Assembly: GCF_001194135.2 (NCBI RefSeq)
Contig: NC_068982.1
Location: forward strand, 6,283,617-6,347,616
Source of the DNA: Octopus bimaculoides
Taxonomy: Eukaryota
Direction: 5' to 3'
Length of the DNA stretch: 64,000 nt
The notes under the pieces are model-generated. The model worked only from the letters and a program-made list of their open reading frames with translations. It did not search any database and was not told the DNA's origin. The position numbers and the translations under genes were made by a program. The number at the start of each line of letters is the position of its first letter. Within the stretch, counting starts at the first letter, position 1. Below, piece by piece: positions 1-64,000 of this stretch.

Positions 1-42
<42 letters not shown>

Positions 43-237
43 ATGTTAGGATTCATGTGAATTAGGCACTTAAATGGTAAGGCACCGGGTCAGGTCAAAA
101 TTAAAATGCATACATAGCAACTATAGACAAATACAAACATTGGTACACAAGGATAAGCTGAAAGATATTCATGTTATGGATACATTCTTCAGATGAGTAC
201 CCGCGTCACAATATTGAGAACATTTAAAAACATTTAT

Positions 238-286
<49 letters not shown>

Positions 287-559
287 AATATGTATGTATG
301 TATGTATGTTTGTATTGGTGAAATTGTTATTGTGCTTATTTGCGAATTTCTAAAGTATTTTGAAAAGGAGTTCATATTTTGTCATTACAAATGGATAGTG
401 TGGAAACATAAATTCCCTGTGCTGTTCATTCAAAGGGGTTTTGTGGTGTGAATGAATTTTGAGAACATAGTGGTAGGGGTAAGTAGATACAGAGAAGAGA
501 ATAAATATGTATGTTAGGAGGAGAAGGTATTAGGCAAAAAGCAATTATATTGACTTTAG

Positions 560-672
560 CACTTGACTGATAAATGATATCACCGACCCTGAGATTTGAA
601 CTCAGAACGTAAAGAGCCAGTATAAATACCACAAAGCATTTTGTTCGACGTGTTAAATATTCTACCAACAGA
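560..672 (-). mobile_element. SINE family A head fragment
   Basis: GATTTGAACTCAGAACGTAAAGA (reverse B box region). Confidence 0.6.
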
Positions 673-1172
673 TTCATGGAACGATGATTGCAACAGATGG
701 GAGTTCATAAAATTCACCGAGGGGCCAAATGAAAGTGTGAAACTGAGAGATAATTTGTGTCTACGAATCAAGAACAAGAACCGCCGCTTTGACATGTTTT
801 CAGACAGAGTAGTCAGCCAAATTTCATTCGGATATTTGGGGTCGACTCAAGTTTATAGCAGACGACACTTGCTCAAAGTTTTGTGTATTGTGGTTGAACC
901 GGGAATTACGTAAGTGTGTAGCTATATTTTTTTATCCTACAGTCATGTTTGTACACTCAAATGTGTGTGCGTTTTTATGCGTACGTATGTTGCGTGATAA
1001 TGTAAAAATGTGTGTTTGATTGCTGTATGATACCTTTTAACTCCTTCGCGTGTGTGTGTGTGTGTATTTGTGTGTGTGTGTATGAATATGCATACATACA
1101 GATAAATAAATATAGATAACACACCGATTCTCAGAAACATATGCATGACGTGTGCATGTGTGTGTGTGTGTG

Positions 1173-1221
<49 letters not shown>

Positions 1222-1266
1222 NNNNNNNNNNNNNNNNNNNNNCGTGTGCATGTGTGTGTGTGTGTG

Positions 1267-1313
<47 letters not shown>

Positions 1314-1315
<2 letters not shown>

Positions 1316-1677
1316 AGAGCAATGGCCCAGTGGCTAGGGCAACGGACTCACGGTCATAGGATCGCGGTTTCAATTTCTAGACCGGGCGTTGTGAGTGTTT
1401 ATTGAGCAAAAACACATAAAGCTCGACGAAGCTCTGGCAGTGGGTGGTGGTGAACCCTGCTGTATTCTTTCACCACAACTTTCTCTCACTCTTTCAGCCT
1501 ATTTCTGTTGTACCTGTATTTCAAGCCTTGTTACACTCTGTGTCACGCTGAATCTCCCCGAGAACTACGTTAAGGGTACACGTGTCAGTGGAGTACTCAG
1601 CCACGTTAATTTCACGAGCAGGTTGTTTTGTAGATAGGATCAACTGGAACCCTCGTCGTCGTAACCGACGGAGTGAC
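1314..1677 (+). mobile_element. tRNA-derived SINE, family C
   Basis: AATGGCCCAGTGG A box, GGTTTCAATTTC B-box-like, 3' block GAACTACGTTAAGGGTACACG..CGTAACCGACGGAGTG. Confidence 0.9.
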
Positions 1678-3482
1678 ACAAGTGTGTGTGCGTGCGTGTG
1701 AGTGTGTGAGTGTACGTGTGTGTACGCGCGTGTGTGTTGGCTCGTGTCGATGGGTTTATGTATGTATGTATGTATGTATGTATGTATGTATGTATGTATG
1801 TATACGACGTTGTATTTCCGATAAAACATTGTTCTTTATTTCTTCAATGTATTTTTAACCTTAATGACAATGTCTAATATTTGAACAGCGGCAACACCTA
1901 CAGGAAAATCAGAAAAGATAAGGCTGAAGCACTTTCCTACTCCAAAGTCACAAGCAATAGTTTAATAGGAAGAAGTCACTGGTGCTGATGAATTCTGACA
2001 TAACATTAAATCGATAAATACACAAAATTAGAAACTACGCCAAATTGTCATAGATATTATTGTTGACATAGTTATTATTATTACCATTATCATGATTGTT
2101 ATTATTATTATTATCATTATCATTATTACTATAATTTTGTTCATTATTTGTATACTTCTCTCTCCCCATGAGAACATATCCAAATACAAGAAATTAGATG
2201 CCTCTGTTTAATCAGTTTGTTTACTTGATTGATGTTTGAGTGCCGACTCTGCTTTCTCAAAAATCTGTAGAAGCAAGGAAATGTTTTATTTTTTTTTTAA
2301 GTCAGTATTTTCTAAATAAAACATGTTGGTATATTTGCTTGATTTGCAAAACGTATTTTAAAGAGTTAGTTGAGTGTATGTTTTGTGGAGTGTGGGTTAC
2401 ACAGAAAACGGAATGCAAAACTCCAAATTGGTTAAATGAAAATCGAAAAGAATTACATGAAAATGTTATTTTCTCTTTCGACGGATTTGATCAAGGAAAT
2501 AGATATATGGTCATTGAATTACAGTTATTAAGTGTGAAGGAAATATTTGTAATTCTTAAATGCGAGAGAATACACTCATACACGTAGTTGCTTAGAAACA
2601 CATTTATTTTATACATTAGTGAAAAATCATAAAAAATAGTGTACTTACATATGGAAGTTTTGCACCTCATCATTCTTCAGCCGGTTAAAAAAGTGAAATC
2701 AACTCTATTCAGTTCCCAATAACTTCTGATCTCATACCTAAACCGGAAATTATTGTTAACTCTCTCAAAAATTACTTTGTTCAGTCCCTGCGCATTCTCA
2801 ATTCACATCTTGCTGCCGCTGATTTTCTTTTGATCTTTTCGTGGTCGATAAAATTGCTCTCAAGAAGTTGTCGATTAAATCGATAACATCTTCCCATAAA
2901 ATGTCTGATTTCGTTCCAGATTCAGAAGTCATTATTATTGTTACTGCCATGAGGGCGAGATAGGAGAATGAAAATTAATATTGATAGAGATAAAATGTCG
3001 TCTTGTGGTATTTAGTTGCGTTTCTTAACTCCGCAGTAAAAATTCTGCTAATTTTGAGATTGTCTTTCACCGTTAAAGCGTTCAGAAAATGAGGACCACT
3101 CAAATACTGGTTTGTTTCCCATAAAATTGTTAGCGATCGTTATGTAACAAATTATAACTTCTATTAGGAATAACTATCGAGTTATTTATGGTCTGGGTCC
3201 GAGTTGAACTCATATTTCTGGTGTAGATACGTTAAGAGCCAATAAAGTACCGAAAAAGATATAATTGACTGCGGCTCCAAACCGGTAACTTTCTTCTTAT
3301 GCTCGAAATTGTCAATAAAATTTATAAGGTGTAAAAGCGTCAAAAATGTATTGCATTAAGTTCAAATAACGCCGAGGACATCTTCATTTCTTCGAGATCG
3401 ATAAATCAATTAACAACAAAATACTGGTGTCATTTCTCTTCTCTTCTCCCTCTGTCAGAATCGGTTGCGTTTAAGGAGCTGC

Positions 3483-3553
3483 AAAAGAGCATTCGCATAA
3501 CCACACCATCATCAATCAAAAGATTGATGGCGTGGCTGTAGGAATGCTCCTTT
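3483..3553 (-). other. Isolated long hairpin (pre-miRNA-sized)
   Basis: GAGCATTC..ATCAATC-loop-GATTGAT..GAATGCTC; 24 pairs on + and 26 on - by manual pairing. Confidence 0.5.
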
Positions 3554-3911
3554 CTTCAACTCAGTGAACTCTCCAAGAAAGATCCATTTAAGACATTAGC
3601 AAAAGCAAACATTTTTTGTGGGACATGTTATCGATTATATCGATTTTCAGTAAAAGTATTAGAAATCTGAGACAATCTAATTTCAGACGATGAGTAGAGT
3701 CGATTACAATAACCTCAGTGCTTAACCGGTATATTGTTTCATTCACCACGGTAAGATGAGCGGTTGATCTTAGTGAATTTTAATTCAGAACATAAATGAC
3801 TGTGACTAAATTATAACTTTTAATATTGACACAATGGCAGAAATTTTAGGATGGGTTAGTGGATTAATTCGTCTCCTCTAGTATTTGATTGATACTTTAT
3901 TGAATCGATCA

Positions 3912-4132
3912 AAGGCGGCGAGCTGGCAGAATCGTTAGCACGCCAGGAAAAATGTTTAGCGGCATTTCATCCGTCTTTACATACTGAGTTCAAATTCCAC
4001 CGAGGTCGACTTTGCTTTTCATCCTTCCGGTGGGGTGGGGGTCAATAAAATAAGTACCAGTCAAGCACTGGGAATCGATCTAATCGACTTACCATTCCCT
4101 GAAATTGCTGGACTTTTAACCAAAACTTGAAA
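3912..4132 (+). mobile_element. tRNA-derived SINE, family A
   Basis: GGCGAGCTGGCAGAATCGTTAG head, GAGTTCAAATTCC B box, GAGGTCGACTTTGC..AAGTACCAG body. Confidence 0.9.
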
Positions 4133-4749
4133 TCACTCATATTGAATTATTGAAAACTAAAACTAAAAGAATTCCCTTGCTGGATTTGAACTCCGAACTA
4201 AATAACCATATTTAAATAGCACCTTGCATTTACTTAGACGCTCTAACGATTATCCCAGTCCAGTGTCACTGCAATAAATCAGCAGGCAATTATAATCGGG
4301 AGGGTATTGTATAAAATATTTTGTGGTATTTAGTTTCAAGTGTCATTTGCTTTACGTCCGTCGCGGGGAACTTTTTCAATGTTTCCTTGTATGGTTTCCG
4401 GTGTCGATAAAAGAAAGAACTTCCAAATAATGGACTTGATTTTCTGCTTGAAATTAATATTGTTACCTGATGGGCGGTCGTTTGGCAATATTAGCAGTGG
4501 CGAAAAGTACCAGACATTTAAAAGAATCTTCTAAATCAACTCTACCTGACATCAACTCGCCTCAAAATATATGACAATCTACCTGCAGGAAATCATTATC
4601 GTTACCGCCGAGAGGGAACCGAAGATTGCGTAACCTGTAATGGCAGATAAAATACTTTGTATAGTTCTATATTTAAGAGATGGGGAATTATGTACATTAT
4701 TTACATTATTTACATCTGACGGATATTTGTCCTCTTTTTGTTTGTTGTT

Positions 4750-4795
4750 AACACAACGTTCGGGTGATATATCCTCCAGCCTTCATCAGGTGTCC
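4750..4795 (-). ncRNA. Degenerate hammerhead motif, family 1
   Basis: Reverse complement gacac-CTGATGA-aggctggaggatatatcaccc-GAACGTT-gtgtt; one A of GAAA lost. Confidence 0.4.
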
Positions 4796-4839
4796 TGGGG
4801 AAATTTCGAACCTGGGTTCCCATTTCTAAGGTATTTTCG

Positions 4840-4903
<64 letters not shown>

Positions 4904-4904
4904 T

Positions 4905-4937
<33 letters not shown>

Positions 4938-5032
4938 AAGAAGAAGAAGAAGAAGAAGAAGAAGAAGATCGACAAATATCTTAGGAATGAGAACCCAGGT
5001 CCGAAATTTCCCCCAAGACGAAGACGCCTGAT

Positions 5033-5078
5033 GAAGGCGGGAGGGTATATCAGCTGAAACGTTGTGTTAACAACAAAC
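5033..5078 (+). ncRNA. Minimal hammerhead motif, family 1 (best-preserved core of the five copies)
   Basis: gacgc-CTGATGA-a-ggcgg(gagggtatat)cagct-GAAACGTT-gtgtt; loopless palindromic ACGT stem III, GUU triplet, extra A after A9. Confidence 0.6.
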
Positions 5079-7378
5079 AAGATGAGGACAAATATTCATC
5101 AAATGTAAATAATGTAAATAAGGTAAATACTTTGTGATGCTCGGTTGTGTTTCTTTTTATATTGTGATTTCAGAGCTTCCAAGATTAAAACTTTGTCTTT
5201 CATTTTTCTGTCATCGACAAAGGAAGTACCAAAAAGTGTACTTGATTCAGTTTAGTAGACTGTATTCCTGTACTCAATTTTCTTTTGTGATTTTGTTCCA
5301 AAGTAAGAATCATTTTTCCTTTCAAAAATGTAGCTTGTTATATTAATATGTTGAAATAATTAAAATAACAAAATTTGGCTCAATTCAGGTATCTAGAAAA
5401 ACAGTTCAGGTGTCTAGAAAAACAAAATTTCCTATAGAAGTATTTAAGTAACTTATTGCCAAATATCACACTGACGAAAACATCAAAATATTTGGAGAAA
5501 ATAGACCTTAGTTAATTGGCGTCAAATTTGATTAAGCTCCATAAACACAGCAGAAATTAAATACATTAATTTGATAAACATCAAAAGGAGAACACCATGG
5601 TGTAGCGCTAACTTTCGACGTCTTTCGATTGAATTTGATGAATGCGCACGCATATGCTAATATAGAGTATATACATTGAACGCAAAATATGGCAAAAGGC
5701 TAGTTTAGGAATTGAGATCTAATTGAAAAGGACAAATATCAGCATCTTAAATGTATTTTTAATTTTCGTGCCTCAAATAAGCACCGTATAAAACGCTAAT
5801 AAGGCTACATTCTTTTAGATAAGAAACGGACTGGACAGGGTGAGTTGAGGAATATATTAAGTGCAATGATCATAAGAAACACGTGATGTACGAGATGCAT
5901 TAGTGTTCAGCATTTTTCTGAGTTCATCGTCTGCTAAGATCAACATTGGCTTTCATTTCTTCAGTATACATAAAATAGGAAACAATGCATCAGTCTTTTC
6001 ATTTTGAAAAAGGAAGGAATTGTATAAATTAGAGAAGTTTGAAGTTGATGGAAATTGCAGGAGACAGTGATCAAGCTTAAAAGCTATACTGTATCTAATC
6101 GAAGCCTAGATGATATCATATCTACAAATTTAATCATAATTCTAGTGTTTTCATCTTGTTCTGAAGGCGATGGATAAAACAATAGGAAAAATATGCTCGT
6201 TACCCCTCTTTCAAATTTTTTTCTCAATTTCTGTGAAATTTTAAAATGTTCGAAAACATTATGACAACAGTAAAGAGATAGAAAGATTTGCGGAAATAGA
6301 TATTTAGTAATTAGTCGGGATCCTGGAGAAAATCTATGTAGGATTGGCTTAGCTTTTCCTTTTTCAAGAATACAGCAGTTGTATACTTCACTAGATTCAA
6401 TTGATTAAACTGGCTCCCTGGGAAATTGACCTAATTTATAGTTAAACAAAATCAATACAAGAAGCTGATTGATCCGTAAGGTAACTTTATATTACTAACC
6501 TTTTCACCTGACATGTTCAGAAAAAAAACAAAAAAAACAGAGAAGATCTGAAAAGATCTGAAGAATATTACTGAATGGGAGAATGACTGCTGGAAATAGT
6601 GTTTAAAGAAGTACCATTTTAAGAACTCAATGTTTGTCTTCCTAGTAAAATCAATGAAAGTGGAGTGTTGATATTTTTTTGTGAAATGTAGATATATGTA
6701 AACACATTTTCTTCTCTTACTGGTTTTAGTCAGTGGACTGCAGCGATGGTGGAGCAATGCTTTCAAAGGTCTGATCGGTCATATTAACCACAGTATTATT
6801 TCAATGGGGTATCTATTTTATCGATCTTTACTTACGGGTCATACAAAAGGTGACATCGATTGTTAAGTCAATATGAATAATAACACAAACGCCAAGACAC
6901 GTGCACACACTCTTGCACTTGTGTGTGTATGTGTGTGTGGTGGTAACAAAGTTTTCGTATACTCAACAAACCACATCTTCACTCGTCTAAACGAAATATT
7001 TTTTTATTTTCAGTGGTGAACAAATGATTAAGAACTTAAAAACAAGTTGATCAAAGTCAAATGTGAAAAAATCCAGAACAAAAAAAGACAACATGTGTAT
7101 ATTTACCTGATTCCTTATATATTCACTCTGTCATGTTTGTTTCCGCTGTTTCTCATACAGTTAGACGGTATTTCGTGAATTCTAACCATTCATAGCAGTC
7201 GGTCACAAGGGTTTTGATATAGAAGTGGTTAGGGTAGGATGTATATGAGAATGTAACTCTGCTGAGATAATTGATTGAGTCCCATTACACAAACACACAT
7301 ATGTATGTATATATATATATATATATATATATNNNNNNNNNNNNNNNNNNNNNNNNNNNNNNNNNNNNNNNNNNNNNN

Positions 7379-7409
<31 letters not shown>

Positions 7410-7410
<1 letters not shown>

Positions 7411-7660
7411 ATAAAAAAACAAAAGACGACGGGTGTGTAAACAACAAAGAGATGTATTAGTTTAACGCTCTGGAAGTGAGAAAGTCTTTTACGTTTCGAG
7501 TCTACGCTCTTCGACAGAAAGGAACACAGAGAAAATGTGAGGAAGTCTTGTGTATCGTTGGCGATTTTCTTCTTCTGTTTTCTCTCCCTTTTCTGAGCGT
7601 CTGATAATACAGTGCTTGTACCACGTCGACCCGTTATTGTTTTTTCTTGTTTGTTCTTCT
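7410..7660. mobile_element. Family-2 PLE-like terminal fragment with a diverged inverted second arm
   Basis: 7410-7490 matches 39270-39360; ~7580-7660 resembles the reverse complement of the same tail (GAGCGT..TAATACA..GTCG..TTGTTTT) without the core. Confidence 0.5.
7486..7521 (-). ncRNA. Minimal hammerhead-like motif, family 2 (CUGUCGA core)
   Basis: Reverse complement cttt-CTGTCGA-a-gagcgtagactc-GAAACGTA-aaag; GUA triplet; flanks homologous to 39270-39430. Confidence 0.45.
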
Positions 7661-8614
7661 TTGTTTGGATTCACTATATATATATGCAGATGAGCATGAA
7701 AAGACAACACAAAAGACAAGACGCGGTAAGGGTTGTTATTATTAGAGTCATTCCCAAAGTGAAGTAAATGAAAATATATTCACGTTTCAGGCGTAGACCA
7801 TCATCAAAGTGTAGAAGGAAAAACGAGAAGCGAAAAGAGAAAAAGGAATTATGTTCAAGAAAGAAATTCCATGAACCTCAAAGCTATGCTTTGTTGAAAA
7901 TAACTTGAATGCGAGAAGGAGAAAAGAAGAACTTCAAACTCAAGAGAGTGGGCGAGGAGAGAGAAGCCTAACGTAAACTGCGTAGGTGTATATGAGTGTG
8001 TGTGTGTGTGTGTGNNNNNNNNNNNNNNNNNNNNNNNNNNNNNNNNNNNNNNNNNNNNNNNNNNNNNNNNNNNNNNNNNNNNNNNNNNNNNNNNNNNNNN
8101 NNNNNNNNNNNNNNNNNNNNNNNNNNNNNNNNNNNNNNNNNNNNNNNNNNNNNNNNNNNNNNNNNNNNNNNNNNNNNNNNNNNNNNNNNNNNNNNNNNNN
8201 NNNNNNNNNNNNNNNNNNNNATATATATATATATATATATATAAACACACACATATATAGCTGCATATCTGTTTTGAACGTCGACTGCGTGTGTAGGTGT
8301 TATTTTGGAGAGTACCTGTGCTTGTTCGTTTACGCGCATGCGTGTTGTGTTCCCGACCTTTGCATGTGGTGTAAATGTGTGTGGAACGCTGAGTGTAAGT
8401 ACATTCGATCCCGTATAGAGCTGTGACAAAAAGTGAGCATCGTTTTCCATTAAAGTGTACGTGTAAGTTTTTGTGACAAAGTGTGTGTAAGTTTTGCGGA
8501 ATCGATGCCTATATTATATGCGGGTGTATATCTAAGCTGCTCTTGTATGTGTGTGTTGCATGAATGTATTGCGTGTTTACGTATGCTTACTTGTCGTTTG
8601 TGAGTTAAGTTGGT

Positions 8615-8890
8615 ATAGGAAACTTGAATTTGGGCATTCAACCATTCATCGACACCTGCATGCCATCAGAAAAGTCAACAAACTGGGTCAATGGGTTCCT
8701 CACAAACTTTTCAAGTCTAATCGCACGCAGAGTGAATGTGTGCTCTTCTTTGCTGTCACGTCTCATGAATGAACATTTTTTAGACCGAATAATGACTGCC
8801 GACGAGAAATGGGTTCTCTATAAAAGTGTCAAGCACCGAAGACAGTCGGTAGGGAAAGGAGAAATACGGGTACCCCAGTTTAAAGAAGGT
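8615..8890 (+). pseudogene. mariner transposase remnant
   Basis: KLEFGHSTIHRHLHAIRKVNKLGQWVPHKL (WVPHEL motif), then after a frameshift HFLDRIMTADEKWVLY (first catalytic D motif TGDEKW). Confidence 0.9.
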
Positions 8891-8919
8891 CTAATAGATA
8901 GATAAATAGATAGATAGAA

Positions 8920-8951
<32 letters not shown>

Positions 8952-9074
8952 AAAGAGAAGGCAGTATAAGAAAATCTTTTAACAAACCACAAAGAAGTTA
9001 TGAAGTTACACAATTATAATTTTACTTGTCAATTACGAATTACGCAGCCATTTTCGGACAGTGGATTTATTAAT

Positions 9075-9292
9075 ATTGGTTTCAAAGTTTTCGCACAAGG
9101 ACATCGATTTCAAAGCAGATGTAAAATCGATTACATCGACCTCAGTGTTCAACTAGTACTTATTTTATCGACCCCCGAAATGAGGAAAAGCAAAGTAGAC
9201 CTCGGTGGAATTTGAATTCGCAATGTTAGGACGGACGAAATTCCGCAAAGGATTTTGCCCGGCGCGGTAACGATTCTGCCAGTTCAACCCCT
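9075..9292 (-). mobile_element. SINE family A
   Basis: Reverse complement of the family A body and head. Confidence 0.85.
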
Positions 9293-9400
9293 TAGTGAAT
9301 TTATTAATATTAGTGACAAATAACTTTCATCCTTTCGGGGTCGATAAAATAAGTACCAGTTAAACAATGGGATCGATGACACCAATATTAATGACAGATA

Positions 9401-9620
9401 AAGCAGCTAGGTGGCAGAATCGTTAAAGCTTCAGGCAATAATGCTTAGCGGCATTTCGTCCGTCTTGAAATTCTAAGTTCAAATTCCACCGTTATCAATT
9501 TTGCCTTTCATCGTTACGGCGTTCATAAAATAAGTACCAGTTCAATACTGGGGTTGATTTAATCGACTTAACTCTTCCTCTAGGAAAGGCTGGCCTTGTG
9601 CCAAAATTTGAGGCCAAATT
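9401..9620 (+). mobile_element. SINE family A
   Basis: Full head-body-tail; head-to-head with the 9075-9292 copy. Confidence 0.88.
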
Positions 9621-10689
9621 TATTGACAAATACAATTGAAGAAAATGGTATTCTGTATAATTAATACATCTTTATGAGATGGTAAAGCGTCTCCGTGAAC
9701 AGTGGACAAGAACTGCCGTAGTTTCCATTTCAAGTAATTCTCTTAAATTCTCTTAAATTTGTAGTGATTCAATCAGAAACATTGTGGAAATCTCATTTAA
9801 AAATGAACAGTTGCCCCCACACTAACTTTCGTTTTACTTTTTAATTATAATGTATTGAAATTGATACACTATCGAGAAATAGGTGGGTGATATCACGAAA
9901 CCAATTTGTAAGATGTAGACAACATATAATATGACCAACAAACAAAACGAGATTTATCTTGGTTGTATGTTTGTTCTAGTCTAGAAACCGTATGTTGAAG
10001 TTGAATGATTTACGTTGTGTTAGATTCTTTTAAAAATACTTTTCTAACAATATTGTATTAGATCTGTGTGTCAATGGCCATGTCACAGATGTGCGACGAT
10101 ACTTTTTGACACTTTAACCATATTGTTAAGAAATAAAACAAAAGTGAATCTAGCGAAGTGCGTTTATGTGTGTATCGGTCTGTTTTTAAGTACCTAACCT
10201 GAGTCATTTAGTTTGTTTCTTAAATTTGTTTAACGGGAAAATGAAATTATACCGACAACATACACCAAAGATATAAAAATAAGAGACACTCTCCACATTT
10301 CAGAATTTAATTTGGTTTTGTGATACTGTGTCGCATTCATTGTCTTTCGCAGTAGCAGCATCTATACCGTTTCCTCGCAACCCTCCGGCAGTAATCCTCT
10401 TGTTGCGTCTTTTCTATTTAGCTACGCTTGTGTCTATCCAGTATCCTCTCGCACACTGGCGAGAACTCTATGATTAATGATAATTTTCTCTTAAGTGCTG
10501 TACAAAAATTGACCATTTAGATTATCTTCAATGAATAAATTAAATAAAACAGAAGAAAATAAATAAAATAAAATAGAAAATAAATAAAATAGAATAAAAT
10601 AACTGAACACCAGTTGTACTACGTAAAGTATTACCTCACTAAACCCGCTACCAAACACAGTACCCATATTTACATATTTTCTTTACTCA

Positions 10690-10923
10690 AGGTGGAAAGC
10701 TGGCAGAATCGATAGCACGCCGGGCGAAATGCTTAGAGGTATTTCGTCTGCGGTTACGTTTTGAGTTCAAATTCCGCCGAGTTCGACTTTGCCTTTCATC
10801 CTTTCGGGGTCGATAAATTAAGTACCAGTTACGCACTGGGGTTGATGTAATGGACTTAACCCGTTTGTCTGTCCTTGTTTGTTCCCTCTATGTTTAGCCC
10901 CTTGTGGGCAGTAAAAAAATAAG
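10690..10923 (+). mobile_element. SINE family A (tail type 1)
   Basis: Young copy ending GTCTGTCCTTGTTTGTTCCCTCTATGTTTAGCCCCTTGTGGGC. Confidence 0.92.
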
Positions 10924-11125
10924 AATCGTGAGCACGCTGGACGAAATGCTTAGCGGTATTTCGCCCGTCGCTACGTTCTGAATTTAAACTCCGCGGAGGT
11001 CGACTTTGCCTTTCACCCCTTCGGGGTCGATAAATTAAGTACCAGTTACGCAGTGGGGTCGACGTATTTGAATTATCCCTCTCCCCCCAAAATTTCAGGC
11101 CTTGTGCCTATAGTAGAGAGGATTA
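10924..11125 (+). mobile_element. SINE family A (tail type 2), tandem to the previous copy
   Basis: Starts directly after the previous tail, head slightly clipped; ends CCCCCAAAATTTCAGGCCTTGTGCC. Confidence 0.9.
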
Positions 11126-11149
11126 TTTCCTTATTCCATTATTATACTC

Positions 11150-11300
11150 CTTCAGTCATTGGAGTAGGCCATGCTGGGACAACGCTTTTGAGGGTATTGT
11201 AGATTACATCAACACCAGTAGTTATTTTATTAAATCAGAAGGATGAAAAGTAAATTTCACATGGTCGGGATATGAACTCATACCATAAAATTACAAATTC
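11150..11300 (-). mobile_element. Old SINE fragment (A/B-type tail)
   Basis: CAGTCA..GGCCATGCTGG..GATTACATCAACACCAGT..GAAGGATGAAA..GAACTC. Confidence 0.55.
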
Positions 11301-11938
11301 AATTTCTACCGCGATAAACTTTTCCTTTCACCCTTCCAGTGCCGATACTGTATAGCTTAAGCACTTAATTCGATTAAATTCACAATGAATCTATGATAAA
11401 AATCATTATTATGTGCTCTAAACGAAACTGGAAGTTCATCTAAACGATACAACAATTTCTAGTTGTTCTTGGAATACGTATTTCTTTCACTTTATTATAA
11501 AAGCCTAAAATATTATGAGCTCCGTTTATAGCTTTATTTTAACGATTAGCAATCAAAAAACATCAAATTATAAGTACTATATGTAAAAGAGCTTTGTCGT
11601 AGTGCAAAAGCAATGCAAATGTCCCCTCAGCATGCACTGTTTCACTCAGCTGCACTCTTAAAACTATTTCATGTCTTTATAAAACAGCGGATTCTCTTTT
11701 GATTATTAGGTACAAACTGAATGAACGTTACGCCAAATAATAAATAGACAGAAATTGCTTAAGGGAAATTATTTTAAGGAAACGTTCTGCATACAAAATC
11801 TAAATACAATTACAATAGGAGCTTGCGTATGCAATACAGTGTGTCTTAAGACATTGATCAGTTGGAATTATTCAATGAGTTAGAAGAAGCCTACTACCGT
11901 GTGGTGTTTAAAATACAAGCGACAAACAGTGGTGATTA

Positions 11939-11971
<33 letters not shown>

Positions 11972-12399
11972 NNNNNNNNNNNNNNNNNNNNNNNNNNNNN
12001 NNNNNNNNNNNNNNNNNNNNNNNNNNNNNNNNNNNNNNNNNNNNNNNNNNNNNNNNNNNNNNNNNNNNNNNNNNNNNNNNNNNNNNNNNNNNNNNNNNNN
12101 NNNNNNNNNNNNNNNNNNNNNNNNNNNNNNNNNNNNNNNNNNNNNNNNNNNNNNNNNNNNNNNNNNNNNNNNNNNNNNNNNNNNNNNNNNNNNNNNNNNN
12201 NNNNNNNNNNNNNNNNNNNNNNNNNNNNNNNNNNNNNNNNNNNNNNNNNNNNNNNNNNNNNNNNNNNNNNNNNNNNNNNNNNNNNNNNNNNNNNNNNNNN
12301 NNNNNNNNNNNNNNNNNNNNNNNNNNNNNNNNNNNNNNNNNNNNNNNNNNNNNNNNNNNNNNNNNNNNNNNNNNNNNNNNNNNNNNNATATATATATTA

Positions 12400-12697
12400 A
12401 ATGATTGGGATCCTAAAGTAAGAAGGGTGGGGGTTAGATAAGGATTAAGATTTTTGATAGAGATTCATAAGTTTGTAGGGGAATAACCTACGAGGTATTG
12501 TGGGAATATACTGTGTGGTTATTTAGGCATTTAGAATTGTGGTAAAATTTGAAAGTGTGAAAAAAGCGGTGGTTGCATGTGCTTAGGGCCTCATTATGTT
12601 TGTTTAGTAGTGTAGAAGAGTTGTGCTTTAAGATGTGGAGTGCCTCCTTCAGGCAAAGCTTACAGGTCGTGCGTTGACCTTGGTAAGGAAGCCTTTA
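12400..12697 (-). pseudogene. Penelope-like element GIY-YIG ORF C-terminus plus 3' UTR
   Basis: 12697->12542 translates RLPYQGQRTTCKLCLKEALHILKHNSSTLLNKHNEALSTCNHRFFHTF, matching the PLE C-terminal pattern PY..CxLCLxE..LLNKRxE..CxH. Confidence 0.8.
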
Positions 12698-14055
12698 TCG
12701 TTATTATTATAATCGAGGATAAGACCTATATAGGATTTTATCAAGTAGCGAGCATGTAAAACCTTTTAGGTAGAAATTTAAACAGAGTATATAATTTTTT
12801 ATGATAATTATAGTAAGGGCAACTACGGGGTAGTGCCACATGCTAGAAGAAGATGTCAAATGAATCTAAAACTACTTTATTTATCACACAGACACGGCCT
12901 GAAAGCGTAGGAAATGAACGAAAAAGAATTTTTTAATAAAAGTTTAGCCATAGATCAATTGATTTCTAGTTTAGGGATATAATTTCATATGTGATAAATA
13001 AAGTAGTTTTAGAGTCATTTGATATCTTCTAGCATGTGGCTCTACCATGTAGTTGCACTTATTATAATTATTATAAAAGATTATATACTCTATAACTCTG
13101 TATATATATATATATATATATATCTTTGTGCGTGTGTGTGTGTGTGTGTGTGTTTGTACATGCATATATGTGTGTGTGTTAGTGTGCGTGTGCATGTATT
13201 TTTCTGAGATGTATATGATATGCAACTACAAAGAAATGTTGAAGAGTGAGAGGAAGAGGAAAAGAAGATGTGAAAGAGAGAGAAAGTGGAAGCGGAGTCA
13301 ATTGAAAAGTTCTTGCAAGTATATCTGTCAATATAGGTTAGAGAACTGATTCCATAGTTGTTCTAGCCGAACTTTTTGCTCAGTTACCTCTGGTCTCGAT
13401 CAACTGATTAATATCGAAATACAATTGGATTCCATTAAACTCAGGTGGCAAGTCCAAATGTCAGCTCATTTTGCCAAACAAAATCAATGCCTGCTCAATA
13501 TATTGCAACCAGTCGAAGCATTCTATCTCACACCGAAAATAGCATCAGAACCGAAGCGAAATCGAAAATAAAGAGAACGTCAAAACTATAGACGTAAACA
13601 TCAATACCAATAACAATAAAAACAACCACATTGATAGATTATTTCAGCAATAATAAAACAGAAAGTTTCCAAAATACACAAAGTAAGAAACGGTAAAAGA
13701 GAAACTACGAAATTATGTAAGGAAAAAAAAATATATGAGGAATAAAATATTTCAGAGAGCTGTCACGTTTCACATTTATATTGTCAATATGTCAAATTAA
13801 TAAATTGTTTTAGACAAATCCGCTTTTTTTTTATTTTTAATATTTTATCCTCTTCTTACTAAAATGCTAAATTAATTCGATTGTCACAGCTTCGAAATTA
13901 TAACAGAAAGAAAATAAATTCCCTTCAAGCTACCTACATATCTGTATGTATACATAGATAAGACTACATAATGAGCCTAGCAAGTTACCCAACTGCAAAC
14001 ATATACAGATAACTCTATATTCTTACTTACCTACACGCACATTTACGTACCCACC

Positions 14056-14101
<46 letters not shown>

Positions 14102-14938
14102 TAGATAGATAGATAGGCAGATGTGTACTATATATATGCTTACACCTACAAATGTACTTATCAACTTATCTATTAGATATTGGCTCCTTTATTTTGTTTA
14201 TACATTAACATTACTATCGTTAAGCTTCGGGTTACATTATTAAATTTTTAAGCAATAAACTTAAAGTGTTGAACGTTTCGGGGCAAAGCCACAGGACATT
14301 AATTTCACAGATTCAATCCTCCGACGGAGCAGCTAGAAACTGAGAGGATTTTCTTAAGCTTAGACTGTCATTCTACTGAATACGAGTCATATCAATTTCA
14401 GTCGAGCAGCTTTCTTCATTTAAATGTTTGATCATAAATAATGCAGCGCATTCCATTATCGAGAAGAGCTGCCTCTTTAACCCCACCTGCGGGCGAACTA
14501 TCTCTCCCGTATCTCTAATATATGAAGAAACTTCTAATACTCACTTCGATATCAACGATGCTGTGTAGATGATATCACGCGTTATTTCATGTTACCTTTA
14601 CACAGTCTTACGTCATCCGTACGCAACCCAGACAACGCTAACCTGCACTACCCTTATGAACGGGAAGGGAATCTCCAAAGCAAATATCCTCTATTCGTAA
14701 CTGTGAAGGCAGTGTCTTTGAAAAGCAACACTGTTGCTTCAAATATCAAAGAAAAGTGTTTCCCCCGCACCAACACAACACAACTTCAATACACAAATAA
14801 CATCCTTAAAGTTGCTACAAATACTTGATTTCACACTATCTGATGTTCTCTCGTAGGCTTTTTACACACATATCATTGCCGTAAATGCCGTACAAATATT
14901 GTTTCCTTTCCAGTGTCAGAAAACATGTGCTACATACA

Positions 14939-14972
<34 letters not shown>

Positions 14973-15154
14973 TANNNNNNNNNNNNNNNNNNNNNNNNNN
15001 NNNNNNNNNNNNNNNNNNNNNNNNNNNNNNNNNNNNNNNNNNNNNNNNNNNNNNNNNNNNNNNNNNNNNNNNNNNNNNNNNNNNNNNNNNNNNNNNNNNN
15101 NNNNNNNNNNNNNNNNNNNNNNNNNNNNNNNNNNNNNNNNNNNNNNNNNNNNNN

Positions 15155-15209
<55 letters not shown>

Positions 15210-15469
15210 CACCAGATAATTCTTAAATCATAGAAGGACCTTTGATTTCTATGTAAAGGTTTGCAAGTGGCAGCAGAGCAAGAGAATTCTCAGTTATAAT
15301 ATTCGGAACGTGTTAACGCTGCAGAAAAAGGATGTCAACAAAGGGCTCTTTTAAGATAATTTCCAATTCTTAAGTCAGTTAAATTCAGAGTCTAATATTT
15401 TACACAAGGCGTTAGCAAAGAGATTAGCGCTTATCATCGTTGTTTTGGTCGAGGAAGTAGATACTCGTG

Positions 15470-16370
15470 TGTTCTCCAGTAGATCCATCTAATTCGATGC
15501 ATTATGCAGGAAGCAGGTAACGAACCTGGCACTTGTCAGTCGAAAGATTTTGCCAGGGTCCACCATCGCTACTTGACAGCTGTCCTAGAAGCAATCGAAT
15601 TCGAACTCGTTTCAAAAGGCTGAATCACTGCAATATACAGCGGTACTTGCTGAGTGGTCAAAGCGAACGTGCAAATGGGCGGAAATGAAGCTGTTACTGA
15701 AAGATGGACTGGGCCTCGATGAGCGTGCGACATCTCCAACGCTTCTTTCAGGTGTAGTTGCCGTTTGTCAGTCTCACATTTTCACAGCTGATCTCTTTGA
15801 CAAAATTGCAGACCTAGATCCAGTTGTAGATTGAAGCAGGGCACTTGATTCATAGACTATAACCAGGCGCCCATATCCCACTGCTCCACCATAGCGTTTT
15901 ATAGGGGATTAGTGACAAGCAAGTGTAGAGATATCCTTAGAGAGATTCGGAGCGTTGACAAAAATTAAATGGCTTGTCTGTCCCGGGGGAATTTCGGTCC
16001 AGATCCCACATCTGATTTCCAGAAATCCTTAATCTGTCAGTTCTACTGGCATGGTAGTGTCGACAGCCGGGATGCATGCACAAGACAGAACTTCCCTGCA
16101 CTTGTTTGAACAGGGCCTGAACATTGCTGATTTATGAAGTTAATGCCGAACATTTGTCTCTCGCGCGCCAAATGGGTCCATCTATCGGCCGCTTCCAGTT
16201 TTTGTAGGTCGCATCACCACCTTCCTTTGGTCGCAAAAGACAGGCAGCTTTCGTCTGTCTCTCTGGTAGCTATGGCAAAAGAGAACGTGTGGTAGATATG
16301 ACACAAAGAACTCAAAAGTGACATTGTCTTCTTCGACCAATGTAATCGTCTATCCGATTCTTCCCACCAC
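15470..16370 (+). pseudogene. Tx1/L1-clade LINE ORF2 remnant with internal deletions
   Basis: QSKDFARVHHRYLTAVLEAIEF..G*ITAIYSG (RT motif KAFDRVDH), then LKDGLG, RHLQRF..FSQLISLTKLQT, FQKSLICQFY and LVAMAKENVW. Confidence 0.75.
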
Positions 16371-16424
16371 CACAAATTGTTGAACTTTAGCGAAAATTTG
16401 AAAGAAATCTTATTATTATTATTG

Positions 16425-16645
16425 AGGCGGCGAGCAGTCAGAAACGTTAGTGAATGGAACAAAATGCCTAGCGGCATATCTTCGAGCGTTCTACGTTTGG
16501 CGTTCAAACACATCCGAGGTTAATATTTTGCTGTTCACTCTTTTGCAGTCAATAAAATAAAGTGCCAGTCGAGTACTGAGGTCGACGTTAACGATTATTC
16601 CCCTCCTCCTAGAATTGCTGATCTCGTGCCAAAGTTTGATACCAT
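16425..16645 (+). mobile_element. SINE family A (older)
   Basis: Diverged family A copy inserted after (TTA)n at the end of the Tx1 remnant. Confidence 0.8.
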
Positions 16646-17978
16646 TTTTATTTTTATTATCATCACCATCAGCGCTATGGCTGATGTTGTTGCCGATAAT
16701 TTTGAATGTTTTCTTCCACGTTCGATTAGTGTAAATATTGATTTATCGCAAACTTATTTATGAAATTTTTCTTCAAAGTGTCAGTTAACATGAATTCAAT
16801 AATTCACGTTAAGAAAGTTGAGATGAATTTAAAATTTATATCCATAAGCGACAGCGAGGTTTTCTATGTAATAATGGAAGTGGCATGGACATTCTTAGTT
16901 CTTAAATAAACAAGACCTTCTACCGGGTGTACAGAGAGCGCTAGAAGAGTTCACGGACACTATAAATATATAGATATGTGTACATACATATATACATACA
17001 TCCATACCTACCTACCTACATACATACATGCATACATACATACATATTAATTCTTTCTGTTTCCTCGCTTACTGTTATTTATCAGTTATCTTGGTGCTTT
17101 ACGGTGGCTTAATTAAGACTTTAGCTCTTATTTCTAGCAGGTTGACGCTTTTCACCATCCTTACGCTTCGTGCAAATTCTGTATATTATAACTAAATAAT
17201 GCTATTTGCCTGCCAACCACCTATGTTACTAGTGTTGATACCATCAATTTTAGATTTTATCCAGAGATGATATTAACAGTATTGACATCTTAGTTCAAAC
17301 CTTAGTGGTTGAATGGTTTGTTTATATATGTGTGTGTGTATACGTACATACACACACATATTAATGCTTATTAATTTTACGTTAATCTTAAGGTCACTCC
17401 ATACTTTTGCAGAGTACAAATATGATATTCTTTGAAAAGAATTGTAATGATAGTGACTTGAAGGTTCCACCAGCTGAACCTTATCATCGAACGCATAAAT
17501 TAACCTTGGTTTTATATGGTATCTGTTGATATCGCTCTCTGAAAAACGATTTTTGCAACAAACTTTGATATAATTGTAATGCATACCTTATGAAAAATAT
17601 TGGTAGAAAATGTTATAAACTTTTCAGAACGGTATGAGGAAACAAAGTCGGGTGGAGGGGGTCATAATTCAACAGTTATGCAGTATTCTGAAGTTATGCA
17701 GTATAGACAGATACGTTATAAAATGCTATCGTGCAGTGCAATAAAACTAACTTGCAGTGAAATTATATTATTTTTCTGATTAAGTTCTGTAGTTGAAATC
17801 TTCAGCAAGAGAATTTACGCTTTAAGCTACATTGAAAGACATATTTTAATAAAATTATATAAAAATTGGAATTTCTAAGAATTTTCTTGACAGTGTACAC
17901 ATAATTATAGAACACATGTAACACCAACCAGATGTGTTAAGAGCTGCTTCATTTCGTTCGTTTACTCACGCGTACGTA

Positions 17979-18046
<68 letters not shown>

Positions 18047-18169
18047 TGTATCTGTGTCCGCACGCGCAAGTATGTTTAGGTGTGGCGATGACACGAGCTG
18101 AAAAATCGAAATCAAAATATGAGTAAATACACGCACACAAACACATACACCCACATGTATATGCATACT

Positions 18170-18523
18170 CGGCATAAACTCTTGGTCCTTTAGTCACTTT
18201 GTAACTTCTGTCAATTAAATGTCTTGTGTATACCTACATCCATCCATCCATCCACACACACACACACACATACACACACACACACACACACACGCATACA
18301 AACACACATATATAACGGCATAAACTCGCGTTCTTTTAGTCACTTTGTTACTTGTGAATTAAATGTCTTGTGTGTATACCTACATACATCCACACATACA
18401 TACATACATGCATACATACATACACACACACATACACACACACACACACACGCACATATATATAACGGCATAAACTCTCGGCCCTTGAGTCACTTTGTAA
18501 CTACTGCCGATTAAATGTCTTGT
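18170..18523 (+). repeat. Three ~57-bp units separated by (CA/TACA)n spacers
   Basis: CGGCATAAACTC..AGTCACTTTGT..ATTAAATGTCTTGT at 18170, 18316 and 18466. Confidence 0.9.
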
Positions 18524-18553
18524 ACATATNNNNNNNNNNGTCTTGTACATATA

Positions 18554-18610
<57 letters not shown>

Positions 18611-18959
18611 GTGTGTGTGTGTGTGTGTGTGCGTGTATGTGTGTGTGTGTGTGCATGTGTCTGTGTCTGTGTTCGAGTAATTAGAGCATTATGATACCTC
18701 AATTCATTAATACTAGATTCGAAGAACAATTGACTGGAAATCTATAAACCAATGAAATCATAATAAGTATAAATTTGAATGCCTGGCGTATAGGAGCAAT
18801 GTTTTACTGTGGTCGGCGAGAATTTATGAGAGGTGTTTGTATTAACCTACTCTTTTAGTTGGTAACATCTCGCTAATTCAGATTTCAGAATATAGGTATA
18901 GCAGTTGAGTTGAACACGATACTAAGTAAGAAGATGAATCTTAATGAATTAACGCCCAA

Positions 18960-19198
18960 TTAGAGTAAAGATTATTTGCCAACATAACATGGCAGTTCTG
19001 GTTTAGGACCAATGTTGCTGTAATTTAGCCCCACAAGACATCGCCTCCAGCTGGTTATATGACACGATTTGTACCCTTATATTTTCGAACAAGGGAATCT
19101 AGCACCCCCACTCTTTGAGTTAAGTGGGGTTAAATTACAGCAACATTCGTCCTGAACCAGGACTGCCGTGTTATGTTTGCAAATAATCTTTACTCCAA
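18960..19198. repeat. 74-bp inverted repeat pair with ~90-bp spacer
   Basis: 18960-19033 versus the reverse complement of 19125-19198, about 90% identical by eye. Confidence 0.9.
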
Positions 19199-21078
19199 AG
19201 TATTGCTGCTGAATATCTCTCGTTGTGAGATTTGCAAATAGTAATTTTCTAACGCCCAATTAGATTATTGTAACCAGTCAGAAATTTATATACTCTAGAA
19301 AAACGCTAAGAAGGCCACTGAAATTTTCTTAGATTTCTTATTGGTGACCGGGTTTTAAGCGACCTTGTGTAATCCCATCGACCTGGTGCCATATTCGACT
19401 ATTATTCTTTCACGAAAAATGCCTTGATATCTTTTTTGTAATGGAAGGAGAAACCAAAGCCTCCTACAACACACAGCTAATTCATCAATTAACGTATCAG
19501 CTTTTTTCCGTTGACAATATTTCTGAATTAATGAGATTTTTATATGAGAATAAAACGAGAAAGCTAGCACCAAACTATAAATTAACAACAAGCACCTTGC
19601 ATTATAATCATCGTTTGTGTATTCATTTAATCAGAAAAAGATCTTTTTTAATCGTAATGTTTCATGTTTTTTTTTCAAATATTATTTACTATTTCTGCAT
19701 AATGTTTCAAAAGTTTTAGTGTTGTAAAACAAGGAATAAGTACAGAGCAGCGTGGTAGTTACAATTTCCGGTTGCAGATATTTCAGTTCATTTCTCCACC
19801 AACCAATGTGATGCATATATACACCTCAAAGTCTAGAATATATATAAACTTTATGTGTATGTGCGTTAACGTATGTGTACATGCATACATACAGTGATTA
19901 AAATCATTGTGCATTTCTTCTGCGGACCAGTTTGGATTCTTAACAGAAATTATTTCTCTTCAAGTGAAAAATGCATGCATGTCACAAATCTCATTTCCTT
20001 TCTCTTTATTTTTAATATTTTATTTGATCTTTTGGGAAACTTAATTTTTCCCATTTATAATACTTGTTTATATTTGAATAACTTACGTAGCATATTTCTG
20101 AAACTCTTTTAGTAATAAATTCTGTTAGTTGTAGAAGATACTAATTTTTTTTTATATAGTTAAGCATAATTAATTCCACCAGCAGTGGTTTGTATACAGA
20201 TTTCGTTTTATCAAGATTTTGTTACGGGAAGACAGTAATTTGACACAAATAGCAAAATGTTCATCAACGCTGGTCTTCCCAAACATTTTGTACTGCTATC
20301 TTCTTCTTCTTCTTCTTCTTCTTAAAAAAAAAATGGGTACACACGTTTTTATTCAAATCAACCGTTTGCAATTTTTGCTTTGAAAAAGCAGACGCACTAT
20401 AATCTACTTTAGAAAATTGTTTTCCAAATTTCTCTTGAGACAATTGATTTGTCTAAGAAATGCCTAATTCAGGCAAACTAAATAATATAGATTTTTATTC
20501 GGGAAATAGGCAACTAAGAGTGAAAGGAAAATATTCGCATATATTTAATAGTAATAAATACGTATTTTGTTGTTCAACAAAAATAATTCGGTAGTTTTTT
20601 TTTTTCAGCCAAGAATTCCAATAAATAAGAGACATCAGTAGGTATTCATTTTTAAAAATTCAAATTCAAAATCAATGTTGTTATTATAGAATATTCGAAA
20701 AAATAATAGAAAAATTATACCGAAACTTTTTTCTTAAAATAAAAATAAAAAATTAACTCAAAAGTATTGTTTCTCTGGAGAGAAATCGAATTCAAAATTA
20801 GCGTTAATATAAAATATTGAAGAAAATCTTTTTTCCTCCGGCAAAAATAGTGCCGAAATTCGAAGGAGCCCTGATAAATGTTTTAGTAAAACGATGAAAA
20901 CTAACGAATATAACTAGTAAAGGCGTCGAGCATGCTGATGATTGCTCCATCATTGTTGCATTCTATCATAAGTTGCTTAAGTTCAATCACCATTACAGAA
21001 CCATGTCCTTCATGAAAGTTTTGAAAGGATCTCATCAGTTTATTCTTCTATGAGTTTGTTTCCAGATGACGACTCATC

Positions 21079-21307
21079 TTATTTCTCTATTGCCCACAAG
21101 GGGCTAAACATAGAGGGGACAAACAAGGACAGACAAAGGGATTAAGTCGATTGCATCGACCCCAGTGTGTAACTGGTATTTAATTTATCGACCCCGAAAG
21201 GATGAAAGGCAAAGTCGACCTCGGCGGAATTTGAATTCAGAACATAAAGACAGACGAAATACCGCAAAGCATTTCGCCCAGCATGCAAACATTTCTGCCA
21301 GCTCGCC
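21079..21307 (-). mobile_element. SINE family A (tail type 1)
   Basis: Reverse complement closely matches 10690-10923. Confidence 0.92.
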
Positions 21308-21567
21308 TACTCGTCTGGTAGGCAACTCTGCGTATTTCAGACACTCTGGCAAACTGCAGTCGTTTTCTTGCTATCATTTTGGTCAACTGAGAATGATCGA
21401 CGTCCAGTTTCAAATCGTTTGCTTTCTGTACGCAACTGACGCTCGAGGGCTTCCTGAGTTCTGAAGGGAACCATGCGTTTAATGAAATACCAAGTTCTGC
21501 ATAAGTAGAATACGACAGTCTCAATTGCTGCTATCAAGGTTCTCTTCTTGATTTGTCCTTTTTTTTT

Positions 21568-21956
21568 TTACTTATTTCAGTCATTTTGACTGCGGCCATG
21601 CTGGAGCACCACCTTTTTAGTCGAGCAAATCGACCCCAGTGCTTATTCTTTATAAGCCTAGTACCTATTCTATCGTTCTCTTTTACCGAACCGCTAAGTT
21701 ACGGGGACGTAAACACACCAGCATCGGTTGTCAAGCGATGTTGGACACACACACACACACACAAACATATACACACACGTACATATATAAATATACGACG
21801 GGCTTCTTTCAGTTTCCGTATACCAAATCTACTCACAAAGCTTTGGTCGACCTGAGGCTATAGTAGAATACACTTGCCCAAGGTGCCACGCAGTGGGACT
21901 GAACCCGGAACCATGTGGTTGGTAAGCAAGCTACTTACCACACAGCCACTCCTGCG
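21568..21956 (-). mobile_element. tRNA-derived SINE, family B (internal microsatellite)
   Basis: Reverse complement of GCAGGAGTGGCTGTGTGGTAAGTAGCTTGC..GGGTTCAGTCCC..(TA/TG)n..CCAGCATGGCCGCAGTC. Confidence 0.92.
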
Positions 21957-22396
21957 CTTGTGAAATTAAGCTAAATATTTTACAATCAAAACCTTAGAGT
22001 TCACTGAATCCTGGTCTCATTGTGTCGACTTTTCTCTCATTCTTCCGTCATCGATTAAAGAAGACGCAGCAGTATATTATTGATTTCTAACCTCGGTAGG
22101 TCAGACATTCTATAAAATAAATGAGTCTTTTAAACCAAATCCAGTACTTGGCAGGCATTTATTTTAACCCCAGTGGTGTTATGTAAACACAAAATGTTAA
22201 AGGATGGAACTGAACACCACAAGGTATTTAATCTATCACTCTACCACTCCGCTCCTGTAAAAAATGGATGTATTACAACCTATCACTTTTATGATAACCA
22301 GTTGAGCATCGAAGTCGGTTTCGGCTCATCAGGATTCCTCCTCACGTAAAACTGGTCTGTGTGAGTAGATTGAATTTCAGTATTACTGTATGAAAG

Positions 22397-22651
22397 ACTG
22401 TGCAGCACTGTCTAAACTGTGCAGCACTGTCTAAACTGTGCAGCACTGTCTAAACTGTGCAACACTGTCTAAACTGTGCAACACTGTCTAAACTGTGCAG
22501 CACTGTCTAAACTGTGCAACACTGTCTAAACTGTGCAGCACTGTCTAAACTGTGCAGCACTGTCTAAACTGTGCAGCACTGTCTAAACTGTGCAACACTG
22601 TCTAAACTGTGCAGCACTGTCTAAACTGTGCAGCACTGTCTAAACTGTGCA
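22397..22651 (+). repeat. 19-bp minisatellite, ~13.4 copies
   Basis: Unit ACTGTGCA(G/A)CACTGTCTAA; variant order G,G,G,A,A,G,A,G,G,G,A,G,G. Confidence 0.98.
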
Positions 22652-23879
22652 AGCATTTGGAATCGTCGAAGAGGTAAGTAACTTAAACAATGCCTTTAGT
22701 TTGATTCGATTCTCTACTGCACCAGTCTTATTTACTACTTTGTGTGACTAGTATCTAAATCATACAATCTGTCAGCTACCAACTAATATTTAAACGATAG
22801 AAAGCACCGATATCTGAACCAGACAAGTGCTACATTATCAGCAAATAGGCTAATATCCTTACGCAAACGCAAATGCTCCATTATATATGAAATCAATGAA
22901 TTTAATTCTCAAAAAAGTTCCAAATTACCCAGATATAAAGAGGTGCCATATGACAGTAGTACATCAGTGTAGTAAAGATAAGAAGCATTAACAGTTTGGC
23001 AGTAGAATGTTCCTTTATGGAGATAAATGGCTTACATAATCTTTTTATTACACATAATAGATGTATTTGTAAATGCAGAAGTAGAAAAGACGAACAAGCT
23101 TTTTTTGTTTTATAAACTGAATTTGGTTCTAAGCCATCCTGAGAACTCCACGTAAATGCAAATGTATTGATAATTCTGATGCTAGGTCTTTCAGAAAACC
23201 CATCTTGTATCTACTCCAATTAAGATTAAATAAGTAAACACAATGTTTTTCCAAGTGTAGCCTGGAGAGTTATGCACTATATCGTATCAGGAACACTTGA
23301 AAACTTATCGATATTAGTACTCTATTATCGTTTAATAGACATTCATTTTCTATATTTGAAGAAAAACCACGTCGGCAAACGATTCACACTTCTTGTTTTA
23401 AAAGTAAGAAACAGCGAAACGCATTTCGAACATATATTTTGTCATAAAACATTACACAATAAGATTCCGATGAATGTTGTTTGTCTTTTATACATGTCAT
23501 ACCTTTTTAATAATACTGCAAGAAATTTGAAATAATTACGCAGTAACATTTCAAGTATAAATACTGAAAGCATTTACCATCACATATATTCAGTGCCCTC
23601 TTTACACACATACTAACAAGCACACATAATTTCCACATGAACAGTGACGTAGACCGCCTCTAAGAACCCACAGTACGGTAGACACCATATCCTCCCATAA
23701 TAAAATGGAGTGTTGGTGGAATGCTCCAGTGAAAACTTCAGTAAAATGTAAACACAATAGACCTAACAGTCACTCTCGACCCGCAAGCGCGAGAAAGGGC
23801 TACACTAATTTGGATCAGAAATCTCAAGTGTTTTGGAAATTATGTAACTCTTTAATTGTTTCAAATCCTACAATTTTCC

Positions 23880-24380
23880 TGTTAATCAATAAGGCTGTAT
23901 TTTCGGGGGATCTGTCCATATACCAGATTATAGGGAGAAAATCAGTTCCTAACTAATTGTGACAGAGAGGTGGTGTTTTACTTGTTTCCCGCTCTAAACT
24001 ATCTGAACGAGTGTATGTGGTGGATGTATCGACTCTTAAATGTATTTACGGTAACCCAACATCGTTCTAACACAATTATAGTGAGATACAATTCTTTAAT
24101 TAGGGTGCCTGAGGAGCTTTCTGATTATACATGACTGATGTTGGATAGGGCTGCCTTGTTGTATGTGAAAACAAGGAGCTAATGTTGCCCGAACACGAAT
24201 AACCGACATCAAGGTTATTGGTGTTGAAATCTTTGTAGTATTTATGTAGTTTTGAAATCAGGTCGGTCTAGAGATAGAAAAGTTTGGTCTGTATTTATAG
24301 CAACATTCATTTCGTCCACTATTTTTGATGTTGCACTGTGCCATTTACGCCCATATTCTATTCTCAATAAAATCATATCT
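23880..24380 (-). pseudogene. Penelope-like element RT-linker/GIY-YIG remnant
   Basis: Minus frames give LISKLHKYYKDFNTNNLDVGYSCSGNISSL and NTFKSRYIHHIHSFR..TTSLSQLV, resembling the PLE motifs FNxxxxKVSYSC and TFKxRYxxHxxSF..TxLS; contains stops. Confidence 0.65.
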
Positions 24381-24431
24381 TAATAGTATGGACTTATAAT
24401 AGTATGGACTTATAATAGTATGGACTTATAA
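24381..24431 (+). repeat. 16-bp tandem repeat, 3 copies
   Basis: TAATAGTATGGACTTA x3. Confidence 0.93.
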
Positions 24432-24559
24432 GAAACTATGTGCATAGTTTCTTAGTTTGATCCCAAATCATCTACAGGAAGCCAGAACACAACTTACGAT
24501 TGCATCAACAAATGTCAATCACTGAGAGATACCAAAAACCCGACGCAGCACTAAAAATT

Positions 24560-24960
24560 GTCGACCTCAGCCTCACCTGAGCGACTATGTTCAGAACTGA
24601 GAGGTGTGAGATTCTAAGACGCTCTACGGGGTTTTGGACGTTGTTAACAGTAATGAGAGAAACAGGGAGGACATAAAGGGTACTCTCTTGGAATATAAAG
24701 GAGAGGAATCTCTGTCAGGAGTTTCACTGTGGTACAGTAAAATTCAGACATTGATACACGATGTTCATTGTGGTATTCCTTCATCTACGGACAATATCCC
24801 CAGAACAGCAGTCTAGCAGATTATTACTCTTTACATGAATCCGCTCCAACCAGCTTGGAAGACATTGCACTGGTGAGGTTTGCTTGTAGTTGGTTCCAGA
24901 GTCTAATGTGATCTGTAAAATGTCACTAATGATGTCATCAGGAGAACAGCAATAGTGACT
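24560..24960 (-). pseudogene. Possible CR1/L2 AP-endonuclease remnant
   Basis: Raised GC; weak resemblance to LDLFLT..SSPLGSSDH near 24570-24660; heavily decayed. Confidence 0.3.
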
Positions 24961-26434
24961 ATCAAACTGCTTTGCACTTCATAATCTTCAATGCATCCAT
25001 TCCGATTTATGATGCTAGGGAAGTGGCAGAGATAATTTTATATTTGAAAGAAGCATTGAATTGTGCTTAATCTAATTAGAATATGTTGCAAAAATAATTG
25101 TAAAGGAATGCAATAAATATATTTCATTGCCTATATTGTTAAAATGTAATTTATAATATCAAAGAAATAAAAATCTAAATTGGCATTTTAATGACTTTTA
25201 AACATGATATGAGTATACGAAGCAATAGGACCAAACAATCGTGGTACATATTTGTCTCTGTTTGCCAAAATATTCAGATGCAAAATTTGTTTCTTCTGAT
25301 ATTTCTGCAACATTTTATGAAGATTAGACTAAATATAAAACAATTTAATCAAAAAAATAAATATTTAAATGCAAAATCCAGGCTTATCCCGGAGTTGCAT
25401 TTAAGAGACTCACATATATATCTTCGTGTAACTTTAGGACCGCAAATTTATCAGCCAACCGCATGGGTGAGATCTGAGGAAGATTTGGATGCTCTTTATA
25501 ATAAATTGGATTTCTTCGTGGACTCATTTTATAACAGTATTAAAGGAATGAGTAAGATGCTGATTAAAATGTCTCGCAGTATTTCAATACATGTTACTAC
25601 GTCATGAATTACAATCCACCCAAAGGCGATTTAGACTTTCATTATTCCATGCTGCACAAATGAGTAGCATTCATATACTAAAGAATTTGTCATATTATAT
25701 CCCGAGTTAAAAACCTCTATAAAACAGTAAACTTCTCACAAAATACAGGACAAACGAAGATTTTACTTGATGTATCTATAAATACTTTGAAAATTTTACC
25801 CTATGACAAGCGATAGTTCAGTTAGTATTGGTATATTTGGAAGAGATCACTAAAATTATAACCAGAATGAATTATGTGGTGAAAATAATAGAAAAAACAA
25901 ATATTAGCCACTGGCAAATACTTCAATCATTTCGAAAAGTGTAAACCTTGCTAATGAGATAAAATTAACAATAACTTTTAACAGGTTAACTTTTTTAAAG
26001 GTCATAATAGCACCAAATACTAATGAGATTATAATAATACCAAGCGATAAGCGAATAAACATTACAAGATTAACTTAAAACAGTTTATTTTTTGAAATTT
26101 TCTATCCATGTATCAAATTAAAATATGACAAAATGTTGCAAGAAAAATGGTATGATACACTATTTACAAAGAAGAGAATAAAACGTTCTTAGGCATGGAA
26201 TGAAATAAGTCAGTGACTAAAACCACCGCATGGCACAAAAGTTTTTTTTTTTAGATAAGAGTTATTTTTTTAGTTTTTTTTTTATGAACATGAAATCCGT
26301 TTTGCTCCGTTTCGTCTATGTTTTTGTCTACAAGACTCCTCATCTGCTACATTTGCAGAAAAAAAGTGTCTAATCTTGCAAATATACCATGTAATTTATT
26401 AATGTATTAAACTACAATTAATGGAATCAACGTC

Positions 26435-26812
26435 GCACTCCGTCGATTACGACGACGAGGGTTCCAGTTGATCCGATCAACGGAACAGCTTGTGCATGAA
26501 ATTAACGTGCAAGTGGCTGAGCACTTCACAGATACGTGTACCCTTAACGTAGTTCTCGGGGAGATTCAGTGTGACAAAGAGTGTGACAAGGCTGGTCCTT
26601 TGAAATGCAGGTACAACAGAAACATGAAGAAAGAGTGAAATAAAGTTGTGGTGAAAGAGTACAACAGGGTTCGCCACCACTCCCTGCCGGAGCCTCGTGG
26701 AGCTTTAGATGTTTTCGCTCAATAAACATTCACAACACCCGGTCTAGGAATCGAAACCGCAATCCTACGACCACGAGTCCGCTGCCATAACCACTGGGCC
26801 AATGCGCCTCCA
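26435..26812 (-). mobile_element. SINE family C
   Basis: Reverse complement of 1314-1677. Confidence 0.9.
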
Positions 26813-26849
26813 CTGTTTTGGAATATCTCGAAGCACACACACAAAGCAT

Positions 26850-27073
26850 AAATAAAGGTTTCCAATTTCGGCACAAATATTTCGGATATTTCGAAGTAGG
26901 GGTATTGTGAATTACATCGACCGCAGTATCCAGCTGGTACTTATTTTATCAACACCGGAAGGATGAAGGACAAAATCAGCCTCTGTCAAATTTGAAACCG
27001 AAACATAATGTTGGAAGAGATGCCGCTAAGCATTTTGCTCGACGTGCTAACAGTCCCGCCAACTCGCCGCCTT
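26850..27073 (-). mobile_element. SINE family A (older)
   Basis: Reverse complement of the family A consensus. Confidence 0.8.
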
Positions 27074-27129
27074 TACAAGGCATAAATATAAGTCCTGTAA
27101 ATACTGTTTTCAGCGTAATATTTTCCCCT

Positions 27130-27335
27130 TTTTACTTTATCGAGGCATCATCCAGTCAGGCTGTTTCCCCAGGCAAACCTGACCACCTCTCTTTATCCCT
27201 CCCGATCTTCCATTAATGCTTCTAGGTTTGCAACTTGGCATCCAACATCTTCTGAAAGCCGTTCTATGTACGTCTTACACGTCTTCCAACCGTTGTAGTA
27301 CCATGATTCGGTGTCCACAGCAACACATTACTCAC
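27130..27335 (-). pseudogene. RTE-like LINE 3' end
   Basis: VLLWTPNHGTTTVGR and KTYIERLSEDVGCQVANLEALMEDREG*REVV match the RTE C-terminal pattern LWxPxHG..GRP..TYI..L..D..M.DR..WR. Confidence 0.75.
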
Positions 27336-28516
27336 AAATTCTTGTGCCTAATATTTACACATTACTTATAACTTTATGTGTGTATTTTAAGATATTCCAA
27401 ACCAGAATTATTTCACTTTCTCTCGAAAGTTCATAACATTTTTATTCATATTTTAGTTTCTGGGATGCTCTCTATTGATATCATTAAGCTAGAGAAAAAC
27501 AGGCAATTATTATTTATAAAACCATGATACTATCAGTTCAAAACATTACGGCTCTGAATATCACAGAAAAATTAATGTTTTCATATATTTATGAAGGTGA
27601 TATTCCATATGGTGCACCTGATATGTACTGGAATTCTTATCGATTACGCCAGAACTATTGCATAATTACGATATTCCTTCTGTTGTGATAACAATATATC
27701 GTTATTGACATTTTCCCAAAATCTAAATTTAAATGTGGCACATATCAAGTTGTACGATCTAAAAGATTGTATGCGACATATATTCATCAATATGTCACTG
27801 ACAAATGAAACATAAGATATAGCCATTCAGTATCTAAACAGGATTCTCCTTCGATTATTGATAAACATTTATTTTTCAGTAACAATTATTATTCTGATAA
27901 GAATGTTATTTTATTCCGTTCTTAGATTCCGTCGTTGGGTTTCGTCTAGATTAGGGCTTCGCCTTCAAGGATTTTAGTCAGATATATCTACGCTAATATT
28001 TCTTTTAGCCTCTACTTTATAGATCTGTAGATTACCGCATCGGTATGTTACAATGTTCCATAGAATCATGTCTCCGACACCAAGCATAAGCACCACACAT
28101 GCATGCACACGCACACACATACAACATACATAAACACATACATATGTATTCGTAAACACACACAGATGATGGAACTGGAACTCTGTGTTTGCCTTAGGGA
28201 ACGTCTCAGCCACATGGCTATGCATGCACCATTTTTGATCACGTGATAATGCGTTGTTACATTTCAATAGTGGCTTAAATTCCGCTTTACTTTACTAATT
28301 AGACATTTTACAAAGCTATTAACTGAAAACTTAAAATGACGAGAGCTATGAATTGAACCTAAGGCTGCGAATTGTATTGGGTTCTGCAAATAGGACAAAA
28401 AATTAAAGTATCTTGGATGACATACGACATACATACGCAAGCGTACACACGCACTCACACACGTCGACACGCACACATATATTTATATATGTATGTCATT
28501 ACTCAGTTTTATTAAT

Positions 28517-28730
28517 GCGGCGTGCTGGCAGAAATGTTAGCACGCAGGGCGAAATGTTTAGCGGTATTTTGTCTGTCTTTACGTTCTGAGTTCAAATTCC
28601 GCCGAGGTCGACTTTACCTTTCATCTTTCCGGAGTCGATAAATTAAGTACCAGTTGCGTACTGGGATCGATGTAATCGATTGGCCCCCTCCCCCAGAATT
28701 TTGGGCCTTGTGCCTCGATTAGAAAAGGTT
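28517..28730 (+). mobile_element. SINE family A (tail type 2)
   Basis: GAGTTCAAATTCCGCCGAGGTCGACTTT body; GGCCCCCTCCCC tail. Confidence 0.92.
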
Positions 28731-28869
28731 ATTCAGGTTTTATTTCAAGATTTCTTGCTAATATCCTAGATCCAAGGCTCCCCTCATTGGAATTTCAACA
28801 ACATCAACAGGGTATTTTTGTATGTATACGTGCAGATTTATATGCTTTGTTTTATGTATGTACCTTCAT

Positions 28870-29499
28870 TCATGTATGTATCTTGGCGATCTTGGGCGAG
28901 GAAACATTCAAGAAAACCGACTGGATTTGCTTCAAAAAGTGCCAAGTTCACCTGCGACATGACCAGCCTGGTGTGCTTTTGATCCGGCGTCAAAAGTTGT
29001 GGCACCAACCGAGCTGAAACCTTCGACATGCCAAGTTCGTTATGCAAAATGTTCTCAATTCGTTCACGGGAGATGCCTACAGTATTAGCTATCTGATTAA
29101 CATTTAAACGTCTGTCATTCATCACCATGTGGTGAACACGGTCGATGTTTACTTGGGTGGTGACTGTGGCAGGACGTCTGGACCTTGGGTCATCTTCAAT
29201 TCAGCTGCCCACTTTTGCATAGTTGATAATACTGGAACTTCAACCCCTAATGTCCTTGGGGGCTAACCCCTTTTTCTGCAGATATTTCGTAACATCACGG
29301 TGCCAAATTTTATCCATTTTCACGAAATGTCTCTAGTACCAGTTTCCCAAGTCCTCAATTCCGTATCCAATGTGGGTTTTTCTAGAACGAAAACATACAT
29401 TTAGCATCAGTAAAGATTGAATTTAATGCATGCCAAGTTTAATTACTGTATGATAATTCTTTCATAGTCATCCTATGATCTTTCCAGCCCACCCTAGTA
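28870..29499 (-). mobile_element. mariner element 5' half: TIR plus decayed transposase
   Basis: Minus strand TA-CTAGGGTGGGCTGGAAAGATCATAGGATGAC (TIR-like, 29467-29499); MDKIWHR.. begins at 29317; MVMNDRRLNVNQIANTVGISRERIENILHNELGMSKVSARLVPQLLT. Confidence 0.88.
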
Positions 29500-30233
29500 T
29501 AAACACAGAATGAAGTACTTCCTTCCTTCACTAGTAGAAGCACCTTCTTAGAATCTAAAGCGATATCCAAATAAGGGTAACATGAATTTTCGGCAGCACA
29601 GGTTTTCATTTCACCTTCCCTTTTCAAATAGTGTTTCTCAAGTAATGTTTCATGAATTTTAAATAATTTCCCATATATAGAAATCTCTCCAAGATGGATG
29701 AACCTTTAAAAAAAAAATCATCTGAAACGAAATCAAGTTTTATACCTTTTATTTGATCCTCACATCTATGCACAGCTGCACTGCATTACGAAAATGCTGA
29801 GTGGATCAAGTTTGCCTTTAATGGAATAATTATCCCCGAAAATGACTTGGAATATGTTTTTAAAGTAAAGGCGTTCTATTTTGGTTTCAGGGCATACATT
29901 CATTCTGCATATATATCAGTGTTCTGTAAGATTTGTAATATGCCACTAAGGCAAAATGTGATATGAAGAGATAATAGTGTATGACGTGAAAAAAATATAA
30001 GTAATAAAGACCTATCCCTTTAAGAGTTTTCCTCTATCCCTACCAAACCATTATTTGGAACACATAAAGAAGATAATTAGGGTTCGTATTATTTAGTAGC
30101 AAGGACACAGTATTTAGTTTTGCGACCATACTATTCTACCACGTATATTAATATTTTACAAGTCAATATTGAGCTTTACTTGTGTGTTAGCAGTGCGTTG
30201 TCTTCATTTTTAATTTTATCTCCACAGATTTTC

Positions 30234-30645
30234 TGCAGGAGCGGCTGTGTGGTAAGTAGCTTGCATACCAACAACATGGTTCCGGGTTCAGTCCCACTGC
30301 GTGGCAGCTTGGGCAAGTGTCTTCTACTATAGCCTCGGGCCGACCAAAGCCTTGTGAGTGGATTTGGTAGACGGAAAGTGAAAGAAGCCCGTCGTATATA
30401 TGTATATGTATATATATATATATGTGTGTGTGTGTGTTTGTGTGTCTGTGCTCCCCCCACCCCCCATAACATCGCTTGACAACCGATGCTGGTGTGTTTA
30501 TGTCCCCGTAACTTGGCGGTTCGGCAAAACAGACCGATAGAATAAGTACTAGGCTTACAAAGAATAATTCCTGGGGTCGATTTGCTCGACTAAAAGTGGT
30601 GCTCCAGCATGGCCGCAGTCAAATGACTGAAACAAATAAAAGAGT
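30234..30645 (+). mobile_element. SINE family B, full length
   Basis: Same structure as 21568-21956. Confidence 0.92.
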
Positions 30646-32092
30646 ATCTCTACAGAGTTTCAATCTTTACAAATTTTCTCTCCACAAACGCCTTGCATTC
30701 GTGGATTGTTGCTGGGTTGGATGTGGTGCTGATAAAAGAGTAATAACTCTTAAAGTACACCCGCTAACTATTTTTTCTGTCTTCGATCGCATTGTTTACA
30801 TAGACGTATTCATATAAGAAACAGCATAACATTCAGCGCTGCCTCTGAACTCTATAGAAAAGCAGGTGGAGATAAACTTAAAAATTAGGGTTCTGTCCGA
30901 ATGTTCCAGAGTGTGATAATTAGAGCATTAGAAATATTATCTCCAACCTACTCCAATTGTTATACTTGACGTTGGTCTATTGAATTTCTTTATAACAGTT
31001 TCACTTCATATCAATTCAGTAAATCAGAATATTCCGAACTTCCCAATAGTTAATTCTTCAAACAACTGGATACGAAATGAATTTTCACACGTGAGCTTCT
31101 ATCCTGCCCTTTTCACCTACATGCAATTGCACACAGGCATATATTTTAACAAAGAGATACATCCACAAGAACATACAGGCGGAAACATACGGCACACGGA
31201 CACGATGATATATACATCAACCATAGCAAATAAACACTGACGCATAAACAAACACACACAGACGATGTAATAGTCATGAAGACATACAACCACATTCAAA
31301 GACAGGAATAAGAAATGTTACCCGAAGAGTCACTCTGTGGCGAAATCAAATTAGTTGTAATATAATTAGATGATATAAAGATTATAATAGCAATGTGTAT
31401 GTATATCTTGGTATTATTAAACGGATAACAGATCGTTACATAGCGTCTACTACTTTAGGTTTGCCATTTCACTCGCACACGTATATACGTCGTTCTTTCT
31501 CTCAGAGTGTGTGCCTGTGTGCATGTGTACACGTATGCCCGTGCATGTGTGTGTCTGTGCATGTCTTTTGCAGCCGTAGAAGACTCAGACCATATTATTG
31601 CCAGCAAAATGACACATGAAAATAACTTTGGCTTCAGTTTTCAAGAGCAATTATTCAAAAGAATATGAAATAAATTGCTTAGCAGTCTTAAAATCAATAA
31701 TCTATTGGATTTCAAATAATTTCTTGCAAAGAACACATTCTATTCATTATTAATCGAGAATATTAATTTCACACGTTGAAATATTTTGCAGTAAAAAAAA
31801 AAAAAAAAAAAGAAACGAAATTTAAAACTATAAGAAGGCGAATTGAAAAATAGAGATTTTTTCCCCCCGATTAACATTTTACGGAGAAGAAAATTCCAAT
31901 TCTTTGTTAAATTACCTCACTTATTCTGTTTTTGAAACTCTTCCACTGAATTATATCACATGTATTCACACACGCACGCATAATATCATCATCATCATCA
32001 TCATCATCNNNNNNNNNNNNNNNNNNNNNNNNNNNNNNNNNNNNNNNNNNNNNNNNNNNNNNNNNNNNNNNNNNNNNNNNNNNNNNNNNNNN

Positions 32093-32140
<48 letters not shown>

Positions 32141-32204
32141 GTATATACACACACGCACACATATATATACACACATGCATACACACACACATACATACAC
32201 ACAC

Positions 32205-32235
<31 letters not shown>

Positions 32236-32298
32236 TATATATATTTCATATCTGTCTGTTTGTTTGCCTGTCTCTATGTATATATGCATGTATCTATG

Positions 32299-32330
<32 letters not shown>

Positions 32331-32733
32331 CTTATGATTACACATGTCTGGTGTGCGTGAAGGAAAATAATAGCAAAAGATTTATAAACATTCATACACA
32401 CACCACACAAACACACAACCGTATTTCAGATTTCGCCACGAAAAAAGTAAAGCTAAAAAAAAAACCTATTGAAACGTATAACGAACAAGTGATTTGTACG
32501 ATGTCCCTTTGTAAAAAGATTCTATCAAATATTTTGACTGGTCACCTGTCTAACTGGCAACTAAATTTAATGAAGATCGGGTCATCGAAAAGCACCCCAA
32601 TTTTAATGCATCAACTAAAATGAGGTTGCCTGAGAAAGTGTCTTCACATTAAACGAAATAAGATCAAGCAAAAAAAAACATAATAATTAGAATATGAAAC
32701 TGATGATCATCGCAACAATAGTTCTATTTTGTA

Positions 32734-32812
<79 letters not shown>

Positions 32813-33289
32813 TAAAGTAAAATTTAGAGGTAATACTTGACAATTGTAAGCACCTGTGTATGCCAGCTCGTGTTTGAGGTGAAAGAATAAATTGTTTATA
32901 TATATATATATGTATATTATTCAAAAGAATTCCAACTCTCTTTTTTTATGTTTTATTTATATTCTTATAATATTAATGTAGGATATAGAATATATAGTAT
33001 ATGTGTGTGTTGGCACCCCGTCGCTTACGACGTCGTGGGTTCCAGTTGATTTCGGCTGGTTATACTCGAGATTGCTCCAGTCTGGCTAATATACGGCAAG
33101 AAGAAAATGGAGGGGATCCAGAGGTAGTATGCATCAACTGTTAGACATTATATTATCTCAATTTATTTATTTTAAACAATTATGAGAATATATATACATG
33201 TGTAAAGATTGTTATACATAAATAAGTACCAGTAATTTCTAGAGTAGAGAAAGAAGAACAGTTTCTTACAGCGTCGTATATTTATATAG

Positions 33290-33518
33290 GCATACATGTT
33301 TGTGTGTCCATGTTTGTCTCCTCCCCCGCCACCATTGCTTGACAACCGATGCTGGTGTGTGTACGTCCCCGTAACTTAGCGTTTCGATAAAAGAGACCGA
33401 TATAATAAGTACTAGGCTTACAAAGAATGAGTCCCGGGGGGGGGGGCGATTTGCTCGACTAGAGGTGGTACTCCAGCATGGCCGCAATCAAATGACTGAA
33501 ATAAATAAAGGAGTAAAA
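33290..33518 (+). mobile_element. SINE family B, 3' half
   Basis: GACAACCGATGCTGGTGTG..CCAGCATGGCCGC. Confidence 0.88.
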
Positions 33519-34198
33519 GATAGATATATATATATATATATATACATATATACACATATACATATACATACATATACAGAGAGAGAGAGAGGGGGAGGGA
33601 CGGAGAGAATGACATGAACTATTATGTACTGCGTTCTCTACAATCTGAGTTCAAATTGACATTATTTGCCGAAATGAATAAAAACAATTTGCACCAGTTA
33701 TGCACTGGATGTATTTTGATAGGCTACCATTCCAATTGTATGTGAAACATTGTGCAAATATTAGAAATCAATGTTCATCATTTAATGTGGAAGAGCGCAT
33801 TCAGCCAAATCGCTGCAGCACCGGACAACCCATTGAAACATCCGCAATTTAATATCCTCTCATCGATAATTCTTTCGGTTTCCTAGGATTTGTAATTGTA
33901 ATCATAAACTGAAAAGCAAACTCATAAATTATGTCACATGCCGCATGACGAATTGTGATGTGACATTTCGAAACTCACCCTTCATCTCAGAGAACAAAAG
34001 TAAATTACTTTATACGAATGGATAGTACTGAAAATGTATTATGTATAAAGAGATGCTGAAGAGAGGGAGAGAAAACATACAAAGCGAAGCTTGTCATAGG
34101 TAGCAGAGCGTGGACGTATATGCTCTTTATAGTTCTAATTAGTTACTAACCCTATATGCTGGAATATTTCACTATGAAATAATCAGGTAATTCAACCG

Positions 34199-34263
34199 AA
34201 ATACTCATTTGAAATACTCCTTTTAAATACTCATTTGAAATACTCCTTTTAAATACTCATTTG
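34199..34263 (+). repeat. 26-bp tandem repeat, 2.5 copies (13-bp subunits)
   Basis: AAATACTCATTTG-AAATACTCCTTTT alternating. Confidence 0.9.
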
Positions 34264-35459
34264 GACGTTGCGTTTTTATATTCCATTCCTCTCAACAAAC
34301 CTGTAGAATTTGCAGATTAACAACTGTCTAACAAAAGTAATCATCTTTTAAAATGTCAGGACGTTAGAAACATTTAAATTCCTTCTGAAAATATATCCGA
34401 AATTAAATAAATATTGTAGAGTGAAGAGTGGTATAATTTTGTGCAGAAGTGAAAGGGAACATGGCATGAAGCTACGTAATCGAATACTGAGACACGTCTG
34501 AATTCAAAGAATATAGGACTGGTGATAGTTACGGTGAAGGGGTTATCGGGTAACAGTTGGACACCTCTTCATTGCAAGTAATAATACTTGAATATAATTC
34601 ACAGTCAACCAACTTTTTGAGAGGATCTTTGCGTAAGATAGTCTCAAATTTTATGTTGATGTCACGAACGTGGCACCGATGTTAATGAAAGTGTCGAGAG
34701 CTTCATATAAACGCGGTTATGTTCGAATATTTGGCTTTACGATAACAGTATTAGTCGTTACTGAACAGGGAGGTAAACTTGCTGCATAATGCGATGAAAG
34801 TGATGTACAGAGTCAATATTTCTCCTCAAACTAATAAATATTACTCGTTCAACTGCTACTATCAGCGATTTAAGCATTTTGATGCTTTGCAATTGAAGTA
34901 ACATGAATAGTAATATACTGAAGTCGATTCACTTCCCTGTAAAGTTTCTGAACAGTTGTGTGACTGACAAAGCCACTATACTTACGCCCAATATTGTGTA
35001 GTTACACACACAATCATACATATATACATACATATCTACATACATACATACATACATACACACGTATGTATTTGTATTATAATATCTATCTATCGATTTA
35101 CATATCTATCAAACTTTCTCTTCGTCTCCCCCTTCACCCCCACTCTCTCACTCTCTCTCTTTCTATATATATATATGTATGTATACACACACACACACAC
35201 ACACATATGATTTTTAAAGAAGATAACAAACGTTAAGGCAAAACAAACATCTCAAGTCATACATTATTGTTATTGGAAAAATATTTCGAAGAATTACAGT
35301 TGTTTCTAGGATGTCCCAGAGTATGGAATATTCCATCATGGGAAACAAATAGGGAAAATGAGAAGGGTATAGATTGATGAAATGATGACATAGCGGTCAG
35401 GAGAGAAGGAATACGGAGATAAAGAAAGGGAAGGAAAAAGTGGCATTAAAGTTCACAAT

Positions 35460-36130
35460 TCAACTTCCCGATATTGTAGAAGTAAGTTCGTAAACAGACG
35501 CAAACATATCAACTTTCAATAACAGAATGTTAACGGAGATAAGTAGTAAGGGCTCACCCATAACTTGTAGTTCTACAGCCACTGACCTTAACCAGAACGG
35601 ACACAAGCACTTACTACTAGATTTCCTCTCCAAGCACTTACTACTAGATTTCCTCTCCAAGCACTTACTACTAGATTTCCTCTCCAAGCACTTACTACTA
35701 GATTTCCTCAATAGTGACTACATGAATACCACTATCACCTATTATTCTCTTTAAATTCCTTTCATTTCACTTTATTCTGTTTACTTTGTTCTTTTTACAT
35801 TATCTTACTTTACCTCCTCTCTCCTTATTTACCCTTATATGTTTATTCATTTATTTATCTTCTTGGTTATTTTTATACACTATGTTCTTAGACGCTATAT
35901 CTTTATATACCTTATTTTATCCTTAACGCCAATCCTTAATTTCCTCCCTCACTCTCTCTACTCCTAGTTCTAATTACTCATTTTTCTTTCTTTTTACCAC
36001 TTAATAGCCATTCTGCTACCATTCTGTTATTGAACGTTGATATGTTCGTGTCTGTTTCTGGATATTTACACTATCAGAACTTTAACCTACATGGATTTAC
36101 ATAGGATTGCACCTAAGGACTTTTGGACTT
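35460..36130 (+). mobile_element. Possible PLE ORF end and pyrimidine-rich 3' UTR
   Basis: ISTFNNRMLTEISSKG loosely resembles LNKRxEIxSKC; followed by a long C/T-rich tract. Confidence 0.3.
35605..35709 (+). repeat. 27-bp tandem repeat, ~3.9 copies
   Basis: Unit AAGCACTTACTACTAGATTTCCTCTCC, identical copies. Confidence 0.97.
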
Positions 36131-36132
36131 AC

Positions 36133-36365
36133 TTCTATATGTTATTTACATAATTTACATTTGATGGATATTTGTCCGCCTTTTGTTTGTTGTTAACACA
36201 ACGTTTCGGCTGATATCCTCTCCAGCCTTCACCAGGTGTCATGGGAAAATTTTCAACCGGGGTTCTCATTCCTAAAGTATTTTAGATCTTGTTATTATTA
36301 TTATTATTGAGGTCACTGCTTGGAATCGAACTCGGAATCTTGGGGTTAGTAGCCTAGTAGCCGCC
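36133..36365 (-). mobile_element. Single tRNA-headed SINE-like unit with HHR tail (family 1)
   Basis: Minus strand: partial tRNA head with B box GTTCGATTCC, then (AAT)n, body, HHR and TGTAAATTATGTAAATAA tail. Confidence 0.7.
36195..36240 (-). ncRNA. Minimal hammerhead motif, family 1 (A6G)
   Basis: Reverse complement reads gacac-CTGGTGA-a-ggctg(gagaggatat)cagcc-GAAACGTT-gtgtt; perfect 5-bp stem II. Confidence 0.55.
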
Positions 36366-36369
36366 CTAT

Positions 36370-36562
36370 TATCCAGAGTTCTTGTCCGGTACAGGATCGA
36401 TCGCAAAATCTAAACGGTTCCTGCCAGTCACGAGGCCAAACATCCCTGAAAGTTTCATCAGAATCCATCCAGCAGTTCTTGAGATATCATGTCGATGGAC
36501 AAACGAACAAACAAACGCGACTGAAAACAATACCTCCACCTTAGTGAAGGCAGAGGTAATAA
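36370..36562 (+). mobile_element. 3' end of a Helentron-associated (HINE/DINE-1-like) non-autonomous element
   Basis: AAGTTTCATCAGAATCCATCCAGCAGTTCTTGAGATATC, a short ACAA repeat, then terminal hairpin TACCTCCACC-ttagtgaa-GGCAGAGGTA and (AAT)n. Confidence 0.45.
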
Positions 36563-39267
36563 TAATGAAATACCAGTCTAGTAAGAAGATCGATTAAATT
36601 AGCGATAGTTTATATGAAGCACCGGTCGCGGCGAGTTTCATAAAACCATAAATGTCACTATTTTTTTCATTTACGTAGGACAAAAAATAATAAATAAAAT
36701 AAACACAGAGAAGTAATTTTACATATATTTCATTATACAATGCATTGTTAAGTTCTCGGTTTACAAAATTTGTCTGGCTGTTATGAACAAACACAATTAC
36801 ATGTATATGACGGGCCATGAAATTTTCTATCAATTTTGTCAACTGCATTCTGACAAGACTAAACCAACAACACTTCTCGACCTCCGGCAGAAAGTTTGAT
36901 ATTGATACCATAATAAAAAAAAACTCTTTCCCAATAATGGTTGAATTCTTTTGGTAATCCTTCACTATCACACCTTCTGTCTCTTCAAATGGATACGTTT
37001 CAGTTTTTTTGATTTCTAGACGTCCTCATCTGACTTATGCCTTCCCTCTCTCAAGCAAAGGTAGCACTCATTCAGTTTTTGCTCCCGCTTACTGTCTTCT
37101 TTGGTACACCATTTCTTTCTTTCGCTCCTCCTCCTCCTCCTCCTCCTCCTCCTCNNNNNNNNNNNNNNNNNNNNNNNNNNNNNNNNNNNNNNNNNNNNNN
37201 NNNNNNNNNNNNNNNNNNNNNNNNNNNTCTCTCTCTCTCTCGCTCGCTCGCTATGTCTTTCAGTTTACATACAATTTCCCTTTCTTTTAAAAGCTATTAA
37301 GGAAAGTATGAGCATCACTACATCCCAGTTCTTTTATTCTTCTTTCCTATCAATTTGAAGGTCCTTTTTTAAGTAAAAATAATTCTAGACATAATGCAAT
37401 TTATAAAACATGTAAATTCAATTATACGCTATTGAAAAGGAAAGTTAATTTTTGAATTTTTTTCTCGCAGCGACTTTACAAGTTACAAATATGTTACTAC
37501 GAGAATGGCTACTACCTGACAGTATATTTTTAGAGATAATTATTGATTCACTCTCACGACATATTTGGAGAAAAAGAAATCTGTGAGAAACCATTCCCCC
37601 TGAGTTAGTTCAATATGTATCGATTTTATTCAACTCACTTTGCATTCTCATGCTATCTCACATGAACAAACGCGAAACAAACGCCAAACTAATAATGAGA
37701 ATGGCATTATGCTCGACATGTATGCAGTTTAGCTTTGATGAGGTTGAATTACGTCTTGTTGTGAAATTTCTGGAATGATTTATAAATTGTCATAGAATTT
37801 TTAACTATTTTAAAGTAGTTAAGTCTTATTTATTGTTCACTATTGAATTAATGAAAACATGGTAGGACTGAATTGGCAATAAATAAAAGAACACCTTTTC
37901 AAAAGAATGACAAGCCTTATTGATGTTGCGTGAACACAAAATCTATGTCATGCAAGAAAAACTTTCTGGTTACACGATACATTCTGGTTTCCGATCTAAT
38001 TGTATTAAATTATAAAACAGATTGGTTTCATCAAACAGTACTTGCTTATATACATATGCACGTGTACACATGTATGTATGTATGTATGTATGTATGTATG
38101 TATGTATGTATGTACGTATACGTGCATGTGTGCGTGTCTGTNNNNNNNNNNNNNNNNNNNNNNNNNNNNNNNNNNNNNNNNNNNNNNNNNNNNNNNNNNN
38201 NNNNNNNNNNNNNNNNNNNNNNNNNNNNNNNNNNNNNNNNNNNNNNNNNNNNNNNNNNNNNNNNNNNNNNNNNNNNNNNNNNNNNNNNNNNNNNNNNNNN
38301 NNNNNNNNNNNNNNNNNNNNNATGCAAGAAAAACTTTCTGGTTACACGATACATTCTGGTTTCCGATCTAATTGTATTAAATTATAAAACAGATTGGTTT
38401 CATCAAACAGTACTTGCTTATATACATATGCACGTGTACACATGTATGTATGTATGTATGTATGTATGTATGTATGTATGTATGTACGTATACGTGCATG
38501 TGTGCGTGTCTGTGTGCGTGTCTGTGTGCGTGTCTGTGTGCATGTTTGCTTTGTGGATGAAAATAATGTGAAAGCGATTTTCACGAGGTTAATCCTTTTT
38601 ACACATGCTAGTCTCTACTGATATAATCTTATCCAAATAAGGTATTAACGCTTTACCTGCATTGGTTAAGAAGTTATGAAGAATTTATTTGCTAATAACA
38701 TGCTGTGAGATACCATATTGATGTGAAATTGTAATCCCTTGAGACTTCAATGCTACACTTGAATTAAGCTATCCTATATGGAAAAGTAATCATTGTCCCA
38801 CGGGAGACCTACTTTACAATAATCAAAGCTTTTTGTTCACTGTTAATTCTTAGTTTGAGTACAAAAATTATTGATGACACGTGTCAGTCTTCGATAGATT
38901 TTGCTTGTAGAACTGTCATAGTGAGAAGTAAACTTATCTGCGCTGATTATTACGTCACTGAGCGTTGCAATTGTATGTATGTATGTGTGTATATATATAC
39001 ATATCAGACGCAAGTCAAAAATAATAGTCATTACATATAATTCCTTTATCAGAGCAAAATAGGCTTACAGTTGTTTCCCGTAGTCCGACTTGAGAAAATT
39101 AATGCCAAGTTTGGCAGAGCCATTGCTCAATAATCTAAGTAATATTGTTAGCCTGGTGTGCCAACAGAGAGCTTATGAAGTATTTTGCCCGGATTGATAA
39201 TCGTCACTATTTGTTCTCTCTCTCTTTCTCTCTCCCTCTCATATACATATATATATATATATATATG

Positions 39268-39430
39268 GGAGAATATACAAAAAATAACAACAGACGAGGA
39301 CAGGTGGTGTAAATAACAAAAGTATATATTAGTATGACGCTCGGGAATACGGAAAGTCTTTGACGTTTCGAGCTACGCTCTTCAACAGAAAGAATACGGA
39401 GACAAGGAGAAAAACACGGAGAAAAAAAAT
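39268..39430 (-). mobile_element. Family-2 PLE-like terminal fragment
   Basis: Homologous to 7410-7540; contains the CUGUUGA motif. Confidence 0.55.
39357..39393 (-). ncRNA. Minimal hammerhead-like motif, family 2 (CUGUUGA core)
   Basis: Reverse complement tcttt-CTGTTGA-a-gagc(gta)gctc-GAAACGTC-aaaga; 5-bp stem I, 4-bp stem II, loopless ACGT stem III, GUC triplet; position 6 is U rather than A. Confidence 0.5.
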
Positions 39431-39468
39431 TGAATAGTGTTCAGTCAACGGTCAATATATATATACAT

Positions 39469-39511
<43 letters not shown>

Positions 39512-39778
39512 CATACATACATACATACATACATACATAATTTTATAATAAACATTTCAGTACCGGTTTCGGTCATTGAAACCTTTTCAATTGTAAGTAT
39601 GGAAAACAAGTTTTGGAAAAATTAAATGAAATGTTTTTTAAAAGAATACTTGCATAGTATTCAAGCACAAGGGGCATTTTACTTGTCTCTGCCTGTCTCT
39701 GTCTCTCTTGTTTACTCGTGGGGTCGAGGTCGTGGTGAATTCTTGGCAGAGAAGAAGAAGAACCTTCTACACACACAG

Positions 39779-39847
<69 letters not shown>

Positions 39848-42834
39848 CACAAATATGATTCAAAATGTCCATTTGAATCAATTATGTCTTCTTGGCTTAC
39901 AAAGTTGTTATATCTTATTTGTGCAAATACAATCGTTAAAACTTTCACGTAGACCTTGATTAAGGACACACGTCATTCAAATGGGAAACTCCCATCGTGA
40001 ATGCATTAGACCTATTGCATCTCCTGTTAGATTGGTAAAACATTTATTGGCTGCCCTTCATTTATATATCTTATAATTCATTTCCAGCTAATCTGCTGTA
40101 AATTAATGTTTACTGTAAACATATCGATAACAGATTTTCTTAGCACATGGTCAAATAACAGTTGTCATTATGATTGACTTCTTAAACAGTCAGTTTACAT
40201 TAAGGTTCCAGCGTACCTGATACTGTCACAATTTTTATGGCAAAGAGTACCGAAATATATCGTTCTAAATAATTAAGTAATCGTTAATCCGCTATGACTC
40301 TGTCTATGGTGAGACTAAGATGATACAACACCTAAGAGTTAAATTAGCGTATGATCAGTTATAAGGAACAATACTCCTCTCTAAAAATATATTACCCCAA
40401 AGATAGAGTAGTTCTAGAATGGTATTTGTTGCATATTCACCCGCTGAGGGCCAGATAAAAAGAAGATCCGTTCAAATCAGAATTACGACAGAAACGTAAC
40501 AATATGTTTTATATTTTCATAATTTCTAAGTATTTTTACTATTGATGTGACAAAAAAATATAGAATAAGGCGTCTATATATAGGAAAATACATATCTAAT
40601 CATATACGGTCAATTATTATTGAACAAAGTTGCTTTTATAAAGATTTTCTGAATGTTCCCCTGTTGCTCAAAGGCTTGGGGATTTCAGTTGGTTAACGAG
40701 GGGATTTCTATTGCTTAACATTTTTCTATTTGATTAGATATTTTTCATTTCAATTTACAAAAATATTTTCTGAGCAGTTTCTATCTTTATAACTTTTATT
40801 CAGAACTCACTTTTGGTTTTGCACATCCATATCAAAAATAGCAATTTCGTATATATTTTTGTAACAATAAACTGTTTGTAAACAAAGTTCAGCGAGATGC
40901 ATCTAAAGAAACGAACAATATTACCTAATAAATACAACTGAATTAAGTTTTCCCAAATGATAAAAATATCTGATTTTGATTGCAGATATTAAATACTGGT
41001 CGGAAACAGACTCCAATTTCATATATTGTTTATTTTTGTAAACCAATTATGTGATGAATTCAGACGTCATTCTCTCAATAGATTAGCTTAAAAAAAAATC
41101 TCTGACAAACGAGCTCTGAAAACGGCATCGAAATAGCAAATTTCTTTAGTGGTTTTAATATATTGATTTCTTTTGATAAGATTTGTCCTTTACTTTTTAT
41201 TCTATTAGCTGTCTAGCTTTCTTCTGTTTCCTTCTATATTTTGCTTATTATCGAGATTAAACTATTAAAACGTTTTTTTTTTACATGCAAAATTTTCTTT
41301 TACTTTTGAGTTGGTGCGGTTTTTAAAATGTATTATTATTCATGAGAAACTGTCATAAATGTGTTTCTAAGAACTTTTCCCAGACATTTGATTGGTTTGT
41401 CATTTACGTGGTTAATAATTACATTTCATGACATAGTAATTATATAAAAAAATATGCATAAAATAGAAATAAATCTGTTCTAGACATTTGATATATAGAT
41501 ACAATTAAATTCTGGACATGAAACGAAGAGTTTGGTGTGATTTCATATTTAACAGTCGTTTAGTAATTTTCTGTTCTGTGTCAAGTTTTCAAGATCGCAG
41601 AATTAAAACAATTTATGCAGAAGTGTCAAAAACTTCAATGTCCATAAAGATTTTAAAACATAACTTCTATAACAATTTACTTTTTTGTACAAGAGTGCCG
41701 AAAATTTTTCCGGATATGGACTCTGTCTATCCTGCATATAATGAATACATTTAACCCATACAGTTTATGCGACTTAGCTGCTTCTGTTCAGCTCTAAACG
41801 AGCAGTTTTATAAGCAAAGACATTTCGACCCTGGCCGTTCTATCTTCCTTTTACGCGTAGTCATGCGGAACCGCTTTATTCAATCTGGTTTCCCTTTTAC
41901 AAAACAGAGTGAACTGTTTGAAGGAGACATGGCTATTATTTGTTGTAGAACGAGCAATTTTGTAGACACCTCGCTTTCACACGATACATATGCAGTGAAA
42001 CAGCACGGTTAATGTTTGTAATAGTAAATTCAGAATTAAAAAAAGTATCTGGCAACTATATGTTGCTAGGCTATAAGAATGCTATCCAAAGAATCTGTTG
42101 ATCATGTTTCATAAACAAATGCAAAGCTTTATAAATAGATGAGGTAAAAGTAACTGTCAGACAGAGAAAAGCATTATTTTTCATTTCGTCACAAAACATA
42201 TAAATATTTCATTGATAGGAAATGCAATATTTACATATTCACGTAACAAAACAAATATGTAAATATTGTGAGAAGCATGCTATTACTAAAGCATCCAGTT
42301 AGCACTTCAGACTGATGTGCTTCTAATTCTTTCGAGGAAAGTTAATACACGACTGATCAAAAATATATATAAGAATGTACATTTAGTCTTCAGGAAAATT
42401 AGACTAAAATAGTTATTCGTTGGTTATCACACCTACATATTCTCATTAGAAACTTTAGATATATTTTCGAGTAAAACTGCATATGCGTTCCTATATAGAA
42501 TTAATTACTTTCTTAATTATATATATTTTCCTAATTAAGATACACCGAGTCAATGTATGTGGGCGGGTATTTGAGTGTTTCTGCGAATGTGCGTCTGTAT
42601 GAGACTCTTCGTGTGTGTTGAGATCGATTATGTGTTTTAGATCGATTGTGACAGCTAACACTTAACTTGTAATTTTCATTCGTTCATTGAATAAATGTAC
42701 TTTTCTTTTGATGGACATTACGATATTTTTTTAGCTTTGTTTAAGAATAGACCTTATTAGTCAACCTATCAAAAATATATTTGACTTCAAACAACTAAAT
42801 TGACACATCTGTACATATCCTCACTGACACAGAC

Positions 42835-42870
42835 GCATATATATATATACATACATACATACATATATAT

Positions 42871-42948
<78 letters not shown>

Positions 42949-42984
42949 CATATATATAAGTATATATACATATATATGCATATA

Positions 42985-43015
<31 letters not shown>

Positions 43016-43235
43016 GCATATATATATATACATATATATACCTATATTCATAAATATATATACATATATATATACACACACACACACACCTACGCAAAGC
43101 GAGAGAAAAAGAAAGAGATACATATATACCCACCCACCGCCACACACACATACATATACATACATATATACGTGTGAGTGTGTGTGTGTGTGTGTGTGAG
43201 TGTGTGTGTGTGTGTGTGTGTGTTTGTGTGTGTAA
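42835..43235. repeat. Large (TA)n/(CA)n/(TG)n low-complexity block (representative of many in the window)
   Basis: Read directly; similar tracts at 1050-1313, 8905-8950, 32090-32330, 54170-54240, 58670-58850 and 61945-62040. Confidence 0.97.
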
Positions 43236-43911
43236 GTTTATTGCATTTTTATTAAAATAGTCTAATAATAATTTAGTAGCTTTGAAGAAATAAACTTTAA
43301 AATGTCTAAAACAACAAAACCAGTGTTAGTCGCAGAAAGTCATGTTTAAAATTTCGTCACATGACATATAAATGTTTTATTGATGGAAAAAAAAAAACTG
43401 AAATTACACAAAAGGAAAATGGCTGATGTGTTTTAATATTATAGAGTCATTTTGAAATATCAAAGCAAAGCAATAATATGTGTTGATAAAAAGATAACAC
43501 TGATAAGATGTTGAAATATGAAGAATGATATGGTAATCGTATAATATACATAAGATAGTTTAATGTTCCGTGACTTTTCTGACCACATAAGAAAGTAAAG
43601 AGACGAATAGCTTATTGAATAATAATCTGTAAAAATGGTGACAATAAGCTGGAGCGAAGGAAAAGACGATAATTTATGCAGACATCGTCTGTCATTTACT
43701 CATTTGTATCATTAAATGTTTCCGTAGATATGAATTATTTATATTAAAACGCATTGAAATAAAACTATTGTACCATTCCTTTGGAGCATCTATTTACACT
43801 CCAATTAACGTTCTCAAGTTGTCCCCCCACCTCACAAACACACAGACACACTCACACACACGCATTCACTCACTCACTTACACACTTACTCACACACATA
43901 CACATGCACAC

Positions 43912-44850
43912 CATGAGATTACAATCGGCTGAATTAGTGAACCAGAAATTAGGGTTGGTGAAGTCGTAGAAATTCTCTGGCAAACACTTCTGATATTTTT
44001 CGGAAGTGTACCAAGGACTCTAATCCCGTTACCACACATATGACCTTCGAGCAGCATTCTTCTCCATCCACGATTTGATCAATATCTCCAGCAGCTTCAC
44101 ACAGCCTTCCGAATTGAGCATAACGACCAGTTCAAAGATGTTGGCGGCACGATTTCACCCTCCCTGAAGACACATGCAAAGACCAACGCAGTTTGTTTTT
44201 CATGATGCGTGGGACGTCACATAGATTGGTATGCAAACCACTTGTTGCTCTGGATGCTGTGCAACTGGTCCTGGCAGAAGTTATTTTCATCTGAGAAGAA
44301 CCAAATTATCCTTGCATCAACAGGGTGCCTCAGATTCTTCAGAAGTCACATTGCCTCCATCAAGCAGTTCTTCTTATCCTGAGGTTGGTATGCTATATTC
44401 CTTGTGCCTCTTCTACGAGCGGTAGCGATGGTCCTCATTCAGGACCAACTTCATGGGCCGACTCTTTCATTTCTCCCACCGAGTCTCAGATTCCCTGGCT
44501 CGTATCTTCAATTACCTCGAGCTGCAGTTGCTGGATGAATTCCGGGATGTGAGCACACTCAGAACGCCTGCCGTTTCCCTTCCTGTTTGCCACCACGGCT
44601 CCGTAGACACCATTGCAGCTGTTCATGTCATATTTCACAGCCTTTACAGTGCTCAACGAGCATTGTATAGAAGTCACGCTGTTGGCATTTTGACACCCGG
44701 CCAAAATCATGACACAGATAACTGTTTTCCAATATTCAGATGGCTTCCAGTCTTACATCACAGCCAACATCTTCGCAACTACAATTTTAATCTTTAAGCT
44801 ATGCAAAGTCGTTGACTGTTCACCAATACATCAAACAGTTCCTGATAAAA
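43912..44850 (-). pseudogene. Tc1/mariner-superfamily transposase remnant (maT/DD37D-like)
   Basis: N-terminal MILAG..CSLSTVKAVK..RRSECAHIPEFI; catalytic region VKLLEILIKSWMER and PWYTSEKYQKCLPENFYDFTNPNFWFTNSADC (decayed WPPNSPD); frameshifts; cut by (CA)n. Subfamily assignment is inference. Confidence 0.75.
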
Positions 44851-45126
44851 AGCAGACATATAAAAAAACACTCTGTATGTATATGCTTACGCACACATAC
44901 ATACACTCTCCCCCCACACATATATAGACGTAGGTTGTATATACTATATATACTATATATATATAGTATATAATCTATCCCTATGTACTAATCATATATA
45001 TATATATGATAATAATATTAGGGATAAAAATCAAAATTTACAGGAAAAAACTCAATTTAATTTAATTTATCAAAACTTAAAGTTAAATTAAGTTTCACAG
45101 TGTATAATATATAAATATATAATTTA

Positions 45127-45416
45127 GAGGAAAGAACCACAGTTCCTGAACTCATCCATGAAAATCAACAGTCACATATAGAAAAATTTATAAGTAAAAT
45201 ATATTCATTTCTAGATAGAATGGGGATATCCTTCAAAGATGAATTCCAAAACAGCGGCTCTATTCTACCTGTAAATTCCATAACTAACGAAAATTGAAAG
45301 TTAAATACAAACAATAAACGTTAATTATAAATTGAAATAAAATAATTATGATAAAAGTTTTCTATATGTAACTGTGGATTTTCATGGATGAGTTCAGGAA
45401 CTGTGGTTCTTTTCTC
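45127..45416. repeat. 63-bp inverted repeat pair (right arm runs into a gap)
   Basis: 45127-45189 versus the reverse complement of 45354-45416, about 4 mismatches. Confidence 0.85.
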
Positions 45417-47653
45417 NNNNNNNNNNNNNNNNNNNNNNNNNNNNNNNNNNNNNNNNNNNNNNNNNNNNNNNNNNNNNNNNNNNNNNNNNNNNNNNNNNNN
45501 NNNNNNNNNNNNNNNNNNNNNNNNNNNNNNNNNNNNNNNNNNNNNNNNNNNNNNNNNNNNNNNNNNNNNNNNNNNNNNNNNNNNNNNNNNNNNNNNNNNN
45601 NNNNNNNNNNNNNNNNNNNNNNNNNNNNNNNNNNNNNNNNNNNNNNNNNNNNNNNNNNNNNNNNNNNNNNNNNNNNNNNNNNNNNNNNNNNNNNNNNNNN
45701 NNNNNNNNNNNNNNNNNNNNNNNNNNNNNNNNNNNNNNNNNNNNNNNNNNNNNNNNNNNNNNNNNNNNNNNNNNNNNNNNNNNNNNNNNNNNNNNNNNNN
45801 NNNNNNNNNNNNNNNNNNNNNNNNNNNNNNNNNNNNNNNNNNNNNNNNNNNNNNNNNNNNNNNNNNNNNNNNNNNNNNNNNNNNNNNNNNNNNNNNNNNN
45901 NNNNNNNNNNNNNNNNNNNNNNNNNNNNNNNNNNNNNNNNNNNNNNNNNNNNNNNNNNNNNNNNNNNNNNNNNNNNNNNNNNNNNNNNNNNNNNNNNNNN
46001 NNNNNNNNNNNNNNNNNNNNNNNNNNNNNNNNNNNNNNNNNATATATGCATGTATGCATGTATGTATGTACACATACATACATTTATTATATTATATATT
46101 TATTCACTTTTTCTCCTTTCTAAAAACTAAAAACCTGGTACCGAGATGATTTATATTTCTAGAAAATTTCTATAGTATTTATTTCGTAAATTTATTAGAA
46201 CGTTTTTATTTTAGGTCTTACTTAACATATTTAGTGAAAAGTTTATCACTTTAGAATTTGAACTTATGATGTTTAACTTCGTAGCCCAATATAATCACCA
46301 AGCATCGCACATTACACGGCCATTATATCACTTGAGATCATCAAATTAGTTTTATTTTTGGAACGATTTGTGTTTAACCTCATCAGGTATTGCTTTATCG
46401 TGATTTTGTTTGTGAAACAATTTCATTTGCTATAATGTTCGTCACTAATGAGATACGAAGATGTATAATCTCTGGGGACCTCCTAATAGATTTTAACCTC
46501 AGGCTAGAGATTTAAAACAGAAAAAGGAATATCTGGAGATAAAATGGACTGAGTGAATAATTCTGTTTCAGTATTTCACCTTCAATTCACAGCAATCAAG
46601 AACGCATATCGGAACCTCGCACTCCTAAATCAGAATTGATTGTTTTCTGCATTCTGAGTCCTAATTAGCTATTTGCTTCCGACTCATAATCGTTACGATC
46701 ATTTGTGGCTCACTCTTCAGATCTCAAGCAGAGATGAGCCAAAACGTGTCAAAACGTTTCTTACAAAACCTCTATTTGCTATGAATTTTCTCAAAAAATA
46801 TCAATTAATGTAATCTTTCAAACCATTATATTGAATCGACTGATTTTGTGAAATTACAAAACTTTTTGTACAACATTTCAATTTATGATTGATTTGTTGT
46901 TGATTAGGCTAAACTATACCCAGTTGATCATTACCACATCTTAATAAAAAAAAATTACTTGAGATTACAGCTTCATAAAATGATTTGCAACGTCTTTGAA
47001 ATATTCTTCATACAAACAATTTTCAATCTAACAAAAGTGTCTTAACTAAGTTAGAATGGATTTTATTACTTATTGCCATCAATAAACTTTCATTTGAGCG
47101 TATACATTCCTCCTTCCTCCGTTGTTAAAGCCTGAGTAGGCTAGAGTAAATTTTGAAGCAATTGTTTAATATAAGTCTTAAATTACATTTATATTTATTT
47201 CACTTACTATCTGTAAACTTTGCCTTTTACATTAAAATATTCGGATTAAATAATGCAATCGGAACTTTTCTCTAATTCGGCCGCTTAGTACGCTTATGTT
47301 TTTTTAGATTTGTCAGCATTAAAATAACTAGAGTTTTTATTATTTTTAAATTCATTCGAAGCAAAAGTAAAACGATGGCACGACAAAAGTGACTCTAGCT
47401 TCAGCAGTGAATCTACTAAATTTGATAGCTCCTTCTTCGATTTCGAAGATGAACACTCAGTTGTTCGATTAACTGAAGTACATAATCATTAAAATAGGTT
47501 GTAAGTGACTGAGTATTCCAAAGACATATTTAGCGTTTCCATAATTCTAGGCCGAATCAGCATAAGTTTGAACACAGGTCGAATCTGTGCGACAAGTATC
47601 AGTGCTACATTATTTACATTTGACGGATATTTGTCCTCATCTTGTTTGTTGTT

Positions 47654-47699
47654 AACACAACATTTTGGTTGATATACCCTCCAGCTTTCATCAGGTGTC
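47654..47699 (-). ncRNA. Degenerate hammerhead motif, family 1
   Basis: Reverse complement gacac-CTGATGA-aagctggagggtatatcaacc-AAAATGTT-gtgtt; GAAAC core mutated. Confidence 0.35.
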
Positions 47700-47772
47700 T
47701 TAGGGAAATTTCGAACCTGGGTTCTCATTCCTAAGGTATTTCTCGATGATGATATTATTATTATTATTATTA

Positions 47773-47848
47773 TTCAGGTCACTGCCTGAAATTGAACTTG
47801 GAATCTTGGGGTTAGTAGCCCGCGCTCTTAACTACTACGCTATATGCC
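47773..47848 (-). promoter_or_regulatory. tRNA-derived Pol III internal promoter (SINE head, not a functional tRNA)
   Basis: A-box-like TAGCGTAGTAG, anticodon-arm-like GGG-CTACTAA-CCC, B-box-like GTTCAATTT (GTTCGATTCC in the 36309-36365 copy); poor acceptor stem. Confidence 0.6.
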
Positions 47849-47933
47849 TGTGGGTAATTATGGAGTGAATAATAATAACAATAACATCGAAAAATACCTT
47901 AGAAATGAGAACTCAGGTTCGAAATTTCTCCGA

Positions 47934-47979
47934 GACACCTGATGAAAGCTGGAGGGTATATCAGCCGAAACGCTGTGTT
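47934..47979 (+). ncRNA. Degenerate hammerhead motif, family 1
   Basis: gacac-CTGATGA-a-agctg(gagggtatat)cagcc-GAAACGCT-gtgtt; U16.1 changed to C. Confidence 0.45.
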
Positions 47980-49135
47980 AACAACAAACAAGATGAGGTC
48001 AAATATCCATCAAATGTAAATAATGTACATAATTTCTCATCTCTTAAATATAGAACTGAAGTATCAGCGCTGTTTCCGTCCAAGGATTTTACTCACAAGG
48101 ACTGGGGAGACCTGAGGCTAGGGTTTAAAGTTATCGTGCAGTGGGATCGAACGCTACATCTCTTGACTGTGTTTCTAAATTTGTAACCACTGGGCCATAC
48201 CTGCGTCCACTGTACTGAATGCACAATAAAAGAAAAAATAAGAAATAAGAAAAGGACAAGGGTACATTAAAATGTAAATTCATCCCAAAAAGACAGTGAG
48301 AGAGAAGGAGAGAAAGTGAGAAAGAGAAAGAGAAGAAGAGAGAGTGGGAGAGAAGGAGACAAGGGGAAGAGAGAGATACAGAAGAATTCAAAGGAAGAGG
48401 GTAAAGAATGGCACTTTGATCATTTTGCTCTCTAAAAATTTCTGTTCAAGTTTATTTATATTGGAAATGTCTATTTTTTCTTGAGAACTTATTCAATAGA
48501 ATAAGACTGCTCAATCTGCATTCATTCAGAATGCTTCTTTGATCACTGAAAAGAAATCCTTTTGAGAGATAAAAATCATTGCTTGCCATTGCAATTAGTT
48601 ACCAGAAAAACCAATTCCATTACTTTAGTGACCTCAACATTAGGAAAACAAGATTTAAAGTTATTGAAAACTCCTGGTCATCTTGATCACTAAAAGCGAT
48701 CCAAAATATAACACAATTGCAGAAAATATTTTCTTTATTCCTGTAATTTGATATTACAAGTTCATATCCTGACCTGTAAGGAAGCAGGAAAATTGCAAGT
48801 GGATACACATAGGGTAGAAGGTTAAAGAAAAAGGAAACTTGGCCTATCTGCGTAGGAATTTCCTTGTTGTTCAGACTTCTGGTCAAATAGGTTGCATCAG
48901 TTCACCCCATCATTTTCAGAAGAGTAAATACAATATGCAATATATCTTTTTGTTTCTTAAAACGGTCGGTTGTAGTATGAGGGCATTTTAGCTGCAATTT
49001 CTAACAGAGCACCATCCTAGAGGCTACTTTTTTGTTTGGTGAAAGTGTGTCTATGTTAAGAAATAACCGTTAACAGGTTATTAATGTGTAAATTGAAGTG
49101 AAAGCGGAGTCCTTTCACATTCTATATCAATTAGG

Positions 49136-49500
49136 GTGGAGGCACAATAGCCCAGTGGTTAGGACAGCAGACTCGCAGTTATAAGATCGCGGTTTTGATT
49201 CCCAGACTGGGCGAAAACACTTAAAGGCTCCACGAGGCTCCGGCAGGGGGAGGGGAACCCTACTGTATTCTTTCACCACAATTTTCTCTCACTCTTTCTT
49301 CCTGTTTCTGTTGTACCTGTATTTCAAAGGGCTAGCCCTGTCACACTCTGTGTCACGCTGTGTCTCTGTCTCACCGAAAACTACGATAAAGGTACACGTA
49401 TCTGTGAAGTGCTCAGCCACTTGCACGTTAATTTCACGAGCAGGCTGTTCCGTTGATCGGATCACTTGGAACACTCCTCGTCCTAACCGACGGAGTGCCA
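49136..49500 (+). mobile_element. SINE family C
   Basis: Matches 1314-1677 with an internal deletion. Confidence 0.9.
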
Positions 49501-49617
49501 CGATATCAATCGGGAAGAGGAAGAAGAAATGCAGGTTAATTTTTGTAGCGAACGTATTTAACGAGATTAATGAGAATAAGATTTAATTTGCAGTTTTATA
49601 GGATGTTTTTTAATTTA

Positions 49618-49845
49618 TCTCTTATATTTTACTTTGTTCCAGCCTTCAGATTATGGCCATGCTGGAGCACCTCCTTAAGGAATTTTAGCTGAATGAATTG
49701 AACCCAACACTTTTTCTTTTTTTAAAAGCCTAGTACTTACTCTCTTGACTTTTTTGTCGAACCGCTAAGTAACGGTGACGTAAAGACACTAACACCGTTC
49801 GTCAAGCAGTGGTGTAGAACAAACACAGACACAAAGACACATATA
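49618..49845 (-). mobile_element. SINE family B, 3' half (diverged)
   Basis: GGCCATGCTGGAGCACC..CTAGTACTTA..CCGCTAAGT. Confidence 0.8.
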
Positions 49846-51049
49846 CATGATTAGTCCCAACGCACGAAGCTCTCGGATTTTGAATCACTCTGTTCTGCTA
49901 AATATTAATAAAAATATAACTTAATGGCATTCTATAGGATGCGGTATGTTTTTGTGTGTGTATGCGTGTGTATGTGTGTGTATATACATGTGTGCTTATA
50001 TGTGCGTGTGTGTGCCTGTATCAATAGTATTCCAGTTTAGTTGAAGTGGAAATTTGTCTGGACGGTTAGTAATATAGGAAGCCTTGTGTTTGCAATGCGT
50101 TGATTATGAGCGGACATAGTTATTGTTTCGCCCCAGAAATATGATAAAGGCACGCCGGCAGTGAATATCTTATTATTTTGTGTATCGAGCCCTAAGCTGT
50201 CCAGTATTCCCTTACTTCTAAGGCGGAAGGTATTTTTCTTTCATAGTTAAGGAAGAGTTGGCTGCTATCTATAATGGATCGAACTTCGTTGGTTTGTGTG
50301 AGGTTGTCATGAGAGATCATTAACGATTGTGAAGCCAAGTGTTTATATAGAATTTGATGGTCTTAATGGTACGTTGGTCAAGTGTAAAATGGCGAATTAC
50401 AAAATTGTTTCCCTGACACAAAGCAATTGTTAATAGGTATTTTCAAAAGAAACTACGTTGTTATATGAACACTGAAGGGTATTTTAATGTCTCGCTTCAT
50501 AGAAAGACTGTAATTATGGACGGTTGAAAGTAGGTTTCCTACAGATTACTTCTGTCATAGTTTTTCGACCTGCATAAAAATGCATATAATGTCATGTAGA
50601 TTTTTCAGGTACAGAAGAAAATCACAACTAGAACCGAACAGTCATTTAATTCATTTAATGTAATTGATCGAATATGGGTGGTGATCAGCCATGTTAGAGA
50701 GCATTATAGCAGAGACGAGACAGCAAAATTACGATCCTAGGTATTTCAGCGAAGAAGTTTATTTCGGTGATTCTGCTACTCCACACATCCAAAAACGACG
50801 TTTTCGATAGGAAGTATTTGAGAGAATTACAGTCTCAAGGAAATTAAAGAGTAAGCGTTCATGACCAAATAGCAGAAGAACGAAACCATTGTTAGTAAGG
50901 ATCCAAACCTATATCTTTGAACATGTTCTAAGAGTTGATATTTACAGCCCACTGTCACCAAAATTTAAGACAAAAAGAGTAAAATCATTATAGTAACTGA
51001 TTTTATGTCATTATATATTAGTAAAGCAGCAATATACCCACAAATGTAA

Positions 51050-51262
51050 AGCAGCGAGCCGGTAGAATCGTTAGCACGCCGGGCGAAATGCTTAGCGGTA
51101 TTTCGTCAGTCTTTGCATTCTGAGTTCAAATTCCGCCGAGGTCGACATTGCCTTTTATTCTTTCGGGGGTCGATAAATTAAGTACCAATTGCGTACTTTC
51201 GTCGATCTAATCGACTGGCCCCTCCCTAAAAATTCCGGGCCTTGTACCTAGAGTAGAAAGGA
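51050..51262 (+). mobile_element. SINE family A (tail type 2)
   Basis: Same structure as 28517-28730. Confidence 0.92.
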
Positions 51263-51439
51263 AAATACCCACAAATAAATCTTATAAAAATTGATGTGTT
51301 ATAATCGAGCTTATTAAGCATTGGTCGGCCGCATATATTTTAGGAGTAACTAAGATTACACCTGCCAGTTTGTTTTCACATTTTAAATTGGTGGAGTCTG
51401 ATTCAAAAGAGATTAAGTTTCTATTTTAAGCAAGTTGAA

Positions 51440-51783
51440 AAAAGTAGCTGCGTGGTAAGTAGCTTGCTTCCCAGCCACATGGTTCCGGGTTCAGTCACAC
51501 TGCGTGGCACCTTGGGCAAGTGTCTTCTACTAAAGACTTGTGAGTGGATTTGGTAGACGGAAACTGAAAGAAGCCCGTCGTGTATATGTATGCATGTGTG
51601 TATCTGTGTTTGTCTCCCATCATCGCTTGACAACCGATGTTAGTGTGCTTACGTCTCATCAAAAGAGATCGATAGATTAAGTACTAGGCTTACAAAGAAT
51701 AAGTCCTGGGGTTGATTTCTTCGACTAAAGGCGGTGCTGCAGCATGGCCGCAGTCACATGACTGAAACAAGCAGAAGAGTAAA
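51440..51783 (+). mobile_element. SINE family B
   Basis: Head to tail with small deletions. Confidence 0.9.
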
Positions 51784-52017
51784 ACGAATTTTAATTGGTA
51801 AGATATAAGAATAGACAGAACAAACATATAAGCGAACCAACTCAACAGGGGTTTTTCTTTCCACGTCAATTAAAAAGAAAGGAGACATTAATGTCTAGAG
51901 GAAGACATTTGCAAATTCAGAAACAGAAATTAATATAAAGTGTAAGACTCACACAAACGCACCCAAAGAAACAGACACACAACACACAAATATATATATA
52001 CGCACACATATGCATCA

Positions 52018-52059
<42 letters not shown>

Positions 52060-53379
52060 TTAGGGTATCTAAGAAATACCACCATGCTTGAAATAGCAGC
52101 CAAAACCTTGATTCTAAAANNNNNNNNNNNNNNNNNNNNNNNNNNNNNNNNNNNNNNNNNNNNNNNNNNNNNNNNNNNNNNNNNNNNNNNNNNNNNNNNN
52201 NNNNNNNNNNNNNNNNNNNNNNNNNNNNNNNNNNNNNNNNNNNNNNNNNNNNNNNNNNNNNNNNNNNNNNNNNNNNNNNNNNNNNNNNNNNNNNNNNNNN
52301 NNNNNNNNNNNNNNNNNNNNNNNNNNNNNNNNNNNNNNNNNNNNNNNNNNNNNNNNNNNNNNNNNNNNNNNNNNNNNNNNNNNNNNNNNNNNNNNNNNNN
52401 NNNNNNNNNNNNNNNNNNNNNNNNNNNNNNNNNNNNNNNNNNNNNNNNNNNNNNNNNNNNNNNNNNNNNNNNNNNNNNNNNNNNNNNNNNNNNNNNNNNN
52501 NNNNNNNNNNNNNNNNNNNNNNNNNNNNNNNNNNNNNNNNNNNNNNNNNNNNNNNNNNNNNNNNNNNNNNNNNNNNNNNNNNNNNNNNNNNNNNNNNNNN
52601 NNNNNNNNNNNNNNNNNNNNNNNNNNNNNNNNNNNNNNNNNNNNNNNNNNNNNNNNNNNNNNNNNNNNNNNNNNNNNNNNNNNNNNNNNNNNNNNNNNNN
52701 NNNNNNNNNNNNNNNNNNNNNNNNNNNNNNNNNNNNNNNNNNNNNNNNNNNNNNNNNNNNNNNNNNNNNNNNNNNNNNNNNNNNNNNNNNNNNNNNNNNN
52801 NNNNNNNNNNNNNNNNNNNNNNNNNNNNNNNNNNNNNNNNNNNNNNNNNNNNNNNNNNNNNNNNNNNNNNNNNNNNNNNNNNNNNNNNNNNNNNNNNNNN
52901 NNNNNNNNNNNNNNNNNNNNNNNNNNNNNNNNNNNNNNNNNNNNNNNNNNNNNNNNNNNNNNNNNNNNNNNNNNNNNNNNNNNNNNNNNNNNNNNNNNNN
53001 NNNNNNNNNNNNNNNNNNNNNNNNNNNNNNNNNNNNNNNNNNNNNNNTATATATATATGGGTGTACACGCATGTGTTTCACGCGAGTGTGAGTGAGCATA
53101 TGCATATATAGCATGTGCGTATTTTAGACGTGTATTTGAAGATAATTGTGTGTGTATGGGTATGTGCACATGTGTGTGTGTGCGCGCGTGTGTGCAGATA
53201 TGTATGTGTGTATATGCATGGTTGCATATATATGAGCATATATAGGCGCATATGTGGGTGTGCATATATTAATTTCACGCGAGTGTGAATGATCATATAC
53301 ATATAGACACAAGTACGTGGGTGTGCGTGTGCGCATGTGTATGTATGGACATGCGCGCTTACGCGATTTCTGGGAGCAT

Positions 53380-53630
53380 TTTTATTTCCTTACTTGTTTA
53401 CTTTCTCCCCTTCGGTTTTTTCCCTTTATCTAACGGTCATTCTAATAGCTCTTTTGTCTTAATAACGGTCAATTACATAGTAATTTCCCTCTGTTTAACG
53501 GTCATTTTCATAGCATTTTTTTGATTGCCTCTTTAGCTGACGAGATGCCGGAGCAGTTTCCCGTCCCGACATCCGAAACTCGGAGTCTTATTATGGCAAC
53601 CAAATAATTGTCATATATTTTATTACAGAT
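53380..53630 (+). mobile_element. Probable PLE-type 3' terminus (family 3)
   Basis: Pyrimidine-rich tract, then HHR, then a short tail running into (TA)n; this layout is typical of PLE pseudo-LTRs (inference). Confidence 0.45.
53521..53603 (+). ncRNA. Type I hammerhead ribozyme motif, near-canonical core
   Basis: Stem I distal TTGATTGCC(53521-29)/GGCAACCAA(53595-603), internal loop TCTT/TTAT, basal TAG/TTA; core CTGACGA 53537-43; stem II GATG...CATC (53544-73) plus one extra C; GAAA 53575-78; stem III ACT-cgg-AGT; cleavage triplet GTC 53585-87. Confidence 0.75.
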
Positions 53631-54104
53631 ATATATATATATATATNNNNNNNNNNNNNNNNNNNNNNNNNNNNNNNNNNNNNNNNNNNNNNNNNNNNNN
53701 NNNNNNNNNNNNNNNNNNNNNNNNNNNNNNNNNNNNNNNNNNNNNNNNNNNNNNNNNNNNNNNNNNNNNNNNNNNNNNNNNNNNNNNNNNNNNNNNNNNN
53801 NNNNNNNNNNNNNNNNNNNNNNNNNNNNNNNNNNNNNNNNNNNNNNNNNNNNNNNNNNNNNNNNNNNNNNNNNNNNNNNNNNNNNNNNNNNNNNNNNNNN
53901 NNNNNNNNNNNNNNNNNNNNNNNNNNNNNNNNNNNNNNNNNNNNNNNNNNNNNNNNNNNNNNNNNNNNNNNNNNNNNNNNNNNNNNNNNNNNNNNNNNNN
54001 NNNNNNNNNNNNNNNNNNNNNNNNNNNNNNNNNNNNNNNNNNNNNNNNNNNNNNNNNNNNNNNAGTTCTTGAAACTTGGTTATTTTCCCTAAAACTATAT
54101 ATTT

Positions 54105-54137
<33 letters not shown>

Positions 54138-54163
54138 TTAAGGAAAGAGAGACACACGGACAA

Positions 54164-54241
<78 letters not shown>

Positions 54242-55387
54242 GCAAATGTCTGAGTGACACTGCTTGTTCGTTTGAGTAAGACCATTCCTTCAGTTATAAA
54301 TAAGAGTGAATAAGAAGATTTTTAGAATCTTTCCACAAGACAAATTGTCTGCGTTGAGATACGATACAGCAAAAGAGAACTTGTACATATATATCGTATT
54401 TATCCAATCAATTATTTCACTTCAATTCTGACACTATGTACTACTGCATGCTTGTATGTGTGTGTATCAAGTTCACAATTTCAATTAATTTTATTTTCTG
54501 TTTCTTGAAATTGTGCAAGATAGTGAAAATATTTTCAGTATAATTATTTAAAAAAAAAAGTAATATACTGAAAATAGTTTTACAAATAGCAATCTATTTC
54601 TCATGATAACAAATCTATAGAGTGAAAGGCTTTAAATAGATAAAGGTATTCTGTTTCACATATACTTTTCCTTTAGTTGTCTCAGAAAGAAATATGCGCA
54701 AGTGTTTGTAAAAAAAAACACCCTTCATGAAATGGTATCCATTAAGTTACAATCAAAATTGTTCATATAAAGCATAAGCTGATTAGGAACGAATGTATTT
54801 TATTCACAGTAATAATGGTTTTTATTGCAGATCGGCTCTGATCGAACAAACATAGAACTTAATATTCTAGTCACGATCATCACATCGTTTTTCATATGTG
54901 TTGGAAATCCAGGTTCAAGTTATTAAGTGTATCTTTTCCAAAACGGTGTGATTTGAAAAAAGATTTCGTTGCTGTTTGCAGCTGGTTGAGTGAAAGATAA
55001 CGTTGGACTGGTTCTAGCTCAGATATTGGAGAAGATGCAAACCTCGTTTCCAGAATAGGCAAACCCCGTTTCCACATTTTTTAAACCATTTTGCGTGTGA
55101 TGTCCCTTTCGCAACAGTTTGTTGTTAAGATCACTTTCATTAGTTCAGACTTTCCTCCGTTTATTTCGGTCAAAAACAGTTGAAATGCCTCACAAAGACG
55201 TTCAACTTTTGACACTGCCCACTGTTTGGTTAGACAGATAATTAATGGAAAACGTGTTGCATCATCACGTTTTTGTTACTCTTTCCAATCAGTATATTAG
55301 GATTTACTATTTACATCCGTTATCTATCTGTCTGTCTGTCTGTCTGTCCGTCCGTCCATCCATCCATCTATCTATCTATCTATCTAA

Positions 55388-55426
<39 letters not shown>

Positions 55427-55729
55427 GTGAGTTAGAGATTGAGAAACCAACTAAGGGATAGTACCTATCCAATATACTGCTGGTAGTGTACCCAATTATT
55501 CATACCCAAGTGCTAGTTATTGCGTGGCAATCTCGCAATTGTGTGTTATATATGGGCGGGGATAAAAAGTGGTTTACCCTTAATTTATACTGCAAATAAG
55601 AAAATGGAGAGGATACAAAAACGACTAGTACATGTGTATGTATTCTTCTAATACATTCTAATACAATAGAATAATGTCTACCGGCTGATGTATGTCGCTT
55701 TTGCATCCTCTCCATTTTCTTATTTGCCG

Positions 55730-55760
<31 letters not shown>

Positions 55761-55849
55761 NNNNNNNNNNATATATATATATATACATATATATATACAT
55801 GCATACAAACATACATAAGTACGTGCGTACATGGCATACATACATAAAT

Positions 55850-56230
55850 GGCAGTGTGGTAATGAGTTTGGTTTCCGTACATGGGGTTTCAGGTTCAGTT
55901 CCACTGCATGGCATCTAGAGAGAGTGTCTTTTACTATATCCCCAACTTACCAAAAGCTTGCGAGTGGATTTGGTAGTCAAAAAGTAAAAAAACGCTTGTA
56001 CATGTGTGTGTGCGCGCGCGCGCGCGTGTGCGTGCGTGTGTGTGTGCATGCGTGCGTGTGTGTCTTTATATTTGTCCCCAAGGAGTGCTTGACAACTGGT
56101 GCAACTTAATGTTCAGTAAAGCATGGCTGATAGAAAAACCATCATGTTTAAAAAGAAGTACAGGGGGCAAGCTGTTCGACTAAACCCTTTAAGGCAGCGC
56201 CCCAGTATAGCCGCAGCCCAAAAGATAAAA
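55850..56230 (+). mobile_element. SINE family B (old)
   Basis: Diverged head GGTTCAGTTCCACTGC, (TG/CG)n core and tail. Confidence 0.75.
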
Positions 56231-57399
56231 GATCATTTATATTTTTCTGTATTCGCTATCTGTTCCTCGTTCTTAGAACATCTATAAAGGAATAAATGTC
56301 GTTTTCTATTGCTTTTGCCTTGTAAATCCTGCCAACTCCTGCATTTGTATTTCTTAGTCTTGTTTCTCCTTTTGGATTAAACATCGATTTGCACCTCAAG
56401 ATTCATCAATTCCAGTACATGAAAAGGAATCAGAAAAAGAAAAGAGATATTTATTTGTAGTTTTGTGTCGTTGTTGTTGTTGCACTCATCAGATTCTTTT
56501 TCCAAAACGATAGCTATGGATTCTTTCTGTGTTCAATTTTAGTGTCGTTTATTGTTTCAAGTTCTTCTGTCTTTTCTTTACGTTTAGATACATTCATTTA
56601 CTTCTTGTTGTTACTATAACTGTTGTGATTCCATTTCTGCTGTTGGTTATAATAAACGTCAATTTTTTCGAAACCGTCAGATAACTTTCGAGCAATCCCT
56701 GCTTCCATACTTCGCTTTATAGCACTTTGACTTCTTTCCAGCAACTAATACACGAATGTCATGTAGTATATAACACAACACAACACAGGCTTGCAGGTGT
56801 TAGCATATCCCCAACCTTCGATTTATCTCCAACCAGGCAGTTTATGAATATTTCATCGAACAGTGATAAGCTAAAACTCTAAGTATTAGTAAAAAGATAT
56901 CTGACGTGCAAAAGTCGATGGAATACGTTGTCTTGTATTCTTCATTACACAACAAAATTTATTCCAAAAGTTTTCATGAAAAACCATTCGGCGCTCTTCG
57001 TTTTGTTAAACCTATTTTAGGCGACATTCTTAGAAACCCATTTTTCTTCTTCCCTCGACAGTTATATTGCTGGATAAATATATACACGGGGAAGCTTAGT
57101 GAAAGTGGATTTTGTTGGATAAAATTTTCTGTACAACGACATGCATCTTCAGCCAGCTGGTGTTGCTATTTCAGGTTGATGACGAACAATGACTCAGAAA
57201 CATGTCCCTGAATGCAGATTAGGCTGGGTGGGGGTGCTTGTCTCCCCCTCGCAAATATAAGGACACAGGAAATGTGTCAAAGCCGACAGGAAGCGGTCCA
57301 GCTACCTAGGGCTAAATAGCAGCAGTATAATTCTCTTATTGGGACTGTCACATTAAGTTGACAGTATACAAATATGATTTAACATGTCTGAAAGGTATA

Positions 57400-57560
57400 A
57401 GGCGGTGAGCTTAGCAGCACTTCGTCCGTCTTTATGTCCTGGTTTCAAATTCTACCGAGGTCGACTTTGCATTTCATCCTTTCGGTGTCGAGCTCTGGGC
57501 ACGATCTAATCGATTTCCCCACCCACCCTCTAAATTGCTGGGCTCTTACCAAAATGTTAG
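57400..57560 (+). mobile_element. SINE family A, internally deleted
   Basis: Head, body and tail blocks present with two deletions. Confidence 0.8.
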
Positions 57561-57654
57561 ACCAATGTATCTGAAACATGACATCATTTATTCTTTAAAT
57601 ATAAGAAGTGAATGATTATGAAGATTCCTTGTTGCTGGTAATAGATATTTAAAG

Positions 57655-57782
57655 CTTCTTCTTCTTCTTCTTCTTCTTCTTCTTCTTCTTCTTCTTCTTC
57701 TTCTTCTTCTTTTTTTCTTCTTCTTCTTCTTCTTCTTCTTCTTCTTCTTCTTCTTCTGATGATGATGATGATGATGATGATG

Positions 57783-57823
<41 letters not shown>
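57655..57823. repeat. Compound trinucleotide microsatellite (CTT)n(GAT)9(CAT)13
   Basis: Read directly from sequence. Confidence 0.97.
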
Positions 57824-57824
<1 letters not shown>

Positions 57825-58353
57825 TTGATGAGTGAGTGATGGGAATGGGGTGCTGATGTTTAACACCTGGCCTACCTTCAGTCAGCGATACACGTGACAT
57901 TCTAATTAAAATTTTGTCCTTTTATTGATTTATTTTTTCTTAAGATAGAGGCAGGTAGGCTTGAGGGACATTTAGTTGCTTGTTTTAGCAGGTGAAATGA
58001 CCAGGAAAAGATTATTTTGCCGGCTCGTAAAGAGCTGTGAAATCGGTTTGGATTATTGTCGGAATTACAAGCAAGCTAAACGGCAAAATACAAATGTACG
58101 TACCTGTGCTTCAGAAGTTTTGTCACACGATTCTAAGAGACATGTGTGTTCGTTGGATCTGTTACGACATAGGTGCTGCAGGTTCCATTAAAATATTTAA
58201 TAAGCTGAAGATTAAGCTGGCAACAGAAGACAGATATATTGGAATCTGATCTAAGTGTATTTGACCTCACAGAATTTAACAAATACAGAATCTGACAAGT
58301 TGAGATTCATAAATAAGAGAATAATTTAACAGCATTTGTGCGTGTGCGTGTGC

Positions 58354-58415
<62 letters not shown>

Positions 58416-58680
58416 CAGAGAAAGAGAGAGAGGGAAAAGGAAGGGAAGAGTGAGCGAGAACAAAGGCTGAAAGGTAAATAGTGAAAAGTGTGGGCGCATC
58501 AGTATGTTTGTAAGGTTAGGCTTGGTGCGCGCGCGCGTGTGTGTGCGTATGCCTTGTCTGTATTTGATTCAATAAGACTATGAGAGTTAGATTAAAATAT
58601 ATACACATGAACAGGTGCAAATCAGTGCAGGAGGTTAAGGTATCAACGTTCATGACAGACACATAGAAAAATAGACAGAT

Positions 58681-58731
<51 letters not shown>

Positions 58732-58754
58732 TAGATAGATAGAGAGAAGGAAAA

Positions 58755-58803
<49 letters not shown>

Positions 58804-60574
58804 AAATAGATAGATATAAATAGATAGATAGATAGATAGATAGATAGATTCTAAGAAATACTAGTGTTGCATTCTTCAGTAATTCTATTTCGATTTTCTT
58901 GGTTCAATAAATGGTCATGCATTATAATACATTTCTTTGATTTAAGTAAATCTTTTTGATTCTGGGAATCTAAATTACTGTTTGGATGAAAAGTCAACGT
59001 TGTCTTTGTAGTTTATTAATTTCCATAATCTTTTAATACAAATAAATCTATTCTCATATTTCTTTGTGAATAGAACATATAAACTTTGATTCTTAATATG
59101 TTTTCTGATACATATTTGAAAAAAAAGTAGAGGAATTTGCTACGCTTATCATTTCAACATGAATAAATCCGCCAGGCACGAAGCAGTAAAAGAAACAAAA
59201 AAAGAAAGAAAATGCATAATCAAAGAGGTCAGGATGTAAACAGTTTCTTTTTTTCCATTGAAAGCTGATTCAAGGAATCGTCCAAAGGCAAGATTGTTGC
59301 TTTGCTCTTCCATTTATAGCAGCCGTTTGTTCTTTCGTTACTCAGGATTCCCGAAGGAGACTCTTCAAACAGAANNNNNNNNNNNNNNNNNNNNNNNNNN
59401 NNNNNNNNNNNNNNNNNNNNNNNNNNNNNNNNNNNNNNNNNNNNNNNNNNNNNNNNNNNNNNNNNNNNNNNNNNNNNNNNNNNNNNNNNNNNNNNNNNNN
59501 NNNNNNNNNNNNNNNNNNNNNNNNNNNNNNNNNNNNNNNNNNNNNNNNNNNNNNNNNNNNNNNNNNNNNNNNNNNNNNNNNNNNNNNNNNNNNNNNNNNN
59601 NNNNNNNNNNNNNNNNNNNNNNNNNNNNNNNNNNNNNNNNNNNNNNNNNNNNNNNNNNNNNNNNNNNNNNNNNNNNNNNNNNNNNNNNNNNNNNNNNNNN
59701 NNNNNNNNNNNNNNNNNNNNNNNNNNNNNNNNNNNNNNNNNNNNNNNNNNNNNNNNNNNNNNNNNNNNNNNNNNNNNNNNNNNNNNNNNNNNNNNNNNNN
59801 NNNNNNNNNNNNNNNNNNNNNNNNNNNNNNNNNNNNNNNNTATATATATATATATTATTTATATCATTATATGATCGAATGCCACGCATCCATTTCCAAG
59901 TAAGTTTTATCTTAATAATTCCGATGCGACACTATTCTATCACTATCTGTTTCTCTCTCTCTTCTTCCTTCTATATTCTTTTTTCTCTCCCACCATTCCT
60001 CTAATTCTTCTCCTCCCCTTAACCATTCTCTATCTGTCCCTCACTCTTCCTCCTTGACTTTCGCATTGCTCACACGTGACCAGCGGCCATCTTTCTTCTC
60101 CTAACTCGAATTCCTTTCTTTCTTCTCGTTCAGCTACAAGGGAAGCTCGCATTTTTGTCTGTCTTTTGTCAAAGCTTGTTTCTCCAGCGTTTTCCACTTC
60201 ACCTCGTTATGGCTTAACAGCCCTTACCTTTGTTTTAACTGTCCTGTTTTTGTTACTATCTTCGACCGTCCGCAAATCGCAAATTTTATTTAATTTGCTT
60301 TGCGGAAGCAGTTGTTTTTGACGAAGAATCATCTTGTCCTAACGCTCGAAATCCGGAGTAGATAAAACAGTGGACAACTGATGAAGGGATTGTTCTTTAT
60401 GTCGCCTGTCTGGTCTTTCTATTTGTTTCTTTCGATGTTCACAAAAAGAATTCGTTTTCCATGTTTTTGTATTTCATGTTCTCATTTTTCATGTTGTTTA
60501 CATTTTTTTGATGTCCTGTACCCATATATGCATGTGTCTATACATATATGTGTAGGTATGTACATGTAGGTATG

Positions 60575-60965
60575 TGTGATAAGTAGCTTGCTAACCAACC
60601 ATGGTCCTGGGTTCAGTCCCACTGCATAGTATCTTGGACAAGTGTCTTCTACTATAGCCTCGGGCCAACTGAAGCCTTGTGAGTGGAATTGGTAGACGGA
60701 AAATGAAAGAAGCCCATCGTATATATGTATATATATATGTGTGTGTGCGTGCGTGTGTATATGTTTGTGTGACTGTGTCCCTCCCCCCAGCATCGCATCA
60801 CAACCAATGCTGGTGTGTTTACGTTCCCATAACTTAGCAGTTTGGCCAAAGAGACCAAAAGAATAAGTATTAGGCTTACAAAGAATAAGCTCTGGGGTCG
60901 ATTTGCTCGACTAAAGGCGGTGCTCCAGCATGGCCGTATTCAAATGACTGAAACAAATAAAAGAG
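60575..60965 (+). mobile_element. SINE family B
   Basis: Head to tail; 3' part repeated after the gap (61094-61215). Confidence 0.9.
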
Positions 60966-61671
60966 CATATATATATATATACATATATGATTATATATAT
61001 AGATATGATTGTATATATANNNNNNNNNNNNNNNNNNNNNNNNNNNNNNNNNNNNNNNNNNNNNNNNNNNNNNNNNNNNNNNNNNNNNNNNNNAAGAATA
61101 AGTATTAGGCTTACAAAGAATAAGCTCTGGGGTCGATTTGCTCGACTAAAGGCGGTGCTCCAGCATGGCCGTATTCAAATGACTGAAACAAATAAAAGAG
61201 CATATATATATATATACATATATATACAATCATATATATGTTCACAAACACACACACACATATATACTATATACATATATTTACACACTCTCATACTCAT
61301 AGATAGATAGATAGATAGATAGATATGAGTTTCGAAGAACACTGGGTAAACAGAACTGAGTACATGAGTATATATATTTTATGGCTTTTGTCGGTATAAG
61401 TTCCAAAGAGAATCAAGGGCCGAAACTTTCGTGCGGCCAATTAAGTCACTTAGTAACTTGAGCCGATGACAATCGCTTTAGTCCCTTGCTGTTCTGGAGT
61501 TTTAACTACGTGTACCAGGAGTCATCAGTTAAGTTATGGCTCAAGATATAACTGTGAGTCACTTGTCCCACGATCATGTGAATACTCAAGCGAAATTCCC
61601 AAGAAGCAAGAGATTGGTATATTCTTTGGATACTTTAATTTCGTATGTTTTATTTCCATCATTCTTTTCTA

Positions 61672-61877
61672 CACTAGGCGCAAGGCCCGAAATTTTGGGG
61701 GAGGGTGTCAGTCGACTAGATCAACTCCAATATGCAACTGGTACTTAATTTATCGACCCCGAAAGGATGAAAGACAAAGTTGACCTTGGTGGAATTTGAA
61801 CTCAGAACATAAAGACAAACGAAATACTGCTAAGCACTTCGCCCGGCGCGCTAACGTTTCTGCCAGCTCACCGCCAT
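61672..61877 (-). mobile_element. SINE family A (tail type 2)
   Basis: Reverse complement of the family A consensus. Confidence 0.9.
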
Positions 61878-61941
61878 TTTTATTCCCATCATTCCGTTTA
61901 TTTCTATGGTTACCAAGGTACTTTTCATATGTATTCAAGTA

Positions 61942-62034
<93 letters not shown>

Positions 62035-62044
62035 TGTGTGTATA

Positions 62045-62470
62045 GGCATAGGTGAAGTTGTGTGGCGAGAAGATTCCTTTCCAACCACATACTCTTAGGT
62101 TCATTCATTTGCCTCGCACTTTGGGAAAGTCTCTTCCACTATAACACCTGGGGCCGACCAAATCCTTTTGAGTGGATTTGGAAGACGGAAACTGGAAGAA
62201 GCCCGTCGTATATAAATGTATACCGATGTGTGTGTGCGTGGGGGTATGTCTGTATTTGTCCCCCACCACTGCTTGATTACCTGAGGTGATAATCTGTTTA
62301 TGTCTCAGTAACTTAGCGTTTCGGCAAAAAGAGACAGACAGAACAAGTGCCAGTCTTAAAAAATAAGTACTGTAATCGATTCATTCGACTAAAATTCTTC
62401 AAGGTGGTGATCCAGCATGGCCACATCTAATGACTGAAACAAGTAAAAGAATGAAAGAATGAAAGAATAC
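62045..62470 (+). mobile_element. SINE family B (diverged head)
   Basis: GGAAACTGGAAGAAGCCCGTCG and CCAGCATGGCC blocks. Confidence 0.85.
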
Positions 62471-62577
62471 GGTGCATGCGTAAAATGTCTACACTACAAC
62501 ATTGTTCCGCATCTCATAATGGTACATTATAAATTCCTCTGAATGTTGATGCTTTACCTGTGTATGAGAAGACATGA

Positions 62578-62898
62578 AGACACGTGGCTAAGTGGTAAGG
62601 GCATTCGGCTCACGACCGTATGGTCATGGGTTCAATTCCTGGCGACGCATTGTGTCCTTGAGCAAGACACTTTATTTCACGTTGCTCCAGTTCACTCAGC
62701 TGGCAAAAATGAGTAGTACCTGTATTTCAAATGGCCAACCTTGTTACATTATGTGTCACGCTGAAGTTCCCAGTGAACTACGTTAAGGGTACACGTGTCT
62801 GTGGAGTGCTCAGCCACTTGCACATTAAATTCACGAGCAAGCTGTTCTGTTGATCGGATCAACTGAAACCCTTGTCGTTGTAACCAACGGAGTGCCAG
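62578..62898 (+). mobile_element. SINE with a distinct head and middle but the family C 3' block
   Basis: Head GTGGCTAAGTGG..GGTTCAATTCC; middle GTGTCCTTGAGCAAGACACTT..CACTCAGCTG; 3' block shared with family C. Confidence 0.85.
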
Positions 62899-63089
62899 TA
62901 TGAAAGGAAGATCTCTTTGTTAAATGAAGTTAAACAGATTTTTTCAAATATTGCTTACTCTTGCCAATCCAATTTTCTCTGTGTTTTTTTTTTTTTAGCA
63001 AGGCATTGTAAAACAATATAGCATCTAATTTATGGCATCTGCACCTGTTTATTGTCTAGGAGGACAGATAACAGCCAATGGAATCTCTC

Positions 63090-63340
63090 CACTTTACTGA
63101 TTTGCGAAAAACTGGAGAAATGGTATTTTTTGGTTACCTTGAAGCAAGTATGAAAACAACAAAATGCCAAATAGAGCTCCTGGGATTAGAAGTCAACAAA
63201 GATGGCTATATTTAACACATCTTAGCAACACCTAAGTAGTACAACGAAGTAGAAACCAACTCAGAATGTCTGTTATGTTTTCAAGATCATCAACACCCGT
63301 GCAGCAGCCTAGAAATGGCAAGCACGGAATAGATTTTCAA
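63090..63340 (+). pseudogene. Possible PLE RT thumb remnant
   Basis: CQIELLGLEVNKDGYI*..LCFQDHQHP loosely fits IxFLDLxI..LxfxSxHP; several stops. Confidence 0.25.
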
Positions 63341-64000
63341 CAAATGAAAACTTAACAACAACCAGTTCGAACTTTAACAGATTGAAATGTAGTTAGAACT
63401 GTATCTCTTATGTTAGTCTATTCATTCATCATTGATACTATTTGCATTATCAGAACATTTTCATTATTCTTGTCATGTTCAAAGTGATATCATTGATATA
63501 GTGTCCAATGGCTTTTCTAACAAAGAATAGAGTTGTTTCATGTTGCATTGTTCTCATAGCGATGTAGTCTAAAAATGACCCCTGGCAACCTTGGCCCCTT
63601 TAACTCATCATTTATGGCAACTGAGACATCCAAGCTTTCGCGTGTTGCTCAGTAACACCAATAACGTCAACAACACAAACTGCTTGGTCATATCTGTTGT
63701 AATGCATTTACTAACACGGTGCTTAAAAGATTATAAATTATTTTTACAATACCACTAACGATTTAATATAGTCTATTTAGTCATCTTTAACATTATTACC
63801 AACATCCACACTGCACTCTGCAAGTAATAACAGAAAACAATTTCTTTAAGCATTATTTATTTTCAAGTTTGTTTACTTTACGCAGTTGTTTGTTCTTTTA
63901 ATTCTTTTGATATTTTATTTTACGAAGCTCTCATTTTCTCATTTTATTTCACTTTTTTACCTTTTTTCCCCGAATTTCTTAATCAAATATAAATTTTGAA

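Follow-up and report, generated by a model that had tools for sequence, protein, structure and literature searches.

A hammerhead-like ribozyme motif of 83 nt is present on the plus strand, at positions 53521-53603, of the 64-kb stretch of Octopus bimaculoides DNA analysed here (the window), and it is probably, at roughly 60%, the lone and truncated relic of a PLE-type hammerhead or of a PLE-derived non-autonomous one. The conserved hammerhead core is complete, with the C3-A9 box, GAAA, the A53578-T53586 (A15.1-U16.1) pair and C53587 as H17. In both strands of the window, this is the only CTGANGA that is accompanied by a compatible GAAA, a helix III and a helix I downstream. An earlier note on this DNA had described a near-canonical type I hammerhead in a pyrimidine-rich repeat terminus, had pointed out that PLE termini carry type I hammerheads, and had considered it the best candidate here for an active self-cleaving RNA. 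According to our analysis, the motif itself and its fit to PLEs are retained, while "near-canonical" is not supported and activity is doubtful.

The 600-bp island that contains the motif (53048-53646) is flanked by two assembly gaps, 928 N at 52120-53047 and 417 N at 53647-54063, which conceal its surroundings. Read along the plus strand, the unique fragment within this island consists of a T/C-rich 5' part (69% T+C over 53366-53536), three direct repeats of ~32 nt, the hammerhead motif, and 41 nt past the predicted cut, after which an (AT)n microsatellite begins. The features are as follows.

53048-53360, TG-rich low-complexity sequence of ~310 bp, the left flank of the fragment.
53361-53628, plus strand, unique fragment of ~270 bp, its boundaries set by sequence (TG-rich on the left, (AT)n on the right).
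53431-53528, plus strand, three direct repeats of ~32-33 nt, each starting with TAACGGTCA, from a repeat search (two families).
53521-53603, plus strand, the hammerhead-like motif, 83 nt, from a base-for-base reading of the sequence.
53521-53529, plus strand, 5' strand of the closing (distal) stem of helix I, TTGATTGCC, with 8 of 9 positions paired to 53595-53603 and one A.C mismatch.
53530-53533, plus strand, 5' side of loop 1, TCTT, unpairable with TTAT at 53591-53594, giving a 4x4 internal loop.
53534-53536, plus strand, 5' strand of basal helix I, TAG, paired with TTA at 53588-53590 (U-A, A-U, G.U).
53537-53543, plus strand, core box C3-A9, CTGACGA (CUGACGA), from the sequence and the Infernal alignment.
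53544-53574, plus strand, helix II and loop 2, 31 nt in total, with a G10.1-C11.1 closing pair and a loop of ~14 nt.
53575-53578, plus strand, core G12 A13 A14 with A15.1, GAAA, from the sequence and Infernal.
53568-53587, plus strand, competing hairpin GAC-UCCG[AAACU]CGGA-GUC of the minimum-free-energy and centroid folds, which buries GAAA and C17.
53578-53586, plus strand, helix III, ACUCGGAGU, 9 nt, as a monomer ACT/AGT (3 bp) with a CGG loop.
53587, plus strand, C17, with the predicted cut site between 53587 and 53588, from the core alignment.
53588-53603, plus strand, 3' strands of helix I, namely TTA (basal), TTAT (loop 1) and GGCAACCAA (closing stem, 53595-53603).
53629-53646, (AT)n microsatellite, running into the gap of N at 53647-54063.

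The last of the three TAACGGTCA repeats overlaps the closing stem on its 5' strand. All the features that the earlier note had listed, that is the boxes, the three helices and the closing stem, were found where it had placed them, and its cleavage site after C53587 agrees with the core alignment. All three helices can be drawn, with basal helix I made of three pairs only, one of which is the G.U pair at position 1.1-2.1, adjoining the core. In helix II, GATGCCGG pairs with CCGACATC over eight positions with one mismatch (C53548.A53569), and one C (C53573 or C53574) is left unpaired on its 3' side before G12, so that the helix can be drawn either with a C bulged at 11.2 or with a C unpaired between 11.1 and G12. 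Infernal aligned this region as G...C with a 29-nt insert. The helix III sequence ACUCGGAGU is a quasi-palindrome, self-complementary as 4+1+4 around a central G; Infernal aligned it as <<<<.>>>>, which is impossible for a hairpin, and through the palindrome two molecules could pair as a dimer with a longer helix III.

The unpaired C had been regarded as the only defect of the motif. However, the G.U pair at 1.1-2.1 and the C.A mismatch in helix II have to be added to it, as do the lack of an unpaired nucleotide between A9 and 10.1 and a helix III that is unstable as a monomer hairpin. The description as near-canonical does not hold either, since helix I has three weak pairs and helix II eight positions, while canonical metazoan type I hammerheads have a helix I of 6 bp, a helix II of 4 bp, and conserved interacting loops (PMC4209133). 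Because of these helix lengths, the geometry of loop 1 and loop 2 is non-canonical and lends no support to the type I tertiary contact between them that had been assumed.

The fragment is a single copy in the DNA compared. No second copy was found in the 64-kb window (blastn, 7-nt words), and neither a copy nor an alignable relative was found in 61 kb of Octopus loci. Six-frame pseudo-proteins of the fragment gave zero matches in a collection of 5.8 billion proteins, and ten ORFs from the neighbourhood of the motif (up to 7.5 kb away) had no exact match in the protein collection. Apart from low complexity, no ORFs of at least 120 aa were present. ARAGORN found nothing tRNA-like that could represent a tRNA-derived SINE head. 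DNA pattern scans of viral sequences, metagenomes (with two patterns) and prokaryote genomes yielded no accepted homologue; the only pattern match, in an Acidimicrobiia MAG (L004), has no hammerhead fold and was rejected, ~2 such matches being expected by chance.

Other repeats of the window were also recorded. A mariner remnant lies at 28841-29200 on the minus strand, and its best named matches are from O. sinensis and O. bimaculoides. The SINE-like repeats of the window match O. sinensis and O. bimaculoides loci at 75-92% identity, and the two ENA contigs with a related mariner (L001, L008) have no SINEs in common with the window and were therefore not used as octopus DNA.

The minimum-free-energy fold of the motif has -21.2 kcal/mol (z = -1.5), and the centroid is alike. 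Both folds retain only the closing stem of the hammerhead; GACG pairs with CGUC, and the competing hairpin at 53568-53587 takes up GAAA and C17. With the hammerhead imposed as a constraint, the best energy is -9.1 kcal/mol, which is 12 kcal/mol above the minimum, whereas the same gap is 2.2 kcal/mol and 7 kcal/mol in two control hammerheads (L002 and L006, described below); these are nearest-neighbour energies, which leave out core and tertiary stabilisation. For a dimer folded as a double hammerhead, in which helices I and III form between the two molecules, the calculated energy was -31.9 kcal/mol, compared with -42.4 kcal/mol for two monomers and -51.1 kcal/mol for the cofold optimum.

Could the motif be a chance resemblance, that is, AT-rich and repeat-rich DNA in which short boxes happen to fall in order, its real structure being the closing stem and two unrelated hairpins? 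The energies above are consistent with this, for the best fold is not the hammerhead and its z-score is merely -1.5, and so are the three weak pairs of basal helix I, the bulge and the mismatch that helix II requires, and the absence of a second copy or homologue from the window, the Octopus loci and the genome and protein collections searched. The covariance models of Rfam release 15 point the same way. No family reached its gathering threshold over the whole 64-kb window, and when a 297-nt segment containing the motif was scanned permissively with 4227 families, Hammerhead_1 (RF00163), the model by which the earlier note had proposed to check the motif, scored 15.0 bits with E = 0.99, under its gathering score of 34 bits; our own linear rescaling of this E-value gives ~0.05 expected for Hammerhead_1 alone over the whole window. 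Such a sub-threshold score says little, however, because two control hammerheads in PLE-type settings were missed in comparable searches: Rfam at E <= 10 reported neither the one in L002/L003 (11.6 kb searched) nor the one in L006 (297 nt searched), and the candidate scores above both of them in Hammerhead_1.

Chance rates were estimated in simulated first-order Markov windows. A broad descriptor of a minimal hammerhead, which tolerates bulges, additional bases next to helix II, and helix III loops that are long or missing, gave 0.096 matches per simulated window, with at least one match in 8% of the windows. On the other hand, a tailored descriptor, written post hoc and just loose enough for the motif, gave only 0.0025 matches per window; the real window contains no other descriptor match, and none was obtained when the sequences of the window and of five loci were reversed as decoys. 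Three further PLE-like features also fit, although both descriptors leave them out, namely the 8/9 closing stem (~1% by chance, according to our own arithmetic), the 4+1+4 palindrome of helix III, and the microsatellite boundary 41 nt away. The motif also has CUGACGA and ACU/AGU in common with the hammerhead of O. sinensis L006. On the strength of the descriptor rates, the clean decoys and these additional features, a chance occurrence within this window is unlikely, even if it is the alternative that survives best; genome-wide, a handful of similar chance motifs is still to be expected.

The same structural data bear on activity. In this copy, self-cleavage is predicted to be poor or absent, and the RNA is probably inactive or very weakly active, given that it is a lone copy with an extra C near the core, a G.U pair in helix I, a mismatch in helix II, and a predicted misfold. 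The view of the motif as the best candidate for an active self-cleaving RNA is thus weakened by a hammerhead fold that lies 12 kcal/mol above the best one and by a disfavoured dimer, and further because even intact PLE-type hammerheads cleave poorly (PMC4209133). An efficient type I hammerhead stabilised by a loop 1-loop 2 contact, for example the monomer of a tandem retrozyme hidden in the gaps and yielding circular RNAs, is, in our judgement, improbable. Every invariant core position is intact, collapsed tandem copies might sit in the flanking gaps, and invertebrate retrozymes of 170-400 nt do carry well-cleaving type I hammerheads (PMC7229834). Against this, helix lengths of 3 and 8 misfit the 6/4 geometry of the tertiary contact, an extra C stands next to G12, and the energies of fold and dimer are unfavourable. 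No retrozyme-type tandem units of 170-400 bp with the motif are visible in the 600-bp island, which ends in gaps on both sides, and a search of the island for a tandem unit of ~197 bp returned just a 56-nt repeat in the TG-rich flank, which does not include the motif. In addition, both gaps abut microsatellite sequence, which alone is enough to explain them.

The reading as a truncated PLE-type relic agrees with the context of the motif, as had been proposed: a unique fragment bounded by microsatellite sequence, with (AT)n 41 nt on, in a genus whose genomes are rich in PLEs. Previous studies reported that Penelope elements are numerous in Octopus genomes, with an expansion ~56 million years ago (PMC13282606, PMC8967140), that PLEs favour microsatellite targets and disturb short-read assemblies, that their hammerheads are located in terminal pseudo-LTRs near the 3' end, and that they often insert as truncated copies, inverted or in tandem, with a tail of 30-40 bp on one side (PMC8557442). 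The 41 nt between C17 and the microsatellite fall within a distance of ~40-200 bp from the 3' end at a microsatellite target, as do the ~53 nt of L002 and the ~200 nt of L006. At the locus itself, we found neither an ORF with RT and GIY-YIG domains nor a homologous pseudo-LTR or tail, and only a 12-mer, TTATTATGGCAA, connects the fragment with a PLE-style tail. Remnants of an RT or a GIY-YIG endonuclease were likewise absent from the window and from L005-L007 (motif search, and tblastn with coral-type PLE proteins), and the link to PLEs is for this reason one of architecture and context. A retained ORF is not expected in a 5'-truncated copy.

If PLE descent is accepted, as we infer, the ~270 bp would be what remains of a 5'-truncated element between microsatellites, with the hammerhead close to its 3' end. 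In the RNA of an intact element, three helices would form around the CUGANGA / GAAA core, and cleavage would proceed by attack of the C17 2'-OH on the 3' phosphate of the same nucleotide, giving one product that ends in a 2',3'-cyclic phosphate and another that begins with a 5'-OH. Cleavage would presumably need two copies, because helix III is too short for a hairpin and is quasi-palindromic; two copies, as in tandem or multimeric transcripts, would pair through an extended helix III and form a double hammerhead.

The least probable alternative, another retroposon on the minus strand with an A-rich LINE or SINE 3' end and a (CA)n-like tail, in which the plus-strand boxes are incidental, draws on a minus strand that is purine- and A-rich upstream of the motif (the plus strand there being 69% pyrimidine) and adjoins TG/CA-rich low complexity, and on the dominance of LINEs and SINEs in Octopus genomes (PMC13282606), but the fragment resembles none of the SINE or LINE copies of the window or of the Octopus loci compared, and the coincidence of a full core, three helices and a palindrome would be left unexplained.

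Two hammerheads in PLE-type settings served as controls. The first was obtained with a query for the PLE endonuclease domain; the query gave 2769 matches, and the best 120 of these 2769 include corals and no Octopus. The coral-like PLE of L002/L003 carries the motif ATCGC-CTGATGA-A-GACC...GGTC-GAAACGTC-GCGAT, ~120 nt past the endonuclease ORF and ~53 nt before the two copies stop matching. The second comes from O. sinensis (L006, 11498-12075), the one locus with a PLE-style insertion signature in 61 kb of Octopus DNA. This insertion consists of two inverted truncated arms, 97% complementary and separated by a 66-nt spacer; a 39-nt tail is present at just one end, and (TATC)n/(TA)n flanks the insertion on either side. 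Both arms contain CGUACG-CUGACGA-C-AGGUCAAAACCU-A-GAAACUGCAGUC-CGUGCG, ~200 nt from the insertion end. No PLE ORF linked to the L006 motif was found by tblastn. Positions 18940-19260 of the window (minus strand) carry a decayed old copy of the L006 family that has lost the core.

The L006 hammerhead resembles the candidate in several respects. Common to both are CUGACGA as the first core box, a palindromic helix III with ACU at its start and AGU at its end, an unpaired base directly 5' of G12, a helix I in which an internal loop separates the basal from the closing stem, and the 12-mer TTATTATGGCAA near a (TA)n junction. This 12-mer, which lies in the 3' strands of the candidate's helix I, also ends the one-sided tail of L006 and is absent elsewhere in ~125 kb of octopus sequence. 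They differ in their stems, L006 having a basal helix I of 6 bp and a helix II of 4 bp in place of 3 and 8, and the L006 and candidate elements gave no alignment beyond short shared pieces. These likenesses were noticed post hoc, and as sequence-level support for a PLE origin they are suggestive.

Since two otherwise unrelated octopus loci show these features, it is conceivable, if quite doubtful, that octopus PLE-type hammerheads form a sub-type of their own, marked by a base that is left unpaired just before G12, on the 3' side of this helix II. In this putative sub-type, the 3' unpaired base may replace or supplement the one between A9 and 10.1, an extra base that is present in the L002 and L006 controls, and it may be combined with CUGACGA and the ACU...AGU palindrome. 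If the sub-type is true, these would be the first hammerheads described in cephalopods, and if its dimers also cleave, the known tolerance of the core junction would be wider.

A full-text literature search found no paper describing an octopus hammerhead ribozyme. If the present one is confirmed, cephalopods would join the animals with Penelope-type hammerheads. PLE hammerheads are already known to be abundant in invertebrates, and no new question is opened by this case. Their role in PLEs has already been debated, cleavage being dispensable for insertion in vitro (PMC11167929). The Rfam type I model misses the PLE-type class, and sub-threshold matches near the microsatellite-flanked ends of invertebrate repeats hence merit a check at the level of the family.

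Compared with known systems, the candidate agrees with the canonical hammerheads of Schistosoma Sm-alpha, newt satellite 2 and non-LTR retrozymes in the sequence and order of the core, the GUC cleavage triplet, the type I topology and the shortness of helix III. Canonical type I motifs, however, combine 6/4 helices with conserved loop nucleotides and occur in tandem repeats of 170-400 bp, whereas the candidate has helices of 3 and 8 and shows no tandem unit.

The comparison with PLE hammerheads is based on the study of Cervera & de la Pena 2014 (PMC4209133). According to this study, PLE hammerheads typically have one unpaired nucleotide between A9 and 10.1. The candidate departs from this consensus, with G53544 directly after A9 and paired, and with its unpaired C on the 3' side of helix II. 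It further differs from PLE hammerheads in a long loop 2 (~14 nt), and neither a PLE ORF nor a pseudo-LTR was found beside it. In other respects, it resembles the metazoan PLE hammerheads, in which helix II has 6-8 bp, helix I has 2-5 bp, G10.1-C11.1 is conserved, loop 1 is ill-defined with a closing stem, and most occurrences are lone motifs in truncated copies with low cleavage in vitro (PMC4209133). The candidate likewise combines type I topology with a long helix II of eight positions, a short helix I of 3 bp, the G10.1-C11.1 pair, a vague 4x4 loop 1 with an 8/9 closing stem, and a lone motif in a short fragment. The helix III of PLE hammerheads is absent, or small and palindromic, and they are thought to act as dimers (PMC4209133); the ACUCGGAGU palindrome corresponds to this, and the PLE variants of Drosophila, rotifer, shrimp and mosquito share with the candidate a small self-complementary helix III that implies a dimer. 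Finally, the PLE hammerhead of Drosophila virilis has a bulged base within helix II (PMC4209133), as the candidate may have.

The hammerhead-bearing element of Octopus sinensis (locus L006, the octopus comparator for the candidate hammerhead at window 53521-53603 (+)) and its relative in the window are as follows:

L006 11498-12075 (GCA_006345805.1, CM016862.1): inverted pair of truncated repeat arms
Window 18940-19260 (-): old, decayed copy of the L006 hammerhead-bearing element, about 71-79% identity

The L006 arms are 97% complementary and separated by a spacer of 66 nt, with a 39-nt tail at one side only, while both sides of the insertion are bordered by (TATC)n/(TA)n. A hammerhead motif, which was undetected by Rfam, is present in each arm, and its helix III is a perfect palindrome, ACUGCAGU. 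This arrangement corresponds to the published insertion signature of Penelope-like elements (PLEs). In the decayed window copy, the portion downstream of the hammerhead is still recognisable, and the hammerhead core boxes are gone.

A 12-mer, TTATTATGGCAA, is common to the candidate (window 53588-53599) and L006 (12065-12076), which are its only two sites in ~125 kb of octopus sequence; at both, it lies downstream of the hammerhead motif and close to a (TA)n junction. Either chance or conservation of a PLE tail or terminus may account for it. Elsewhere in L006, an ~80-nt island amid (TA)n tracts (12322-12400) reads AGCTTC-CTGATGA...GAAACAG..CTGTA-GAAGCT, with a helix I of 6 bp, a helix III of 4 bp, and a poor helix II, and is possibly a further hammerhead relic adjoining a microsatellite.

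Several other repeats were identified in the window:

53053-53108 and 53250-53305: direct repeat of 56 nt, its two copies 80% identical and 197 nt apart
8609-8902 (+): Mariner / SETMAR-like ("GVQW3-like") transposase remnant
28841-29500 (-): Mariner / SETMAR-like ("GVQW3-like") transposase remnant
~10698-11126, 21080-21305, 28521-28739, 51047-51268, 61667-61870: SINE-like repeat of ~200 bp, multiple copies
55587-55625 / 55694-55732: inverted repeat, arms 39 nt, 92% complementary, 68 nt apart

The direct repeat sits in the TG-rich, low-complexity flank to the left of the element carrying the candidate, and the hammerhead motif is not part of it. The inverted repeat adjoins (TATC)n; it may be an element of MITE-like type or one that forms a hairpin. 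The SINE-like copies, in which ARAGORN found no tRNA-like head, are 75-92% identical to repeats at loci of both O. sinensis and O. bimaculoides. The top named protein matches of the mariner remnants come from the same two octopuses; a related copy is also present in a mantis shrimp, which hints that the mariner family is widely shared. At 37930-38571, identical sequence occurs on either side of an assembly gap (38142-38321), with the ORF translation repeated verbatim, most likely a duplication artefact of scaffolding or gap closure.

The ENA contigs L002 (1284-4260) and L003 contain coral-like PLE copies paired head-to-head; one strand carries an RVT_1 ORF and the opposite strand an HTH_animal plus endonuclease ORF. 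An identical min-hammerhead, which Rfam Hammerhead_1 does not see, lies in both copies ~120 nt past the ORF and ~53 nt before homology stops, and these copies provide a useful positive control.
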